A stretch of 64,000 nucleotides of DNA from Candidatus Poribacteria bacterium (GTDB taxonomy: Bacteria; Poribacteria; WGA-4E; WGA-3G): the NCBI GenBank assembly GCA_965198235.1, contig OZ240248.1, forward strand, positions 3,520,001 through 3,584,000. Direction: 5' to 3'. The translations under genes were made by a program, and so were the position numbers. The notes below the pieces were generated by a model. That model made no database searches. It worked only from the letters and a program-made list of their open reading frames with translations, and was not told the origin of the DNA. Shown here piece after piece: positions 1 to 64,000 of this stretch; the stretch's first letter is position 1; each line of letters starts with the position of its first letter.

Positions 1-1
1 C

Positions 2-748
2 CGCGCAGGGGTAGACGATATTCCTATCTATCCACTCGTTCCTGCGTTCGATCCCAACATTAGTGCAGAGGCACGGCGAAACATCGCGAAAAACCGACCC
101 AGAGAATCCGATTTCGTTCCAGCGGGTTACCTAAACGACAGCGAAAACGCCTATATTTTGACACTTGCCACGCGTTGGGTCGTGAGTCAGTCGTGGTGGG
201 ATAATTTCGGGAAGGATTCATTGCCACCGGAGTTTATGTGTGGTATAAACACCAAACTGATTACGCAGCGCCTGAACGGCGGGGATCTTGATACCTATAA
301 TTATGGGAGTTGGGGATACGGGTTTGATGCCGGATTCCTCGTCCGTTTGCCCGATTTTAATGCCCTTTTCGCTTTGGAGGACTTCGGCAGTCTCGCCTTT
401 GGTGTCAATCTTCAGGACATCTCAAAAACGACTTTAACTTGGAATACCTTGTCTGCACCTAAGGAATCTATTCCGGCGAATTGGAATATCGGAGTAGCGT
501 ATACGAACAATCACGTTTTCAACCGAGAGATGATTCTTTCCTATCAGTGGCAACAGCGTTACAGCGGGCAAACGCATATCGGTATAGAATATCGTATCAG
601 TGAACCGTTGGCACTCCGTGTTGGTTACCGGGATGCCCGCATTACAAGTGGAATCGGCATCCAGGTCCGCCAATTTCGACTTGATTACGCACTCCTCCTC
701 GGCGACCTAATTAGCACACACTTTCTGAGTCTGTTATGGCATTTTTAA
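2..748 (+). CDS. PorV/PorQ-like outer-membrane beta-barrel protein, 5'-truncated by the window edge
   Basis: Frame is open from position 2 (RAGVDDIP...); GYGFDAG, GVNLQDI, GIEY..LALRVGY and FRLDYA..THFLSL strands end in a terminal Phe, typical of the PorV/FadL-like family. Confidence 0.7.
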   Translation, partial: RAGVDDIPIYPLVPAFDPNISAEARRNIAKNRPRESDFVPAGYLNDSENAYILTLATRWVVSQSWWDNFGKDSLPPEFMCGINTKLITQRLNGGDLDTYNYGSWGYGFDAGFLVRLPDFNALFALEDFGSLAFGVNLQDISKTTLTWNTLSAPKESIPANWNIGVAYTNNHVFNREMILSYQWQQRYSGQTHIGIEYRISEPLALRVGYRDARITSGIGIQVRQFRLDYALLLGDLISTHFLSLLWHF

Positions 749-785
749 TTTGAAGCCCTGCAAGGATAGACAACGAAGGATACTT

Positions 786-2015
786 CTAAACGTTCGGTCT
801 CGACAAGTTCGGTTGATCGCGTAGCAAAATCAGGAGCGGTGCCAATACCACCGGAATCATCACTAACCCATCGAGCATGATAGGCAAACCGTATTGATCT
901 CCCAGAACACCTACGATTTTATTCAGTAATCCGCCGACACCCCACGCCGCACCCATCATAAAACTCGACGCAATGTTTTCATGCCCGCGTAAGATCATCT
1001 GTGCTAAGATGATGTTAACCGTAATTGAACTTGAGAGAATCACATTCCCTAAAAAGAGGAGCACAAGGAAACTCGGACCATCAGAGTGCAGCGAGGCATA
1101 GAGAAGCGGCGGCGATCCGAGGAGTGAGACTAACAACAGAACGTAGGTGTTGACTCGGCTGATAAGCCAACCACTCGACATGATACCCATGGAACCTGCG
1201 AAGATGAAGAGTGCAATCACAAGTGAACGCGTTTGGTCCGGATAATTTTGGTCATCCAGATAGATAGATAGGAAGTTTTCCAACCCGACTGCTGTGACGG
1301 TTCGGAACGCCGCAATAATAAATAGCACACTGAGGGGTAGAAGGTGTGGGCGGGCGACAGTCCAAAAAGGTTCTTGCGCTCTCGGTTCCTCGTCTAACCT
1401 TCCGCGCGGCGTAGCGGTGAGATCCAGAGACTTCTCGAATTTCAGCACTTTCGGCACCAACAACGCTAAAAGTACCCCAGGTATCATTTCCCAAACCAAG
1501 TATTGTAAGCCGAAATTGTAGGGAATGAACATCAGCACCAACGGACCGAGTGCCCGACCGATGTTACCGCCTGTGAGAAAAATAGATGTCCCCATACCTC
1601 TACCTTCTGAGGCGAGCGCGCCGGCATACGTCGTCGCTTGTGGATGGAATGAGGCAATGCCGATGCCGCCTATAGCTAATAACAGATATACGACACGAGG
1701 CGAAGGAGCGACCCATAGAAGGCTTAAACCGATCGCAGTGAGGCCGACACCAAACGTCAGGAAGTGCACCGTCCGTACCCGATCCGACAGCCACCCGAAG
1801 AATATTTGTCCGAGTGAGCTAAAGACGCTATAAATCGAGATGAAGTTGCCGGCTAAACTGTTTCGTGTTGCCGCTGAGGTTGCTAACTTTGTCAGCAGGA
1901 GGGGTTGCAGATGCGACAGTAGCGTTGCGTAGGAGTCAAGGACGGTGTGCGATAACGTCAGAAAATAGAACTGTTTCCGAGAAGACGCTTTAGAAAGGTT
2001 TTGAGGGTTTTCCAT
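786..2015 (-). CDS. MFS transporter (Fsr-like)
   Basis: 409 aa, about 12 hydrophobic segments, GWLSDR motif A, FHPQA and GGNIGRALGP motifs. Confidence 0.85.
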   Translation of the reverse strand: MENPQNLSKASSRKQFYFLTLSHTVLDSYATLLSHLQPLLLTKLATSAATRNSLAGNFISIYSVFSSLGQIFFGWLSDRVRTVHFLTFGVGLTAIGLSLLWVAPSPRVVYLLLAIGGIGIASFHPQATTYAGALASEGRGMGTSIFLTGGNIGRALGPLVLMFIPYNFGLQYLVWEMIPGVLLALLVPKVLKFEKSLDLTATPRGRLDEEPRAQEPFWTVARPHLLPLSVLFIIAAFRTVTAVGLENFLSIYLDDQNYPDQTRSLVIALFIFAGSMGIMSSGWLISRVNTYVLLLVSLLGSPPLLYASLHSDGPSFLVLLFLGNVILSSSITVNIILAQMILRGHENIASSFMMGAAWGVGGLLNKIVGVLGDQYGLPIMLDGLVMIPVVLAPLLILLRDQPNLSRPNV

Positions 2016-2312
2016 GAGGCGAAATAGATACCGCTTTTCTATGAAGATTTAGATAGTGTGTATTGTAGAATACATCCATCTAAAAAGCAAATCTTTTTTC
2101 CCGTAAACGCTATCGCCGCTATTTTTCTCTAAGAGGGGGAAATCCGCAGAAATCCGCAGAAATCCGCAGGGAAACACCCTATGCTCGCGACTCTTACTGA
2201 CTGCTGATGGCTGACTGCCGATTGCTATTTCTTCTTGACAATTAAAGCCTTCACATATACCATGATACGAATCCCTTAACTATAAAACATCCATAATATT
2301 CACACAGCGAGC

Positions 2313-3305
2313 GTGCCTTTGGACAAGAAGCAACTTCAACGGGTTACTAAAATCGGCTTACCGACGGTCTTAGCAGTCGTCATAGCGTACTTCCTTTTAA
2401 AAGAGATCGACATTCAACAGATACCAAAAACCTTGAGCCGATTGTCAATAAAGGCACTCTTAATCGGGTTCGGATGCTATTGCTTGTTAGTTTTAGCGAA
2501 AGCCCTCCGATTTCGGGCACTGCTCAACCTCGATAGTGGTGTCTATCAGGTCTTCCCGATCTTGGCGATGCATACCTTTTGGGGCAATATCCTTCCGATG
2601 CGGACAGGCGATGTCTCTTATGTCTATCTGATGCAACGCCGTCAGAAGGTGGATGCAACGCAAGGAATCGCTTCGCTGCTGGTCGCAAGCCTGATTGATT
2701 TAGTACTACTAATGGGCTTGGTGGTCGCCACCGCGTGGCTACTGCGCACTGCGCTTCGAGACACATTCTCTGGCACGGTTCTCTATCTCACGCCTCTTCT
2801 GATGGGCGGCGGCTTGGTCGCCGTGGTCGTTTTCGTCTACGCTGCCCCGCGAGCCTGTATGAGATTCGCAGAACGGTGTGCCGGTCCTCTATTGGCACTT
2901 GAAAAGCGACCCGTTTCGTGGACAGTTGATAAAGTCTTGGCAGTGCTTCGGGAACTAATGACCTTCCGATCGAATCGGCGATTCTTGGAGGTCTGGTTAT
3001 ATTCCGTCCTGTGTCTCGTTATCCGTTTCGGGTTTCAATGCTACCTCGTCACCGAGATGGGAGTTGAAATTCCGATGACCGAGGTGCTGTTCGCGCTCGC
3101 ATTTACCAACGTCTTTAACCTGTTGCCCGTTCAAACCGTCGGTAACTTCGGGACAACAGAATTCCCTTTCGTCTGGTTGCTAAACCATTTCGGCACATCT
3201 ATAGAGACGGCGACTGTTACTGGATTTAGTTTGCACATTCTAATTCTACTTTACTGTTTACCCTTAGGCGCGTCCGGGTTCTTGATGAAACCGAAGGAGC
3301 AATAA
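2313..3305 (+). CDS. Lysylphosphatidylglycerol synthase TM / flippase-like membrane protein (UPF0104)
   Basis: ALRFRALL, NILPMRTGD and LPVQTVGNFGTTE motifs; multiple TM helices. Confidence 0.75.
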   Translation: MPLDKKQLQRVTKIGLPTVLAVVIAYFLLKEIDIQQIPKTLSRLSIKALLIGFGCYCLLVLAKALRFRALLNLDSGVYQVFPILAMHTFWGNILPMRTGDVSYVYLMQRRQKVDATQGIASLLVASLIDLVLLMGLVVATAWLLRTALRDTFSGTVLYLTPLLMGGGLVAVVVFVYAAPRACMRFAERCAGPLLALEKRPVSWTVDKVLAVLRELMTFRSNRRFLEVWLYSVLCLVIRFGFQCYLVTEMGVEIPMTEVLFALAFTNVFNLLPVQTVGNFGTTEFPFVWLLNHFGTSIETATVTGFSLHILILLYCLPLGASGFLMKPKEQ

Positions 3306-3306
3306 T

Positions 3307-4125
3307 ATGAGAATTATCGATCCGCATGTTCACGTTTGGAAAAACGATCCGCAGTTCCCATGGGCACCGGAGACAGCAAGTCCTCCCACGGAGGATGCAA
3401 CAGCAGACATGCTACTGGAATTGATGGCGACGAACGATGTAGAAAAAACCGTTCTCGTTCAAGTCATCCATTACCGCTGGGATAATAGGTATGCCGCTGA
3501 TGCAATGAAAAGGTATCCTGATAAATTCATGGGTGTCTGCCGAATCAACCCCGAAGATCCGGATGCCCCCGATCACCTCAGCCGTTGGACAGAGGAGGAC
3601 GGTTTCCACGGTGTACGGCTCAGCCCTTCTGTTGGTGATGCAGGCGATTGGTTTGCCGGACCGTTGATGCCGCCTATCTTCCGTCGTGCGGAAACCCTCG
3701 GTGTCCCGATGCTTATTCTCACAGGAGCCGAGCGGTTGGTGGATCTCGTGCCACTCTTGGAACAGCACCCGGACCTTGATGTTGTCATAGATCACATGGC
3801 AGGCTGCTCGCCGGACGCACCTGAGAAGCTTGAATTGCTACTGAATCTCGCGCGATTCCCTCGCGTCTACGTCAAAATTAGCCATACATGGTCGATATCG
3901 AAAACGGGGTACCCGTGGGCGGATACGTATGAACAGGTTAAGAAGGTGTATCAGGCTTTCGGGGGTTCACGGCTGATGTGGGGAACCGATTGGCCCGTCT
4001 GCCTCAGTCGAGCCAGTTATTCAGAGACACTGTCTGTCGTCCGAGATGAGATGGACTTCTTTACACCGGAAGACCGGGAGTGGGTGTTAGGAAAAACCGC
4101 ACTCCGCCTCTGGCAATTCTGCTGA
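3307..4125 (+). CDS. Amidohydrolase_2 family protein
   Basis: IIDPHVHVW, VVIDHMA, VYVKIS and LMWGTDWP motifs. Confidence 0.9.
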   Translation: MRIIDPHVHVWKNDPQFPWAPETASPPTEDATADMLLELMATNDVEKTVLVQVIHYRWDNRYAADAMKRYPDKFMGVCRINPEDPDAPDHLSRWTEEDGFHGVRLSPSVGDAGDWFAGPLMPPIFRRAETLGVPMLILTGAERLVDLVPLLEQHPDLDVVIDHMAGCSPDAPEKLELLLNLARFPRVYVKISHTWSISKTGYPWADTYEQVKKVYQAFGGSRLMWGTDWPVCLSRASYSETLSVVRDEMDFFTPEDREWVLGKTALRLWQFC

Positions 4126-4145
4126 AAACCGAAAACTATTTCCCC

Positions 4146-4174
4146 TTGACAAATTTTCGCGCGTATGTTATCAT
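4146..4174 (+). promoter_or_regulatory. Sigma70-type promoter
   Basis: TTGACA-17 bp-TATCAT with extended -10 TG, upstream of the CDS at 4327. Confidence 0.55.
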
Positions 4175-4326
4175 AAAAGAATTAAGTTGAATGTAATAAT
4201 AGCGTATCCCCGTTCCCAACCCTCTGCAAAAAAACAGCACCGTGGCAAGGCACCACGCTTTATGAACCCTTATACGCTTTTGCGGGTCAGGTTTCAGCCT
4301 CGCCCCATCCACCGGGAGGAAAAACG

Positions 4327-4674
4327 ATGCCATTCTGTCCACAATGCAATGCTGAATATAAGCCAGAAGTATCAATGTGTTTGGATTGTCACGTAACGCT
4401 CGTACCTCAACCAATACAGACCGAGGTTACGGAATATGGGGACTGGTACACGCTTGAATCTGTACCAAATGAATTAGCGGGAAATATCCTCCAAAGCGTC
4501 TTGGAGGAGGACGGCATCCCCGCTTGCCTACGCTGCCATGAAGCCCCCAATTATGGTGGAGTGAAAGGCAATATCTGGCAATCCGAATGGGGCGATGTTC
4601 TTGTGCCAGCTAATCTACTTCCGCAAGCACGAGAGTGCCTTAAAGTCTATTTCGATTCACTACAGGACCGTTAA
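4327..4674 (+). CDS. Zinc-ribbon plus DUF2007-like small protein
   Basis: MPFCPQC..CLDC ribbon, then AxILQSVLEEDGIP and VLVP...AREC; GGAGG RBS. Confidence 0.75.
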   Translation: MPFCPQCNAEYKPEVSMCLDCHVTLVPQPIQTEVTEYGDWYTLESVPNELAGNILQSVLEEDGIPACLRCHEAPNYGGVKGNIWQSEWGDVLVPANLLPQARECLKVYFDSLQDR

Positions 4675-4693
4675 AATCCGCAGGCAGGTTGCC

Positions 4694-4915
4694 ATGAAGG
4701 CCGATCAACTCTACCTTTTTAAGGAAGCAAAATCTCACAAATCTCACAGTCGCCTGGAGGGAAAGGTTCATGTAAGAGGGCACCGTAGGCGCAACGGTAG
4801 TTACGTCAGAGAGCATTGGCGGAGTCGACCTAACCGAAGGTTTGGCATTTCCAGACGGCTTAATACAACAGAGGAGCAGCTCTCCTTCGTTGTAGACAGT
4901 AAAGCCTCAGATTAA
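4694..4915 (+). CDS. Small basic hypothetical protein
   Basis: ATG at 4694; VHVRGHRRRNGSYVREHWRSRP matches a recurrent bacterial 'VRGYxRxNGTYVxPHxRSxP' peptide motif. Confidence 0.5.
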   Translation: MKADQLYLFKEAKSHKSHSRLEGKVHVRGHRRRNGSYVREHWRSRPNRRFGISRRLNTTEEQLSFVVDSKASD

Positions 4916-4999
4916 CACACGTCGAAAGGTTTATGTGAGAAGATACCGGCAAATGGCACGTATTACGCTATCCAAACCTCATCTTCTCGGAAAAACGCT

Positions 5000-6169
5000 A
5001 TGATCTACTTTTTGCGAAGCTTGCAAGTGTCCCGTTTTACTTTCCAATACTTGCAAGCTCATATAATTTTACTGTTTCTCATTTCAACGACCGCACTCTT
5101 CAGCGATGTTTACCGTATCAAAAAAGGGGATACTCTCCTAATTGCGGTGATTGGACAACCAGAGTTTACACACTCCGCACAGGTCCGTGAAGACGGCAGA
5201 ATAAGTTACTTCGGTGGCGATCTTGAGGTTGCCGAACAGACAGTGGAAATGGTGAACCAGCAGATTCGCGAGTTCCTCGTCTCAGAGAGTCTTGTTCGGA
5301 ATCCTGTCGTCATGGTATCGCCGGTGCTACAAGAGAACGGCGTTTTCGTTGGTGGTGCAGTCAAACTTCCCGGACGATATCCCATTTCGCCAGAAATTGA
5401 CATCGGTTTATACCGTGCCATCGCACTTGCAGGTGGTATGGCTGAGAACGCCGATCACCAACAAGTGCAATTAATTCGTACCGACCTGCCACAGAAGGTT
5501 GAAATCTACGATCTCTCACCAACCCACCCTTACCGCGATATCCGCGTCAACGTCAACGATCTCGTGTTCGTCATGCCCCTCAACTCCGTCGAAGTCCAAG
5601 GACAGGTCCAGACACCCGGCAAACTTTTTATTCGGGGACAGATTAGCATTGAGGAGGCACTCGCACGCGCAGGCGGTCTTACCCAAGAAGCAGACCTGAC
5701 CGCACTGGTGAAAGTCGAGAAGAACGGGAATCTATCCGAATTCAACCTCTCTGAGCAGTTTTGGAAATCATCACCGAACGGTGTGCCTTCTCCTGCTCTA
5801 TCAAACGGCGATGTGTTGTTTGTCCCCAATGTCTTCAAAGTCGAGCCTATCTACGTGACCGGCTACGTTCGTAACCCTGGTGTGCAACGGGTTCGCGGAC
5901 CGTTGAATCTCTCGCAAGCCGTCGCTCTCAGTGGCGGGTTTGAAGCATCGGCGAACCGTGAGGAAATCCTCATCCACCGTCGTGACGGCACAACGCTGGA
6001 AGTCCCTTTCATGTCCGATCCTGCTAATGGCGCGACGCAACAGATTTTACTCTATCCGGGCGATGTTTTAGAGGTGAAAAAGAAGTTTCAGGTGAATTGG
6101 AGTCTCGTCAGCACGTTAGGTTACATCATTATTAGCGGTATAACCCTTATACTGAACTTAGCGAATTAA
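5000..6169 (+). CDS. Polysaccharide export / SLBB-domain protein (Wza-like)
   Basis: YRIKKGDTL..VREDGRIS Poly_export domain, three SLBB repeats (GAVKLPG, GQVQTPG, GYVRNPG..AGG), C-terminal helix. Confidence 0.85.
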   Translation: MIYFLRSLQVSRFTFQYLQAHIILLFLISTTALFSDVYRIKKGDTLLIAVIGQPEFTHSAQVREDGRISYFGGDLEVAEQTVEMVNQQIREFLVSESLVRNPVVMVSPVLQENGVFVGGAVKLPGRYPISPEIDIGLYRAIALAGGMAENADHQQVQLIRTDLPQKVEIYDLSPTHPYRDIRVNVNDLVFVMPLNSVEVQGQVQTPGKLFIRGQISIEEALARAGGLTQEADLTALVKVEKNGNLSEFNLSEQFWKSSPNGVPSPALSNGDVLFVPNVFKVEPIYVTGYVRNPGVQRVRGPLNLSQAVALSGGFEASANREEILIHRRDGTTLEVPFMSDPANGATQQILLYPGDVLEVKKKFQVNWSLVSTLGYIIISGITLILNLAN

Positions 6170-6364
6170 GTTGTCCGAATCCAATCCCAATTATATGCTG
6201 CTGGCGAGGTTTCCTAACCTCGCCTGTATTCCAACCGATTTTCGTCCAAACCAACGGACATAATGAACCAATTTCTTATATCGAACTCACGTTCTAAAGG
6301 AAAGTCGTTAATCAAGAAGTGTCTCTAATCCTGTAAATCCTGATTCAGACAACCAAAAACACGC

Positions 6365-9300
6365 ATGCCAAACCTCAACATCAAACCCACACACAAATCC
6401 ATCAAAACTTACTACGCCGAACTCAAAGAATACGAACGACTCGGCGCACAGAACGAAGGCACCGTCCGTGCCGCATTCCAAGGTCTGCTCCAGCGCTACT
6501 GCCACCAATCCAATCTCACACTCCTCTGCGAAAAGACGCGTACTTTCCCCCCTGATAAGGGGGGTCAGGGGGGTTTGATGAATAGACGAATCCGACCCGA
6601 CGGCGAAGTCGTTGATACCTTCAATTTGCCGTACGGCTACTGGGAAGCGAAGGATACGCAGGACGACCTCTACACCGAAGCCTCCAAGAAATTTGCCGCA
6701 GGCTACCCATCAAAAAACATCGTTATCCAATCCCCGACGCATGCACTTCTCTATCAGCACGGGCAACTGCAGCTGGACTTAGACATCACCGAACCGAGAA
6801 ACCTCGTCCGTGTCCTTCAGGGCTTTTTCGCATATCAGGAAGAGAACATCTCCGCATGGCATATCGCCGTCGCCGAATTCAGAGACACGGTGCCAGAACT
6901 CGGCGAGGAGTTGGCAATGCTCATCGAAACGGAACGCCAAAACAACCCACACTTTCAAGAAGCCTTCACCAGTTTCCACGAGCAGTGCCAAGCTTCGATT
7001 AATCCGAACCTCTCCATTTCCGCTGTAGAGGAGATGCTCATCCAGCACCTACTCACAGAACGTATCTTCCGTACCGTGTTCGATAATCCCGACTTTACGC
7101 GACGAAACATTATCGCCCGTGAAATTGAAACTGTTATTGATGTGCTAACTGAGCGCACGCTGAATCGTTCGGAATTTCTGCGTCTCTTGGAACCGTTCTA
7201 CACTGCAATCGAGCAGACCGCCAGCACGATTACGGACTTCTCGCAAAAACAGGGATTCCTCAACACCGTCTATGAGCAATTTTTTCAAGGCTTCTCCGTC
7301 AAGGTTGCAGACACGCACGGCATCGTCTACACACCGCAGCCGATCGTCGATTTCATGGTGAAAAGCGTTGAGTATATCCTCAATACCGAGTTCAACCGCT
7401 CCCTTTCCGATACCGGTGTCAATATCATCGACCCGTTCGTCGGCACCGGCAACTTCATCGTCCGCATCATGCAGGAACTCGACCCTATCTCACTGGAGCG
7501 GAAATACACCGCCGACCCGCCGGAACTCCAGTGCAACGAGGTAATGCTCCTGCCTTACTACATCGCCAATCTGAATATTGAGCATGAGTTCTACACGGCG
7601 ACGAATCGGTATGTCCCCTACGAAGGGTTATGCCTCGTGGATACCTTTGGGGTGGCAGAAGACAGGGAGCAGTTATATCTCTTCACGCCTGATAATACTG
7701 CCCGCGTTGAGAAGCAGAAAGAAACGCCAATGTTCGTCGTTATCGGCAATCCACCCTACAATGTGGGACAGGTCAACGAGAACGACAACAACAAAAATCG
7801 GAAGTATAAGTCGATGGATAAGTCGATTGAGGACACGTATGCAAAAGATTCCAAAGCAACACTCAGAAGCCAGCTTTACGATCCGTATGTCAAGGCAATT
7901 CGATGGTCGTTGGACAGGATTGGCGAGGAAGGCGTTGTCGCCTTCATAACAAACAACAGTTTTGTTGAAGGCTTGGCGTTTGACGGCATGCGGAAACACC
8001 TCGCCGCCGATTGTGATGCCATCTATATTCTTGATTTAGATGGAAATGCGAGAAAGGGATTGAAGGTCTCCGATGCAAATGTATTCGGAATTCGTGTCGG
8101 CGTGAGTATTAACCTATTTGTAAAGAAAAAGCAGAAGTCATCAGAACCAGCACGTATCTTTTACTATCGCACCGATGAATTGTGGAACAGGAAACAGAAA
8201 TTCGACTTTCTGAATGAGCGTGGACACGCAGGCGGTATTGCGTGGCAATCCATTCACCCATATGCGCGGCATACGTGGCTCACCGAAGGTCTCCACGCCG
8301 AGTTTGATACCTTTATCCCGATGGGAACTAAGGAAGCGAAGGCAGAAAAAGGCGAGGCGGTAGATGTAATTTTCAAAACCTATAGCAACGGTGTAAAAAC
8401 GAATCGTGATGCATGGGTTTACAATTTCAACCGAGACGCTCTCGTTGAAAACATGAATAGGATGATTGAGATTTACAATACGGAAGTGGTTCGGTGGGGG
8501 CAACAGATAGGTCGGGATGATGAGCTTGATGATTTTCTGGAGTCCGATGACACGAAAATCAAGTGGAGTCGCGATTTAAAAGCAAAATTGGGGCGTGGGC
8601 GAATAACTGAATATGCTGATGATAAGGTCAGGAAATCATTCTATCGTCCTTTTACGATGTCTAACCTCTACTTTGACAAAACAATGAACGATGTGGTATC
8701 CGTGTTTTCCTTCATTTTTCCCACAACTAATACGGAAATAGAAAATCGGGTGATTTGTGTTGCTGGTATTGGTGATAGAAAAGGCTTTGGATGCCTTGCT
8801 ACAAATAAGATTACCGCTTTTGATTTGGCGTTTGAAAAGAATCAATGCTTCCCCTTCTACACCTACGACGAGGACGGCACGAACCGCCGAGAAAACATCA
8901 CCGATTGGGCGTTGGCGCATTTCCGAACCCACTACCAAGACGACACCATCACCAAGTGGGACATCTTCCACTACAATTACGGACTCTTACATCACCCCGA
9001 TTATCGAGAGAAATACGAGGCGAACCTCAAACGCGATTTGCCGCATATCCCACTTGTCAAAGACTTCTGGGGATTTGCAGAGGCTGGGGCGCGACTCGCA
9101 GATCTCCACGTCAACTACGAATCTCAACCCGAATACCAATTGAAGTTTATCCAAAACCCGGACGCACAACTCAATTGGCGTGTGGAGAAGATGAAACTCT
9201 CCAGAGACAAAACCTCGCTCATCTGCAACGATTTCCTAACGCTATCGGGGATTCCGCCGAACGCTCATGATTACCGACTCGGCACCCGCTCCGCATTGGG

Positions 9301-9463
9301 GTGGGTGGTAGATCAGTATCGTGTGAAAACCGACAAACGGAGCGGCATCGTCAACGACCCAAACCGTGCCGAGGATCCGCAGTATATTGTCAAGTTAATC
9401 GGTCAAGTAATCACCGTCAGTTTAGAGACAGTAGACATCGTTGAAAACTTGCCACCCTTGTAG
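6365..9463 (+). CDS. Single-chain restriction-modification enzyme: PD-(D/E)xK nuclease-like N-terminus, N6-adenine MTase, Type ISP-like C-terminal specificity domain
   Basis: RPDG..WEAKD, GIVYTPQPIVDF, DPFVGTGNF (motif I), GNPPY (motif IV), GVKTNRDAW, YRPF, DIFHYNYGLLH. Confidence 0.85.
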   Translation: MPNLNIKPTHKSIKTYYAELKEYERLGAQNEGTVRAAFQGLLQRYCHQSNLTLLCEKTRTFPPDKGGQGGLMNRRIRPDGEVVDTFNLPYGYWEAKDTQDDLYTEASKKFAAGYPSKNIVIQSPTHALLYQHGQLQLDLDITEPRNLVRVLQGFFAYQEENISAWHIAVAEFRDTVPELGEELAMLIETERQNNPHFQEAFTSFHEQCQASINPNLSISAVEEMLIQHLLTERIFRTVFDNPDFTRRNIIAREIETVIDVLTERTLNRSEFLRLLEPFYTAIEQTASTITDFSQKQGFLNTVYEQFFQGFSVKVADTHGIVYTPQPIVDFMVKSVEYILNTEFNRSLSDTGVNIIDPFVGTGNFIVRIMQELDPISLERKYTADPPELQCNEVMLLPYYIANLNIEHEFYTATNRYVPYEGLCLVDTFGVAEDREQLYLFTPDNTARVEKQKETPMFVVIGNPPYNVGQVNENDNNKNRKYKSMDKSIEDTYAKDSKATLRSQLYDPYVKAIRWSLDRIGEEGVVAFITNNSFVEGLAFDGMRKHLAADCDAIYILDLDGNARKGLKVSDANVFGIRVGVSINLFVKKKQKSSEPARIFYYRTDELWNRKQKFDFLNERGHAGGIAWQSIHPYARHTWLTEGLHAEFDTFIPMGTKEAKAEKGEAVDVIFKTYSNGVKTNRDAWVYNFNRDALVENMNRMIEIYNTEVVRWGQQIGRDDELDDFLESDDTKIKWSRDLKAKLGRGRITEYADDKVRKSFYRPFTMSNLYFDKTMNDVVSVFSFIFPTTNTEIENRVICVAGIGDRKGFGCLATNKITAFDLAFEKNQCFPFYTYDEDGTNRRENITDWALAHFRTHYQDDTITKWDIFHYNYGLLHHPDYREKYEANLKRDLPHIPLVKDFWGFAEAGARLADLHVNYESQPEYQLKFIQNPDAQLNWRVEKMKLSRDKTSLICNDFLTLSGIPPNAHDYRLGTRSALGWVVDQYRVKTDKRSGIVNDPNRAEDPQYIVKLIGQVITVSLETVDIVENLPPL
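6547..6576 (+). repeat. Palindromic interspersed repeat inside the R-M CDS
   Basis: CCCCCCTGATAAGGGGGGTCAGGGGGGTTT; near-identical intergenic copies at about 43878-43903 and 45543-45570. Confidence 0.75.
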
Positions 9464-9496
9464 GATCACGCTCCGATTCCCGATGCCGCTTTTACT

Positions 9497-9740
9497 CGTA
9501 GGTTGGGTTGAACGATACTGAAAAGTGTAATGCCAACACCCCAAACACGCTTCAAATAGGATGACCGTTGTCCGTCATCAAGAACGGAGTGAAACCCAAC
9601 TTTATACCTACATTTCAAGAACCGGCACAGGAAAAGTGTTGGGTTTCACTCGGTATCTTTGCGATGAGGTCGTCCGCCTCAGGCATCGGTGGTCTTTAAT
9701 CCGTTAACCTTTCGATCTTGCCCGTTCAACCCAACCTACG
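9497..9740. mobile_element. REP doublet (REPIN/MITE-like) with perfect 18-bp terminal inverted repeats
   Basis: CGTAGGTTGGGTTGAACG (9497) / CGTTCAACCCAACCTACG (to 9740); inner IR GAGTGAAACCCAAC (9587) / GTTGGGTTTCACTC (9638). Confidence 0.75.
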
Positions 9741-9806
9741 ACTGAAATAAACACTTTTTTCCTGATTGTGCTATACTATCTCAGAACTACTTTTGCAGGA
9801 GACTAC

Positions 9807-10259
9807 ATGAAACTCTTTATATTTACCGTTTTTTGCGTCGGTATCACGGTATTCATCGGCTGCATGGCAACGATGCCCATCCATACCGAGCAAGACGTTC
9901 AACAACTTGAGGAAGCAAAAGAACTGTTCAAACGCCAGTTCGAAAATGATATGCATCCGATAATTTGGGCGTATCTGGACGAAGTTCTGCACGATCCCAG
10001 TTCTTTTCGCTTGCAACGTTTCGAATACACCCTCGCGAATTATCCTGCGATAGTACCCTATAAAAAACGCACTATCCTGCCGAGTAAATCCACCAAAACG
10101 CTCTACAAGCAAGTTTTAATCCCAGCCTATCATGTTAATATGCATTTTTGGAATAAAGTCCCCGCAAGCGGTTCGCAGATAGGAGAAATGCGTTTTTATC
10201 TCTTAAAGGACAACCAATTAATCCTGCCAAACAACCTTGCTGTCTCTCTAATTGAATAA
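9807..10259 (+). CDS. Hypothetical lipoprotein
   Basis: AGGAG RBS, ATG at 9807, signal peptide ending in a lipobox-like FIGC. Confidence 0.6.
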   Translation: MKLFIFTVFCVGITVFIGCMATMPIHTEQDVQQLEEAKELFKRQFENDMHPIIWAYLDEVLHDPSSFRLQRFEYTLANYPAIVPYKKRTILPSKSTKTLYKQVLIPAYHVNMHFWNKVPASGSQIGEMRFYLLKDNQLILPNNLAVSLIE

Positions 10260-10697
10260 TTTTCCTGCTGTGTACCACAAACTATATGAAGTTTCAATAA
10301 GTATTTCGGTAATTTGATATGTTCCGCGGACCCGGTAGGTGTGGTTTCTAACCGCACCGGTTTTGCTCGCTGATTCCCTAATTCATCAGACGACTCTCTT
10401 TGTAGGAGGGAGCTCCGATTCCCGACTCTTATCTTTATTTTTCGATGGTTCTTAGAGGCTTAATTTCATAGTTTTCATAGTAAACTCCAAAATTGATATA
10501 TTTCAGGATAGGTCGTAAGCCCATATCATGACTGGGTTTTCCCGAATTTTCACCGAACGATTTTTTCATAGTACTATGAAATTTCATATCTGTACTGTGC
10601 AGAGATTGAGTTGAACTGAACGTGACGTACAACCCAGTTCTTGACTTCCACATACCGATGTGATATACTAAATTGAACTTCATTGACAGGAAAAAAA

Positions 10698-11672
10698 ATG
10701 AGACAGTTTAAAAGCCAGAACCGTTTGTGTGCGGCGAACTATCGTACTTTTACATATACCTTCATCGTAGTTCTCATCCTCGTGTGCATGCCCGCCGCCG
10801 CAGCGGATAATACGGACATCCATGAAAACGCCGGCACCCGCGCCATGACCTTCCTCAAAATCGGCGTTGGGGCAGAGGCGATGAGCATGGGCGAATCCCA
10901 AGTCGCTGCGACCGATGATCTTTACGCATCGTACTGGAACCCCGCGGGTCTCGCAAGACTCCAAAAGCCGCAACTCGCACTCATGCATAACGAATGGTTC
11001 GCCGATATTAATCACGAATTCGTTGGGTTCGCACTTCCGCTTAAGGGCGTAGGCACGCTCGGCGCAAGCGCGAGTTTTTTGTCTTTCGGAGAATTGCAGG
11101 GGCGTGATCGAGAGGGGAATGAAACGACGATTTTCCGTCCTTATGATCTGGCACTGATTCTCTCGTATGCCCGAGGCTTCGGCAGTTCACTCGCTTTCGG
11201 TGCGAACGCAAAATTCCTGCGCGAGCAGATCGCTGACGAGAGCGGAACCGGCATCGCCTTTGATCTCGGTGGGCTGTACAACTTTCCTGAGACACCTCTC
11301 TCACTGGGCTTCAACGCACAGCACGTCGGTCCGCGAGTGAAGTTCATAGAGGAGGCTTTCGGGTTACCCTTTACGCTCAGACTTGGGGCGGCTTACAGAC
11401 TCTGGAATGACGCACTTATCCTAACGACAGACATCATTCGTCCCTCTGACAACGATATCGCCATCGGGATCGGCGCGGGCTACACGATAGGCAATATCTT
11501 ACAACTCCGCACCGGCTATAAATACAAGATCGGCGGTAACGATTTAGGCGCGATTTCTGGACTCGCAGGCGGTTTTGGGTTGACGTTCCTCCGCTTCCAA
11601 ATCGACTATGCGCTCATCCCGTTCGGCGTTCTCGGATTAACCCACCGCGTCTCCTTAGTCGCTAATTTTTAG
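10698..11672 (+). CDS. PorV/PorQ family outer-membrane protein
   Basis: Signal peptide; FLKIGVGAEAMSMGE, YWNPAGL, AFDLG, LRTGY and QIDYA..THRVSL..F. Confidence 0.85.
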   Translation: MRQFKSQNRLCAANYRTFTYTFIVVLILVCMPAAAADNTDIHENAGTRAMTFLKIGVGAEAMSMGESQVAATDDLYASYWNPAGLARLQKPQLALMHNEWFADINHEFVGFALPLKGVGTLGASASFLSFGELQGRDREGNETTIFRPYDLALILSYARGFGSSLAFGANAKFLREQIADESGTGIAFDLGGLYNFPETPLSLGFNAQHVGPRVKFIEEAFGLPFTLRLGAAYRLWNDALILTTDIIRPSDNDIAIGIGAGYTIGNILQLRTGYKYKIGGNDLGAISGLAGGFGLTFLRFQIDYALIPFGVLGLTHRVSLVANF

Positions 11673-12389
11673 CAGTCGCCCCATTTTTGAACACTGGTAT
11701 TTAGATGCCTTCTTAATAAACGCTTCAAATAATTTGCGTCTGTGTTCCTGAAAATCAACGGTTTCGATCATCCGCTCTGGATGATACTGCACCCCAAGCA
11801 CAAACCGCTTTGATCGGTTTTCCATCGCCTCGATAATCCCTTCTTTTGTGCGTGCTGTCACCTCAAATCCTTCACCCTTCTCTCTCACAGCTTGATGATG
11901 GGCGGAATTGACTTTGTCTGTGCCTTTACCTGTGATTCGGTTTAGTCGACTGTCCGCGACAATCTCAATTGTGTGCCGAGCATCCACACCTTTTACCTGT
12001 GCTTGACGTGATGCCTTTTTGGGGAATTCCGATGGTATATCTTGGTATAGACTGCCACCCATTGCAACGCTCATAATCTGAACACCGCGGCAGATACCAA
12101 AAACGGGAATGTCGGCTGCTATTGCTTCTTGACAGAGCGGTATTTCCAAGGCATCGCGGTCTTCGTTGACATATTTTAGCGTTGGGTGCCACTCGGCATC
12201 AAAATTGTCTGGATGGATATCGCCACCACCTGTTAGCAAAAGGGCATCAATATCGGCGTAAGCATCTTCTGATACGCCGGGGTACAGCGTGCGAGGTATA
12301 CCACCGAACTCTTTAATGGCGTTTATGTAGTTATTAGAAGGGTCGTCCTCAATATTTTCGCTGAATGTGATTCCGATAATGGGGCGCAT
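11655..12389 (-). CDS. Gamma-glutamyl-gamma-aminobutyrate hydrolase family (peptidase C26, class I GATase)
   Basis: RPIIGIT, LLLTGGGDI, GICRGVQ, VNSAHHQA, GVQYHPE; AAGGAG RBS before the ATG at 12389. Confidence 0.9.
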   Translation of the reverse strand: MRPIIGITFSENIEDDPSNNYINAIKEFGGIPRTLYPGVSEDAYADIDALLLTGGGDIHPDNFDAEWHPTLKYVNEDRDALEIPLCQEAIAADIPVFGICRGVQIMSVAMGGSLYQDIPSEFPKKASRQAQVKGVDARHTIEIVADSRLNRITGKGTDKVNSAHHQAVREKGEGFEVTARTKEGIIEAMENRSKRFVLGVQYHPERMIETVDFQEHRRKLFEAFIKKASKYQCSKMGRLLKISD

Positions 12390-12671
12390 ATAAGAAGGTC
12401 TCCTTGTGAATCGTTTTTCTTTACATAAATTATACCCCATTTTAGAGCCAGATAACAAGCCAATCAGCGGTATTGAGTAGATGTGGCGTTCCGACACTGC
12501 AGGCAGACTCGTTTGTAGTAGGGAGACCATTTATTGCCCGTTATCACAGCGTTAGGACGTGCGATAAATCACACTACTACGAACATCGTGCCTACGAATG
12601 GCTGACGGTCGATTGCTGATGATTTCCAGCCACTGATAACCGATAATCGACAACTATAAACCAAATCGCAT

Positions 12672-12700
12672 TTGCATTATCTGAAGATACGTGGTATAAT
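12672..12700 (+). promoter_or_regulatory. Sigma70-type promoter
   Basis: TTGCAT-17 bp-TATAAT with TG extension. Confidence 0.55.
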
Positions 12701-12716
12701 TTCCATAAAAGAATCT

Positions 12717-13481
12717 ATGATACACGAAATTAACAAAAACGAATTATCCATTACAAAAGACAGCGCACCGATACTCACTTACTGTTATGGCGATCCCGAA
12801 AGTCCGCCCTATTTTCATCCGCTCTATGCACCGGATGGACAGGTGGTAACCGAGGGGGCGTACACCCGAGGACGGTATCCGCCAGGGATCTGTTTCACAC
12901 TGGGAACCGTCAACGGCGAGCAGCTTGACCGGAACACACTGACCCGCGAAAGAGGACCGTCGAACGGGGAGGCTTCGAAAGAATTCACAATCGTCACGAC
13001 GTGGAACGCATCGGGACCGCTGCTCATGGAAACTTGCACCACGGATGTCCATTCGCCTCAGACTGAAGTTCAAGTGCTGGACATCGCTATCTCGTTGTAC
13101 GCGCCTACGACTTCACTTGAATTTGCGGGTGACATCGGGCTTGGATGTCATACCGTTGAAATGGAGTACCGCAAAGCCGCGAATGCAAACGGACGGATCG
13201 GCGAGTCGGAAGTGAATGGAAATAGGTCGGCGTGGGGAACGCTTTCCGGTATCACGACTGCGGAACAGCGTGCTGTTGGTGTTGCTATCTTTCCGCATCC
13301 AACAAACGGTGAAACAACGTTTCTCGCCGAGGACGCATCGTTCGGATACCTTTTTGCACAGGCTGTTCCGTTCAAAGTTAACGTCGGTGTGACGCGCACG
13401 CTAAAATACCGTGTCCTCGCATACGTCGGTGATTTCTTTATGGTCGATGTCTGGAAATACCATCAAGATTACATTGGGTGA
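12717..13481 (+). CDS. DUF6807 / 'PmoA-like' beta-sandwich hypothetical protein
   Basis: PYFHPLYAPDGQVVT and GVAIFPHPTN motifs. Confidence 0.6.
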   Translation: MIHEINKNELSITKDSAPILTYCYGDPESPPYFHPLYAPDGQVVTEGAYTRGRYPPGICFTLGTVNGEQLDRNTLTRERGPSNGEASKEFTIVTTWNASGPLLMETCTTDVHSPQTEVQVLDIAISLYAPTTSLEFAGDIGLGCHTVEMEYRKAANANGRIGESEVNGNRSAWGTLSGITTAEQRAVGVAIFPHPTNGETTFLAEDASFGYLFAQAVPFKVNVGVTRTLKYRVLAYVGDFFMVDVWKYHQDYIG

Positions 13482-13627
13482 GTCGGTATGATATGGTGAG
13501 TTCGATATAAAAAGGATAGAAATTTGGAGCATTTTGCGAACTCATACATCTACGCGACGTAGATTGGGTTGATAATCGTCTCTGTCCTCAGGAAATTCAC
13601 AGAGACGTTTTTGAAGGAGATAGCACG

Positions 13628-14314
13628 ATGCGAGAAAAAATAGGCTTTGCCCCTACACTCGTCTATCCCGAATCAGACGGCGAACCGATGGCAGAAACTG
13701 AAAAACATCGAAAGGTCATGGTAGACCTCATAGATATCCTGGAGCAGTATTTCCAGCACGCCCCGGATGTGCACGTGTCCGGGAACCTACTGCTCTATTA
13801 TGAAGAAGGCAATCCTCGGAAAAGCGTGTCCCCCGACGTGTTCATGGTCCGGGGTTTGTCGAAAAAAGAGCTCAGGGTCTATAAAACGTGGGAACAGCCC
13901 CCGACCCTTGATTTTGTATTGGAACTTGTGAGCCCGAGCACTTTTCGTCGGGATTTTACGGAGAAGAAGGAGATTTATGAGAAGATCCTGCGTGTTAAAG
14001 AGTACTATATCTATGATCCCTACGGTGAGATTGAGCCGGATTTCATTGGGTTCAGGCTTGTTGATGGGGTCTATGGAGCGATAGAGTTTATAGAGGGACG
14101 GCTCTTGAGTGAGACCTTGGGTTTAGAGTTAGAGGCACTCGAGGGTATGCTGGGATTGTATAATCCTGTGCTGGGGGCGTGGTTAGAAACGTCTCGGGAT
14201 CGTGTGGATAAAGCGGAGACGCGTGCGACAGCAGAAGCCCGCGCCCGACAAGAAGCGGAAACTGAACTCGCAAAAGCGCGCGCAGCACTCAAACGCCTAC
14301 AAACTTCTGAATAG
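13628..14314 (+). CDS. Uma2 family PD-(D/E)xK endonuclease
   Basis: YPESDGEPMAE, SPDVF, VLELVSPST, EYYIYDP; C-terminal coiled coil. Confidence 0.9.
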   Translation: MREKIGFAPTLVYPESDGEPMAETEKHRKVMVDLIDILEQYFQHAPDVHVSGNLLLYYEEGNPRKSVSPDVFMVRGLSKKELRVYKTWEQPPTLDFVLELVSPSTFRRDFTEKKEIYEKILRVKEYYIYDPYGEIEPDFIGFRLVDGVYGAIEFIEGRLLSETLGLELEALEGMLGLYNPVLGAWLETSRDRVDKAETRATAEARARQEAETELAKARAALKRLQTSE

Positions 14315-14343
14315 GAATAGACTGGACGCATACGTAACGATTT

Positions 14344-15780
14344 ATGAAAAACGATACGCTTTTCCCGCTCTATAAGAAAAATGAAGGCGCATCCGCACCG
14401 CATCCGCCGCCACACGTGTCGCAAGACGGAAGTGTAACACCGGCGCACGCCCGTCGTGTTTACATCGAAACCTACGGATGCCAGATGAACGTCAGCGACA
14501 GTGAACTGATGGCAGGCATTTTGACGCAGAGTGGACACCAGACTGTCCCGCACCTCGACGATGCGGATGTTGTTCTCGTCAATACCTGCGCAATTCGGGA
14601 AAACGCCGAAACGAAAGTGATTAATCGACTGAAGCATCTGAATCACCGGAAACGCCGCCATCCAGAACTCATTATCGGGGTCTGCGGTTGTATGGCACAA
14701 CACCTCCGCGACCGACTCTTGGATGCCGCACCTTATGTGGATCTCGTCATGGGACCGGACGCGTATCGAAATCTGCCTGTGGCTTTAGATTCTTTGGTCC
14801 GTGATGTCGAATCGCATGTGTCCCTGACCGATCGCGACCCGTTTGTCGGGTTACGGTTGGACAAAAACGAAGACTACGCCGACATCGCTCCCATCCGAAA
14901 AGAGGGGATTCGGGCGTGGCTTACCATTCAACGTGGGTGCGATAAGATGTGCACCTTCTGCATCGTCCCTTTCGTTCGTGGCAGAGAACGCAGCCTCCCG
15001 CTAAAACTCCTTGTTGAAGATGTCGAAAAACTCGTTGATCAGGGGTTCAAAGAGGTTGTGCTTCTTGGGCAGACCGTTAACTCCTATCACGATGACGGTG
15101 CCGATTTTGGAGATCTCCTCTACGCTGTCGGCGAAGTAAACGGATTGGAACGCGTGCGATTTACCTCTCCACACCCCGCAGACGCGACGGACAGCATGAT
15201 CGATGCAATGGCGAATTCACCAGCCGTCTGTAAGCATCTGCACCTCCCCCTACAGTCGGGTTCAACGGAAGTCCTTGAGCGGATGCGCCGCACCTATACA
15301 GCGGATGCGTACCGCACACTCGTCTCAAAGCTCCGCGAACGCGTCCCCAATATTTCCCTGACAACCGATATTATCGTCGGCTTCTGTGGTGAAACCGATG
15401 AGGAGTTCACGGAAACGTATCAAATGATGGCAGATATCCGATACGATTCGGCGTTCATGTTCAAGTATTCCGAACGTGAGGGGACCCTTGCACACAAAGC
15501 CTTACCCGATGATGTGCCTGAGACAGTAAAGGGAGAACGCCTCAAACAGATTATTGGACTTCAGGAAAACATTTCCGCGGACATTAACACTGCTGTAGTC
15601 GGTGACACCGTTGCAGTGCTCGTAGAAGGCGAATCCCGGCGCGATGCAGATAGATACCACGGAAAAACGGACGGTTTCAAGACGACTGTATTCCCCAAGA
15701 CGGGCAGCCAAATCGGCGAAATTGTCAACGTTCGCGTTCACAGCACAACAGCACATACCTTAATTGGGCAGAAAATCTGA
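14344..15780 (+). CDS. miaB: tRNA-2-methylthio-N6-dimethylallyladenosine synthase
   Basis: TYGCQMN, NTCAIRE, GCMAQ, radical SAM CDKMCTFC, TDIIVGF, TRAM domain. Confidence 0.95.
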   Translation: MKNDTLFPLYKKNEGASAPHPPPHVSQDGSVTPAHARRVYIETYGCQMNVSDSELMAGILTQSGHQTVPHLDDADVVLVNTCAIRENAETKVINRLKHLNHRKRRHPELIIGVCGCMAQHLRDRLLDAAPYVDLVMGPDAYRNLPVALDSLVRDVESHVSLTDRDPFVGLRLDKNEDYADIAPIRKEGIRAWLTIQRGCDKMCTFCIVPFVRGRERSLPLKLLVEDVEKLVDQGFKEVVLLGQTVNSYHDDGADFGDLLYAVGEVNGLERVRFTSPHPADATDSMIDAMANSPAVCKHLHLPLQSGSTEVLERMRRTYTADAYRTLVSKLRERVPNISLTTDIIVGFCGETDEEFTETYQMMADIRYDSAFMFKYSEREGTLAHKALPDDVPETVKGERLKQIIGLQENISADINTAVVGDTVAVLVEGESRRDADRYHGKTDGFKTTVFPKTGSQIGEIVNVRVHSTTAHTLIGQKI

Positions 15781-16565
15781 TGGACAAGCTTAGAATCAAA
15801 AATAAGGTCGAAATTGAGAAGATGAAGCGAAGTGGCAAGGCAGCCGCGACGGTGCTAAAGCACATCGGAGAGGCAATTGCACCAGGGGTATCGACTGCCG
15901 AATTAGAACGCATCTCGCGTGATACAATTGCCGAAGTCGATGCCACATCTTCCTTCTTAGGCTACCAGCTCCCAGAGCATGAGCCTTATCCCGCCACGAT
16001 ATGTACCTCGATTAACGATATCGTCATCCACGGGATTCCAGAGGAAAGTGAAGTGCTGCAAGAGGGCGACATCATCGGGATCGATACGGCTGTCAGCATT
16101 GATGGCTACCACGGTGATAACGCATATACCTTCCCCGTTGGAGACATCTCACCGTCAGCCGAAAGGCTGCTTAAAGCAACACGAAGTTCTCTCTACGACG
16201 CGATTGCGGAAGCGAAACCGGGAAACCGTATCGGCGACATCTCTTCTAAGTTACAAGATGGCGCAGAGTCCGAAGGGTTCTCTGTCCTCCAGAATTTTGC
16301 CGGACACGGCATCGGGCGGAGTCTCCATGAAGCACCAGAGGTCCCCTGCATGGGGGTCGCGGGACGCGGTTTACGTTTGAGACCGGGTATGGTCCTCGCG
16401 ATTGAAACGATGGTGAACGTTGGGCTTCCCGATGTCCAAATACTGGCAGACGGCTGGAGCGTTGCAACGCTTGATGGCACCTTATCCGCGCTCTTTGAGC
16501 ATACCGTGGCGATCCTCTCGGACGGACCCGAAATTCTAACGGGGAGTTCATTGTGGGAAATCTAA
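15780..16565 (+). CDS. map: Methionine aminopeptidase type I
   Basis: CTSIND..HGIP, DGYHGD, GHGIG..LHEAP, AIETMV, FEHTV. Confidence 0.95.
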   Translation: MDKLRIKNKVEIEKMKRSGKAAATVLKHIGEAIAPGVSTAELERISRDTIAEVDATSSFLGYQLPEHEPYPATICTSINDIVIHGIPEESEVLQEGDIIGIDTAVSIDGYHGDNAYTFPVGDISPSAERLLKATRSSLYDAIAEAKPGNRIGDISSKLQDGAESEGFSVLQNFAGHGIGRSLHEAPEVPCMGVAGRGLRLRPGMVLAIETMVNVGLPDVQILADGWSVATLDGTLSALFEHTVAILSDGPEILTGSSLWEI

Positions 16566-17230
16566 GCACTAAAATTGTAGGCACTCTCACGGCAATCCTC
16601 GTCTTTATCTCACTCTATCTCATCTTTGGATACGCGCGCATTGAAGGCACAATGCTCGAAGTCCAAAAAATCTTCTACTATCACGTCTCTGCCGCACTCA
16701 CCGTTTTTGTAGCCTTCGGTGTTAACTGCGTATTTAGCATCAAGTACCTCATCCAGCGGAAACCCAACGACGATCTCCTCGCAGTCGCTGCGGCGGAACT
16801 GGGTCTCGTCTTTTGCACGATCGCGCTGCTGTCGGGTCCAATCTGGGCGCGATACGCGTGGAATACATGGTGGAATTGGGAGCCCCGTCTCACGAGTACA
16901 CTCGTCCTCTGGCTCATGTACGTCGGTTATTTTATTCTCCGTTCCGCTCTGGAAGGCGACAAACGTAGACTTTATTCTGCCGTCCTCGGTATTATCGCCT
17001 ATCTTGACGTACCGATCGTCTATTATTCCGTGGACATCTGGCAGGGAGGCTTGCATCCGGACCGCGGAACCAAATGGAGCCTTGAAACGACAATGCGGCA
17101 GACATGGATGGTGGCACTGCTTGCACTCATTATGCTGTTTACACTGTTGCTAATCGTGCGGTATCGGATGAAGAAGGCGGAAACACGCTATGAAATCGTC
17201 CGACAGAAATACTTAGGGGAGGCATCCTAA
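16553..17230 (+). CDS. ccmC: Cytochrome c biogenesis heme exporter CcmC
   Basis: IFYYHV, W-rich WARYAWNTWWNWEPRLTS, SV..W..LHP. Confidence 0.8.
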   Translation: MGNLSTKIVGTLTAILVFISLYLIFGYARIEGTMLEVQKIFYYHVSAALTVFVAFGVNCVFSIKYLIQRKPNDDLLAVAAAELGLVFCTIALLSGPIWARYAWNTWWNWEPRLTSTLVLWLMYVGYFILRSALEGDKRRLYSAVLGIIAYLDVPIVYYSVDIWQGGLHPDRGTKWSLETTMRQTWMVALLALIMLFTLLLIVRYRMKKAETRYEIVRQKYLGEAS

Positions 17231-17577
17231 TGAAAATAGCGGTTCTTGTGAGTTTTTTGGTGGTTTTGGGGGTCTTCATCTTTGCAACCCAAGTCCCGAT
17301 CACCTTGACGGAAGATGAAGTCGCGAAGGCTATTGCAGAGGTAAGTTCGGAATCCGAATCTCCTGTGGATGAAGACCTCTTAGCACCGGCAGTGCAACTG
17401 TTCGTTGCAAAACTGGAAAAGGCACAAAGCACACGCCTCAAATATCTTGTCTCCGCCTATTTGGTCATCTGGTTAGTCTTTATTCTATATGTCCTACACT
17501 TGGAGCGGAAGCAGCAGGAACTCGACAAACGCCTTGCACAATTAGAACAGGAATCCGATGAAAACGTTCCTTTTTAA
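17230..17577 (+). CDS. CcmD-like membrane protein
   Basis: Translationally coupled to ccmC; YLVSAYLVIW..YV helix followed by a charged coiled coil. Confidence 0.55.
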   Translation: MKIAVLVSFLVVLGVFIFATQVPITLTEDEVAKAIAEVSSESESPVDEDLLAPAVQLFVAKLEKAQSTRLKYLVSAYLVIWLVFILYVLHLERKQQELDKRLAQLEQESDENVPF

Positions 17578-18007
17578 ATCACAACGAATGGTTGACCAGC
17601 CATTGACAAAAGTTTTTGAATTTTTCTCCAATGCACATAACCTCGCTTTGATTACACCACCATCGCTACACTTAGAAATCTTAACCCCCGCCCCGATTGA
17701 AATATTTGCCGGAACGCGTATCGATTATCAGTTGAAACTGCATGGCATCCCGATCCGCTGGCAGACCGAGATTACGGAGTGGAATCCGCCTCACGGCTTT
17801 TTAGATGAACAACGGCACGGTCCATATCGACTCTGGCGACATGCACATACCTTTGATGAAACAGAGGACGGTGTTGTCGTGAACGATTCAATCGAATACG
17901 CTGTTTGGGGAGGTGGGCTTATTGAGAAATTATTTGTCCGCCCCGATTTGGAAAGAATCTTTGCTTACCGTTCCGAGCAGTTAGATGAAATTTTCCATCG
18001 GACTTGA
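17558..18007 (+). CDS. SRPBCC family protein
   Basis: VFEFFS..NL..ITPP, F.DEQ..GPY..WRH.H.F, IFAYR. Confidence 0.85.
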   Translation: MKTFLFKSQRMVDQPLTKVFEFFSNAHNLALITPPSLHLEILTPAPIEIFAGTRIDYQLKLHGIPIRWQTEITEWNPPHGFLDEQRHGPYRLWRHAHTFDETEDGVVVNDSIEYAVWGGGLIEKLFVRPDLERIFAYRSEQLDEIFHRT

Positions 18008-18011
18008 ATCT

Positions 18012-18683
18012 TCAGAGGAAAAACAGCAATCCCTCATAGAAACGGATACGTGCGTAGTAGCGCATCACTCGTTCTACGTGCGCCAATGTCTCGTTAGCCC
18101 CTTCAAAATAACCGTGGGGCGGTTTGCCGCTTTCCCAGACCTCGCGATGCATAGAGGCATGTTGCTTCGTCAACTGGCTGAGTGTAATGCTCACGGGTTC
18201 CCAGAGAAGCGGGTTTCCCGCGTTATGGTAACGGACGAGTGCTTGTGCATCGCGCACCCGTCCGAGACCCCCGTTGTAACTTGCTAATACTAAACGATGC
18301 CGATGTTCGTGTGGGCTTTCAGGGAAAGCGTTGTATAACGTCCGTAGATGACGCGTTGCACCTGCAATGTTCTGATTCGCATCAAACGGATCTCGCACGC
18401 CGAGTTCCTTTGCCGTGGTTGGCATCAATTGTGTCAACCCCAGCGCACCCACCGCGCTTTCTGCCTTTTCGTCAAACCCAGATTCCTGTACAATCAACGC
18501 GCAAATCAGTCGAGCGTCCAACGCTTCTTTAGCCGCGTGTTGCTGAATCAACCCTCTATACTTGAGCATCTTCGGGGTCAGCACAAGCAATCGTAGATCC
18601 AACGGGATGTTGCTGACCAAACTTAGGACGAGGATTAAAGCAAGTGTCGCGAGAATAAGAATGAGTGTCCGTTTGCGCCGCAT
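18012..18683 (-). CDS. Lytic transglycosylase (SLT domain)
   Basis: QESGF, GALGLTQLMP, ASYNGG, ET..HV. Confidence 0.9.
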   Translation of the reverse strand: MRRKRTLILILATLALILVLSLVSNIPLDLRLLVLTPKMLKYRGLIQQHAAKEALDARLICALIVQESGFDEKAESAVGALGLTQLMPTTAKELGVRDPFDANQNIAGATRHLRTLYNAFPESPHEHRHRLVLASYNGGLGRVRDAQALVRYHNAGNPLLWEPVSITLSQLTKQHASMHREVWESGKPPHGYFEGANETLAHVERVMRYYARIRFYEGLLFFL

Positions 18684-18697
18684 TTCTGTTTACCTTC

Positions 18698-20281
18698 TTA
18701 AAACAGATAACCCATCTGAATCGCGAGTCGGTGCGCTTGGTTTGTTGCCCCTTTACGATGTTCAGTATTTTGCGTGTAGTGCCATACGTATAAGAACGAG
18801 GCATTCCATCCATTCAATGGACGGTAGGAGAATTGCCCACCGATTTCTGTCGTCCGTGCAACAACACCCGTCGGAAACGGGAGCGTCCTGAAGTCTTCTC
18901 CGTAAAACCGATCTGCGATTGTGCCTTCACCCTGTCGGGTGAGCACGCCGCGAATCTCCGCTTCGGTGGAGACAGTCAATTGATAGGTGGCTGAAAATCG
19001 AACTGTATCCGAATCGGTGCTGATTGGATGTCCGATTGCGTATCCGAAGTGTGTGAACTGATTATCAGGCACCAGATGCGTGTAAGCCCATCGGTTGACG
19101 CGTGCGTATTCGCTGTGAATTCCGAGATGACGACCAAGGTGTTGTGGATACCATGTCGCTCCTAAGAGCCACGCCACTGCATGGGGATCGTTCGCACCAG
19201 GAACGTATTGGATATCGTCGATGACCCATTCACCATACAGCCGGACCCCATCAATAGGACGGATAGCGGCATCAAAGGCGAACATGACGTTATCGTCGGC
19301 TTTGGCGTTGTATTGTAGCGCGTAATAGAAAGTGATCGGGTTTGCGTATTTCCATTCAAGCGTCTGGGCATCGCCACCGTAAAGTACCCATTCCGCGACA
19401 CCGATTTCCACGCGATCGTTGAATTGGTAGTCGAGTCGGTGTCCGCTGATATAACGTTTCGCGAGATAGCGTTTTTCACCGTCATCGTACCAAGTTGAAT
19501 CGAGTTGCGCTGTCCAAGCCGTCGCCTTGAGTCGTTTTCCGAGTCTACTACTGAGTCGGACCTGGTCAAACGGCGGCGAGTTATCAGAGATACCAACCGT
19601 TTTGTATGGACTCGCGCCCCAGAAGAGCCAATCTCTACCGACAAGCAGATCAAGGTGTGCGCTATTGACTTGCAAGTAACCTCTCTTGAAGTCGCCAGTG
19701 TAGTCCCTGCGCCAGCGTTCAAGGCGTTGTCCGGCTGTCTTCCCATCCAGCGGTGGGCTCTCAAAGTTATGTGCCTCAAATTCAGAATACAGAGTGAGGC
19801 GCGGGACGTTTCGCTGTTCGAGTTTCCCAAGTGTATAGTGAAGTGCCCATTCAAACGCCGGAGCCACTTTTTCTTCTGTCGTCCGGAGTTGTGGCAGGAA
19901 TCGCATCCTCCGTCCACCGTGGTGCCTGAGTTCTTTCGCGAATTCCCGTTTCAATTTTTCTAAGAGTTTCCTATCTATCGCTAATGGGACAACAACGCCT
20001 GTGCGAATGCGCGATTCAGCCTGCCGTATCGTTTCTGCTGCATCTGCTCTTGAAAGCGGTGCTGTGTGTCGATGGAATCCGCCTGTGATACCATCGGTTT
20101 CCAACTTCGCGAGTGCTTCAGTAACCCAACCATCGAAATTCAAGGGGACATCGGGCGCACCAAACGCCGTGCTCAGAATGAACATAGATGCCAGGAAGAT
20201 GTATAAGATATTCAATCGTGGAGAAGTGGGTGTGTCAGCATCAACGATCCTTTCTATGTTTGAATAGACGGGAAAATTCAC
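18698..20281 (-). CDS. Capsule assembly Wzi family outer-membrane protein
   Basis: GRDWLFWG..SDNSPP, SGHRLD, DDNVM, LYGEWVIDD, GHPI motifs; terminal Phe. Confidence 0.7.
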   Translation of the reverse strand: MNFPVYSNIERIVDADTPTSPRLNILYIFLASMFILSTAFGAPDVPLNFDGWVTEALAKLETDGITGGFHRHTAPLSRADAAETIRQAESRIRTGVVVPLAIDRKLLEKLKREFAKELRHHGGRRMRFLPQLRTTEEKVAPAFEWALHYTLGKLEQRNVPRLTLYSEFEAHNFESPPLDGKTAGQRLERWRRDYTGDFKRGYLQVNSAHLDLLVGRDWLFWGASPYKTVGISDNSPPFDQVRLSSRLGKRLKATAWTAQLDSTWYDDGEKRYLAKRYISGHRLDYQFNDRVEIGVAEWVLYGGDAQTLEWKYANPITFYYALQYNAKADDNVMFAFDAAIRPIDGVRLYGEWVIDDIQYVPGANDPHAVAWLLGATWYPQHLGRHLGIHSEYARVNRWAYTHLVPDNQFTHFGYAIGHPISTDSDTVRFSATYQLTVSTEAEIRGVLTRQGEGTIADRFYGEDFRTLPFPTGVVARTTEIGGQFSYRPLNGWNASFLYVWHYTQNTEHRKGATNQAHRLAIQMGYLF

Positions 20282-22374
20282 TATGACTCCGCCTCCAATT
20301 CCTTAACATAAGCATCAATGCGTCTGAACTGCCACGCCCATTGTACGTTGTAGAGGAACTGCCGTAGGTCGAAGCGATTGTCGTCTGGCGAATAAGATTC
20401 AGCATGATAGGAAGGCGTTAGCGTTGTCATTTTGTGTCGATTGATGGAGTAGTACCGAAAGAACCGTTTGACCTTCTCGGCAACCTCATGGGGTGGCAGA
20501 TGGTCCCACTCTTGTACCAATTTTTCAAACATACTGACAGGACCGCACTGCTCCATTTTTCGGAGTTGCCCGAAACGACTCAATTCGGCGTAAGTCATCC
20601 CCATATCGTCTTCATCGGTTTGCGTATAGGTTTCGGTTATCGGTTCCAGCTCTGCTGTCGGTGGCGCGTCAACAATTTCCGAGAGAGCCGTATAACCGAG
20701 ATTGTGGTTAGCCCAATTCAGGAATCGACGTAAGTCGTGTTTGCTAATCCCACCGATCGGGTTGATGTCCCCGCTACTACAATCATATTTTGTGAGGTAG
20801 CCCCGCAACGCCTCGTCAACGTTTCCTGTGCCCAATACGAGGAGAGTGCCTTCCCGGTTCCGCACCCACGGAATCATTTGAGCAAACAGATAACTCAGCA
20901 CCATTCGCAACCTTGCTTGTATGTTCTGAAGTGCCTGATTCTCTCTGTAAGTGCCACCTTCAACCTTAAATCGGGGTGTCTTCTGCGTAATGCGGGTAAA
21001 GAGCGTCTGCAGCGCACTGACAAGTCCGTCCATATTGATGTTGAGATGGTCGGCACCGATCTGCTCGGCGAGCTGTTTCGCGCGTTTTTGGGTGTCGCGA
21101 GAACTATTCTCTGTGCCGATGTAGCACGTATACAGTAGACGATTAGCAAGTACACACGGATCCGTGAAAATGTCGGGAGTTTCACCGTCGTCCAGCCACC
21201 GCTCTACATCGCGAAGAACCGAAGCCTCTTTGTCGCGTATCGCTTTCGCTACCAATTGACACATTGAACCGACAAGCGTTGCAACGGCACCGCTGTCAGC
21301 ACCACCAGAAAGCGGGATGAAATACCCCGCCGCCCCAGATCGGCGTAGATAATCCCAGAGCCAGCAAGCCGGACCCAAAGCGATCTCTTCCTCCGGTTCA
21401 TGCGTGGACAGTTCGATTTTTCTGCTCACGTTCAGGACGCTATTCCCGTGTGCAGGTTCAAAATCAAAGTCAATATCTATCTGGGGCAACGGCTCCATTT
21501 TACTTGCCTGTACAGCCCGACTCGCCTTCGCGCCGCGATACGCACGCACGTCGTGAAGGTTCACTGTCGCGGTGACGACCTCTACATCTTTAAGCGAGAA
21601 TTGGGAACCTTGCGCTAAAATCTCGCCGTTTTGGGCGATCAACGCACAGCCGTCGAAATAGAGTCTACCGCCATCACATCCCTGCTGGTTGGCATAGAGA
21701 TAGACACCACCATTTTTCGCACTTGCGTTCCGAATGAGCGCGATGCGTGTATCCAATTTCCGTAACTCGTGATGAGAACCTGACCCGTTCGCTATGATTT
21801 CAACGCCGGCATTGCCGAAGTGTATATGTGGACTCATCGGCACAAAGAGTTCCTCACAGGTCTCCGATGCCAAGAGTGTATCGGCGGTGGCAATCGCCGC
21901 GATGCCGATAGGCACCGTCCGTTGTCCGGTCAGTTCGGCAATCTCGCGAGGAAGTGTATACGGTTCGGTGCTCCAACCCCGTTCCCATGCTGTAAACCAG
22001 CGATGTTCCCGATAATTACCGTCGCTCGCCATGACCATCTTGGGACGAATTAACAGCAGCTTGCCGTCTAATACGAAAACCCGACAGTTATACCGAACGT
22101 TTTGATGCATAACAGGCATCCCAATGTCACACAGAATGCCATCTGTCCGTCCGCCTTTGAGGATACATGCCAGCGATTCCCAACTGTGTAGAAGCGTGTC
22201 CAATTCCAGAAAATGGTCTTCGCAGGAATACCCCGTAATCTCCAATTCCGGTCCCAACCGATACCGAGCCCCGCGTTCTTTCGCAATCTCTATGGATTCA
22301 ATGATGCGCGCAGCGTTCCCTTCAAAATCGAGACTCCATTGATTCAGGTTGCACGTTGCGAGGACTGCTTTCAT
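20281..22374 (-). CDS. nadE: Glutamine-dependent NAD+ synthetase, eukaryotic (NADSYN1/Qns1) type
   Basis: Nitrilase domain (GPELE, RPK, ETCEE) plus synthetase domain (PLSGGADS, QNIQARLRM, TKYDCSS.DINPIGG, PTAELEP, NRHK). Confidence 0.95.
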   Translation of the reverse strand: MKAVLATCNLNQWSLDFEGNAARIIESIEIAKERGARYRLGPELEITGYSCEDHFLELDTLLHSWESLACILKGGRTDGILCDIGMPVMHQNVRYNCRVFVLDGKLLLIRPKMVMASDGNYREHRWFTAWERGWSTEPYTLPREIAELTGQRTVPIGIAAIATADTLLASETCEELFVPMSPHIHFGNAGVEIIANGSGSHHELRKLDTRIALIRNASAKNGGVYLYANQQGCDGGRLYFDGCALIAQNGEILAQGSQFSLKDVEVVTATVNLHDVRAYRGAKASRAVQASKMEPLPQIDIDFDFEPAHGNSVLNVSRKIELSTHEPEEEIALGPACWLWDYLRRSGAAGYFIPLSGGADSGAVATLVGSMCQLVAKAIRDKEASVLRDVERWLDDGETPDIFTDPCVLANRLLYTCYIGTENSSRDTQKRAKQLAEQIGADHLNINMDGLVSALQTLFTRITQKTPRFKVEGGTYRENQALQNIQARLRMVLSYLFAQMIPWVRNREGTLLVLGTGNVDEALRGYLTKYDCSSGDINPIGGISKHDLRRFLNWANHNLGYTALSEIVDAPPTAELEPITETYTQTDEDDMGMTYAELSRFGQLRKMEQCGPVSMFEKLVQEWDHLPPHEVAEKVKRFFRYYSINRHKMTTLTPSYHAESYSPDDNRFDLRQFLYNVQWAWQFRRIDAYVKELEAES

Positions 22375-22385
22375 CGAAAATACCC

Positions 22386-23387
22386 CTAATCTCGGACTTT
22401 CACGCGTCCCCAGACCGTTGTCAACAGATGCGGTTGGGGTGAGACCGGCAGTGCAAACGCTGGATCAAACCAATCCGCACCATAATTCTCGCCTCTGTCC
22501 GTGAGTTGTTCGGATATACCCCCGGCTAAGGCAACTTTGAAGAGTTGCCTTCCGTTACGGGTTTCCTTGTGGTAGACGAGAGCATTGCCCTGGGGTGCCA
22601 AAGCCGGATACGATCCCGTACCATCCACTTTAACCTTACGCGGTTTCCCGTTCCCCTTGCGATTTACAATATAGAGTCTCATTGCATGCACCGGTACAAG
22701 ATCATCCACGCTTATACCGGAAAAGACGAATTTGGTGCCATCAGGTGTCCATGTAGGATGAAACATCAAAGGAAATCCGTCTGGCGAGATTTGCTCTTTT
22801 GCATTGGTTTGCACGTTAACAATCTCAATTCTGGGTTTGGCTATCTGTATGCCCTCAAACCCGTCATTGATAGGTATGAGCGTCTCGGCAGAGATGAAAG
22901 CGATTTCAGAACCATCTGATGCCCACGCAGGATGCATACCGATTGCTATCCTTTTCTCAGCCCCATCATTAATTGAGGCTGTGTAGATAGCCACCTCACC
23001 CCTATCGACCCGATAGTAGGCGATCTGTTCGCCATCGGGCGACCATGTCGGATGATTCCGCATCATTTTTTTGCCAAAAACGCGTCGAACACTCTCACCA
23101 TCCGCGTCCATCACGTAGAGGTCTGAAATATTTCCGGCGCGATCGGAGGCAAACAGAATCTGTTTGCCTGTCGGTGACCAGACTGGGGAGTAATCGTTCC
23201 CGCGATGATGGGTTAAATTCATCTGTCCACTGCCATCGGGATTCATAATGTAAATTTCAGAATTGCCGTCCCGGTTCGATACAAACGCAATTTTATCTGT
23301 TGCGGGCACCTGTGCGGAAACCAGTATAACAGGCTCAAAAACGAACAGACCGAGCCCACAAACAAGAACAAAACAGATAAATTTCAT
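22386..23387 (-). CDS. Secreted TolB-like (PD40 beta-propeller) protein with conserved C-terminal tail
   Basis: Signal peptide; [14 protein letters not shown], PxWSPDG repeats; tail [17 protein letters not shown]; AAGGAG RBS. Confidence 0.85.
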
Positions 23388-23427
23388 TGTAAACTCCTTA
23401 TGTTTTATCCTCACAGAGCGTTGAAAG

Positions 23428-24744
23428 TTATGTTTTCTGTGGTTTCTTTCGCGCCGCTGGAAACAGTATATTGTTCAGTATCAATCTATAACCGGGAGAA
23501 TGTTTATGCAAATCGAGGTTCGTCGGGATCTTTCCTTCGCCGACAAGATGACGGTAATCCTCCGGATCGTGTCCGCCGAGGAACGTAAAGGTTCCCTTCC
23601 CTAACTTGCCGTGGATGTATTTTGCGTAATTGCTACCTTCTACCTGCCCTAAAATTGTGACAGAACCGCGAATCTTGTCCATATTAAACGATGTCGTCTG
23701 TCCGAGATACCCCGGTACAACGCTTACATGATTCTGCGTGAGCATCGTCGGAATCGGGTCGTGCTTTGCGGCGAATTCAAAGAGTTTGAAATTCTCAACC
23801 CCGCTCTGTGCGTCCCGATCGGGATTCGGGTTGTCTATGTCTGAGAATTCGTATCGGTATGGGTTCGTGTGAAGGCTAAAATTTTCAAATGCCAAAGTGC
23901 GCTGAAAGTCGAGTCGCGTCTCGGCATCCGAATCAATCGGTGTCCCATCCAATTCAGGAGCGACGATATCGACTGCACCACCGCGTGCCGCCAAAGCAAT
24001 GTCGAGGGTTTCTGGGGCAGAACACATTGCGAAGATAAATCCACCATTGACGATATAGTCTGCGATCATCCGTGCAGTCTGACCTTTATGCTGCGCAACC
24101 CGCCGAAATCCTGCGTCTGTGGCGGCTTTTTCAAATATCAGCATCCGCTGTTGATACCAGACCTGAGCGGAAAATGCGGCGTGGAATTTGCCGTGCTGAC
24201 CTGTAAAGTCTTCGTGGTGGAGGTGTAGCCAGTCGTAGCCCTCAATCTCTAACACGCCACTTTGGACCTCTTTGTCCCAGATTTCGTCGTAGGGGATTTG
24301 TGCGTAATCCAAGGCGATTTTGACTGCGTCGTCCCAAGGGTCTCGGTAGGGTGATGCCTCTGATGGCGCATACACAGCGATTTTGGGAGCTTTTTCCAAT
24401 AGAATCTCGTCCATGTTACTACCGTCAAGGACGGATTCCTTTATGCTGAGGTAATCGGCGTGGTTCATCGGTTTGAAGCGCACACCCATCAATGCCGCAC
24501 GCATCCGCACGTCTTGCGAGTCCGGCAAGACGAACGCGCCACCGCGATAGTTCAGCCACCAGTAGCATTGGTACTCACGCGGCACCTCTAATGCCCAGTA
24601 CGTCAAACCGTAAGCCTTCAGATGATTGGTTTGTGCCCCGATCTCCATCGGTATCAGAAGCCATTCCGCCGCAGCTATGTTTACTGTAATAACGGACAGT
24701 ATTAATATAAAAACTGAGATTTTCAAACTATTCAATCTGGTCAC
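23428..24744 (-). CDS. Conserved secreted hypothetical protein (family often labelled 'asparagine synthetase B')
   Basis: [53 protein letters not shown]; the GTG start at 24744 is inferred. Confidence 0.7.
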
Positions 24745-24760
24745 CGTTTTTCCCGAGAAA

Positions 24761-24847
24761 ATCGGGGTTCCAAACCCCTTCCACAAAAGAATCTGTCCTG
24801 CCTGAAAACATCGGGGTTCCAAACCCCTCCCACAAAAGAATCTGTCC
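24761..24847 (-). repeat. Two direct copies (49-bp period) of a GTGG/GTAG-type REP
   Basis: ATCGGGGTTCCAAACCCCT(T/C)CCACAAAAGAATCTGTCC at 24761 and 24810. Confidence 0.8.
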
Positions 24848-24903
24848 AGTCTTGGCGAGAACCTGCCTGAAACGAAGTGGAAGGCAGTCAAGAATCGAAT
24901 TAT

Positions 24904-27543
24904 TTAAAAACCTAAAACTGCGGGTTCGTGCCCAAACACGACCTGACCGTTGGACATCAACGGTGCCTCGGTCGTTTCAGGATTTTCCGTATCAATCTGC
25001 CAGAGTTGCCCGTTATTCTCATACAGGACCCAGCGTCCCTCCGGCGGTATCCATACCGGATGCGAGCCACCTTTTTGCGTTAACTGCCGCTCCGTCGGCA
25101 TACCCTCATCTGAGTAGGTGGTGAGCCAAATCTGTTGATAGGTGCCTTCTGTTCGCGTGAACGCCAACTGGTTCGGATTCGCGGGTGACCATGTCGGTTC
25201 CGCATCATCAGCAGGAGATACGACAATCGGTTCCACACTTGTTGTCACTTGGTCAAAAGCGTAAATGTTCCGGTTTTGTCCCGCGTCGTCCGGATTTTCG
25301 ATTGTTCCGGCTGTGACGTAAGCAAGCACTGTACCATCGCTGTTCCATGCAGGTGTGAAACTCTGTAGTGCCGTTGATGGCACAATAAACTCGGATTCGG
25401 TCGGAATATGTCGGACGACAACGCGACTCCGATTTCCATACTCAGGACGTGCATAGGCAACATATTCCGCATCGGGTGATATTGCCACATCTCTTGCCAT
25501 CTGTCGGCTGTCAAGTAACAGAGCACCGTTGAGTTGCTCACGACTCCGAACAATAACGTTTCCTTCCGTATCCTGAAAGATAAGTGTGCCATCGTTGGCG
25601 ACGGTTGGGTTATGCCCGACACCCAATGGCGCGTTGCTACCATCCGGGGTAAGTCCCCAGATTATATCGTCATAGGCAAAGTAGATATGCGCTGGTAATT
25701 GTTTTGGGGTAGGTGCCTCTTCTGAAATGATGCCTGCTTTCGGAGTAAAACGCTCTTCATTACCGAATTCCCAGCCTGCCCCGTTGGCTCGCCAGAGAAA
25801 ACCGATGCCCTTTGTCCAATATTTCCACTCTTCGTTCATGCGTCCATTACGGGTGAGCCTAAAGATATCTTCAGGTTCACCGTACTGTTTTTTGATTTCC
25901 CAACGTCCACCGTTCTCAATTTCTGCCATGTTCCCCTTTTCGTCGATGTAACTGGCAAGAATGTCGATATCAATATGTGCTGTTGTCTGTCCCGGAAACA
26001 CATTGACCGCAGTGGGTTCACCCCGCGCCGGACGACGCGTGCCGTATATTCCAACCCCATCGGTGATTCCCGTTGTTCCGTCATTGTTTGCGTCCATCAC
26101 CGCCATAACATAGTAGATACCCGGTAGGACGCTAACTTGATAACTACCGTCTCCCACCAGAGAAATTGGCATGGCGATCGGTGCGCTGAAATCAGGGCTA
26201 TAAGAGAGGATCAAAATTCCTTGTTGAACGGAATGTCCATCCCACATTATTCGTCCTGCGATCCTGCCTTGTTCGATGTGTGCTTCGATGCCGGGAGGGG
26301 CAGCGTGAAGATGTCCATTCGTGTCGTAACGCGCACTTATCACAAGTTCGATGTCGAGGTTCTCGCCTTCCCTAAGTACTATCGGAGCCGGCGGCTGTGT
26401 CGTGATGTCCACTGTCCCATAACCGCCCAAGCCGTCGCCATCACTGTATCTACCGTCTTTATTTGCATCGAAGTTAACGATAACGTAGTATTCTCCCGAT
26501 GGAAGCGCGATGCGGAATATACCGCCAGCCGCGGTTTCTCCGCTCGCAATCGGCGTGACCAAAGCCGATTCGGCGTATACTTCAACGCGTGCGGTTGCAT
26601 CTTCAGGAAGCGATACGTGCCCCGTCAGTATACTCGTATTTTCGGTCGATGTCTTTCTACGTGTCTGATAGGTCGCTGTAATCGCTATCTCAATATCTTC
26701 GGTGAACTTGTTCAGCGAGATTAGCACGGGCTCAGGAAATTCACCCCGCTTCCGCATATCTTCCACACCGTAGAACCCAAAGTCATCGCCTGTATCCAAT
26801 TTGTTCGTGTTGTTGTTGTCGACAATTGCCATCAGGTAGTACTTCCCGGGCAGTAGATTGAGTGTCCATGTCCCCGCGTCCGTCACTGGGGCGATACCGG
26901 CGCGATATTTCCACGATAGATCCGTATACGCGAGAATCAATGCTTTTCGGTTTCCAAGCGGAGCTTGAGGATTCACAGGACCTTGACCGACCCTGAGTGT
27001 GCCTTGGCACCCAGATGTCACGGTCCGCAAAGCCGTCTGGAATTGTTGTAATTGACTCGGTTCATATTGAGAAGTTGGAACGATTTTGAGGTTCCCGTTA
27101 ATGAATGTCGCGCGCGCCGTTATCGGAATCTCTAAACCCCGAATCTTCTGTCCGTTATCTACCTCGATTAACTCATACTTTTGCTCCTTGTCGTTCCAAT
27201 CGGAGATACCGAGGATACCCAAGCCGTCGCCCGCATCGAAGTTTCCCGATTTATCCACATCAACGTAGGCAACGATATAGTAGCGACCCGGTTCAACGCG
27301 GATCGTGAATTGTCCATCACCGAGTTGTGGTATCCCGCTGGTATACAACTCTTTGAGTTCCTCATCTCGGTAGACCGACACGCTCGTGTGGGATAGGTCC
27401 TGTCCTTCCCAAGTAACACTTCCTGATAGGGTCGCTGTCATCCTTCTGGTGGCGGCGTTTTCTTGGGCAGAAAGTTTCTGACAGAAAACCTCACCGATAA
27501 GCCCAATGCTGATGACGAGTAGTAACGGCATCAATCGTTTCAT
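24904..27543 (-). CDS. Secreted multidomain protein: four beta-sandwich repeats with DxNxxG loops plus C-terminal TolB-like propeller
   Basis: Signal peptide; four P(G/S)xYY..D.[ND].. repeats; ISPD, PAWNSDG, PTWSP and PVW motifs. Confidence 0.7.
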   Translation of the reverse strand: MKRLMPLLLVISIGLIGEVFCQKLSAQENAATRRMTATLSGSVTWEGQDLSHTSVSVYRDEELKELYTSGIPQLGDGQFTIRVEPGRYYIVAYVDVDKSGNFDAGDGLGILGISDWNDKEQKYELIEVDNGQKIRGLEIPITARATFINGNLKIVPTSQYEPSQLQQFQTALRTVTSGCQGTLRVGQGPVNPQAPLGNRKALILAYTDLSWKYRAGIAPVTDAGTWTLNLLPGKYYLMAIVDNNNTNKLDTGDDFGFYGVEDMRKRGEFPEPVLISLNKFTEDIEIAITATYQTRRKTSTENTSILTGHVSLPEDATARVEVYAESALVTPIASGETAAGGIFRIALPSGEYYVIVNFDANKDGRYSDGDGLGGYGTVDITTQPPAPIVLREGENLDIELVISARYDTNGHLHAAPPGIEAHIEQGRIAGRIMWDGHSVQQGILILSYSPDFSAPIAMPISLVGDGSYQVSVLPGIYYVMAVMDANNDGTTGITDGVGIYGTRRPARGEPTAVNVFPGQTTAHIDIDILASYIDEKGNMAEIENGGRWEIKKQYGEPEDIFRLTRNGRMNEEWKYWTKGIGFLWRANGAGWEFGNEERFTPKAGIISEEAPTPKQLPAHIYFAYDDIIWGLTPDGSNAPLGVGHNPTVANDGTLIFQDTEGNVIVRSREQLNGALLLDSRQMARDVAISPDAEYVAYARPEYGNRSRVVVRHIPTESEFIVPSTALQSFTPAWNSDGTVLAYVTAGTIENPDDAGQNRNIYAFDQVTTSVEPIVVSPADDAEPTWSPANPNQLAFTRTEGTYQQIWLTTYSDEGMPTERQLTQKGGSHPVWIPPEGRWVLYENNGQLWQIDTENPETTEAPLMSNGQVVFGHEPAVLGF

Positions 27544-27656
27544 TTTTTATTCCTATACACCTGTTTCTTCTGTGTTGCTATTATAATGTTATTTTCAAAT
27601 TGTGGATAAAACGGTTTGGATTGCGGATCCCCTTGCTGACAGAAAGCCCTCTTCCT

Positions 27657-28198
27657 GTAGGAGCGAGCTCCAGCTCGCGATTATTCTTATCTTAGATGAT
27701 TATATGGTAACATACGCGGGCATAATTTGCAAGTGGCGAATATTTCCGTTGCAAAGCCGTTCAGTTCTTCCTTAATTTCGAGCTGCTGCTGGGCAAGTAC
27801 TTTGCTGTCAGAACACCTGTCAATCGCGACCGGTGGGACGGAACTCCAATTCCTGACTTGTAGGAGCGAGCTGTGCTCGCGATTCTCGCCGACTGCCGAC
27901 TGCGGACTGTTATTATAGGAGTGATCTCCGATTCCCGATTCTTACTGACGCTAATACAGTTTACCAAAAGTTTAGACGTTTGTAGTAGGATGATTGATCG
28001 CTCGTCAATTACAGGTAGTTGACGGTTTCCGATTGCTGATGGAGACGCTGCTGACAACTGATAACTCTCACTGTGAGGCAAACTAATAGCCTTAGGGCTA
28101 TTCAGTTTTCGGAAACCTTCTGTCGGTTCTGTGGCATAAATCGCGACCGGGAGGTCGCTCCTACAGCACGGTATCGGGATTTGGATATCCTTCCTACA
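27657..28198. repeat. Cluster of GTAG-type REP palindromes and heptamer tandem repeats
   Basis: GTAGGAGCGAGCTCCAGCTCGCGA (27657), GTAGGAGCGAGCTGTGCTCGCGA (27860), inverted copies ending CCTACA (28141-28198). Confidence 0.7.
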
Positions 28199-28236
28199 GA
28201 AAAACTAAATGGCTCTACTAACAACCAAAATAACAT

Positions 28237-28265
28237 TTGCTTTTGCCCCAAATATATGTTATAAT
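28237..28265 (+). promoter_or_regulatory. Sigma70-type promoter
   Basis: TTGCTT-17 bp-TATAAT with TG extension. Confidence 0.55.
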
Positions 28266-28370
28266 ACTTTATAATTTACCTGTGCGGGTAGAAGCATAAT
28301 CTGTTTCCTGTTCTCAAGAGAATCTGCCCGTTTGAAACCTCAATTTGAATCTAAAGAGGAGCGATTGACC

Positions 28371-29138
28371 ATGAGAGTAAAAGTGTATTATATCTGTGCT
28401 GTCCTGCTGATGTTGAGCCTATCGACACCTGCAGTCTTCGCACAGGACGCGCAAGAAGAACATCTGGTTGGATGGTGGCTATTTGATAACCTCAAAGAGG
28501 AAACAGGCAACTGGGGAGATATTGAGCTCCAAGGTGCCAAAATTGAGAAGGGACAACTGGTTGTTGAAACCGGGAAATGGGCACATGCCCCTGAGTACGA
28601 AGGTCCCGATATCACGGAATTGACATTGGCGACCTGGGTCAGTTTGGACGACTACGCCAAGACGAATGGCTCTGCACTCACGCTGGATAAACTCAGCAAA
28701 GACCAGTTTCGCGCAATCGTCTGGGCTGAAAGGGTGGATAAACAATGGATGCCTGGGAGCAGCCATTTCCGACACACGAATGATTTCCCCGACGCAGTCA
28801 CTGAAAAGGAAACGGGCGAACTTGTTTTCCTTGTCATCACTTACAGGGATGCCAAAAACAATACCGAGATCACCGGCTACCGTAATGGCGTGAACCTTGG
28901 TAGTTTTGAAAAGGAACCCGTTGAAACCTGGCCGGCAGATGATGCTGAAGCAATTTGGGGGAAGCGGCACGTAAACGGACTTAATGGTCCCGGTGAACTT
29001 AATGCGCACATTGACGAATCCCGAATTTACAACGTCGCGTTGACAGAGGATGAAGTCCAAAGCCTGGAAGCAGGAACGCTTTCAGTCGAACCCCAGGGTA
29101 AACTCACTACTCAGTGGGCAAAGCTTAAAGTGAAATAA
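28371..29138 (+). CDS. Secreted LamG-like jelly-roll protein (paralogue 1)
   Basis: Signal peptide, LVGWWLFD, IDESRIYNVALT, tail SVEPQGKLTTQWAKLK. Confidence 0.8.
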   Translation: MRVKVYYICAVLLMLSLSTPAVFAQDAQEEHLVGWWLFDNLKEETGNWGDIELQGAKIEKGQLVVETGKWAHAPEYEGPDITELTLATWVSLDDYAKTNGSALTLDKLSKDQFRAIVWAERVDKQWMPGSSHFRHTNDFPDAVTEKETGELVFLVITYRDAKNNTEITGYRNGVNLGSFEKEPVETWPADDAEAIWGKRHVNGLNGPGELNAHIDESRIYNVALTEDEVQSLEAGTLSVEPQGKLTTQWAKLKVK

Positions 29139-29147
29139 GTTTTGATT

Positions 29148-29181
29148 ATAGGGCGAAACCCAAGTGGATTCGCCCTATTTT
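29148..29181 (+). terminator. Intrinsic terminator-like hairpin
   Basis: ATAGGGCGAA...TTCGCCCTAT followed by TTT; identical copy after paralogue 2. Confidence 0.65.
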
Positions 29182-29255
29182 AGATTAGGTTACCGGCCTT
29201 GAGGGAATCTGCCCGTTTGAAACCTCAACTTGAACCTAAAAAGGAGCAATTGACA

Positions 29256-30023
29256 ATGAGAGTAAAAGTGTATTATATCTGTGCTGTCCTGCTGATGTTG
29301 AGTCTATCAACACCCGCAGTCTTCGCACAAGACGCTCAAGCGGATAAGCTGCTTGGGTGGTGGTTATTTGATAGCGAAAAAGACGAGATCGGGAACTGGG
29401 ACGATATAGCTCTCCACGGTGCTGAACTCGAAGACGGTCAGCTGATTGTTGAGACCGGGAAATGGGCACACGCACTTGAATACAGCGGTCCCGATATCGA
29501 AGAGAAAACCCTGATGACATGGGTTGCTCTGGACAATCTCGCCGCAACGAAAGGCTCAGCACTCACGTTAGATAAAGCCACAGAGGACCAATTTAACGCG
29601 GTTGTCTATGCCGAACGCCAACCGAATCAATGGATGTCCGGAAGCAGTTGGTTCCATCGCACTGAGGATTTCCCAAAAGCGCACAACGAGAAGAAAGAGG
29701 GCGAAATGGTCTATTTAGCCTTCACTTACGAAGATAAGGGTGGAAGTTACAAGATAACTGGCTACCGAAACGGCAAGAGCCTTGGTAGTTATGAGAAGGG
29801 CGAAATTAAGACCTGGCCCACAGATGATGCCGAAGCAATTTGGGGAAAACGGCATACAAATGGGCTTGGTGGTCCCGGAGATCTCAACGCACACATTGAA
29901 GAATCCCGAATTTACTCCGTTGCGTTGACTGAAGCTGAAGTTAACGACATGGAAATCGGGACGCTTTCAGTTGACCCCAAAGGCAAACTCGCTACACAGT
30001 GGGCAAGGCTTAAAGCGAAATAA
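29256..30023 (+). CDS. Secreted LamG-like jelly-roll protein (paralogue 2)
   Basis: Signal peptide identical to paralogue 1, IEESRIYSVALT, tail SVDPKGKLATQWARLK. Confidence 0.8.
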   Translation: MRVKVYYICAVLLMLSLSTPAVFAQDAQADKLLGWWLFDSEKDEIGNWDDIALHGAELEDGQLIVETGKWAHALEYSGPDIEEKTLMTWVALDNLAATKGSALTLDKATEDQFNAVVYAERQPNQWMSGSSWFHRTEDFPKAHNEKKEGEMVYLAFTYEDKGGSYKITGYRNGKSLGSYEKGEIKTWPTDDAEAIWGKRHTNGLGGPGDLNAHIEESRIYSVALTEAEVNDMEIGTLSVDPKGKLATQWARLKAK

Positions 30024-30033
30024 GTGCTTAATT

Positions 30034-30067
30034 ATAGGGCGAAACCCAAGTGGATTCGCCCTATTTT
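30034..30067 (+). terminator. Intrinsic terminator-like hairpin (duplicate copy)
   Basis: Same sequence as 29148-29181. Confidence 0.65.
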
Positions 30068-30106
30068 AGATTAGGTTACCGGTAGTTTCTGACCGTGATG
30101 GACGTT

Positions 30107-30781
30107 ATGAAAAGCCGACTCACACTACTTCTGATGTGCATCAGTATCTATGCCGTTCCTCTTGCGACTGCTGAAGAGCACGTTTGGACATTTGACGACG
30201 ATGCGCACGATTGGATACCCGCGAACGGCAGCTGGGAAGTAGAAGAAGGCATCTATAAACAAACAATGCGCTGGGGTGAAGCACAGAAAGCATTAGTTAA
30301 CGGGGCAGTGTGGACAGACCACATGCTGGAAGCAAAGGTCCGTGTTGATGACGGACACTGGGGTGGTATCGTTTTCCGAGCACAAAATGAATTTGAGTAC
30401 TATGTGTACCTCATCTGCCCGAAAGAGAACAAGTCTGAATTGTGGCGACACCGGCGTAGTGCCGCCTTTAAAGACGGGTTTGAAGAGCGCGATGAAATCG
30501 AACACGACATTGAACCTATCGGGCTTACGATTACGCGCAACGAGTGGTTCACACTCCGCGTCGTCGTTGAAGGCAGTCGTATCGCAGTTGCTATTAACGA
30601 TATAGAACAGGGTGTCTTTTTTGATGACGCATATCTCTTTGGAAAAGTCGGTGTTTGGACGTGGGATACACAAGCCAGTTTTGATGATGTCACTGTGAAT
30701 GGCTCCACGACTGCCTCCCTTACGGCAATTGAACCCAGAGAGAAACTCGCGGTGTCGTGGGCAGCGTTAAAAAGAAAATAA
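30107..30781 (+). CDS. Secreted DUF1080 / 3-keto-disaccharide hydrolase-like protein
   Basis: Signal peptide, GIVFRAQ, WFTLRVVVEG, GKVG..FDDV; tail AIEPREKLAVSWAALK; start could be 30095-30107. Confidence 0.75.
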   Translation: MKSRLTLLLMCISIYAVPLATAEEHVWTFDDDAHDWIPANGSWEVEEGIYKQTMRWGEAQKALVNGAVWTDHMLEAKVRVDDGHWGGIVFRAQNEFEYYVYLICPKENKSELWRHRRSAAFKDGFEERDEIEHDIEPIGLTITRNEWFTLRVVVEGSRIAVAINDIEQGVFFDDAYLFGKVGVWTWDTQASFDDVTVNGSTTASLTAIEPREKLAVSWAALKRK

Positions 30782-30910
30782 AGCACGCATCCCTAAAATC
30801 AAATGAACGTCCCTAACGTCAGTCCAATAACGTGAATTCAATAATAACAGGACTTACGCAAATTGAACAGAATCTCAACGCGTTTTTCAGGCGCACATAG
30901 GAGGAATTTC

Positions 30911-31378
30911 ATGGCAGATGTAGGAAGTGCTGCACCGGATTTCACGCTTACAGGTGCGGTTAACCAAGAAGATGTTGAAGTTTCATTGAGCGACTACACA
31001 GGTAAAAATGTAGTGGTTCTTTTCTATCCACTCGCTTTTTCCCCGGTCTGTGCTGAACAGGTGCCGGATTTCAACGAAAGTTTGTCAGCGATTCAAGCGA
31101 AAGATGCTGAAGTCATCGCAATCAATCGCGATTCAACGTTTGCCCATAAGGCATGGAGTGAGGTGCTGGGCGGTGTTGATTTCCCGCTCCTCGCAGATAT
31201 GAACCTTGCCGTTTCTAAGGAATTCGGTATGGCAATCGAAGAGGTCGGTATTACCACGCGTGGGGTCTTCATCATCGATAAGTCTGGAAACATCGCCTTC
31301 AAACACGTCGAAGCGGTGCCACCGGATAATACGCTGTCAGCTGAGCAAGTTCTGGACGAGCTGGACAAATTGCAATAG
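30911..31378 (+). CDS. Peroxiredoxin (AhpC/TSA, AhpE-like, 1-Cys)
   Basis: APDFTL, FYPLAFSPVC, FPLLAD, RGVFIID; AGGAGG RBS. Confidence 0.9.
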   Translation: MADVGSAAPDFTLTGAVNQEDVEVSLSDYTGKNVVVLFYPLAFSPVCAEQVPDFNESLSAIQAKDAEVIAINRDSTFAHKAWSEVLGGVDFPLLADMNLAVSKEFGMAIEEVGITTRGVFIIDKSGNIAFKHVEAVPPDNTLSAEQVLDELDKLQ

Positions 31379-31513
31379 GTATTCTGGAGTAACCGGGACC
31401 GTAAGCACGGTCCACGTGCCTCGACCATACGGAAAAGCGGGCATCTGGCGAAACTTGCAAACCGTGATTGTATACCATGCCAACGCCCGTTTTTCATTTT
31501 AATTTTGACAACA

Positions 31514-31542
31514 TTGACAATGCCAAACGGATATGGTATAAT
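31514..31542 (+). promoter_or_regulatory. Consensus sigma70 promoter for tRNA-Gly
   Basis: TTGACA-17 bp-TATAAT, 9 bp before the tRNA. Confidence 0.8.
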
Positions 31543-31551
31543 ACCATTAAT

Positions 31552-31623
31552 GCGGGTGTAGCTCAGCGGTAGAGCGTCAGCTTCCCAAGCTGAGGGTCGC
31601 GGGTTCAATTCCCGTCACCCGCT
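31552..31623 (+). tRNA. tRNA-Gly(CCC)
   Basis: GCGGGTG/CACCCGC acceptor stem, TCAGC-TTCCCAA-GCTGA anticodon arm, GTTCAA T-loop; CCA not encoded. Confidence 0.95.
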
Positions 31624-31680
31624 TCAATATTTGCCCACTTGAAATATTTAACTGGAAATCGCCTGAAATTGAGGAAATCC

Positions 31681-32784
31681 ATGGCACGAGACCAACGATT
31701 AACGAAAGAAGAGATCCAAGAAGATAAATTTATTGAAGGACTTCTGAAAACCTACCAGTTCCTTAAAGAGAACCTGCGAACCATCGTCATTGTAGTGGGA
31801 GTAGTCCTTGTTGCTATCGCAGGCTATGCGGCATATTATCAGAATCAGGAGAGCCGCCGCACTGAAGCAACTATCGTACTGCGAGAAGCCACCGAAGCCT
31901 ATCGAACCGCCGAGCAGAGTCTTTTCGATGCAGATAAATTAGCGGAAAGTGAAGAATCTCTCACAACCTCACAGACGCAACTTCAACAGGTCTTTGAGAA
32001 GTATCCGAATACCGCTTTTGCTGACAAGGCACGGTATCAATATGCAAGTTCACTCTATTATCAGGGCAACTACGCAGAAGCACGTTTGCAATTCCAACAG
32101 GTCATTGAAAACCATCAGCCCGAAAATCAGATGTACAGCCTGTACGCACAGAAGGCAATAGGCAACACCTACGAACAGGAAGGCACCTACGAAAAAGCCA
32201 TTGATGCCTATCAGGTAAAAGCATTCCCGCCCACACCAGACCTCTCGCCAGAGATTCGGAAGTTCGTACTTGCCGAAGCCAAATTTAACCAGGCAATTGT
32301 TTATGAAAAGTTAGGGGATGCCGATGCAGCGCGTGCCGCATATAAGGAGATCATGGATGAGTTCCGGACGACCCTTGAAGCAGGCCTTGCCCAAAAAAGT
32401 CTTGAAGTAATTGAAGATGCCAAAGTGGTTATTGCTGCCATCGGTGAAGCGTTGGATCTCTCAAATGCGGAAAAACTGGAGAACGAAAAGCGTTACTATG
32501 ACGCTTATGTCGCGTATGCCGACGCGATTCGCACCTACAAAGTCAATAAAGACATTCAGGGTGGATTGTCCACGGAACTTCGAAAGCAGATCGGGAGTTT
32601 TGAAAAAGAGGCGATGACAATCATAAATAGCGTTCAAAACGCCCGTCGCTACGACGACGAAGGCGAAGAAAGTTCAGCACTCTACAGTTATGATCTGGTT
32701 GTTGAATTTGAAAAACTGGGGTTAAGTCGCCGCCTCTATGAGAACGCACTGCTCCATTACAAGCGTCTTGGATCTGCCCAGTAA
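31681..32784 (+). CDS. Membrane-anchored TPR protein (YfgM-like N-terminus)
   Basis: KEEIQEDKF, single TM helix, YPNT..A, TPR-like helical repeats. Confidence 0.75.
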   Translation: MARDQRLTKEEIQEDKFIEGLLKTYQFLKENLRTIVIVVGVVLVAIAGYAAYYQNQESRRTEATIVLREATEAYRTAEQSLFDADKLAESEESLTTSQTQLQQVFEKYPNTAFADKARYQYASSLYYQGNYAEARLQFQQVIENHQPENQMYSLYAQKAIGNTYEQEGTYEKAIDAYQVKAFPPTPDLSPEIRKFVLAEAKFNQAIVYEKLGDADAARAAYKEIMDEFRTTLEAGLAQKSLEVIEDAKVVIAAIGEALDLSNAEKLENEKRYYDAYVAYADAIRTYKVNKDIQGGLSTELRKQIGSFEKEAMTIINSVQNARRYDDEGEESSALYSYDLVVEFEKLGLSRRLYENALLHYKRLGSAQ

Positions 32785-32837
32785 TTTGTTGTCGTTTTAC
32801 CAACAATTTTTCTACCTTTATTTAAGGAGCAGGAATA

Positions 32838-33860
32838 ATGCTTTATAAATATAGTCGTCCTCCTTTTTTTGCTTCCAAAACCGTTGGATTCGCTCTTTTG
32901 GCGGTGCTTTTTTTAGTCCTTATCCCGTTTGTATCATTAGGTAAAGCCGCACCCACAGGACACCTCGCTTATGCAGTCAACGGATTCGATGAAAATCTCG
33001 GGCGCTTCGATTGGAATCTCTATACGACGGCAATCAAAGGCACTAAGGATTTGAGAGCTACCCCTTTGAACCATAAAGGGATGTATCCCTCGTGGGGTCC
33101 GAACGGAGATATTCTCTATTTCATCCAACGGGATGCTGGGCACTCTAATGTTTATTCCATTAATCCTGAAAATCCGAAGAATAAGAAATTAATTACGCCA
33201 ACTGCTGGCACATATCGATTTCTTTCTGTTTCTCCCAATGGCAAAAAACTCGCTTTCAACGGTTGGACAATAAACCAGCTTCCTCAAGAAAACCAGATTT
33301 GGATGCTGGATATCGAGACCGGCGAGATGGAAGTCATGACGCAAGTGCCACACCTGGGCTGGCCCTTTTCATTTTGGGGAATGTCCTGGTCACCGAATAG
33401 CAAGCGGATCGCTTTTTCGCTCTCCAGACCCGGCTGGTTAGAACATCTCTATCTCTTAGACGCTGAAACCAAAGAGATAGAAATCTTGACCGAACTCCAT
33501 AAAGATTTTTATCCTGTGTGGGCACCCGATGGCCAACGCATCCTCTTTCTTAGATGGAACAGAGAGTTCGATACGTTCTGCACAGTCGATATTGAAACTA
33601 AAACAATTGAGACGTTGTTCGATGTGGACAAAGCCACGGGTTATTGGGCAGACTGGTCGCCTGAAGGCGACTATATAGCCTATTCCCGGTGGGGCTCCCT
33701 CTATCTTTACGACCTCGCTACCGATGAAACTGAAGTGATGGTCGAAGTTGATGGGAGCGTCTTTGTCATTGCTTGGTTGCGTGATGGGAAGATATTGCCG
33801 GTTGAACCTCAGCAAAAGTTAGTCACGACTTGGGGCAACCTTAAGCGCAAGAATTATTAG
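32838..33860 (+). CDS. Secreted TolB-like beta-propeller protein with conserved C-terminal tail
   Basis: Signal peptide; SPNGKKLAF, WSPNSK, WAPDG, WSPEG; tail PVEPQQKLVTTWGNLK. Confidence 0.8.
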   Translation: MLYKYSRPPFFASKTVGFALLAVLFLVLIPFVSLGKAAPTGHLAYAVNGFDENLGRFDWNLYTTAIKGTKDLRATPLNHKGMYPSWGPNGDILYFIQRDAGHSNVYSINPENPKNKKLITPTAGTYRFLSVSPNGKKLAFNGWTINQLPQENQIWMLDIETGEMEVMTQVPHLGWPFSFWGMSWSPNSKRIAFSLSRPGWLEHLYLLDAETKEIEILTELHKDFYPVWAPDGQRILFLRWNREFDTFCTVDIETKTIETLFDVDKATGYWADWSPEGDYIAYSRWGSLYLYDLATDETEVMVEVDGSVFVIAWLRDGKILPVEPQQKLVTTWGNLKRKNY

Positions 33861-33922
33861 TTAAAAGTAGTAGGCACACTCCGTGTGCCATAGCTCTAAG
33901 CACACCGAAAAAGGATAGACTG

Positions 33923-36340
33923 GTGTTATCCAGCGTTGAAAAAGCGTTAGAATACGACAAAATCCGGACACTTCTGAAAAAGTACACCGCTTCTCAACTC
34001 GGGACTGCGCGTGTTGACACCCTCACGCCATCTTCTGACATCGATAAAGTTCGCTATCTGCTCACATTATGCAGTGAAACAAAATTCTTTCATCAAGTTT
34101 ACGGCGGAATCCCGCTGAATGGTTTGAAGGATATCCGAAAATCGCTAACCCATGCTGCGAAGGTAGGCGCAATTTTAGATGCTGAGGAACTTCTTGATGT
34201 CCGAAAGGTCGCGCAGATTCCCGAAGACATCCATCGTGCTTTTAAGAAACGCGAGCGAGAGGAGTTTCCCAACCTCTTTACTATTGTTGATGCGCTGCCG
34301 GTGTTTCCAGAGTTAGTTGAGGCGATTAGTTATTGCATCGATGCGGAGGGAATGTTACTGGATCGCGCAAGTCCTGAGTTGCGCACCATCCGTCGCAAAC
34401 TGTCGCGTCTTCGTGAAAATATACACCAAAAACTGGAAGCGACACTGCGTTCACCAGAACATCAGAAAGCAATTCAGGAGCAGGTCATCACCTCTCGAAA
34501 CAATCGGTATGTCATCCCAATAAAGCAGGAGGCACGGTCATCTTTTCAAGGCGTAGTTCAGGGGCAATCCACAAGCGGTGCAACCTTTTTTGTAGAGCCT
34601 TTGGACATCGTTCAGATGAACAACGCACTCCATGAAGCCGCTGAAGCCGAACAACGTGAAATTCGACGCATTCTCCTTGAGCTCACCGATCGCGTGCGCG
34701 ACAACCTACACGAATTGGAACTGTCTCTTAATCTGTTAGCAGAGTTCGATTTCTTGAACGCAAAGGCACGTTTTAGTCTCGCGTTAAACGCTGTTGAACC
34801 GAAACTGAATACCCGTGGCGTTGTCAAATTGATTGAATCACGGCATCCGTTGTTGGAGTTCCATCTTCAGAACGAGCGTCCGTCAGCCCCTGATTCTGAT
34901 AAAGGTCCGGATCTACCAACGCATGTTGTTCCGACAAACATTCATATCGGCAAAACGTTCAATACACTGATTATCACCGGTCCGAATACGGGTGGCAAAA
35001 CCGTTGTTCTCAAAACGGTTGGGCTTTTAGTACTCATGGCACAATCCGGTTTGCATATCCCAGCGGAACACGGGAGTCAGGTTGCTATCTTCGACCAGGT
35101 CTTCGCTGACATTGGCGATGACCAAGGCATAGAACAGAGTCTGAGTACTTTCTCCTCACATATCACTAAAATTGCGGAGATGCTTAGGAAAATCGAGCAC
35201 GCCGAACATTCGCTTGTGCTGCTGGACGAGATCGGTGCTGGAACGGATCCCAGCGAAGGGACTGCCCTCGGTATGGCACTCCTTGATTGGCTTGGAGAAA
35301 GACAGGTTAATACGATCGTCACGACGCACTATGGTGCACTCAAGGCGTATGCCCATACACAGCAAAGTATGGAAAACGCTTCAATGGAGTTTGACTGGAC
35401 GACCCTGCGTCCGACCTACCGACTACAGGTAGGTATACCTGGAAGTAGCAATGCCATAAAAATTGCCTTGCGACTCGGAATCCCCTCTGAAATTCTTGAT
35501 GAAGCACAAACACATTTGGGCAATAATAACGTGGCTGTCGAAGATCTCCTCGTGCGTTTGCAGCAAACACAAGATGAATTGGAAACAGAACGTGCACTCC
35601 TACACGATAAAATTCAAGAAGCTGAGGTCGCATCCCAGAAACATACACAACTCCTTCAAACCCTTGAAACAGAACGGAATACCTTAAAACAGCAGGCTGA
35701 GAGTGAAGCTCGCGACATCGTTGCCAACGCACGCAAAACCATAGAGAAACTTGTCGCTGATATTCGTAAACAACAAGCCTCTAAAGCCAGTATCCAAAAC
35801 GCTTTTTCAGAGATAGAGGTTGCCAAAAAATCGCTGAAGAAGGAGCTCCCGAAAAAACAGCCTAACCAACCGAAGCTCAAAGTTAACGTCGGTGATAAGG
35901 TCAGAGTCAAGAAACTCAACCGATTTGGAGAGGTCACCGCTATTAAACCGCGCGGTAAAACGCCACTTCAGATTCTGGTTGGGAATATGCGAATGCAAGC
36001 CGCCTACCACGAAATCGATTCCGTGCACCCGAAACAAGAAACATCACACCTTTCGACATCTGTACTCGATATCCAATATAGTAAATCCAATACAATCAAT
36101 AGCGAGTTGAATATCCGAGGGTTGCTTGTAAAAGAGGCATTAGACGTGACCGATAAGTATCTCGATGATGCGTATCTCGCGGGTCTCCCGACAGTTCGTA
36201 TTCTTCACGGCAAAGGGACCGGCGCGTTGCGAAAAGCCGTTCATGACGAGTTGCGTGAGAATCCACGTGTAACCAAATACCAGCTTGCCCCGCTCAGCCA
36301 AGGCGGTGAGGGCATAACCGTCGTCACATTTAAAGAGTGA
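33923..36340 (+). CDS. mutS2: Endonuclease MutS2
   Basis: TGPNTGGKT, DIGDDQGIEQSLSTFSSH, LLDE.G.GTDP, TTHY, C-terminal Smr HGKGTG. Confidence 0.95.
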   Translation: MLSSVEKALEYDKIRTLLKKYTASQLGTARVDTLTPSSDIDKVRYLLTLCSETKFFHQVYGGIPLNGLKDIRKSLTHAAKVGAILDAEELLDVRKVAQIPEDIHRAFKKREREEFPNLFTIVDALPVFPELVEAISYCIDAEGMLLDRASPELRTIRRKLSRLRENIHQKLEATLRSPEHQKAIQEQVITSRNNRYVIPIKQEARSSFQGVVQGQSTSGATFFVEPLDIVQMNNALHEAAEAEQREIRRILLELTDRVRDNLHELELSLNLLAEFDFLNAKARFSLALNAVEPKLNTRGVVKLIESRHPLLEFHLQNERPSAPDSDKGPDLPTHVVPTNIHIGKTFNTLIITGPNTGGKTVVLKTVGLLVLMAQSGLHIPAEHGSQVAIFDQVFADIGDDQGIEQSLSTFSSHITKIAEMLRKIEHAEHSLVLLDEIGAGTDPSEGTALGMALLDWLGERQVNTIVTTHYGALKAYAHTQQSMENASMEFDWTTLRPTYRLQVGIPGSSNAIKIALRLGIPSEILDEAQTHLGNNNVAVEDLLVRLQQTQDELETERALLHDKIQEAEVASQKHTQLLQTLETERNTLKQQAESEARDIVANARKTIEKLVADIRKQQASKASIQNAFSEIEVAKKSLKKELPKKQPNQPKLKVNVGDKVRVKKLNRFGEVTAIKPRGKTPLQILVGNMRMQAAYHEIDSVHPKQETSHLSTSVLDIQYSKSNTINSELNIRGLLVKEALDVTDKYLDDAYLAGLPTVRILHGKGTGALRKAVHDELRENPRVTKYQLAPLSQGGEGITVVTFKE

Positions 36341-36356
36341 GGTCCTACATAGAATT

Positions 36357-36467
36357 GTAGGTTGGGTTGAACGAAGTGAACCCAACTCCCCCAACTAACC
36401 GAGGTAGGTGCGGTTTCCTAACCGCTGATGGTTTCCATATATGGTAGGTGTGGTTTTCAACCGTACC
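36357..36467 (+). repeat. Three consecutive GTAG-type REPs
   Basis: GTAGGTTGGGTTGAACGAAGTGAACCCAAC, GTAGGTGCGGTTTCCTAACCGC, GTAGGTGTGGTTTTCAACCGTACC. Confidence 0.7.
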
Positions 36468-36508
36468 GGGTTTGAAGTAACAGCATAATACATAAAGGCA
36501 GATTCACT

Positions 36509-38344
36509 GTGAACAGCCCCCAGACAAGAGCCACTGTGCCACGCGAAACAATTGATGAGATTCGGAGCCGAAGCGATATTGTTGAAGTTGTCTCCGAGTG
36601 TGGTGTTGTTCTGCGTCCTGCCGGTCAGAGTTACAAAGGGCTCTGCCCATTTCACGATGAGAAGACACCCTCCTTCACAGTCTCACCTCAAAAGCAGATG
36701 TTCTACTGTTTTGGGTGTCAAACGGGTGGCAATGTCATCTCTTTTGTGCAAAAGTATGAAGGTAAGAACTTCATTGAGACGCTGGAGTGGTTAGCGGGTA
36801 GGCTGAATATCGACCTCCCGAATCAAGACGCTCGCGAGAGTGCTAACCGAAAAAGGGTCACATCTTTAGAAGACCTCAACCGGTTTGCAGTGGAATACTA
36901 CCACAACCAACTTCTGATTGATAGAGCGGGTGCCTCAGCGATGCAGTATCTCAAGCACCGTGGTGTTCAACTGAAAACGCTCCGTTCCTTCCAGTTGGGC
37001 TACGCAAAGTCTGGGCGACGCGATCTTATTAAAGTCGCGACAGATAAAGGCTTCAGTGTCCAGCAACTCATTGACGCTGGGCTCATTAAGGATGAAGATC
37101 GGGGGCCTCAGGATCGATTTTGGAACAGGGTCCTTTTTCCGATTCAGAATGAGCGCGGTGTACCAGTCGGTTTCGGTGGACGCTCGCTCTCTGAGGAACA
37201 TCAGCCGAAGTATTTAAATTCTCCCGCGACGGTTCTATATGATAAGAGTAATGTCCTTTACAACCTTGACAAAGCCCGTCAATCTATCTACAAGAAGCAG
37301 CATGTCCTTCTTGTAGAGGGCTATATGGACGTTTTGATGCTTTTTCAGTCTGGGATTGAGAATGTAGTCGCGTCCTCCGGGACCTCATTGAGCGAAAATC
37401 ACGCGAACTTATTGAAGCGGTTTGCTCCCGAAGTTATCATTGTCTACGACGGAGATGCCTCCGGTTTCCAAGCTGCACAACGCGGGTTGCACCGACTGCT
37501 CGCAGAGGGGTTGCGGGTGCGTATTGCCCTGCTACCCACAGGAGAAGATCCAGATTCATTTACGCGGCAACACGGAGCTGCCGCGTTCACAGAACTCACA
37601 GACAAAGCGATAAATCTCATCGAATTTCAGATTCAAGCTGCCATCCAACGGCAGGACATTCATCGAGTTGACGTGAAAACACAGGTCGTCAAAGAGGTTG
37701 TTGAGACACTCCTGAACCTCAAGAATCGGGTAGAGCGGAACGAATACATCAAATACGCTGCAAGGGAACTTCATGTGGAGGAGTCGGTACTTTGGCAGGA
37801 ATTGCGAGATGCAGGGTTCAAGGAGATGCCTACTTCCAATCAGCAGAGGCGAACCAAGACAAATAACCGAAGGTTGACACCCCGCGCACAAATTGAGCGT
37901 CAATTGATTGAAGCATTAATTCAAAGTCCAGCGTTAATTTCCTATGTCAAATCTCAATTTGACCATCAGAGTTTCACGGAACCTCACTTTGTTAGAATCG
38001 CGCAGTTGCTGTGGGAGGCTTGCACGGACGGCGAGGATGTAGATATCCAAACCCTAATTAATGAATGCCCTGACGAAAAACTAAGCGCGTTCATTTCGAG
38101 TGCGATTCTACAGGAAGCACCTCCACCGAATCTACAGGCACGGGTGGAGGGGTGCCTTAAAAAACTACGGCATTTCCTGTTGCGAGATCTTGAGCAGCGT
38201 GTTCGCTCACACGCACTCGCTGAGGGGGCTGATGAAATGGAAACCCTTAAGGAGTTGGTGAAACTCTCGAACCAAAGACGTGCCTTACGCGATCGCGATA
38301 TTGTGGACACTCAGGGTGAAAACCCAAATAAAGGAGGAAGTTGA
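36509..38344 (+). CDS. dnaG: DNA primase
   Basis: [15 protein letters not shown] zinc domain, PKYLNSP, VEGYMD, YDGD, DPD. Confidence 0.95.
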
Positions 38345-39885
38345 TGATGGATTTCAAGGATCATCCTACTCTTGATTATCTGGATGCCGAGGGCAACGAT
38401 GAACTCGGATACGAAGATGAAATGGCAGAAATAGCCGCAGCAAGCACAAGTTACACGGACGATTCTGTGAAGGTGTACATGCGCGAGATGGGGAAATTTC
38501 AATTGCTTGATAAGAAGCAAGAGGTTGAACTCGCTAAGCAGATTGAGGCGGGACATCGTACGGCTCATGAAGCAACCTTCGGCACAGCACTCGCTATTAC
38601 TGCAGTTCGGAAACTTCTCTATAAAATCGTCACAGTTAAAAAGCGTGCCTCTGATATTATTGATATGCCTGTTTCTAGTACCTCGACCCAGAATAAGGAA
38701 CGCAAATTACGCGAACAGGTCAAGAAAGCGTTGGGTGTACTTGAAAACTTGGAGATGGAACGTCTCACCGTTACCCCGCTTCCTGCTGCTGAAAACGGAG
38801 GGAAAACCCCTGCGAAATCGAAAACCCGTACCAATCTCATTAAGACGCTCGAAGAGCTGAAGATTGACCGGGAGGAGATTAGCAAAATTTCTGACCTCGT
38901 CAAACAAGCCGAGTATCAGATTAGCACCTGGGAAAGTGAAATCCAGGACCTTCAGCAGACACATGATATCCCCGATGAATGGTTCAACGGGAGTAACGGA
39001 GCTGAGCGTCAGTTTGAAACTGATGTTGCGAAGGCTGCCTATGTAAACATCGTTCGTTTACAACGCAATATACGACAGCACATGACCGAAATTGGGGTTC
39101 CACGAGAACGGCTCAAGGCTCTCACACAGCAGATTGACAAAGGCGAATCCGCAGCACAAGACGCGAAGATGGCGATTGTTGAAGCGAACCTCCGACTTGT
39201 TGTCAGCATTGCAAAGAAGCATAGGCACCGCGCATCGGGACTCGAATTTCTCGACTTAATCCAGGAGGGAAATATCGGGTTGATGCGGGCGGTGGACAAA
39301 TTTGATTATCAGCGCGGATATAAATTTAGCACCTATGCCACATGGTGGATTCGACAAGGTATCACACGTGCTATTGCTGACCAAGGACGCACGATCCGCA
39401 TCCCTGTCCACATGCACGAGCGGATTAACAAAATCAGGCGTGTGCAACGTTCGCTCTTACAGGAATTAGGCACCGAACCATCGGCTGAACAGATCGCCAC
39501 AGATCTCAGGATTTCCCCCAATAAGGTCAACGAAGCTTTATCAGTCGCGCCTGAAACAGCCTCTTTAGACACCCCGATCGGTGAAGAGGATGAGAATCCT
39601 CTCGGTGCCTTCATTATGGATGTTGACTCTCCTTCCCCTGTACAAGAAGCGGAATTAAATATACTCAAAGAGCAGATTCAAGAGGTCCTTTCCGAGTTAA
39701 ATGAACGCGAAAGAAGAGTGATTTCTCTCCGTTTTGGGATTGAGGATGGTTATCCAAGGACCCTTGAAGAGGTCGGCAATATCTTCAAGGTAACACGCGA
39801 GCGAATCCGGCAAATTGAAGCGAAAGCACTTCGTAAGTTAAGACACCCAAGGCGAAGTCGAAAACTTCGAGATTTTGTTAATTAA
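38344..39885 (+). CDS. rpoD: Primary sigma factor
   Basis: Region 1.2 [46 protein letters not shown]; follows dnaG. Confidence 0.93.
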
Positions 39886-39960
39886 TGACGATACCTGCTC
39901 TCGCTTCGCCGTAGGAGGCTCTCCGAATCCCGACTCCTGACGACTGACGACTATTAAAAT

Positions 39961-39989
39961 TTGATTTTTAAAGCGAAATATGATATAAT
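39961..39989 (+). promoter_or_regulatory. Sigma70-type promoter for the tRNA pair
   Basis: TTGATT-17 bp-TATAAT with TG extension. Confidence 0.7.
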
Positions 39990-40013
39990 TTTTACACGAA
40001 CCCTGTTCTAAGG

Positions 40014-40086
40014 GGGCCCATAGCTCAGTGGTCAGAGCCGCCGGCTCATAACCGGCTGGTCCTAGGTTCGAGTCCTAGTGGGCCCA
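40014..40086 (+). tRNA. tRNA with CAT anticodon, probably tRNA-Ile2 (lysidine)
   Basis: GGGCCCA/TGGGCCC stem, GCCGG-CTCATAA-CCGGC arm; lacks initiator features; sits downstream of rpoD like E. coli ileX. Confidence 0.85.
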
Positions 40087-40097
40087 TACCCTTACGT

Positions 40098-40170
40098 GGG
40101 GCGTTAGCTCAGGGGTACGAGCGCTACCTTCACACGGTAGAAGTCACTGGTTCAAATCCAGTACGCCCCA
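40098..40170 (+). tRNA. tRNA-Val(CAC)
   Basis: GGGGCGT/ACGCCCC stem, CTACC-TTCACAC-GGTAG arm, GTTCAA T-loop. Confidence 0.9.
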
Positions 40171-40196
40171 TTGTCTGTCAAATCGAGGAGAGGTAG

Positions 40197-41267
40197 ATGG
40201 AAAGTAAGAATACCCCGAATTTTGTCCAAGCAGGGGTCAAGGCTATTGATTGCGACATCCATAACGAAGTCCCAAACTTACAGACGCTTTTCCCTTACAT
40301 GTCTGATTTCTGGTGCGACTATTGTAGTACCTCCGGCTTTAGAGGTCCCGATGCAAATGACTATCCGCGTGAGGCACCGCTAACGACGCATCCCGATGCA
40401 CCGTCCCCCTGGGATATGGATCTCGAACATGTCCGCGAACATCTGCTTGATGCTTGGAATCTCGAATACGGTATTCTCAACTGTGCCTATCGCGTGCAAA
40501 GCGTCCACAACCCGGACCTCGCTGCGGCTATCGCGCAGGCGATAAACGATTGGCAGATAGAACATTGGCTCGATCCCGAACCCCGACTTCGTGCTTCCCT
40601 TGTTGTTCCAAGCCAACTTCCGGATCTCGCCGCGAAGGAAATTGACAGAGTTGGTGATCATCCAGGGTTTGTCCAAGCGATACTCCCTGTCCGTTCACGT
40701 ACCCCATACGGTAACCGCATTCATCATCCGATTTACGAAGCCGCAGTCCGAAATAATCTCGCTATTGGCATCCATTACGGCGGTGCTCCGGGCAATCAGC
40801 CCTCTCCTACTGGCTGGCCCTCTACATTTTTAGAGGAATATAGTGGGATGACTCAGGTCTTCCAAGCACAAGTAATTAGCCTCGTTGCGGAAGGCGTTTT
40901 CGACCAATTCCCGGAACTGCGTGTCGTTCTGATTGAAAGTGGTTTTACGTGGCTTCCCGCCATGATGTGGCGGATTGATAAAGAGTGGCGAGGCCTCCGA
41001 AACAACACACCGTGGGTAAAACGTCCACCTTCTGAATACATGCGTAAGCACATTCGGTTTACCTTACAACCTATTGATTCACCCCCAACACCGAAACAAC
41101 TTCTTCAGATTATCGGGCAATTGGAGTCCGATGAGATGCTGATGTTTTCAACAGATTATCCGCATTGGCAGTTCAATACGCCCAACGATGCCTTCCCAGC
41201 GGAACTACCGGGCTCACTCGCTCGTAAAATTTTACACGAGAACGCACGTGCCTTCTATCAACTTTAG
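40197..41267 (+). CDS. Amidohydrolase_2-fold protein (subunit 1 of a putative oxygenase)
   Basis: IDCDIH, GIHYGG, LIESG, FSTDYPHWQ. Confidence 0.85.
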   Translation: MESKNTPNFVQAGVKAIDCDIHNEVPNLQTLFPYMSDFWCDYCSTSGFRGPDANDYPREAPLTTHPDAPSPWDMDLEHVREHLLDAWNLEYGILNCAYRVQSVHNPDLAAAIAQAINDWQIEHWLDPEPRLRASLVVPSQLPDLAAKEIDRVGDHPGFVQAILPVRSRTPYGNRIHHPIYEAAVRNNLAIGIHYGGAPGNQPSPTGWPSTFLEEYSGMTQVFQAQVISLVAEGVFDQFPELRVVLIESGFTWLPAMMWRIDKEWRGLRNNTPWVKRPPSEYMRKHIRFTLQPIDSPPTPKQLLQIIGQLESDEMLMFSTDYPHWQFNTPNDAFPAELPGSLARKILHENARAFYQL

Positions 41268-41306
41268 TCTGTTTTCACTTTATTAAGTCTTTTGGAGAAA
41301 AACGCA

Positions 41307-42383
41307 ATGGAAAACACAGCGACGAAACGTTCTAAATTCCCAGTTATTGATTGCGATGTCCACAACTCTATCCCACCAGGAGGTCTATCCCCCTATCTGT
41401 CCGAGCGGTGGCAGGAGCACTATAAGACTTTCGGGCTCCGAAGCCGTATTGGTGGCTATTATCCGCGTGCGGTCCTCAATGCCGCACGGCGGGACGCATG
41501 GCCCCCCTCAGGACTCTCTCCCGGTGCAGATTTAGAGTTCATGCAGGAGCAACTGCTGGATGCATGGAATATCGAATACGGCGTGCTTAACCCGCTAATG
41601 CCTGTTGGTGAGCAGCTGAATCTTGAATTTGGTGCCGCGTTAGCACGGGCGGTCAACGATTGGCAGGTCGCCGATTGGGTGGAGCCTGAGCCACGCCTGC
41701 GTGCCTCTATTGTTGTTCCTTATGAGGATGGAGACCTTTCTGCTGAGGAGATCCACCGATGTGGTCCAAACCCAGCATTTGTCCAAATTCTGCTCATCGC
41801 TCGCACCAAAGATCCGCTTGGCAACCAAAGATATTGGAAAATCTACGAAGCCGCCGCTGAGTATGATTTACCTATCGGTATCCACTTCGGCGGCGTTGCC
41901 GGTCCTATCACGGGTGCCGGGTGGCCCTCCTATTACATCGAAGACCACGGGGGTATGCCGCAAGCCTTCCATACCCAAGTCATCAGTTACGTCATGGAAG
42001 GCATATTTGACCGTTTTCCGACGCTCAAGATTGTCCTCATTGAAGGTGGATTCGCATGGCTCCCACCGCTTATCTGGCGACTTGACGCGACGTGGGAAAA
42101 ACTGCGTGCCGAGGTGCCTGATCTTAAACGGAAACCCTCGGAATACATCCGAGATCATTTCTGGTTCAGCACACAACCGATGGAGGAACCGCCGAAGCGG
42201 GAGTATTTTGAGCAGCTACTGGAGCAGATGGACATGAACGACAAACTTATGTTCGCCACAGATTACCCGCATTGGGATTTTGACTCTCCTGACCGTGCTT
42301 TGCCCAGTTTCCTGAAACCGGAACTGCGTCGTAATATCTTAGGCGAGAATGCCCGCAATCTTTACGCATTTGATAAACTGTAG
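41307..42383 (+). CDS. Amidohydrolase_2-fold protein (subunit 2 of a putative oxygenase)
   Basis: IDCDVH, GIHFGG, LIEGG, FATDYPHWD; paralogue of the preceding gene. Confidence 0.85.
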   Translation: MENTATKRSKFPVIDCDVHNSIPPGGLSPYLSERWQEHYKTFGLRSRIGGYYPRAVLNAARRDAWPPSGLSPGADLEFMQEQLLDAWNIEYGVLNPLMPVGEQLNLEFGAALARAVNDWQVADWVEPEPRLRASIVVPYEDGDLSAEEIHRCGPNPAFVQILLIARTKDPLGNQRYWKIYEAAAEYDLPIGIHFGGVAGPITGAGWPSYYIEDHGGMPQAFHTQVISYVMEGIFDRFPTLKIVLIEGGFAWLPPLIWRLDATWEKLRAEVPDLKRKPSEYIRDHFWFSTQPMEEPPKREYFEQLLEQMDMNDKLMFATDYPHWDFDSPDRALPSFLKPELRRNILGENARNLYAFDKL

Positions 42384-42470
42384 TGAGGGTTTCCTCTTAA
42401 AATAGGTAGGCGCGCTTTGTAAGCGCGCCAATCTATCACTGACTACTGACAACCGACAACTGATAACTAA

Positions 42471-42908
42471 ATGGCTAAATACGTAGTAGCAACCCCAGAT
42501 GAAATTCCTCCCGGTGAACGCAAAATCGTCGAAATCGGCGGGCGTTCCATCGGTATCTTTAATATTGATGGCGAATTTTTCGCTATCCGTAATAGCTGCC
42601 CACATCAAGGCGGACCCTTGTGCAGTGGGTTGGTCACTGGATTTTTAGAGTCCCCCGCGCCGGGCGACTATAACTACACCCGCCAAGGTGAAATTCTCCG
42701 ATGCCCATGGCACAGTTGGGAATTCGACATCAGAACAGGACAATCTTGGTGGAGTCCCGCGCAGCGACGCGTCAGAAGATACGAAGTCCAGGTCGAGAGC
42801 GGTGAGAACATCGAAGCATCCAACTCTGGACGCGAAAAAGGTCCCTATGTCGCCGACACGTTTCCGGTCACCGTCGAACAAAAGTACGTCGTCATTGAAA
42901 TCGACTAA
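42471..42908 (+). CDS. Rieske [2Fe-2S] ferredoxin
   Basis: CPHQGGPL and CPWHSWEFD. Confidence 0.92.
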   Translation: MAKYVVATPDEIPPGERKIVEIGGRSIGIFNIDGEFFAIRNSCPHQGGPLCSGLVTGFLESPAPGDYNYTRQGEILRCPWHSWEFDIRTGQSWWSPAQRRVRRYEVQVESGENIEASNSGREKGPYVADTFPVTVEQKYVVIEID

Positions 42909-43712
42909 CTAATCCTCTTCCTCTAACCCATCGATTAATTTTTCCTGATCGCCGGGAGAGTAGAAATACGAACCCGGTTTCCACTCACCAATATCTCCGA
43001 TTAACCTGCGCTGCCGCTGCGTGCATCGCTCCATAAGTTCAGGCGATGCCTTTTCATAGTCAAATGGGCGGAAACATTGATGGCTGTAGCAATAGATTAA
43101 GGTCTTCCGAGACTGTTGCGAACGGTTTCCGACAACGCCGTGCCACATCGCATGTGGGAAGACCGCTGCATCCCCCGCTTTCACACACAGCTGCACCGCT
43201 TCGGGGATATAGGGACCGTCTTTGATGCCTGTTTCAGGAAAAGTCCGGTTGTGGCTCCCCGGCACAACAGTGAAGTTTCCACTGTCTGGACTCTCAAGAT
43301 CCGTCAAGAAATAATGGATTTTGACTTGCAGTGGTGAACTCGATCTACTGACCCGAATGGTTCGCATCGCCTGCCCACCGTCCGTATGCAGATACCCTTG
43401 ATCTTTCGGATTCGGTGGTCGAACGATGACCTCCGACATACTCAATTGGATGTAGTCACCTATCAATTCACGCACGATCGGAAATGTCACCGGATGATCC
43501 ATCAGATCGACGAAAATGTCATTGTCTTCCATCACATTTCGCTTGTCGAAAACAGAATCGGCAGTGACGTTTTCGCCTTTCCGAAACTCCGCATCCATTT
43601 CATCTACCGTTGCTATCAATGCTTGGATTTCTTCAGGAGAGATCGCCTCTTTCAAAATGAGGTAACCCTCTGTTTTCCACTGCTTACGCTGATCCTTCGT
43701 TAAAATTCCCAT
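42909..43712 (-). CDS. Phytanoyl-CoA dioxygenase (PhyH) family Fe(II)/2OG enzyme
   Basis: EGYLIL, HTD, VVPGSH, AGDA..WHG..N.S..R. Confidence 0.88.
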   Translation of the reverse strand: MGILTKDQRKQWKTEGYLILKEAISPEEIQALIATVDEMDAEFRKGENVTADSVFDKRNVMEDNDIFVDLMDHPVTFPIVRELIGDYIQLSMSEVIVRPPNPKDQGYLHTDGGQAMRTIRVSRSSSPLQVKIHYFLTDLESPDSGNFTVVPGSHNRTFPETGIKDGPYIPEAVQLCVKAGDAAVFPHAMWHGVVGNRSQQSRKTLIYCYSHQCFRPFDYEKASPELMERCTQRQRRLIGDIGEWKPGSYFYSPGDQEKLIDGLEEED

Positions 43713-43986
43713 CTTTACATAACCTCTATAAACGTAAATATCTCGGCAACACCTATGGGGGGTTGCAACTCCGACCTTTCTAAGAAACTGAATGTCCCGC
43801 TATTAGATAATAAAATAGATGACAAATAAATTCGTGTCAAGTAAAATAAATAAGACTTACACAGTTGGTTGATAAGTCCCCTGATAAGCGGATTTAGGGG
43901 GTTAAAAATCAAAAAATCTCGCGCTCCATGCTAATTTGCATAGGTCCTGATAAAAATAGGGCTATTTTAACAGAAGGGAGACTTGA

Positions 43987-45497
43987 TGATGCAAACGAAT
44001 TCACATTTAAAGGAAAGCCACAAACTGACCGACGCGCAGATGCGGGAATTTATTGTGAACGGACACCTCACTGTCCGAGCGGATCTGCCGCGGAGTTTCC
44101 ACGAAACCATCTACCGCAAGACAGAGGAACTCACGGCGAAAGAAGGGAACTTAGGGAACAATATTTTGCCGCGCGTCCCCGAATTGCAAGCCGTTTTTGA
44201 GGAACCTGTTGTCCGTGGTGCATTTACGAGTATTTTGGGCGAGAATTACGTCATGCATTCCCATCGGCATCCGCATCAGAATCGTCCCCACAGTGATGGG
44301 CAGGGATTCCATAAGGATAGTTACTGGGGCTATCAAAAGGTCCGGCACCACTGTCCGCGCTGGGCGATGGCGTTCTACTATCCGCAGGACTCACCACTCA
44401 AAATCGGACCCTCGGCTGTCTTACCCGGAACGCAGTACTATGACACGCGTATCACTAAGGATAACGATGGTGAATTGGCAGTCAGTGGGGAAGCAGGCAC
44501 CCTAACGATTATCCACTTCGACCTCTGGCATCGCGCCATGGCAAACCTAACCGACAAAACACGTTACATGATGAAGTTCCAGTTTGTTCGGATGGACGCA
44601 CCACGGGCACCGGAGTGGAACGTAACGGATCCGAACTGGAAACTGGAGGACGTTGATCCAGCAACCCCCGTGCATCAAAGCACGTGGCGGCATGTCTGGA
44701 ATTGGATGGCAGGAGAGTCTAACGAGAATTCTGTCCAATCAGCCAATGGAAACTTAGCGAAACACATTGCCGCATTGGGTGATGACGATGCCGCTGTCCG
44801 TTCCCGTGCCGCCGATGACTTGGGGACATTGGGTGAATCCGGAGCAGAGGCGATTCCGCTCCTCATCCAAGCACTGTGTGATGTTTATGAACCTGTCCGC
44901 TTGAACGCCGCGTATGCACTTGGATCGATTGGTGCACCGGCTGTTCCCCAACTCATTGAAACACTCGGGGTTGAAGACCCAGTCATGCGACGAATGGCAG
45001 CGTACGCACTCGCTGCGGTCGGTGCACCCGCTGTATTTGCCTTGAGCGAGGCGTTACAACATACTGAAGATGCCGTTCGCGTCGAAGCCGCCTACGCTTT
45101 AGCACAAATAGGGAATCCAGCGGCATCTGTTATTCCGGCATTGATGGAACGCACAAAGGATGAATGCGTTGAGGTCCGTCGCTATCTCGCAGAAGCCTTC
45201 GGCGGCTTAGGACCCATTGCCGCTCCCGCTGTGCCTGTCCTGACCGATATGCTCGCAAGCGATGACGATGGACACGCGCGGTTTGAGGCAGCGTTAGCAT
45301 TAGCACAGATTGGACCCGCCGCAAGCGATGCCATTCCAGTGCTGGCGAAGGCATTCAGTGATGAAAACCGGTATGTCCGAGACAACGCCGTCTTGGCACT
45401 GAAACGAATCGACACCCCAGAAGCGGAGTCAGCACTGTTTGACTACTTACTGATGGCGCGATGGTGTCCGATTACAAATCGTGAAAGCACATTCTAA
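43987..45497 (+). CDS. PhyH-family dioxygenase fused to HEAT (PBS lyase-like) repeats
   Basis: FHKD, VLPGTQ, DLWHRA, then seven or so VR..AA.ALG HEAT repeats; start lies within 43983-43989. Confidence 0.8.
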
Positions 45498-45654
45498 GGC
45501 ACCTGTATATTCGCTGGCGAGGTTGCAACCTCGCCCTCTTGTCCCCCTGATAAGGGGGATTTAGGGGGTTGGGGTTAGGGTGGTTGTTTGCTAATCGAGG
45601 GTGTATAAGTAATTACAGAATTCACTATAAATTCATAAAATAAAGGCTTCGCTT

Positions 45655-46806
45655 ATGAACTATGAACTCATCATTAAAAACGGAACCGTCGTCGATCCCG
45701 CGCAGGGCATCCATGCGCGCAAAGATGTGGCATTCGCGAACGGACGCGTCTCAGCAATCAGCGACGATATACCGACATCTGGGGCACGGGAAATATTAGA
45801 TGCCGAAGGATGTTTCGTTACACCCGGCTTAATCGACTTGCACGTGCATGTCTTCTACGGTGTAAGCCATTTCGGGATTGAACCCGATCCTACCTGCTTG
45901 GCACGCGGCGCAACGACAGTCGTCGATGCGGGTTCAGCGGGAGCAGACACGTTTCCGGGTTTCCGTAAATATGTTATTGACGTGAGTGACACACGCATCC
46001 TCGCGCAGTTGAACATCTCCTCACAAGGCATGCTTACGCAAGAAATCGGAGAGTTGGAAAACCCTGACTATGCAGATGTCGGAAAAGCGTGTCAAATGAT
46101 TGAACAGCACCGCGATATTATTTTAGGGGTCAAGGTCCGTTTGACGCGGGAAACTATTGTCGGTACGAGAGCGGGTATGCAGCCGTTGCATAGGGCGCGC
46201 GAAGCCGCCGATGCCGCAGGGTTACCCCTGATGGTTCATCCACAAGACGCTTGGTGTGAGTCTATAGACGATATATTGGCACTGATGGGTGAGCGTGATA
46301 TTCTAACGCACTGCTTCCATGATATGGAGTGCGGTATCTTGGACGAAAACGGCAGGATTCGGGATTCAGTCCATGCCGCGATTGAGCGCGGCGTTATCTT
46401 CGATGTTGGACACGGTGCAGGCTCTTTCAGTTGGGATGTCGTTCAGAAGGCGATGTCGCAGGGCGTTGAACCGACGACAATCTCGTCCGACTTGCACATC
46501 TATAACGTCCACGGTCCCGTGTACGATCTCGTGAATGTCGTCAACAAATTCCTGTATCTCGGTATGTCGCTTGACGATGCCTTGGCGAAGGTCACGAGCA
46601 TTCCCGCAGAAACCATTCTGATGCCGGGGCAGGTCGGTACGTTAGGTGTCGATGCATGGGGAGATGCGGTGATTTTTGAACTTCGCGAGGGTGAATTCCA
46701 ACTCGTAGATGCCCATGATCAGGTGAGAGTCGGCAAACAGATATTGGAACCTGTCGTCGTTGTCAAAGGCGGACAGGTATATCGCCAACGCCGAACTCAC
46801 GGTTAA
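45655..46806 (+). CDS. Amidohydrolase/deacetylase family metallohydrolase (dihydroorotase-like)
   Basis: PGLIDLHVH, GATTVVDAGSAG, GVKVR, THCFH, DVGHGAGSF, ISSDLH. Confidence 0.88.
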   Translation: MNYELIIKNGTVVDPAQGIHARKDVAFANGRVSAISDDIPTSGAREILDAEGCFVTPGLIDLHVHVFYGVSHFGIEPDPTCLARGATTVVDAGSAGADTFPGFRKYVIDVSDTRILAQLNISSQGMLTQEIGELENPDYADVGKACQMIEQHRDIILGVKVRLTRETIVGTRAGMQPLHRAREAADAAGLPLMVHPQDAWCESIDDILALMGERDILTHCFHDMECGILDENGRIRDSVHAAIERGVIFDVGHGAGSFSWDVVQKAMSQGVEPTTISSDLHIYNVHGPVYDLVNVVNKFLYLGMSLDDALAKVTSIPAETILMPGQVGTLGVDAWGDAVIFELREGEFQLVDAHDQVRVGKQILEPVVVVKGGQVYRQRRTHG

Positions 46807-47225
46807 GTCTACAGACATATTGCTCCGCTGGAGCAAGGAGAACCCCGTAGGAGGGCTGTAAGGCACTCATGAGATTATACGCCTCCTCACGCCAGATGAA
46901 GTTTAAAAAATAAATCAGGTAACCTTGGTCCACGCGACGTGCGATGAATCGCACTACTACAAACGGCTTTGCTTGTCGTCGGAAAACCATTTATAGAATA
47001 TCCCGGAATTACCCGTTTATAGTAAAGCCCATAATTACTTGGACATTGTCAGTAGGCGAGTTTACTAGAGGAAACACCCAAGCAAAAACACCTCGCCAGC
47101 GGTGGTGCGGGATTCGTTTGCTGAACAACTGTCTACATATTTTCGGGCTTTACTATACATTCTTAATCTTCATGAGGCGTGATATGTCTATAGAAACTGA
47201 TGGCTGACCGCTGAAAGCAAATCCA

Positions 47226-48830
47226 CTACGGATGCTGTTCTCCCGCCTTCGGTTTCTCCTTTGGTGCATTAGAATCCGGTCCAAAGCGGATATGGAGTGC
47301 CGCACCCGGAGCGTGTGCCTTTCCATAAAGCACGTGTTTCATACCCCAAAAGACAATTGTCGATCCTACCAACACGACGATACCCCAGGTCGATGTCCGC
47401 CAGACCCATTCATTGAACGAAAAGAGACTACCCGTCTGTTTCGGGACCGCCAGTGGACCGAGTGCCATCAGCACGGTACAGATAATCGCGTTGAGCGTAA
47501 TCACACCTTCTGTCACCAGACGATGTGGACTAAAGCCGACTAAAGCGCGTTCAAAGTTGAAGATAACCATCCACCATAGAAATACGAAGTAGAGCAACTG
47601 TCCCTTCCCCAGCCAACTCGTCGGGATAAAGGCAAGCGGTTCTTGGAAATGTACCGACAAAATCCAGACACAGGCGATGCCGATGCCGATATAGAAGAGT
47701 TCAAACCAACCTATCCATCCTCTTGAATGCCGAAACCAACCGACGACAGGTAGCCCAAAAAAACGCTCCGGTAAACCTTCAACCAAATCCACCCACGTTC
47801 CTGCTGCCTTCCGATAATTGACGTAGGTCAAAGCGATGAGCACACAGAACACAGCGAATATTTCCATCCATGGTGGCAGATTTGGATTGGTTTCTAAGAG
47901 GGGTGCTCGGTTAAGAAGGAGACCGAACGGTATCGCAATACCGAGTCCGAATAACAAGCCTTGTGTCTGCTCCATAACGCTATGCCAGTTCGTTTGGAGT
48001 CCCGTTCGGATGTAGATGAGTTTCAGCAATTGTCCAAATGAAAACGCAATACCGCCTCCGAAACCTGTCATCAGGGTAGCGAAAGCCACGCCGCTGAGTT
48101 CATAACGCCAGCAGTACCCCAAGACCCCGATGACCATACCGACACAACCTGCCCAGTTGTCACCACGCGGCGGTGTCATGCGGAGACGGAAGACGTTTAC
48201 CAGCAACAAAAACGCGCCGAACCAGCCGATACCCATGTAGAGGACGAGTGAGGTGCCCATGTCCAAACCCCCGCGGAAGAGCGCGACAATAAGTGCCGCG
48301 ACTATCGCTACCAGGGCGGACACCCAATCCGTGTCGTACCAATACAGTGGACTCTCGTGCCGTTGCATCCGTTTCGGTGCGAGAATCCGGTCAATGATGA
48401 CAGCCTGAAGCGACCAACCGATGAAGACTGCCGCGATTGGCGCAAAGAGGAGAGACAATTGGCTATGCGTTAGGAACGCAGGAAGCGCAGTTCCGGCACC
48501 GCCAAGGGCTGCCCACAGGAATCCGATAGCGAACAGATTCGCAAACCCGTAAAACACCGTTAGTGAGTGCGGAGAATGACTGTACCCGACGACCATCATG
48601 TATGACATACTTCCACCGAAGGACCACCCGATTGCACCGAACAACGCGAAGTAGTGAACGTGCCGCCACCAGTCCTCTCGTCCAGAGAGCAGGGCAATTG
48701 CCATCCCCGCGAGCGCGCCAGCGAGTGCCGCACCATATTCATGCCCGAAGTTGCCGCGTATTCCCCAACCAACACAGACGGATAAACCACATAGAAGTAC
48801 CATTTGCCACGGGATAATTGCCATGTCCAT
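47226..48830 (-). CDS. Conserved polytopic membrane hypothetical protein
   Basis: GWGIRGNFGHEYGA, GGSMSY, DNWAG and NWH..MEQ motifs; many TM helices. Confidence 0.75.
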   Translation of the reverse strand: MDMAIIPWQMVLLCGLSVCVGWGIRGNFGHEYGAALAGALAGMAIALLSGREDWWRHVHYFALFGAIGWSFGGSMSYMMVVGYSHSPHSLTVFYGFANLFAIGFLWAALGGAGTALPAFLTHSQLSLLFAPIAAVFIGWSLQAVIIDRILAPKRMQRHESPLYWYDTDWVSALVAIVAALIVALFRGGLDMGTSLVLYMGIGWFGAFLLLVNVFRLRMTPPRGDNWAGCVGMVIGVLGYCWRYELSGVAFATLMTGFGGGIAFSFGQLLKLIYIRTGLQTNWHSVMEQTQGLLFGLGIAIPFGLLLNRAPLLETNPNLPPWMEIFAVFCVLIALTYVNYRKAAGTWVDLVEGLPERFFGLPVVGWFRHSRGWIGWFELFYIGIGIACVWILSVHFQEPLAFIPTSWLGKGQLLYFVFLWWMVIFNFERALVGFSPHRLVTEGVITLNAIICTVLMALGPLAVPKQTGSLFSFNEWVWRTSTWGIVVLVGSTIVFWGMKHVLYGKAHAPGAALHIRFGPDSNAPKEKPKAGEQHP

Positions 48831-49195
48831 ATCTATAACCTCCGTTCTTCACTCACAATCTATTGCACCTATTATGAGAGGTTTCGCTTTTATTGTCAAC
48901 TTTCTGACCACGCAATCTTTATTCTTCTGTAGGAGCGAGTGTTTTTGCTTGAGGTGTTTTTGCTTAAGAAACGCCCAAGCAAAAACGGTATTTCTGCGGA
49001 TTTCCCCATGCTCGCGATTCTTTCCTAATAACTAAACAGAGCCATTCGGATTCGATTCTCTACCGACTACAGAAAAGGGACGGGAAAAAACTTTTTGAAA
49101 AAACGGGAGGGTGTGGTATAATAGAATTGTATTTCGGCGTGTTCGGTGGACGCGCTTGCAGTCATAGAGATAATAGAATTGAGAAGCGAACCGTT

Positions 49196-50314
49196 ATGCT
49201 AAAACCGAAACCCAGCATTGACACGATTCAGCCGTATCAGGGTGGTAAGCCGATTGAAGAGGTCCGACGCGAGTTGGGCATTACCGATATTATCAAACTG
49301 GCATCCAACGAAAATCCGTTAGGTCCCTCGCCGTTGGCGATGCAGGCGATCTCAGAGAGTGTCACACAGGTGCATCTCTACCCTGACGGTAACGCCTACT
49401 ACCTTAAGGAGGATCTCGCAGAATATCTCGGAATTTCTGCTGAACATCTGATTTTAGGGAACGGCTCGAATGACGTGCTACAACTCGTCGCCGAAGCATA
49501 CGTCGCCCCCGGTGATGAGGTAATCTATGCAGCTGGGGCATTCGTCGTCTATAGTCTTGTGACGAAGCTGTGCAGTGCGACAGCAGTCGTCGTGCCGATG
49601 GTTGAGCATACACACGACCTCTCTACCATGGCAGCGGCGATTACCGATAAGACGAAGGTCATCTTTGTTGCGAATCCGAACAACCCTACTGGCACGATGG
49701 TCACAGCAGACGAGACAGCGGCGTTTATGGAACGGGTGCCGGACGATGTGCTGGTCGTTTTTGACGAAGCCTATTATGAGTACGTTAACCGTTCAGACTA
49801 CCCACAGACGCTCCCTTATGTGCTGGCGGGACGGAACTTCATCATCACTCGCACCTTTTCTAAGATTTATGGGCTTGCCGGGCTGCGTATCGGATACGGT
49901 GTCGCGTCACCTCCGTTGATTGAGACGTTAAATCGGGTGCGTCAACCCTTTAATTGCAGCTTGGTCGGACAAGCGGCGGCGCGAGCGGCACTAAAGGATA
50001 CTGCACACGTTACGAGGAGCCGAGAACAGAACGCCGTCGGTAAAGCCTTTCTCTACGACGCGTTTGACGACATGGGACTCCGTTATGTCGAAAGCGAAGG
50101 CAATTTCATCATGTTGCACCTTGAACGATCGGGGGCAGACATCGCCGATGCGCTTCTGAAACAGGGAGTTATTGTGCGTCCAATTGGGGGCTACGGCTAT
50201 CCAAATGCGGTGCGCGTAACGATCGGCACACAGCAGGAAAACGAGAAATTCATCACGGCTTTGGGAGTAGTGGTCAGTCGTCAGTTATCAGTTTTGACCA
50301 GCGACTCGCTCTGA
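49196..50314 (+). CDS. hisC: Histidinol-phosphate aminotransferase
   Basis: KLASNENPLGP, NPNNPTG, DEAY, RTFSKIYGLAGLRIGY. Confidence 0.93.
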   Translation: MLKPKPSIDTIQPYQGGKPIEEVRRELGITDIIKLASNENPLGPSPLAMQAISESVTQVHLYPDGNAYYLKEDLAEYLGISAEHLILGNGSNDVLQLVAEAYVAPGDEVIYAAGAFVVYSLVTKLCSATAVVVPMVEHTHDLSTMAAAITDKTKVIFVANPNNPTGTMVTADETAAFMERVPDDVLVVFDEAYYEYVNRSDYPQTLPYVLAGRNFIITRTFSKIYGLAGLRIGYGVASPPLIETLNRVRQPFNCSLVGQAAARAALKDTAHVTRSREQNAVGKAFLYDAFDDMGLRYVESEGNFIMLHLERSGADIADALLKQGVIVRPIGGYGYPNAVRVTIGTQQENEKFITALGVVVSRQLSVLTSDSL

Positions 50315-50452
50315 TTAGATTTGTATAAGGTACGAGTTGCTGGTCAAAGTTAAGAGCAACATTGTGGTGGGCCTATTTGCGATAACTGCCACAAGGGGTG
50401 TTACTGAAAACTGTTAGCTGATAACCCTATAACAGATAAGCATTAAAAAAAT

Positions 50453-51577
50453 ATGAAAGAACTGATACAGATCAGCAACAAACGCCCTACGCGAAAAATT
50501 ATGGTGGGGACTATCCCGATCGGCGGTGGGAACCCCATCTCCATCCAGACGATGACGACGACGTTGACGCGCGATGTCGATGCCACACTGGCACAGGTGG
50601 AACGGTGTGTGGAGGCGGGTGCGCAGATTGTTCGCGTTGCTGTCCCCGAAGAACCGGACGCGAAGGCACTCGGTCCACTTGTGAGGCGCGCTCCCGTTCC
50701 GATAGTCTCAGATATCCATTTTAACTACCGATACGCACTCGCCGCGGTAGACGCGGGGGTAGCAAAGGTACGGATCAATCCTGGTAACATCGGTAATGAG
50801 GCGCGGATTGTTGAGGTTCTGTCTGCGGCGAAAGCGGCGAATATCCCCATCCGTATCGGGGTCAATGAGGGTTCACTGGAGCGGGATCTTTTAGAGAAAT
50901 ATCCGTCGCCGACAGCGGAGGCGTTGGTAGAAAGTGCGATGCGGCACGTCAATATTTGTGAGGAGCACGATTTCAGAGACATCGCGATCTCCGTGAAGTC
51001 GAGCGATCCACTTCGGATGATAGAGGCGAACCGTCAGTTTTCAGCGAAAGTCCCGTATCCGTTACATCTCGGTGTGACGGAAGCCGGGACACCTCGACGC
51101 TCGCATGTCAAGTCGACACTCGGCATTGGGACGCTCTTGCTGGAGGGGATTGGTGACACCATCCGCATCTCGATTACCGGCGACCCGGTTGAGGAGGTTT
51201 TGACCGCTAAAGAACTCCTTCGAGCATTGGGTATGGCGGATGATATGTTAGACGTTGTTTCCTGCCCGTTCTGCGGTCGTGGGGACCCCACGGCGGATTA
51301 TGAGAACATTGTGGCTGTCGCTGAGGAGCTTTTAGAGAAACACGGCATCAAAATCCCAGTTGCCGTGATGGGGTGTGAAGTTAACGGGCCCGGTGAGACG
51401 CGCAACGCTGAGGTCGGCATCCATTTGGGTGGCAAGGAGCTTGCCGTTCTAAAGGTTCGCGGTGAACGGGTACGCACCTTCCGAGGGAAAGACGAGGTCA
51501 ACCCGGAATTTTTAGCGAATGCTTTGTTAGAAGCGGCACAACAGTTGGAGGCAGTTCAAACCGATAAAGCCGTGTAG
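50453..51577 (+). CDS. ispG: (E)-4-hydroxy-3-methylbut-2-enyl-diphosphate synthase
   Basis: DIHF, RINPGN, RIGVN.GSL, HLGVTEAG, SCPFCGR, MGCEVNGPGE. Confidence 0.95.
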   Translation: MKELIQISNKRPTRKIMVGTIPIGGGNPISIQTMTTTLTRDVDATLAQVERCVEAGAQIVRVAVPEEPDAKALGPLVRRAPVPIVSDIHFNYRYALAAVDAGVAKVRINPGNIGNEARIVEVLSAAKAANIPIRIGVNEGSLERDLLEKYPSPTAEALVESAMRHVNICEEHDFRDIAISVKSSDPLRMIEANRQFSAKVPYPLHLGVTEAGTPRRSHVKSTLGIGTLLLEGIGDTIRISITGDPVEEVLTAKELLRALGMADDMLDVVSCPFCGRGDPTADYENIVAVAEELLEKHGIKIPVAVMGCEVNGPGETRNAEVGIHLGGKELAVLKVRGERVRTFRGKDEVNPEFLANALLEAAQQLEAVQTDKAV

Positions 51578-51581
51578 AAAA

Positions 51582-53102
51582 ATGAAACACTTACAACAGC
51601 AGATCCAAAAAGCGATTCGATTAATTCCTGTCCAGATTGGGTTGCTCGCGCTATTTTTCGTAGTTTACCATATATTCTTGTATTACGTCATGCGCGAGAT
51701 GTCTATCAAGCTCGGTGCGGTGCGGTTTGGAAGACACATTTTTCCCCTTTATGCCGAACCGAGTTTCGACTTGAGTTGGTGGATATTGCCTGCCCTCGCG
51801 GTGTGTATCGGTTTTCTGTATCTCTGTCACAGGTACCTGCTTTCAGGTGCAGACGGTCGTCGATTAATCGGGATAGCGGTTATCTGCTTCCTTGCGATTC
51901 ATATCAGCGTTGCCCAAATTGATGGCTACCGAGAGTTAGAACAAGATGGCAAAACAGAACGGGTCTTAACGCTTTTAGAGCCGTATACGCGGACTTCATT
52001 GGAGTATTATGGCGATGTGCCACGAATTGACGAACTTGGACTCCGCACGTTTCTACGGGATTATAGCAAACCGGAATTGTTTGATACCCTTTCAGGTCAC
52101 GCACGTACCCATCCGCCGGGGGGTGTGGTTTTTTTGTGGTTTGTTAGTAAAATCTTCGGTTACAATCTCGTATCGGCATCGTTGCTCTCGATTCTCTTCA
52201 CTGCGATTACAGTAATACCGATCTATCGTCTCGCCGAACACCTCTACGGCGAAAAAGCTGGACGGTATGCGCTTCTCCTTTTTCTCATCACCCCTAACTT
52301 TGTGATGTTCACCGGCACGTCAATGGACGGCCCCTTCAGTGTCTTCCCAATCCTGAGCGTTTACCTGTTTTATAAAGCACGAGATCAAGAAACCATACCC
52401 GACCAGGTGTGGTATAAATTTCGACCTTATAGCTTATTGACGGGGGTTTCGCTTGCGCTTGGGATGTTCATGACGTATGCAACGGTAGTTGTCGGGGTAT
52501 TTTTGTGTGTTCTCGCCTTACTGGAGCGGAAGCGGTTCGGACAGTATCTGAAGGTCTTGCTGTTCGCGGCTTTGGGATTTGTCGGATTTTATCTGTTGCT
52601 TTTTGTCCTGACTGGGTTCGATCCAATCGAGGCACTTTGGGCAGCTATCAAAAAAGATGAGAAGGGCATGGGGACGGGTTATGAAAGCATTGGGCGTTAT
52701 TTCCACCTGAGTTTCGCGAACCTGTTTGCGTTCCTCATCGGCGTAGGGCTACCGATAACGACCGTCTGGCTTCGGGAAGTCGTAGCAGCGTTGAAGGAGT
52801 GGCGGCAGAATACTCGCTCGTCTGAACAGGAGAGCAGTGGAACTCGTATCCCTTGGATATTGCGCCATGATGAAGCGTTAGACACGTTCGTCATCGGTTT
52901 CCTAATCACGCTTCTCTACTTCACATTCTCTACACTGTTTACGATGGAGGTTGAGCGGATATGGATTTTCATGGTGCCATTTTTCGTTATTCCGGTCGCT
53001 AAACACCTCACGGCGCGTCCGATGTCAGATCTCTATTGGGTCGCGGGTGTCCTCGTTGTGCAGCTTATCGTGGGGGAAGCCCTGCTCTATACGTATTGGT
53101 AG
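51582..53102 (+). CDS. GT-C fold membrane glycosyltransferase (PMT/GT39-like)
   Basis: THPPG loop motif, SMD, EVERIW; many TM helices. Confidence 0.65.
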   Translation: MKHLQQQIQKAIRLIPVQIGLLALFFVVYHIFLYYVMREMSIKLGAVRFGRHIFPLYAEPSFDLSWWILPALAVCIGFLYLCHRYLLSGADGRRLIGIAVICFLAIHISVAQIDGYRELEQDGKTERVLTLLEPYTRTSLEYYGDVPRIDELGLRTFLRDYSKPELFDTLSGHARTHPPGGVVFLWFVSKIFGYNLVSASLLSILFTAITVIPIYRLAEHLYGEKAGRYALLLFLITPNFVMFTGTSMDGPFSVFPILSVYLFYKARDQETIPDQVWYKFRPYSLLTGVSLALGMFMTYATVVVGVFLCVLALLERKRFGQYLKVLLFAALGFVGFYLLLFVLTGFDPIEALWAAIKKDEKGMGTGYESIGRYFHLSFANLFAFLIGVGLPITTVWLREVVAALKEWRQNTRSSEQESSGTRIPWILRHDEALDTFVIGFLITLLYFTFSTLFTMEVERIWIFMVPFFVIPVAKHLTARPMSDLYWVAGVLVVQLIVGEALLYTYW

Positions 53103-53208
53103 GGAGTGGCTGTCGATCGTAAGTCCCAAGCAACGCGCCGGGACGAATGGACGCCGAGGCACGTTTTAACACGACCCACCTCATCGAACCGCAAGGAAAA
53201 TTAAAAAA

Positions 53209-54306
53209 GTGCGGATTCTCTACGTCATTGATTCCATGACAAAAGACGGTGCCGAATCGCAACTGCTCAAGACATTGGATCGGTTGCCACCGGAGCGGTA
53301 TGAAGCGTCCGTTGTGCTGAGTCGTGCTGAAGGGGAACGCGTCAGGGAACTCGCAGCACTGCCCTGTGTGCGGGAGGTTGCAACACTCACAGGTGAAGGC
53401 AACCGTCCGAGGTTGCTGGAAAAGGCGTTTGCACTCGGTGGCATTATCAATGCTGTTGAACCCGACATCGTGCATAGTTGGTTGTGGTATTCCAATTTCC
53501 TCTGCGGACTCTCCCGTAAATTTGGACTGTGGCGGCAGGTTCCGTTCATCGTTTCACAACGCGGCGACTACCATGCGAGATACGGAAAGTTTCGGCTCTG
53601 GCTTACAGAAAAACTCATCTACAGGACCGCCGATGTCCTTCTGACGAACTCAGCGCAGATCCAAAGACATCTCCACCAGCGGTATCCAGAGAAAAAGATT
53701 TTTAGTATCCCCAATCTATTAGAATTACCCACCGAGACGTGGGCACAGCCACATACGTGTAGCCCCGAAGAGAAGTTAATAGTAAGCGTCGGACGGTTCG
53801 CTCCCGAAAAAGGGCATCGGTATCTGATTGAGGCGTTAAACGTGTTGAACCGAAGATATGTCGCATGGCGATGTACGTTTCTCGGTGACGGTGAACTGGA
53901 AACGGAACTCCGGGCACTTACATCGGAATACGGACTCTCAGAGCGGGTAGCGTTCCCGGGTTTTTGCGAGGATGTTTTTTCTGTGCTTTTGACGGCGGAT
54001 GTCTTTGTGCTGCCGTCGCTACACGAGAGTTCACCGAATGCGCTAATTGAAGCGATGGGGATCGGGATGCCGTGCATTGCATCGGGTGTGGGTGGCATCG
54101 TGGATCTGATAGAAGATGAGAGGAACGGCATCCGGGTGCCGCCACAGGATCCGGCAGCGTTAGCGGCGGCACTGCATCGGGTGTTGACGGAGCCTGACTT
54201 TGCAAGTGAATTGGGTAGAAACGCACGTGCGACGATTCAGCAGAAGTTTGACAGTACGGTGTCTATTCAGAAGTTGGAAGATATTTATCTAAGCGTCGTC
54301 AGTTAA
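53209..54306 (+). CDS. Glycosyltransferase family 4
   Basis: GAESQL, VGRFAPEKG, DVFVLPS..ESSPNALIEAM. Confidence 0.9.
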   Translation: MRILYVIDSMTKDGAESQLLKTLDRLPPERYEASVVLSRAEGERVRELAALPCVREVATLTGEGNRPRLLEKAFALGGIINAVEPDIVHSWLWYSNFLCGLSRKFGLWRQVPFIVSQRGDYHARYGKFRLWLTEKLIYRTADVLLTNSAQIQRHLHQRYPEKKIFSIPNLLELPTETWAQPHTCSPEEKLIVSVGRFAPEKGHRYLIEALNVLNRRYVAWRCTFLGDGELETELRALTSEYGLSERVAFPGFCEDVFSVLLTADVFVLPSLHESSPNALIEAMGIGMPCIASGVGGIVDLIEDERNGIRVPPQDPAALAAALHRVLTEPDFASELGRNARATIQQKFDSTVSIQKLEDIYLSVVS

Positions 54307-54401
54307 CTGTTGAACAGGACTCTGGTTCAACAGGTCCACCTCTTGACTGACCGCTGATGACTCTTAACTCTGAAGACTGAAAACTGAAAACTATAAAATA
54401 G

Positions 54402-55304
54402 ATGCATAATTTTCTGAAAAATCTGGTTGCAATTTTTGTTTGTCTATCGGGCATGCCAGTTCTCATTCGGGAATGGGTGTGTCGGCATCGGGTTGCTATC
54501 CTCCTGTATCACGACCCGAAACCTTCGATTTTCGGGAAACATATCGCCTATCTCTCGCGCCATTACACGGTTATCTCACTGGATACCCTCGTTGCCGCTG
54601 TCCATCGAAAGGATTTCTCGCAGATCCCCCCGAAAAGCGTTGTGATTACGATCGACGACGGACACGCTGGCAATATCGCACTCCTGCCGATTTTCAAACG
54701 ATACCGCATTCGTCCAACGCTCTACGTCTGCACGCAGATTATTGATACACATCGGCATTTCTGGTTTAAGATAGAGGGACAATCTAAAGCAGAGAAGGAG
54801 AGACTGAAAAGACTCCCGAATGCAGAACGGTTGGCGCGCCTCAAGCATACTGCTGACTTTGCGCCTGAAAAGGTGTATCCAGACAGGCAGGCACTCAATA
54901 TAGTGGAAATGCAAGAGATGGCAGAAAGCGTTGACTTTCAACCGCATACCCAATTCCATCCGATCCTACCGTGCTGTACAGAGACGGAATGTAGACAAGA
55001 AATTCTTGAGAGCAAAGCGGATTTGGAAACGCTTTTGAAGATTGAATGTTCTCATTTCAGTTACCCGAACGGCGATTATACTGAACGCGAGATTGAGATT
55101 GTGAAAGCGGGTGGGTTCCGCTCGGCGCGTACGACGGATATAGGATGGAACACGTTGGATACGCCACTGTATCGACTGAAGGCTGTTCCAATCACTGATG
55201 ACGCTGGACTGATGCTCTTCCGTTCCGAACTCACGACGATTCCCCAACGGCTTAGCAGATGGGTGAATTCTTTATTAAATGGCAGTCGGCATGCTTCGCA
55301 GTGA
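54402..55304 (+). CDS. Polysaccharide deacetylase (CE4/NodB)
   Basis: LLYH, ITIDDG, HTQFHP, FSYPNG. Confidence 0.85.
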   Translation: MHNFLKNLVAIFVCLSGMPVLIREWVCRHRVAILLYHDPKPSIFGKHIAYLSRHYTVISLDTLVAAVHRKDFSQIPPKSVVITIDDGHAGNIALLPIFKRYRIRPTLYVCTQIIDTHRHFWFKIEGQSKAEKERLKRLPNAERLARLKHTADFAPEKVYPDRQALNIVEMQEMAESVDFQPHTQFHPILPCCTETECRQEILESKADLETLLKIECSHFSYPNGDYTEREIEIVKAGGFRSARTTDIGWNTLDTPLYRLKAVPITDDAGLMLFRSELTTIPQRLSRWVNSLLNGSRHASQ

Positions 55305-55349
55305 GAACTATCGGCTTTCAGCGAGTACCCTCACGATTTTCATAAACGA

Positions 55350-56111
55350 TTGTCATCCAAAGGAAACTGGGGATATTTAGAAAAATCTTTTTGCCGACGG
55401 CTGGTTGCTGTTATAGGGAGAAGTCGTTTGACAAAATGGCACCGTGCCTACATCCAGAACGCTTACCGCGAATTAGAAGATGGCATAACACGAAGGCAAC
55501 TCGATACGCTGGGCATCAATGCTACCGGCAAAAGGGTGTTAGATGTCGGGTGTGGACCGGGGAATCTTCTTGTTGCCCTCTCCACCGATACTCCAGAACT
55601 CCTTGTTGGTGTCGATAGAGATGCGATTTTCTTGGTGTCCGGACGTTCTCAAATCGGGAAGTTAATAGAGCCGTCTTCTGTAGATCCTGTTTTGCTTCGC
55701 GCCTCGCTTCCGATCCTGCCGTTTGCAGACGAGACTTTTGATCTCGTTACCTGCCTCCTCGTTATGCCGCATGTTCCTGACGACAAAACCGCCTTAATTG
55801 AACTGGCGCGAGTCTTGAAACCGGGAGGTACCCTCGTGATCTCTGGACACGGCTTGGGGTTTCCTCTCAGGTATCTCAAACGCTTCAAGCTGAAGCCGCT
55901 GCAGATGTACCTCGCCAGTCTGATTTATAGGTGCACTGGGAAAAAATGGATCCGGAACACACTGCAAAACGATAAGAGAATCTGCGACACCTTAAAGCGT
56001 ATCGGTGTGATGCCAGAGGTGCGGTACTACAACAAAAAGGTACTCGGATGCGTTGCGACTTACTGGATTAAGGCGATTAAGAGTGAAGTTAGTCCTAAAG
56101 CGACACAGTAG
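55350..56111 (+). CDS. Class I SAM-dependent methyltransferase
   Basis: VLDVGCGPG, LPFADETFDLV, RVLKPGG; start uncertain. Confidence 0.85.
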   Translation: MSSKGNWGYLEKSFCRRLVAVIGRSRLTKWHRAYIQNAYRELEDGITRRQLDTLGINATGKRVLDVGCGPGNLLVALSTDTPELLVGVDRDAIFLVSGRSQIGKLIEPSSVDPVLLRASLPILPFADETFDLVTCLLVMPHVPDDKTALIELARVLKPGGTLVISGHGLGFPLRYLKRFKLKPLQMYLASLIYRCTGKKWIRNTLQNDKRICDTLKRIGVMPEVRYYNKKVLGCVATYWIKAIKSEVSPKATQ

Positions 56112-56899
56112 TAGGAAAAGAGTGAGAATTTGCCTCGGTTTAGCATGACTAATAGGAATCGTAACGCGATATAGCCGACAATAAACGAAGCGAGCATCCC
56201 GGTTCCTACGATGTGAAACGGGATCGCCGTGTCTCCGACATCTCGGATTTTGAGAGCAACCGCGCCAAGTATCGCGGGAATTGAGAGTAGAAAGGAATAT
56301 TCCGCGGCGGTTTTTGCCGGAATCCCTAAAAATAGTGCCAACGAGATTGTCGTGCCGGAACGGGAGATGCCCGGTGTAATTGCGCATCCTTGTGCAATTC
56401 CGATGAGCGGGGCATGCCACGTTTTCAATTCTTCGGTAGAGGTATCGGGACTATCCGTTTTCTCTCTGCGGAGTCGGGGTAGTTGGAGAATAACGCCGGT
56501 GAGGATTAACATGATGCTTACGAGGCGGACCTCATCGAAAAAAGACTCTAATTGGGTCTTGAACACCACTGCGATAATTCCCGTTGGAATGGAGCCGATG
56601 AGTATCAGCCATATAAACTTGAGTTCTGCCGATGTGTTGAGTGTCGCCTTCGGTTGTCGCCAAAATCGGGTATCTCTGAGTGCAGAAAGCCCGCCTATTA
56701 CTAATCTTCCTATCGCATCACGATACGCGACAAGCACGGCGGCTAACGTTCCTACGTGAAGCATTACATCAAAAAAGACGAGGGGTTCCTTGAGTCCGAG
56801 GAATTGCTGTGCCAAGACGAGGTGTCCTGAGCTACTGACCGGTAGGAATTCTGTTAAACCTTGTAAAATCCCGAGAAGAATCGCTTCAAGAAATGTCAT
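56060..56899 (-). CDS. uppP: Undecaprenyl-diphosphatase
   Basis: QGLTEFLPVSSSGHL, PGISRSGTT, SFLLSIPA; ATG at 56899. Confidence 0.93.
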   Translation of the reverse strand: MTFLEAILLGILQGLTEFLPVSSSGHLVLAQQFLGLKEPLVFFDVMLHVGTLAAVLVAYRDAIGRLVIGGLSALRDTRFWRQPKATLNTSAELKFIWLILIGSIPTGIIAVVFKTQLESFFDEVRLVSIMLILTGVILQLPRLRREKTDSPDTSTEELKTWHAPLIGIAQGCAITPGISRSGTTISLALFLGIPAKTAAEYSFLLSIPAILGAVALKIRDVGDTAIPFHIVGTGMLASFIVGYIALRFLLVMLNRGKFSLFSYYCVALGLTSLLIALIQ

Positions 56900-57105
56900 G
56901 GGGTTATTGTAGCACTTAAGTTCTCGGCTTTCAAGGCGAAATTTTGGTGGGTAAAGGGTTGCGTATTTAACAACTGCCGACAACCGATTGCTGACAGCCG
57001 ATTGCCATTGCTCATTGCTATAATTTGGGGAATGTTGTATAATGCATTGACACTGTTCGATATTTGTGTTAAAATTCTTGTTAAAATTCTGAAGGAGGCA
57101 CAAGA

Positions 57106-57882
57106 ATGCGTGGAAATCTAATCCTGTTGGGGCTTACGGCGATCTGTGTATTTGCGGTGAGTCTCTCTTATGCTATCGAGGAAGAAGACATCCTCGTCTA
57201 TTATTCTTTTGATAAGTTAAGTGGTAATAAAGTCATCGATGATTCTGGCAACGGAAATGATGCAGAATTGTCTGGAAAGGGTTCGCTTGTTAAGGGGGCG
57301 TTCAATAAAGCCATCCAGCTGAACGGTGGTGTCGTCCAAATGGAACAGAATGACTTTATCGTTCCAATTGGAGTAAACGGAGAAATTACGATGGAAGCGT
57401 GGTTTTTCCTGAATCAGCACGCCTCATACGATGGGATTATCTCGATTGAAGCCGCTGCGGGTGGATGTTGCGAATTCCGTACGATGGTGAACCCCGGTTT
57501 CAACCCATTTTGGGATGCTGGACATCACGCCGATAAGAGTCTCGGGAACTATAAGTTTGAATTGAAAGAGTGGTACCACTACGTTATGGTTGCCGATGGG
57601 AAAGATGCCAAAATCTATGTCAACGGCGAATTTATCGGCTCACAGCCGGAGAATTTTAAGTGGCCCAAGTTCAAAGAGGCAGCGATTTACATCGGTGCGG
57701 GTGAAAATCCGACCCTCCACAAAGTCGAGGACGCGATTATTGATGAAGTCGTCATATACGCGAAAGCGTTGACTGAAGAAGAGGTCAAGACATCGATGGA
57801 ACTGAGTGTGCCGGTGGTACTTGACGTTGAAGCCCGCGACAAGTTGGCGGTGACATGGGGAGAGTTGAAAACCGATTTCTAA
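57106..57882 (+). CDS. Secreted LamG-like jelly-roll protein
   Basis: Signal peptide, YYSFD..DDSGNGND, WYHY, IIDEV.IY.KALT; tail DVEARDKLAVTWGELK. Confidence 0.85.
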   Translation: MRGNLILLGLTAICVFAVSLSYAIEEEDILVYYSFDKLSGNKVIDDSGNGNDAELSGKGSLVKGAFNKAIQLNGGVVQMEQNDFIVPIGVNGEITMEAWFFLNQHASYDGIISIEAAAGGCCEFRTMVNPGFNPFWDAGHHADKSLGNYKFELKEWYHYVMVADGKDAKIYVNGEFIGSQPENFKWPKFKEAAIYIGAGENPTLHKVEDAIIDEVVIYAKALTEEEVKTSMELSVPVVLDVEARDKLAVTWGELKTDF

Positions 57883-57938
57883 AACAATTTGTGGGGCGAG
57901 GCACTTCCACCTCAGCCCTACACTTATTCGGAGACGCT

Positions 57939-58331
57939 ATGAAATTAGGATTCTTATCAAAAATTTTTGAAAGTGCGTTGAGTATAGAAAAAACATATAA
58001 CCAATGCGATAACGCACTGAGCGAACTAAAAGCCTACAATCAAAAATGCCAAGAGGCGGATTTTCGGATATCAGATGAAGACAAAGCGGAATTGGACGAG
58101 GTTGTCAATACCGCTCTCACAAATGCTACCCGTATCATTGATAGGGAAGGCGATCGAAATTGGCCCGGTGTGTTTCGGGAAATGCACAAGAATTTGGCAA
58201 GCCTCTATTTGGAACTTGACGAACACGATAAGGTCCGAGCCGCATGTGAACGCCTCCATGACTATGGCGAGACCGGTAGGCTGGATGCCGATGAGGTGCT
58301 GCAGAGCCTCAAGGAGAAAGAGGATTCTTAA
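57939..58331 (+). CDS. Helical hypothetical protein
   Basis: GGAG RBS, ATG at 57939, 130 aa, TPR-like C-terminal helices. Confidence 0.6.
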   Translation: MKLGFLSKIFESALSIEKTYNQCDNALSELKAYNQKCQEADFRISDEDKAELDEVVNTALTNATRIIDREGDRNWPGVFREMHKNLASLYLELDEHDKVRAACERLHDYGETGRLDADEVLQSLKEKEDS

Positions 58332-58512
58332 TATTCCTTGCGGTTCGGTAAGGTAGGTTGGAGACTTCACATTCCTTTACGTAGACCCGCCTTCCACTAC
58401 GTTTCAGGCTACGCACTTTGGAAGAAGGGAAGAAAGGAGGGAAGGCGAAAGCACTTCTTAACGGCAAGTTTTTGCTTGCGAGTTACGTCAGAAGTACCGC
58501 AGGGAGGCGAAA

Positions 58513-60429
58513 ATGCAATTCCTAAACCCTGCCGCGTTTTATCTGCTGGGCGTTATTCCGATTGTGGTGGCACTTCACTTTCTGAAATTACGCCGCCATA
58601 CCCGCCTCGTTCCGAGCATTATGTTTTGGCTCTCCACTGACGAAGACCGGAGAGCAAATGTCCCTTTCCAACGACTCCGTAACCTACTCCTCCCACTGCT
58701 ACAGGTGCTGTTTTTGTTGCTCCTCATTTTCAGCGTCGCGCGCCCCGCGCTACGTAGACCCGGATTCATGCCCGGAAAAGCAATCCTCATCCTTGATAAT
58801 TCCGCGAGTATGTCGTCGAAAGAGATGGGGCAAACCCGCCTCACACTCGCAAAACAGGAAGCACAGCAGTACATTAAAGAGGTTGCCGCGAGCGGTGGGA
58901 TGATGCTCATGGTGACGAATTCCCCTGAAACCTACATCCAACAAGCTTTTACAACGGATACCTCGAAACTCCAGCAAGCGATAGCAGACATCGCTCAGAC
59001 CCATGCACCGCGTAATCTACGTCCTGTCTTCGATGCAGCGACACGCTATGCGGATTCGCCGCAAGACAAGATTGTCTTTATCAGTGGGACGTTTGAAAAC
59101 CTACCCGATACATCGCTGCCGGTACAGAAAATCAGAGTGGGTGGGAATGCAGAGAATATCGGTATCGTTCGGTTCAGCGTTGAGATGTTAGAGGATCGTT
59201 ATGAAGTCCTAATCGGCATTCAAAATTTTACGGATACGCCGACGGAATTAGACGTTCAATTGGCGGTGGAGAATGTTCCACTTGATGATAGAACGATGTC
59301 TATTCCTCCGGGTGAAACCAAATCGGTGCTGTTTTCAGGGGATCCGAGTGGTTTAGAGGGAAAGATTCTTAGCGGGCATCTTAATGTGGATGATGACTTT
59401 CCACTTGATAACAGTGTTTGGGCACTCCTATCTGCTGTCCCGTCACTGCGAATTTTGCTTGTGAGCGACAATCGAAAATCGTTGCTACCTGAACTTTTGA
59501 AATCTTATGGAGATCACGTTAAACTGGATTTGGTTGAGCCAGCGGATTATCACGGCACTGGCGATGCGGATGTCGCAATCTTTGATGGTGGCACGCTCGC
59601 TGGACGCGAGGCTATCGGCCCCCCCACGTTATATGGAAGGTCTGAAATTGCCTCTGGAACGGCTTTGGTCTTCATCGCACCCGGTAACAACCTGCCTTTC
59701 ATTCGGGAAGATGTTCCGATTGTTGAAACGGAGACAACACCTGCGCGCGTTATCAAAGAGGATGGGAATCACCCGCTCATGGAGAGTGTATCGCTGCAGG
59801 GGTTACAGGTAAGCGAGTCTATACACCGAGCGTTGCCACTCTGGGGGCGTTCGCTTGTTGAAACAGAGCAAGGGGCGTTGATATGGCTCGGTAGCAGATC
59901 AGACGCTCGACTTCTTGTTTTCGAGTTCGACGCGTTTAACCCCGAAATCTCTACGTTTGCGCTGACTGTTCCCGATGGACCGCAATTTATCTATCAGTGT
60001 TTAGCGTGGTTTGAAGCGGGAACTGCCCCACTGCAGCCGCTCGAGTCTCAAGGCGGTGGAACCCGGCACGCGTTCCGAACTGGAGAACAGGTGAGGGTCG
60101 CGTTGACACGCGAGGGACGCACGCTTCACGTGCAGAAACCGGATGAAACGAGGGTTGGATTGGATAGTCCGATATTCACTGAAACGGATCAGATTGGAGT
60201 TTACACCCTTTTTGCTAATGATGTGCAGCTTGAACGGTTCACGGTCAATTTGCTGAACGTTACGGAATCGGCACTGTCGCTTTCACCAACAGCAGCGATT
60301 GCAGACCCTTCAATGGATGTAGAAGGCGGATTGCAACCGATGGTGCAGGAGATATGGCGTTGGTTTGCGCTTGCGGCACTCCTGCTTCTCCTGTTGGAGT
60401 GGTGGTTTTATCATCGGAGTAGTCTGTGA
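58513..60429 (+). CDS. BatA-domain / vWA membrane protein
   Basis: MQFLNP BatA N-terminus, MIDAS-like DNSASMS, C-terminal W...LLLEWW. Confidence 0.85.
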   Translation: MQFLNPAAFYLLGVIPIVVALHFLKLRRHTRLVPSIMFWLSTDEDRRANVPFQRLRNLLLPLLQVLFLLLLIFSVARPALRRPGFMPGKAILILDNSASMSSKEMGQTRLTLAKQEAQQYIKEVAASGGMMLMVTNSPETYIQQAFTTDTSKLQQAIADIAQTHAPRNLRPVFDAATRYADSPQDKIVFISGTFENLPDTSLPVQKIRVGGNAENIGIVRFSVEMLEDRYEVLIGIQNFTDTPTELDVQLAVENVPLDDRTMSIPPGETKSVLFSGDPSGLEGKILSGHLNVDDDFPLDNSVWALLSAVPSLRILLVSDNRKSLLPELLKSYGDHVKLDLVEPADYHGTGDADVAIFDGGTLAGREAIGPPTLYGRSEIASGTALVFIAPGNNLPFIREDVPIVETETTPARVIKEDGNHPLMESVSLQGLQVSESIHRALPLWGRSLVETEQGALIWLGSRSDARLLVFEFDAFNPEISTFALTVPDGPQFIYQCLAWFEAGTAPLQPLESQGGGTRHAFRTGEQVRVALTREGRTLHVQKPDETRVGLDSPIFTETDQIGVYTLFANDVQLERFTVNLLNVTESALSLSPTAAIADPSMDVEGGLQPMVQEIWRWFALAALLLLLLEWWFYHRSSL

Positions 60430-60602
60430 GTAGAATCGTTTTTGTGGTGAAACATATTGCCGATGAAGTGTTGCTGGCGAGGTGTTTCTGCGTATTTCTG
60501 CGTATTTCTTTTTCCCCAAGGAAACCTCGCCAGCGATAGCGTAGAAGTCTAAATTCTACTATTTCTTACGACAATCGCGATGCCTACTGTCTTCTTTTAA
60601 TT

Positions 60603-62231
60603 CTATTCAATGTCTATGGCACTCAGAATTCTCTGAAGCAGTTGGGCTTTTGGTATCACTCCTGCTAAACGATCAACAGCCTTTCCATCTTGGAACACGA
60701 TATAAGTCGGAGTTGCTCTGACCGGATATTTTTGGAGCGTTTGTCGACCATTCTTAATATTCAGTTTCGCGACAGCAAACGTGTTCCGTTTCTCTAAGGC
60801 AATTTCGGCGACAACTGGCGCCATCTGTCGACAGAACGGTCAGCCATCCTTTATAAACTCAAGCAGGATAGGAACTTCTGATCCGAGCACAAGGGTATTA
60901 AACGTCGCATCCGTGACTTCAAATGGGATGCCGGAGGTTTTACTGGCGGTGGTAAAACTAATGTTGATGTCGGTTGAATTGCCAGCAGCGTCCTTGACTT
61001 TCCCCGCAATGACGTAGGTTATCTCGTTGCCAAGTTCTTTGCCTTTTACCAATTCAAGCGTTCCCTTATTGCCTGCAATTTTGCCGAGCCATCCGACATC
61101 AGCACCTGCTGCGGTTTGCAGTGCGATGTTGCCGGTTACCTCTTCGCTGAATTCGACTTGTATGCGCCCACCACTGTTAAGTGCTTCAGGGTCAACGTCC
61201 TTATCACCGTCATTGACGCTTCCGCTGGTAATTTTGGGTGCCTCGGTGTCTGGTACAGCGACGGTATAAGCGAGCGTCTGGTTTCCATCTGCCCAAGTGA
61301 TCGTCAAAGCGAGGGGACCTGGGTCGAAGGGACCCGTGATTCGCATCCGTTTGCCAATGATTCGAGCCGTTCCTGTGCTTACAGTGACATCCTCTGGTGG
61401 ATTGTCAAAAGTAAGGGTGATGGTATCGTCGGCAGCGAGTTCCGAGTTGCCTGCTGGGTTCGCGCTAACGAACGCTGCGGGGGGTCTGATGGTATAGTTG
61501 AGCGTCTGAGTGCCATCCGCCCAAGTGACGGTCAATATGAGTGCGCCTGGGTCGAAGGGACCTGCGATTTTCACAGTTTTGTCAGTGACTGTGGTGGTGC
61601 CTGCGCTCACCGTAACATCCTCTGGTGGGTTATCAAAAGTAAGGGTAATGGTATCGTCCACAGTTAGTTGCGATTGGACTGCTGGATTCGCGCTAATGAA
61701 CGCTGCCGGGGTTCTGATGGTATAATCGAGCGTTTGGGCTCCGCCATTCCAAGTAAGCGTCAGGGCAAGGGGACCTGGGTCAAAGGGACCTGTGATTGTC
61801 ACGATTTTGCCATCGACTGTAGCGACCCCTGCGCTCACTGTAACGTCCTCTGGTGGGTTGTCCAAGGTAACGGTGATAGTATCATCTACGTCAAGCTGCA
61901 AGTCGGTTGCTGGATCCGCTCTAAGAAACACCGGAGTACTAACAAAGACTACAGGCGGAGGGATAGTTTTGCCGAAGTTTGCGGCGACGAGCGTCAGATC
62001 GAGGATATTGACGGTGCCGTCCCCGTTGACATCTGGGTTAGGGGATTGGTCTGCGGTGGGTGTCGCTCCGAAGTTTGCGGCGACGAGCGTCAGATCGAGA
62101 ATGTTTATCGCGCCGTCGGCGTTGACATCAGATGCTCTTAGGGTGTCGAGATCCACATCTTGTGTATAGCCTACGGTTAAATTAGTGAGGATTAAACAGG
62201 TCGTTAGGAATAAAACGGTGATTTTTTTCAT
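60603..62231 (-). CDS. Predicted selenoprotein (542 aa): signal peptide, dockerin-like pair, three Ig-like repeats, Big_5-like domain, thioredoxin with UxxC (UGA at 60840-60842)
   Basis: ORFs 60840-62231 and 60603-60824 are in frame; ...EFIKDG-TGA-PFCRQMAPVV...ATPTYIVF aligns with the thioredoxin DFWAxWCGPC..P motif. Confidence 0.8.
60809..60830 (-). promoter_or_regulatory. Candidate bacterial SECIS element
   Basis: mRNA CGACAG-A-UG-GCGC-CA-G-UUGUCG hairpin; G-starting loop 18 nt after the UGA (folded by eye). Confidence 0.55.
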
Positions 62232-62252
62232 CTGTTTTTCTCCGTGGATAGT

Positions 62253-62320
62253 TTATGCTTGTGTGCCGTGCCATTCTTGAACTGCTTCGGAAATCGCTGG
62301 CAGATTTTCGATTGTGGTTT
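62253..62320 (-). pseudogene. Duplicated 3' remnant of the upstream MtaA/CmuA-family gene
   Basis: Translates TTIENLPAISEAVQEWHGTQA* versus TTIENLQAIPEAVQEWHQAHA* at 62985-63053. Confidence 0.8.
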
Positions 62321-62355
62321 TACCACCGAAGCTACAAGTAGGAAATTATATAACT

Positions 62356-62964
62356 TTATTCAGTTTCATCAATCCCTAAGCTTCCAAGGATTTGTTGCAC
62401 CAGTTCAGCCTTAGGCTTTGCTCCGATGAAGCCCTGGACAATTTCTCCATCTTTGAATACGATATAGGTGGGCGTTCCACGAATGTGATATTCAGCCGTT
62501 TTCTCCAGTTGGGTATTTACATCCAACTTGACGAAACTAAATATCTCGCGATATTCCAATGCAACTTCTGCGACCACCGGTCTCATCAGTATGCAAAATG
62601 CTCAGGTATCGTCTTTAAATTCTACCACAATGGGGAGTTCGGAACCCAAGACAATATCGTCAAACGTCGCATCCGTGACTTCAAACGGGATACCGGATCT
62701 CCTACCAAAATGGCTTGCGACGCGTGTCAAATCGAGGATATTGACGGTGCCGTCACCGTTGACATCCGGGTTAAGGGGCTGATCTGCGGTGGGTGTCGTG
62801 CCAAAGTTTGCGGCGACGAGTGTCAAATCGAGAATGTTTATCACGCCATCGGCATTAACATCGGAGGCACTCAGGGCATCAAAAACCGCGTCTTGTGTGT
62901 AGCCTACAATTGAACTTGTAAGCATTAAGCAGGTCGTTAGCAGTAAAACGGTGATTTTTTTCAT
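62356..62964 (-). CDS. Predicted selenoprotein (202 aa): signal peptide, dockerin-like pair, thioredoxin with UxxC (UGA at 62602-62604)
   Basis: ATG at 62964; ...VVEFKDDT-TGA-AFCILMRPVV...RGTPTYIVF reads in frame into ORF 62356-62586. Confidence 0.8.
62560..62595 (-). promoter_or_regulatory. Candidate bacterial SECIS element
   Basis: mRNA UGCA..CUG..GACC-GGU-GGUC..CAG..UGCA hairpin; G-starting loop 23 nt after the UGA (folded by eye). Confidence 0.5.
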
Positions 62965-62984
62965 CTGTTTTTTCCGTATGTGGT

Positions 62985-64000
62985 TTATGCATGTGCTTGG
63001 TGCCATTCTTGAACTGCTTCGGGAATCGCTTGGAGATTCTCGATTGTCGTTTGAAGTGGGATTGCACACTCCGGTCCGATCAATGGGACACCTGCCTCAA
63101 GGTTTTTTACGACCTCTGCTTTAACGTCTTCCGGCTCTTTAGAAAACAGCGTTTCGGGGTTGTTGATGTTTCCGACGAGGGCAATGCGCTCCTGAACGAT
63201 GTCCATGGATTCTTGGGGTTCGTTTTTGGAATCGTAGTGGAAGGCGGACATGCCGGTCTGTGCGATGTACTCCATTCTATCAACAGTGCGCCCGCAGATA
63301 TGCAGGATTAAGGGAATAGGGATCCGTTCAACAAATTCGATGTGGAGGTCCCGAAGATAGCGTTGGTAGTATTCGCCACTGACGAGATCGCCTGTGGCGT
63401 GGTCGGGGAGCGTCAGCGCGTCGGCACCTGCCTCAATTTGTGCGACCCCGAATTGTACGGTGGCTTCCTTCATCCGATCGAGTGCGAGTTTCGTTTTACC
63501 GGGATCGTCAAGTGAGAGCAACAGGAAGGGTTCAACCCCGAAGCAGTGGTAACCGAGCGACCAGGGTCCCATCGTTTTCCCGATGACAGCGATTTCATCG
63601 CCGTATTCTTTCTTCAGGATTTTAATCGCTTCGAGGACGCACTGGGTATCGGGATGGGTCAAGAAATCGTCCGGTATAGCGATGTCGTCAACATCTTCCC
63701 AGATCGGTTCTCGCATTCTAACGGTGGGCCAGTTGTCCTTCTGTTCCCACTGAATTTTACAACCGAGTGCACTGGATTCTTGAATGATCGTGAAAACAGG
63801 CATGATGGTGTCGAATCCGAGTTCGGTATATCCTGTGGCGGCGAGTCGCGCCATGAGTTCCGGTTCTCGATTTGCCTGTGGGAAAGGGGCATCAACGAGA
63901 TCCATCAGTTCGACTGTAGCAACAGAAGTAGGGTTGCAGATAGGCGTGCGGTCGGTCGGTTCATTACGGAGCGCGGCGAGCACCCGTTCACGACCTGTCA
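62985..64000 (-). CDS. MtaA/CmuA methylcobamide methyltransferase / URO-D family protein; start codon cut by the window edge
   Basis: TGRERVLAAL N-terminus, LHICG zinc motif, VGNIN, GPEC. Confidence 0.85.
   Translation of the reverse strand, partial: TGRERVLAALRNEPTDRTPICNPTSVATVELMDLVDAPFPQANREPELMARLAATGYTELGFDTIMPVFTIIQESSALGCKIQWEQKDNWPTVRMREPIWEDVDDIAIPDDFLTHPDTQCVLEAIKILKKEYGDEIAVIGKTMGPWSLGYHCFGVEPFLLLSLDDPGKTKLALDRMKEATVQFGVAQIEAGADALTLPDHATGDLVSGEYYQRYLRDLHIEFVERIPIPLILHICGRTVDRMEYIAQTGMSAFHYDSKNEPQESMDIVQERIALVGNINNPETLFSKEPEDVKAEVVKNLEAGVPLIGPECAIPLQTTIENLQAIPEAVQEWHQAHA

Follow-up and report, generated by a model that had tools for sequence, protein, structure and literature searches.

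The SECIS element of Escherichia coli fdhF is a coding-region hairpin placed just after the UGA, with an apical-loop GU at about +23/+24. The selenocysteine (Sec)-containing thioredoxin that serves as the example of its class is a small single-domain cytoplasmic protein, and type I dockerins (PF00404) are borne by the cellulosomal enzymes of cellulolytic clostridia. Exported thioredoxin-fold selenoproteins (thiol:disulfide interchange, DsbA-like and Prx-like proteins) are reportedly described in the Sargasso Sea and GOS selenoproteome papers. In its available text, the review PMC13188914 places the Sec-containing thioredoxin (PF00085, UxxC) among the characterised prokaryotic selenoproteins, with Kim et al. 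2015 as its reference 84 for this protein, and the accessible part of the preprint 10.1101/2022.07.06.499078 describes SaoB, SaoC and SaoX as exported or lipoprotein selenoproteins of anaerobic Firmicutes.

The window analysed here is a 64,000-nucleotide stretch of the genome of Candidatus Poribacteria, a sponge symbiont, in which two adjacent genes encode dockerin-tagged thioredoxins that are predicted to be exported and have an in-frame UGA at the position of the catalytic Cys. All features of the two genes lie on the reverse strand. The long gene occupies 60603..62231 (542 codons plus TAG at 60603-60605); its lone internal stop is a TGA at 60840..60842, which is read here as selenocysteine (residue 464) and opens the motif U-P-F-C. 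The short paralogue (62356..62964; 202 codons plus stop) comprises a putative signal peptide, a dockerin and a thioredoxin with T-U-A-F-C, and its UGA at 62602..62604 (residue 121) is likewise read as selenocysteine. On the evidence of the sequences, it is very probable that both are intact selenoprotein genes, decoded with SelB and a hairpin, whose products are exported dockerin thioredoxins.

Under translation table 11 the long gene falls into two ORFs, 60840..62231 (463 aa) and 60603..60824 (73 aa). The initial annotation had anticipated such splitting by standard gene callers, and this is borne out in public collections, where Sec forms end early: those of the short gene are held as 120-residue dockerin-only "hypothetical proteins" and those of the long gene as truncated proteins. 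Public gene calls cut both genes short because Sec is encoded by an in-frame UGA, and the dockerin Sec-thioredoxin family is systematically misannotated there. The same records would also suit a TGA that is a true stop, leaving a dockerin/Ig protein of 463 residues whose redox domain is incomplete, and a 73-codon frame that either encodes a separate small protein or stays untranslated; table 11 yields exactly these ORFs, the second with an ATG at 60824, the database Sec forms are recorded as truncated, and no metatranscriptome contig from the four libraries of one study bridges the long-gene UGA. The contigs with the locus come from these four libraries, which are of a kind that can contain DNA, and a single contig from such an RNA library, with the same scope for DNA, covers the entire short gene including its UGA. 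The contigs of run X2 leave a hole at 60789-60886 that carries no weight for or against either reading. In contigs of X5 and X8, position 61476/61478 is joined to 62717 with 31-33 other letters between; these joints probably derive from related strains with a different repeat number.

A true stop at this codon would, however, sever the thioredoxin fold within its active site. The Pfam Thioredoxin match (PF00085; 60627..60920, residues 438-535, E 9.3e-17, 61.4 bits against a gathering threshold of 23.5) crosses the TGA, and the fold continues beyond it in one frame to the TAG at 60603. The U stands five residues past the Phe (E-F-I-K-D-G-U-P-F-C), and in phmmer alignments with solved thioredoxins (E about 9e-20 to 1e-19) it falls on the first, attacking Cys of W-C-G-P-C, with T-P-T of the long protein on the cis-Pro I-P-T. 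The initial annotation, which had recognised the stop of ORF 60840-62231 as an in-frame TGA at the attacking-Cys position of a thioredoxin fold running on to that TAG, agrees with profile and alignment alike. The AF2 model of the long protein (mean pLDDT 81.7) sets a strand at 455-460, then U464 and then a helix at 465-480, with Sec at the helix N-terminus, and Foldseek superposes the thioredoxin head on C. crescentus Trx1 and E. coli Trx with TM 0.90-0.93 and rmsd 1.0-1.3 Å, at 33-35% identity to classical thioredoxins in the structural alignments. In a scan of NCBIfam, no curated selenoprotein or thioredoxin model reached its cut-off for either protein; the TIGR01068 TrxA equivalog scored 64.4 and 66.1 bits, below its cut-off of 96.8, and the motifs are G-U-P-F-C and T-U-A-F-C, not W-C-G-P-C. 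The two domains are therefore assigned to the thioredoxin family and not to the TrxA equivalogs.

Comparison across 112 genomes of the family bears on the same question. The codon of the long form is TGA in 69 of 71 matches, the two exceptions, both in one genome (G094), reading W-C-P-F-C, and protein identity on both sides of the codon is 41-84% in the other genomes. A same-genus sample gave a thioredoxin-part match with one TGA in all 24 genomes drawn. By hand count of the near-full-length matches listed, the short-form site is TGA in 94 of 106 and has no stop in the remaining 12, each of which (12/12) carries TGT or TGC. The homologues thus show Cys or TGA at the site, with no TAA, TAG or frameshift there; the protein encoded 3' of the TGA is conserved in frame in every orthologue, and the Cys orthologues and paralogues are continuous proteins. 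Together with the Sec machinery of the genome and an RNA-level constraint confined to the Sec forms, both set out below, these observations render a true stop extremely improbable.

Readthrough may also be conceived without selenocysteine, through suppression by a near-cognate tRNA (inserting Trp or Cys) or through reassignment of UGA across the lineage, since the inserted residue is not identifiable from sequence analysis alone and the hairpin is short. Against this, 291 of the 1341 open frames with 400 or more codons in the genome (22%) end in TGA, so that UGA is not reassigned there, and the site alternates with Cys only, which is the signature of Sec/Cys pairs. The genome further holds a complete Sec system, a search for selA, selB, selC and selD having found all of them: SelA (517.7 bits), SelB with its wing domain within a 671-aa frame, a tRNA-SeC(tca) that adjoins selB, and a SelD that itself contains Sec, with its own TGA in the motif G-U-A-S-K. 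Moreover, it is precisely the forms with Cys instead of TGA that have lost the hairpin and its loop GU. Readthrough of that kind is accordingly judged very improbable, and the Sec machinery, the conservation of the TGA, the hairpin and the ordinary use of TGA as a stop agree in giving strong support to selenocysteine as the predicted reading of the long-gene UGA. On the grounds given above, the idea of a pseudogene was rejected along with code reassignment and a true stop.

An RNA element after the UGA, covarying and conserved, was found by cross-genome alignment. In the long gene the SECIS-like hairpin lies at 60807..60822 (GGCG-CCAGUUGU-CGCC) and starts 17 nt after the UGA; its loop holds G at 60815 and U at 60814, at +28/+29 from the UGA. 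The RNAalifold consensus of the long form has 4 pairs, with 132 of 132 cells paired over 33 distinct sequences; pair 26-37 occurs as CG (25), UG (6), AU (1) and UA (1), and the base changes that restore pairing also change the encoded residues (A to V with A to T; A to E with A to S). The hairpin of the short paralogue, at 62570..62584 (GAGACC-GGU-GGUCGC), has one A.G mismatch in this genome. Over 56 distinct Sec sequences of the short form, 86.9% of 336 cells are paired, two of the six pairs are compensatory (AU 24/CG 16; GC 27/AU 10), slid registers give 27-68% and none of 500 shuffles reaches the observed value, the structures in these pairing tests being derived from the same sequences and the shuffle control ignoring relatedness. 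One short-form subgroup, with UIYC..MKPVV, has mismatches at two pairs of the register examined.

The loop G and U (columns 31-32) are invariant in both the long and the short Sec alignments, and the 12 Cys forms are 50% paired at the short-form hairpin and have lost the loop GU. Synonymous diversity over codons +6 to +12 is 0.079 in the long Sec forms, against 0.31-0.41 in the flanks, and 0.313 in the short Sec forms, against 0.41-0.51 elsewhere; the Cys forms stand at 0.557 and are free of the dip. The hairpins are of 4-6 bp with a consensus energy of about -5.5 kcal/mol, and the lone sequence after the long-gene UGA folds no better than its shuffles (z +0.89; 165 of 200 fold equally well or better). 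After the long-gene UGA, the hairpin is visible only through cross-genome comparison.

The layout of the long protein, from Pfam and the AF2 model, is a signal-peptide-like N-terminus, dockerin, three Ig-like repeats, Big_5 and thioredoxin(Sec). The signal-peptide-like N-terminus (62163..62231) was recognised by inspection as MKK, a 17-residue hydrophobic stretch and G-Y-T followed by Q; among the matches listed, all 85 orthologue N-termini have the same layout, by eye mostly ending in ..Y-A-Q or ..S-A-Q. The type I dockerin (61980..62132; Dockerin_1 PF00404, residues 34-84, E 1e-10, 42 bits against a cut-off of 22.9) contains two Ca-binding segments, DVNADG..D and DVNGDG..D, in the near-identical stretches DVNADGAINILDLTLVAANFG and DVNGDGTVNILDLTLVAANFG, and is modelled by AF2 at low confidence (pLDDT about 37-52). 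The stalk at 61260..61943 consists of three tandem 228-nt (76-residue) Ig-like beta-sandwich repeats (repeat family D1; pLDDT 85-97), with 77% and 69% identity to the reference copy and with the Ig tandems of titin and an RTX-adhesin as Foldseek matches, and is followed by a Big_5 bacterial Ig-like domain at 60948..61250 (PF13205, residues 328-428, E 7.6e-11). The architecture proposed in the initial annotation, a signal-peptide-like N-terminus, a duplicated DVNxDG dockerin, Ig-like spacers and a thioredoxin, is thus recovered by Pfam, AF2 and Foldseek, together with inspection for the N-terminus.

The short paralogue, which lies directly upstream of the long gene, was absent from that annotation. 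Its thioredoxin (62389-62682; PF00085, 61.6 bits in the genome search, with one TGA) and its dockerin (62713-62865; genome profile search) follow each other without Ig-like modules, whereas the long form has four of these between dockerin and thioredoxin, and orthologues of the short paralogue occur in three genera of the family. The pair is 80% identical in the signal-plus-dockerin part and 48% in the thioredoxin heads. At the nucleotide level, the duplication D2 relates 61984-62239 to 62717-62972 (84% identity), and the region upstream of the long gene (62236..62320) is a copy of the short gene's upstream region 62968-63052 (D3, 82% identity), which includes the 3' end of a URO-D gene; both copies read ..AVQEWH... 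The neighbouring genes, which encode URO-D, a BatA/VWA protein, a beta-lactamase-like protein and a PQQ-repeat protein, show no functional link to the pair.

A working model may be put forward from these elements. The mRNA hairpin, which begins 17 nt past the UGA and presents a loop GU at +28/+29, would recruit SelB and Sec-tRNA(Sec), and the ribosome would therefore insert selenocysteine instead of stopping. Each product would begin with a Sec-pathway-type signal peptide, export being predicted from inspection of the N-terminus. A type I dockerin follows, and the C-terminal part is a classical thioredoxin fold whose attacking Cys would be replaced by Sec, giving U-P-F-C in the long form and U-A-F-C in the short form. 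Both proteins could thus be extracytoplasmic thiol-disulfide oxidoreductases, in which the selenolate would attack a substrate disulfide or oxidised thiol, the second Cys would resolve the selenenylsulfide and the enzyme would be recycled. Should they reside in the periplasm, the most plausible recycling partner would be the full-length DsbD of the genome, whose transmembrane domain and Trx domain lie in one 658-aa frame.

The direction of this chemistry admits another reading, in which the main task of the head is oxidation or the scavenging of peroxides, by DsbA-like disulfide formation or in the manner of a thiol peroxidase against host-derived oxidants. Pro commonly follows the first Cys in DsbA and glutaredoxin motifs, which are more oxidising, and Sec is protected against irreversible over-oxidation; both properties would suit such a role, as would the dipeptide, which is P-F in the long and A-F in the short form, with P-S and I-Y in relatives, and not the G-P of reducing thioredoxins. 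The overall sequence is nevertheless nearest to classical reducing thioredoxins (33-35% identity; E 1e-19), and a mainly oxidising or scavenging role is considered unlikely.

With regard to docking, the genome encodes candidate cohesin partners of the kind raised in the initial annotation: seven Pfam cohesin matches lie in five large frames, two of which are leucine-rich-repeat (LRR) proteins with a dockerin and a C-terminal FlgD_ig domain, and relatives of the cohesins were found in 39 of the 40 other genomes of the genus that were searched. No cohesin gene occurs among the gene neighbours of the locus. A complex prediction with the cohesin module (30-row alignment) and dockerin residues 24-92 gave a score of 0.07 (mark 0.32), a result that is neutral on docking. 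The proteins might, then, be exported Sec-thioredoxins that do not dock on cohesins at all, the dockerin then being a Ca-binding module with another role; each would be a soluble CcmG/TlpA/DsbC-like enzyme of the periplasm, a reductase or isomerase that DsbD regenerates. Such a role would be in keeping with a Sec-type signal peptide, which in a diderm delivers to the periplasm only, with the full-length DsbD, with the low confidence of the dockerin model and with the lack of a nearby cohesin gene. It is nonetheless held to be somewhat unlikely, given the canonical duplicated dockerin segment, the first (short gene, 49.9 bits) and fourth (long gene, 46.1 bits) ranks of these two among the 33 dockerin matches of the genome, the higher identity kept by the paralogues in the signal-plus-dockerin part than in the heads, and the retention of cohesin modules across the genus.

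In the docking model, the dockerin would hold the enzymes on cohesin-bearing proteins, here the large LRR proteins, and since the long form has the Ig stalk and the short form does not, the redox head would stand at two distances from the scaffold. The most ambitious reading takes this further, with the Sec-thioredoxins as the redox arm of an envelope cohesin-dockerin assembly, docked at two reach lengths on the cohesins of giant eukaryote-like LRR proteins and bringing selenium chemistry to extracellular disulfides or oxidants at the sponge-symbiont interface. We regard this full picture as speculative and decidedly unlikely; if true, it would be the first selenoenzyme delivered via a cellulosome-type docking system.

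Overall, the gene pair is conserved in a major sponge-symbiont lineage and would extend selenium use to exported, modular and possibly scaffold-docked enzymes. As the Sec forms are filed as dockerin-only or truncated proteins, neither metabolic reconstructions nor metaproteomic searches can see their redox function. The repeated Sec-to-Cys switches in three genera, with matching loss of the hairpin, offer a clean natural data set for the evolution of SECIS elements within coding sequence. The available part of PMC5649159 gives SelA and SelB as enriched in sponge-symbiont genomes; the dockerin Sec-thioredoxins fit that enrichment and name concrete client selenoproteins for it.

Set beside the known Sec-thioredoxin, as far as the available text of PMC13188914 describes it, the Poribacteria proteins share the fold, Sec for the first (attacking) Cys of CxxC, and a UGA with a downstream coding-region hairpin, and they differ in their predicted signal peptide, their dockerin, the four Ig-like modules of the long form and a dipeptide of P-F or A-F in place of G-P. 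Since that text already lists Sec-thioredoxin as a selenoprotein class, the finding stands out less than the initial annotation implied. With SaoB, SaoC and SaoX, in the accessible part of the preprint, they have in common a bacterial origin and database truncation at the UGA and, as predicted for the Poribacteria proteins, a signal peptide and a place outside the cytoplasm, whereas the Sao proteins have unrelated folds, CU motifs, anaerobic Firmicutes hosts and an ABC-transport context. Literature searches on selenoproteins with dockerin and on Poribacteria dockerin or selenocysteine returned no work on this family as judged by titles and abstracts, the dockerin matches dealing with CNS drug delivery, CAZyme domain architectures and salt-lake microbial diversity; the recoding mechanism and the Sec-thioredoxin class are known, and the dockerin/Ig architecture was not found in print.

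The marine-metagenome selenoproteins, by what is reported of them, likewise present UxxC in a thioredoxin fold, an extracytoplasmic place (predicted for the Poribacteria proteins), marine bacterial hosts and prediction by Sec/Cys pairs; the likeness is drawn from descriptions, and no dockerin or Ig-stalk architecture was found for them in the literature searched. An ESM Atlas search with a natural Cys orthologue brought up, at sub-threshold scores of 0.76-0.84, clusters of dockerin with AhpC/TSA/Redoxin from Bacillota, Bacteroidota and others, which also join a dockerin to a thioredoxin-fold thiol enzyme, but, compared by description, belong to the PF00578/PF08534 family and carry no Sec in the cluster names. 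The hairpins resemble the fdhF-type SECIS in their position in the coding region after the UGA and in an apical-loop G and U at fixed distance, and depart from it in a shorter stem (4-6 bp), in a GU at +28/+29 and in that their SelB binding is predicted. As in the cellulosomal systems, duplicated 22-residue D-x-N-x-D-G..D Ca-binding segments occur together with cohesins encoded elsewhere in the genome; unlike the cellulosomal enzymes, the cargo would be a redox selenoenzyme and not a carbohydrate-active one, the dockerin is N-terminal, docking is a prediction, and the cohesins sit on LRR proteins in a sponge-symbiont host.

The long gene is read in one minus-strand frame from the ATG at 62231 to a TAG at 60603-60605, and translation of positions 60540-62300 revealed a sole interruption, the TGA at 60840-60842. 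Under translation table 11 the gene falls into two ORFs of 463 and 73 codons, the splitting that the initial annotation had expected of standard gene callers, and read-through yields a product of 542 residues in which the TGA is residue 464. Pfam assigned Dockerin_1 to residues 34-84 (E 1e-10), Big_5 to residues 328-428 (E 7.6e-11) and, across the TGA, Thioredoxin PF00085 to residues 438-535 (E 9.3e-17); no NCBIfam model reached its own cut-off for these proteins. The residues around the TGA are L-L-E-F-I-K-D-G-U-P-F-C-R-Q-M-A-P-V-V, and phmmer, matching the protein to thioredoxins of solved structure (best E 9e-20), places the selenocysteine (U) on the first Cys of W-C-G-P-C and the T-P-T of the long protein on the cis-Pro I-P-T. 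The original description of an in-frame TGA inside a thioredoxin fold, at the attacking-Cys site and with the fold running on to the TAG at 60603, proved accurate in every detail by translation, Pfam and phmmer.

Directly upstream of the long gene lies a 202-codon paralogue (62356-62964, minus strand), absent from the initial annotation, which carries an in-frame TGA at 62602-62604 within the motif T-U-A-F-C and has its signal peptide and dockerin joined directly to the thioredoxin domain. The signal peptide and dockerin of the two proteins are 80% identical (residues 1-88) and the thioredoxin domains 48%. At the DNA level, identity is 84% between 61984-62239 and 62717-62972 and 82% between 62236-62320 and 62968-63052, a likeness covering upstream DNA, signal peptide and dockerin. 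This 5' module (61984-62320 / 62717-63052) looks like the outcome of segmental duplication or gene conversion. Since the likeness reaches into upstream DNA, a relic copy of the URO-D 3' end lies ahead of the long gene, the URO-D gene itself preceding the short one. This gene upstream of the pair (62985-63983, minus strand; G000:C1:3582985-3584013) is of the URO-D family (E 6e-64) and may be hemE or encode a URO-D-like methyltransferase. In the relatives represented by loci L029, L030, L035, L045 and L048, the pair is accompanied by another thioredoxin-type gene, which lies some 1.3-1.5 kb ahead of the short gene and reads F-W-A-D-W-C-P-P-C, with Cys and no TGA; the window genome has the URO-D gene and unrelated genes at this place.

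Candidatus Poribacteria is a sponge-symbiont phylum, and the genome in which the window occupies C1:3520001-3584000 (5.17 Mb, two contigs) encodes a full Sec system, one of the checks proposed for the initial claim: SelA (517.7 bits), SelB, whose wing domain lies within a frame of 671 aa, tRNA-SeC(tca) immediately next to selB, and SelD (G000:C1:3115125-3116177, minus strand; locus L137 126-1178). SelD, with a TGA of its own in G-U-A-S-K near the N-terminus, is a selenoprotein too. TGA is otherwise an ordinary stop in this genome: of 1341 stop-to-stop frames with 400 codons or more, 291 end in TGA, 644 in TAA and 406 in TAG.

Conservation of the TGA was followed across the lineage. All 24 same-genus genomes drawn gave a thioredoxin-covering match with exactly one TGA, placed at the aligned codon in the fetched loci. 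When the Big_5 and thioredoxin part of the long protein (P0126) was searched against 112 genomes of the family, 69 of the 71 rows at E 1e-45 or better had one TGA; the remaining two, both in one genome of another genus (G094), had no stop and read W-C-P-F-C. Of 64 other genomes in the window's genus, 62 have the long form; at the same threshold it was found in 0 of 40 genomes of genus g13 and 0 of 3 of g9. Near-full-length matches to the short protein among 176 genomes of the phylum were confined to the window's family (genera g1, g13 and g9), the best matches outside it (E about 1e-16 to 1e-23) being at the level of generic thioredoxins. A hand count of the 106 near-full-length matches listed, with another 360 weaker matches outside the count, gave 94 with one TGA and 12 without a stop, all 12 with TGT or TGC at the aligned codon (motifs C-G-F-C, C-I-Y-C and C-F-Y-C). 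Homologues therefore keep the TGA (69 of 71 long, at least 94 short) or have Cys at the site (2 and 12), and such recurrent switching between Sec and Cys is the classical hallmark of a genuine selenoprotein.

The RNA following the UGA is also constrained. From +19 the long form reads A-U-G-G-C-G-C-C-A-G-U-U-G-U-C-G-C-C, and 33 distinct orthologous sequences agree at 16 of the 18 positions, all third codon positions included, with freely varying codons on either side. The RNAalifold consensus is a GGCG/CGCC stem in which 132 of 132 cells of the 4 bp pair, the sole variable pair occurring as CG 25, UG 6, AU 1 and UA 1 times, a result reached by 5 of 500 shuffles. Two full compensations alter the protein, one coupling Ala to Val with Ala to Thr and the other Ala to Glu with Ala to Ser, and are therefore hard to explain other than by a constraint on the RNA. 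The short-form stem is GCGACC/GGUCGC with loop GGU in g1 and GAGACC/GGUCUC or GAAACC/GGUUUC in g13; in an alignment of 56 distinct Sec sequences 86.9% of the 336 cells are paired, with compensatory changes in 2 of 6 pairs (26 cells), values reached by 0 of 500 shuffles, and slid registers pair at 27-68%. Imposed on 12 Cys forms, the same structure gives 50% pairing and zero compensation, and the loop G-U is replaced by A-U or A-C. Both Sec alignments have, in every sequence, G and U in columns 31-32 (+28/+29 from the U of UGA). These figures refer to structures derived from the same sequences on which they were tested, in alignments limited to sequences fitting the motif pattern and with identical 66-nt rows collapsed. 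Synonymous pair diversity at codons +6 to +12 is 0.079 in long Sec forms (elsewhere 0.31-0.41), 0.313 in short Sec forms (0.41-0.51) and 0.557 in Cys forms (0.45-0.56), and the alignments thus show an RNA constraint confined to the Sec forms. Both stems are short (consensus energies about -5.5 kcal/mol), the window's own sequence after the UGA folds no better than shuffles (z +0.89), and its short-gene stem has one A.G mismatch. The tested register fits poorly for the subgroups with U-I-Y-C..M-K-P-V-V and with loop CAGUUGU, which probably use shifted registers.

An AlphaFold2 model of the long protein, built on 27 long-form orthologues, has a mean pLDDT of 81.7. It comprises three 76-residue beta-sandwich repeats (residues about 97-325, pLDDT 85-97), corresponding to three 228-nt DNA repeats, an additional Ig-like (Big_5) domain and a thioredoxin domain in which U464 follows strand 455-460 and precedes helix 465-480; model confidence is low for the signal peptide and the dockerin (pLDDT about 37-52). 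In Foldseek the stalk matches tandem Ig arrays (titin, RTX-adhesin extender repeats, S-layer proteins) and the head superposes on thioredoxins with TM 0.90-0.93 and an rmsd of 1.0-1.3 A. Because the count of 76-residue repeats differs among species (loci L008-L056), orthologues are between 459 and 692 residues long, and two (L017 and L023) have a second Big_5-like module within the stalk. By eye, all 85 listed orthologues begin with basic residues, continue through a hydrophobic stretch and have a site of small residues ahead of Q or E, mostly ..Y-A-Q or ..S-A-Q and in the window genome G-Y-T-Q, and both Sec-thioredoxins are presumably exported.

In the window genome Dockerin_1 has 33 matches and Cohesin has 7, the latter spread over 5 large frames, and 39 of 40 other genomes of the genus contain relatives of the cohesin module, so that a cohesin-dockerin system is present, by which the Sec-thioredoxins may dock. 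Four large genes with leucine-rich repeats, dockerin and FlgD_ig are clustered at G000:C1:4896545-4911695 (minus strand; locus L105 3546-18695): two (1521 and 1548 residues) combine the repeats with two cohesins, a dockerin and a C-terminal FlgD_ig, and the other two (704 and 756 residues) have repeats, dockerin and FlgD_ig. The joint presence of cohesin and dockerin on single eukaryote-like-repeat proteins suggests a self-assembling surface network. The genome also encodes a full-length DsbD, transmembrane and thioredoxin domain in one 658-aa frame, which could recycle a periplasmic thioredoxin.

The locus is found in contigs of four metatranscriptome libraries of one study ("sponge metagenome") at 95-100% identity. 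The best run has contigs on both sides of the long-gene UGA, none bridging it, and one contig (62070-63050) spans the whole short gene including its UGA. Since such libraries may contain DNA, these contigs lend weak support, and to transcription only. In runs X5 and X8 there are contigs in which 61476/61478 is linked to 62717 by 31-33 other letters; they probably stem from a related strain in which the pair is arranged differently. In a 5.8-billion-protein collection, Sec forms of the short gene stand, in keeping with the predicted misannotation, as 120-residue entries with PF00404 only, a "hypothetical protein" where named, and the roughly 200-residue PF00404 plus PF00085 entries are continuous Cys forms.

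A third candidate for an exported thioredoxin-like selenoprotein was seen at G000:C1:569883-570797 (minus strand; locus L136 184-1098), with 304 residues, a signal-peptide-like N-terminus, F-Y-T-D-W-U-G-F-C and a helical-repeat C-terminal half (TPR-like by eye).

Overall, the frame, domains, Sec machinery, TGA conservation, Sec/Cys pairs and the Sec-specific RNA constraint are matters of observation, export, docking, redox direction and substrate are inferred, and the long and short genes are well supported as a real pair of selenoprotein genes. A 2026 review (PMC13188914) counts Sec-thioredoxin (PF00085, UxxC) with the characterised prokaryotic selenoproteins, beside many predicted thioredoxin-like Sec families; the words Poribacteria, "signal peptide" and periplasm are absent from it. 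Exported selenoproteins such as SaoB, SaoC and SaoX are already described (preprint 10.1101/2022.07.06.499078), SelA and SelB COGs are reported as enriched in sponge-symbiont bins (PMC5649159), and a Sec variant of Group 4 hydrogenase is reported in Poribacteria (PMC13582414). The literature searched on selenoprotein with dockerin, Poribacteria with dockerin and related subjects, most subscription journals lying outside the scope, did not contain the architecture. In ESM-Atlas, a natural Cys orthologue pointed to dockerin plus AhpC/TSA/Redoxin proteins of other phyla (scores 0.76-0.84), which serve as leads only. The recoding mechanism and the enzyme class of the pair are already known; what is new, within the searches made, is the presumably exported, stalked architecture with its dockerin, and its misannotation throughout the lineage.
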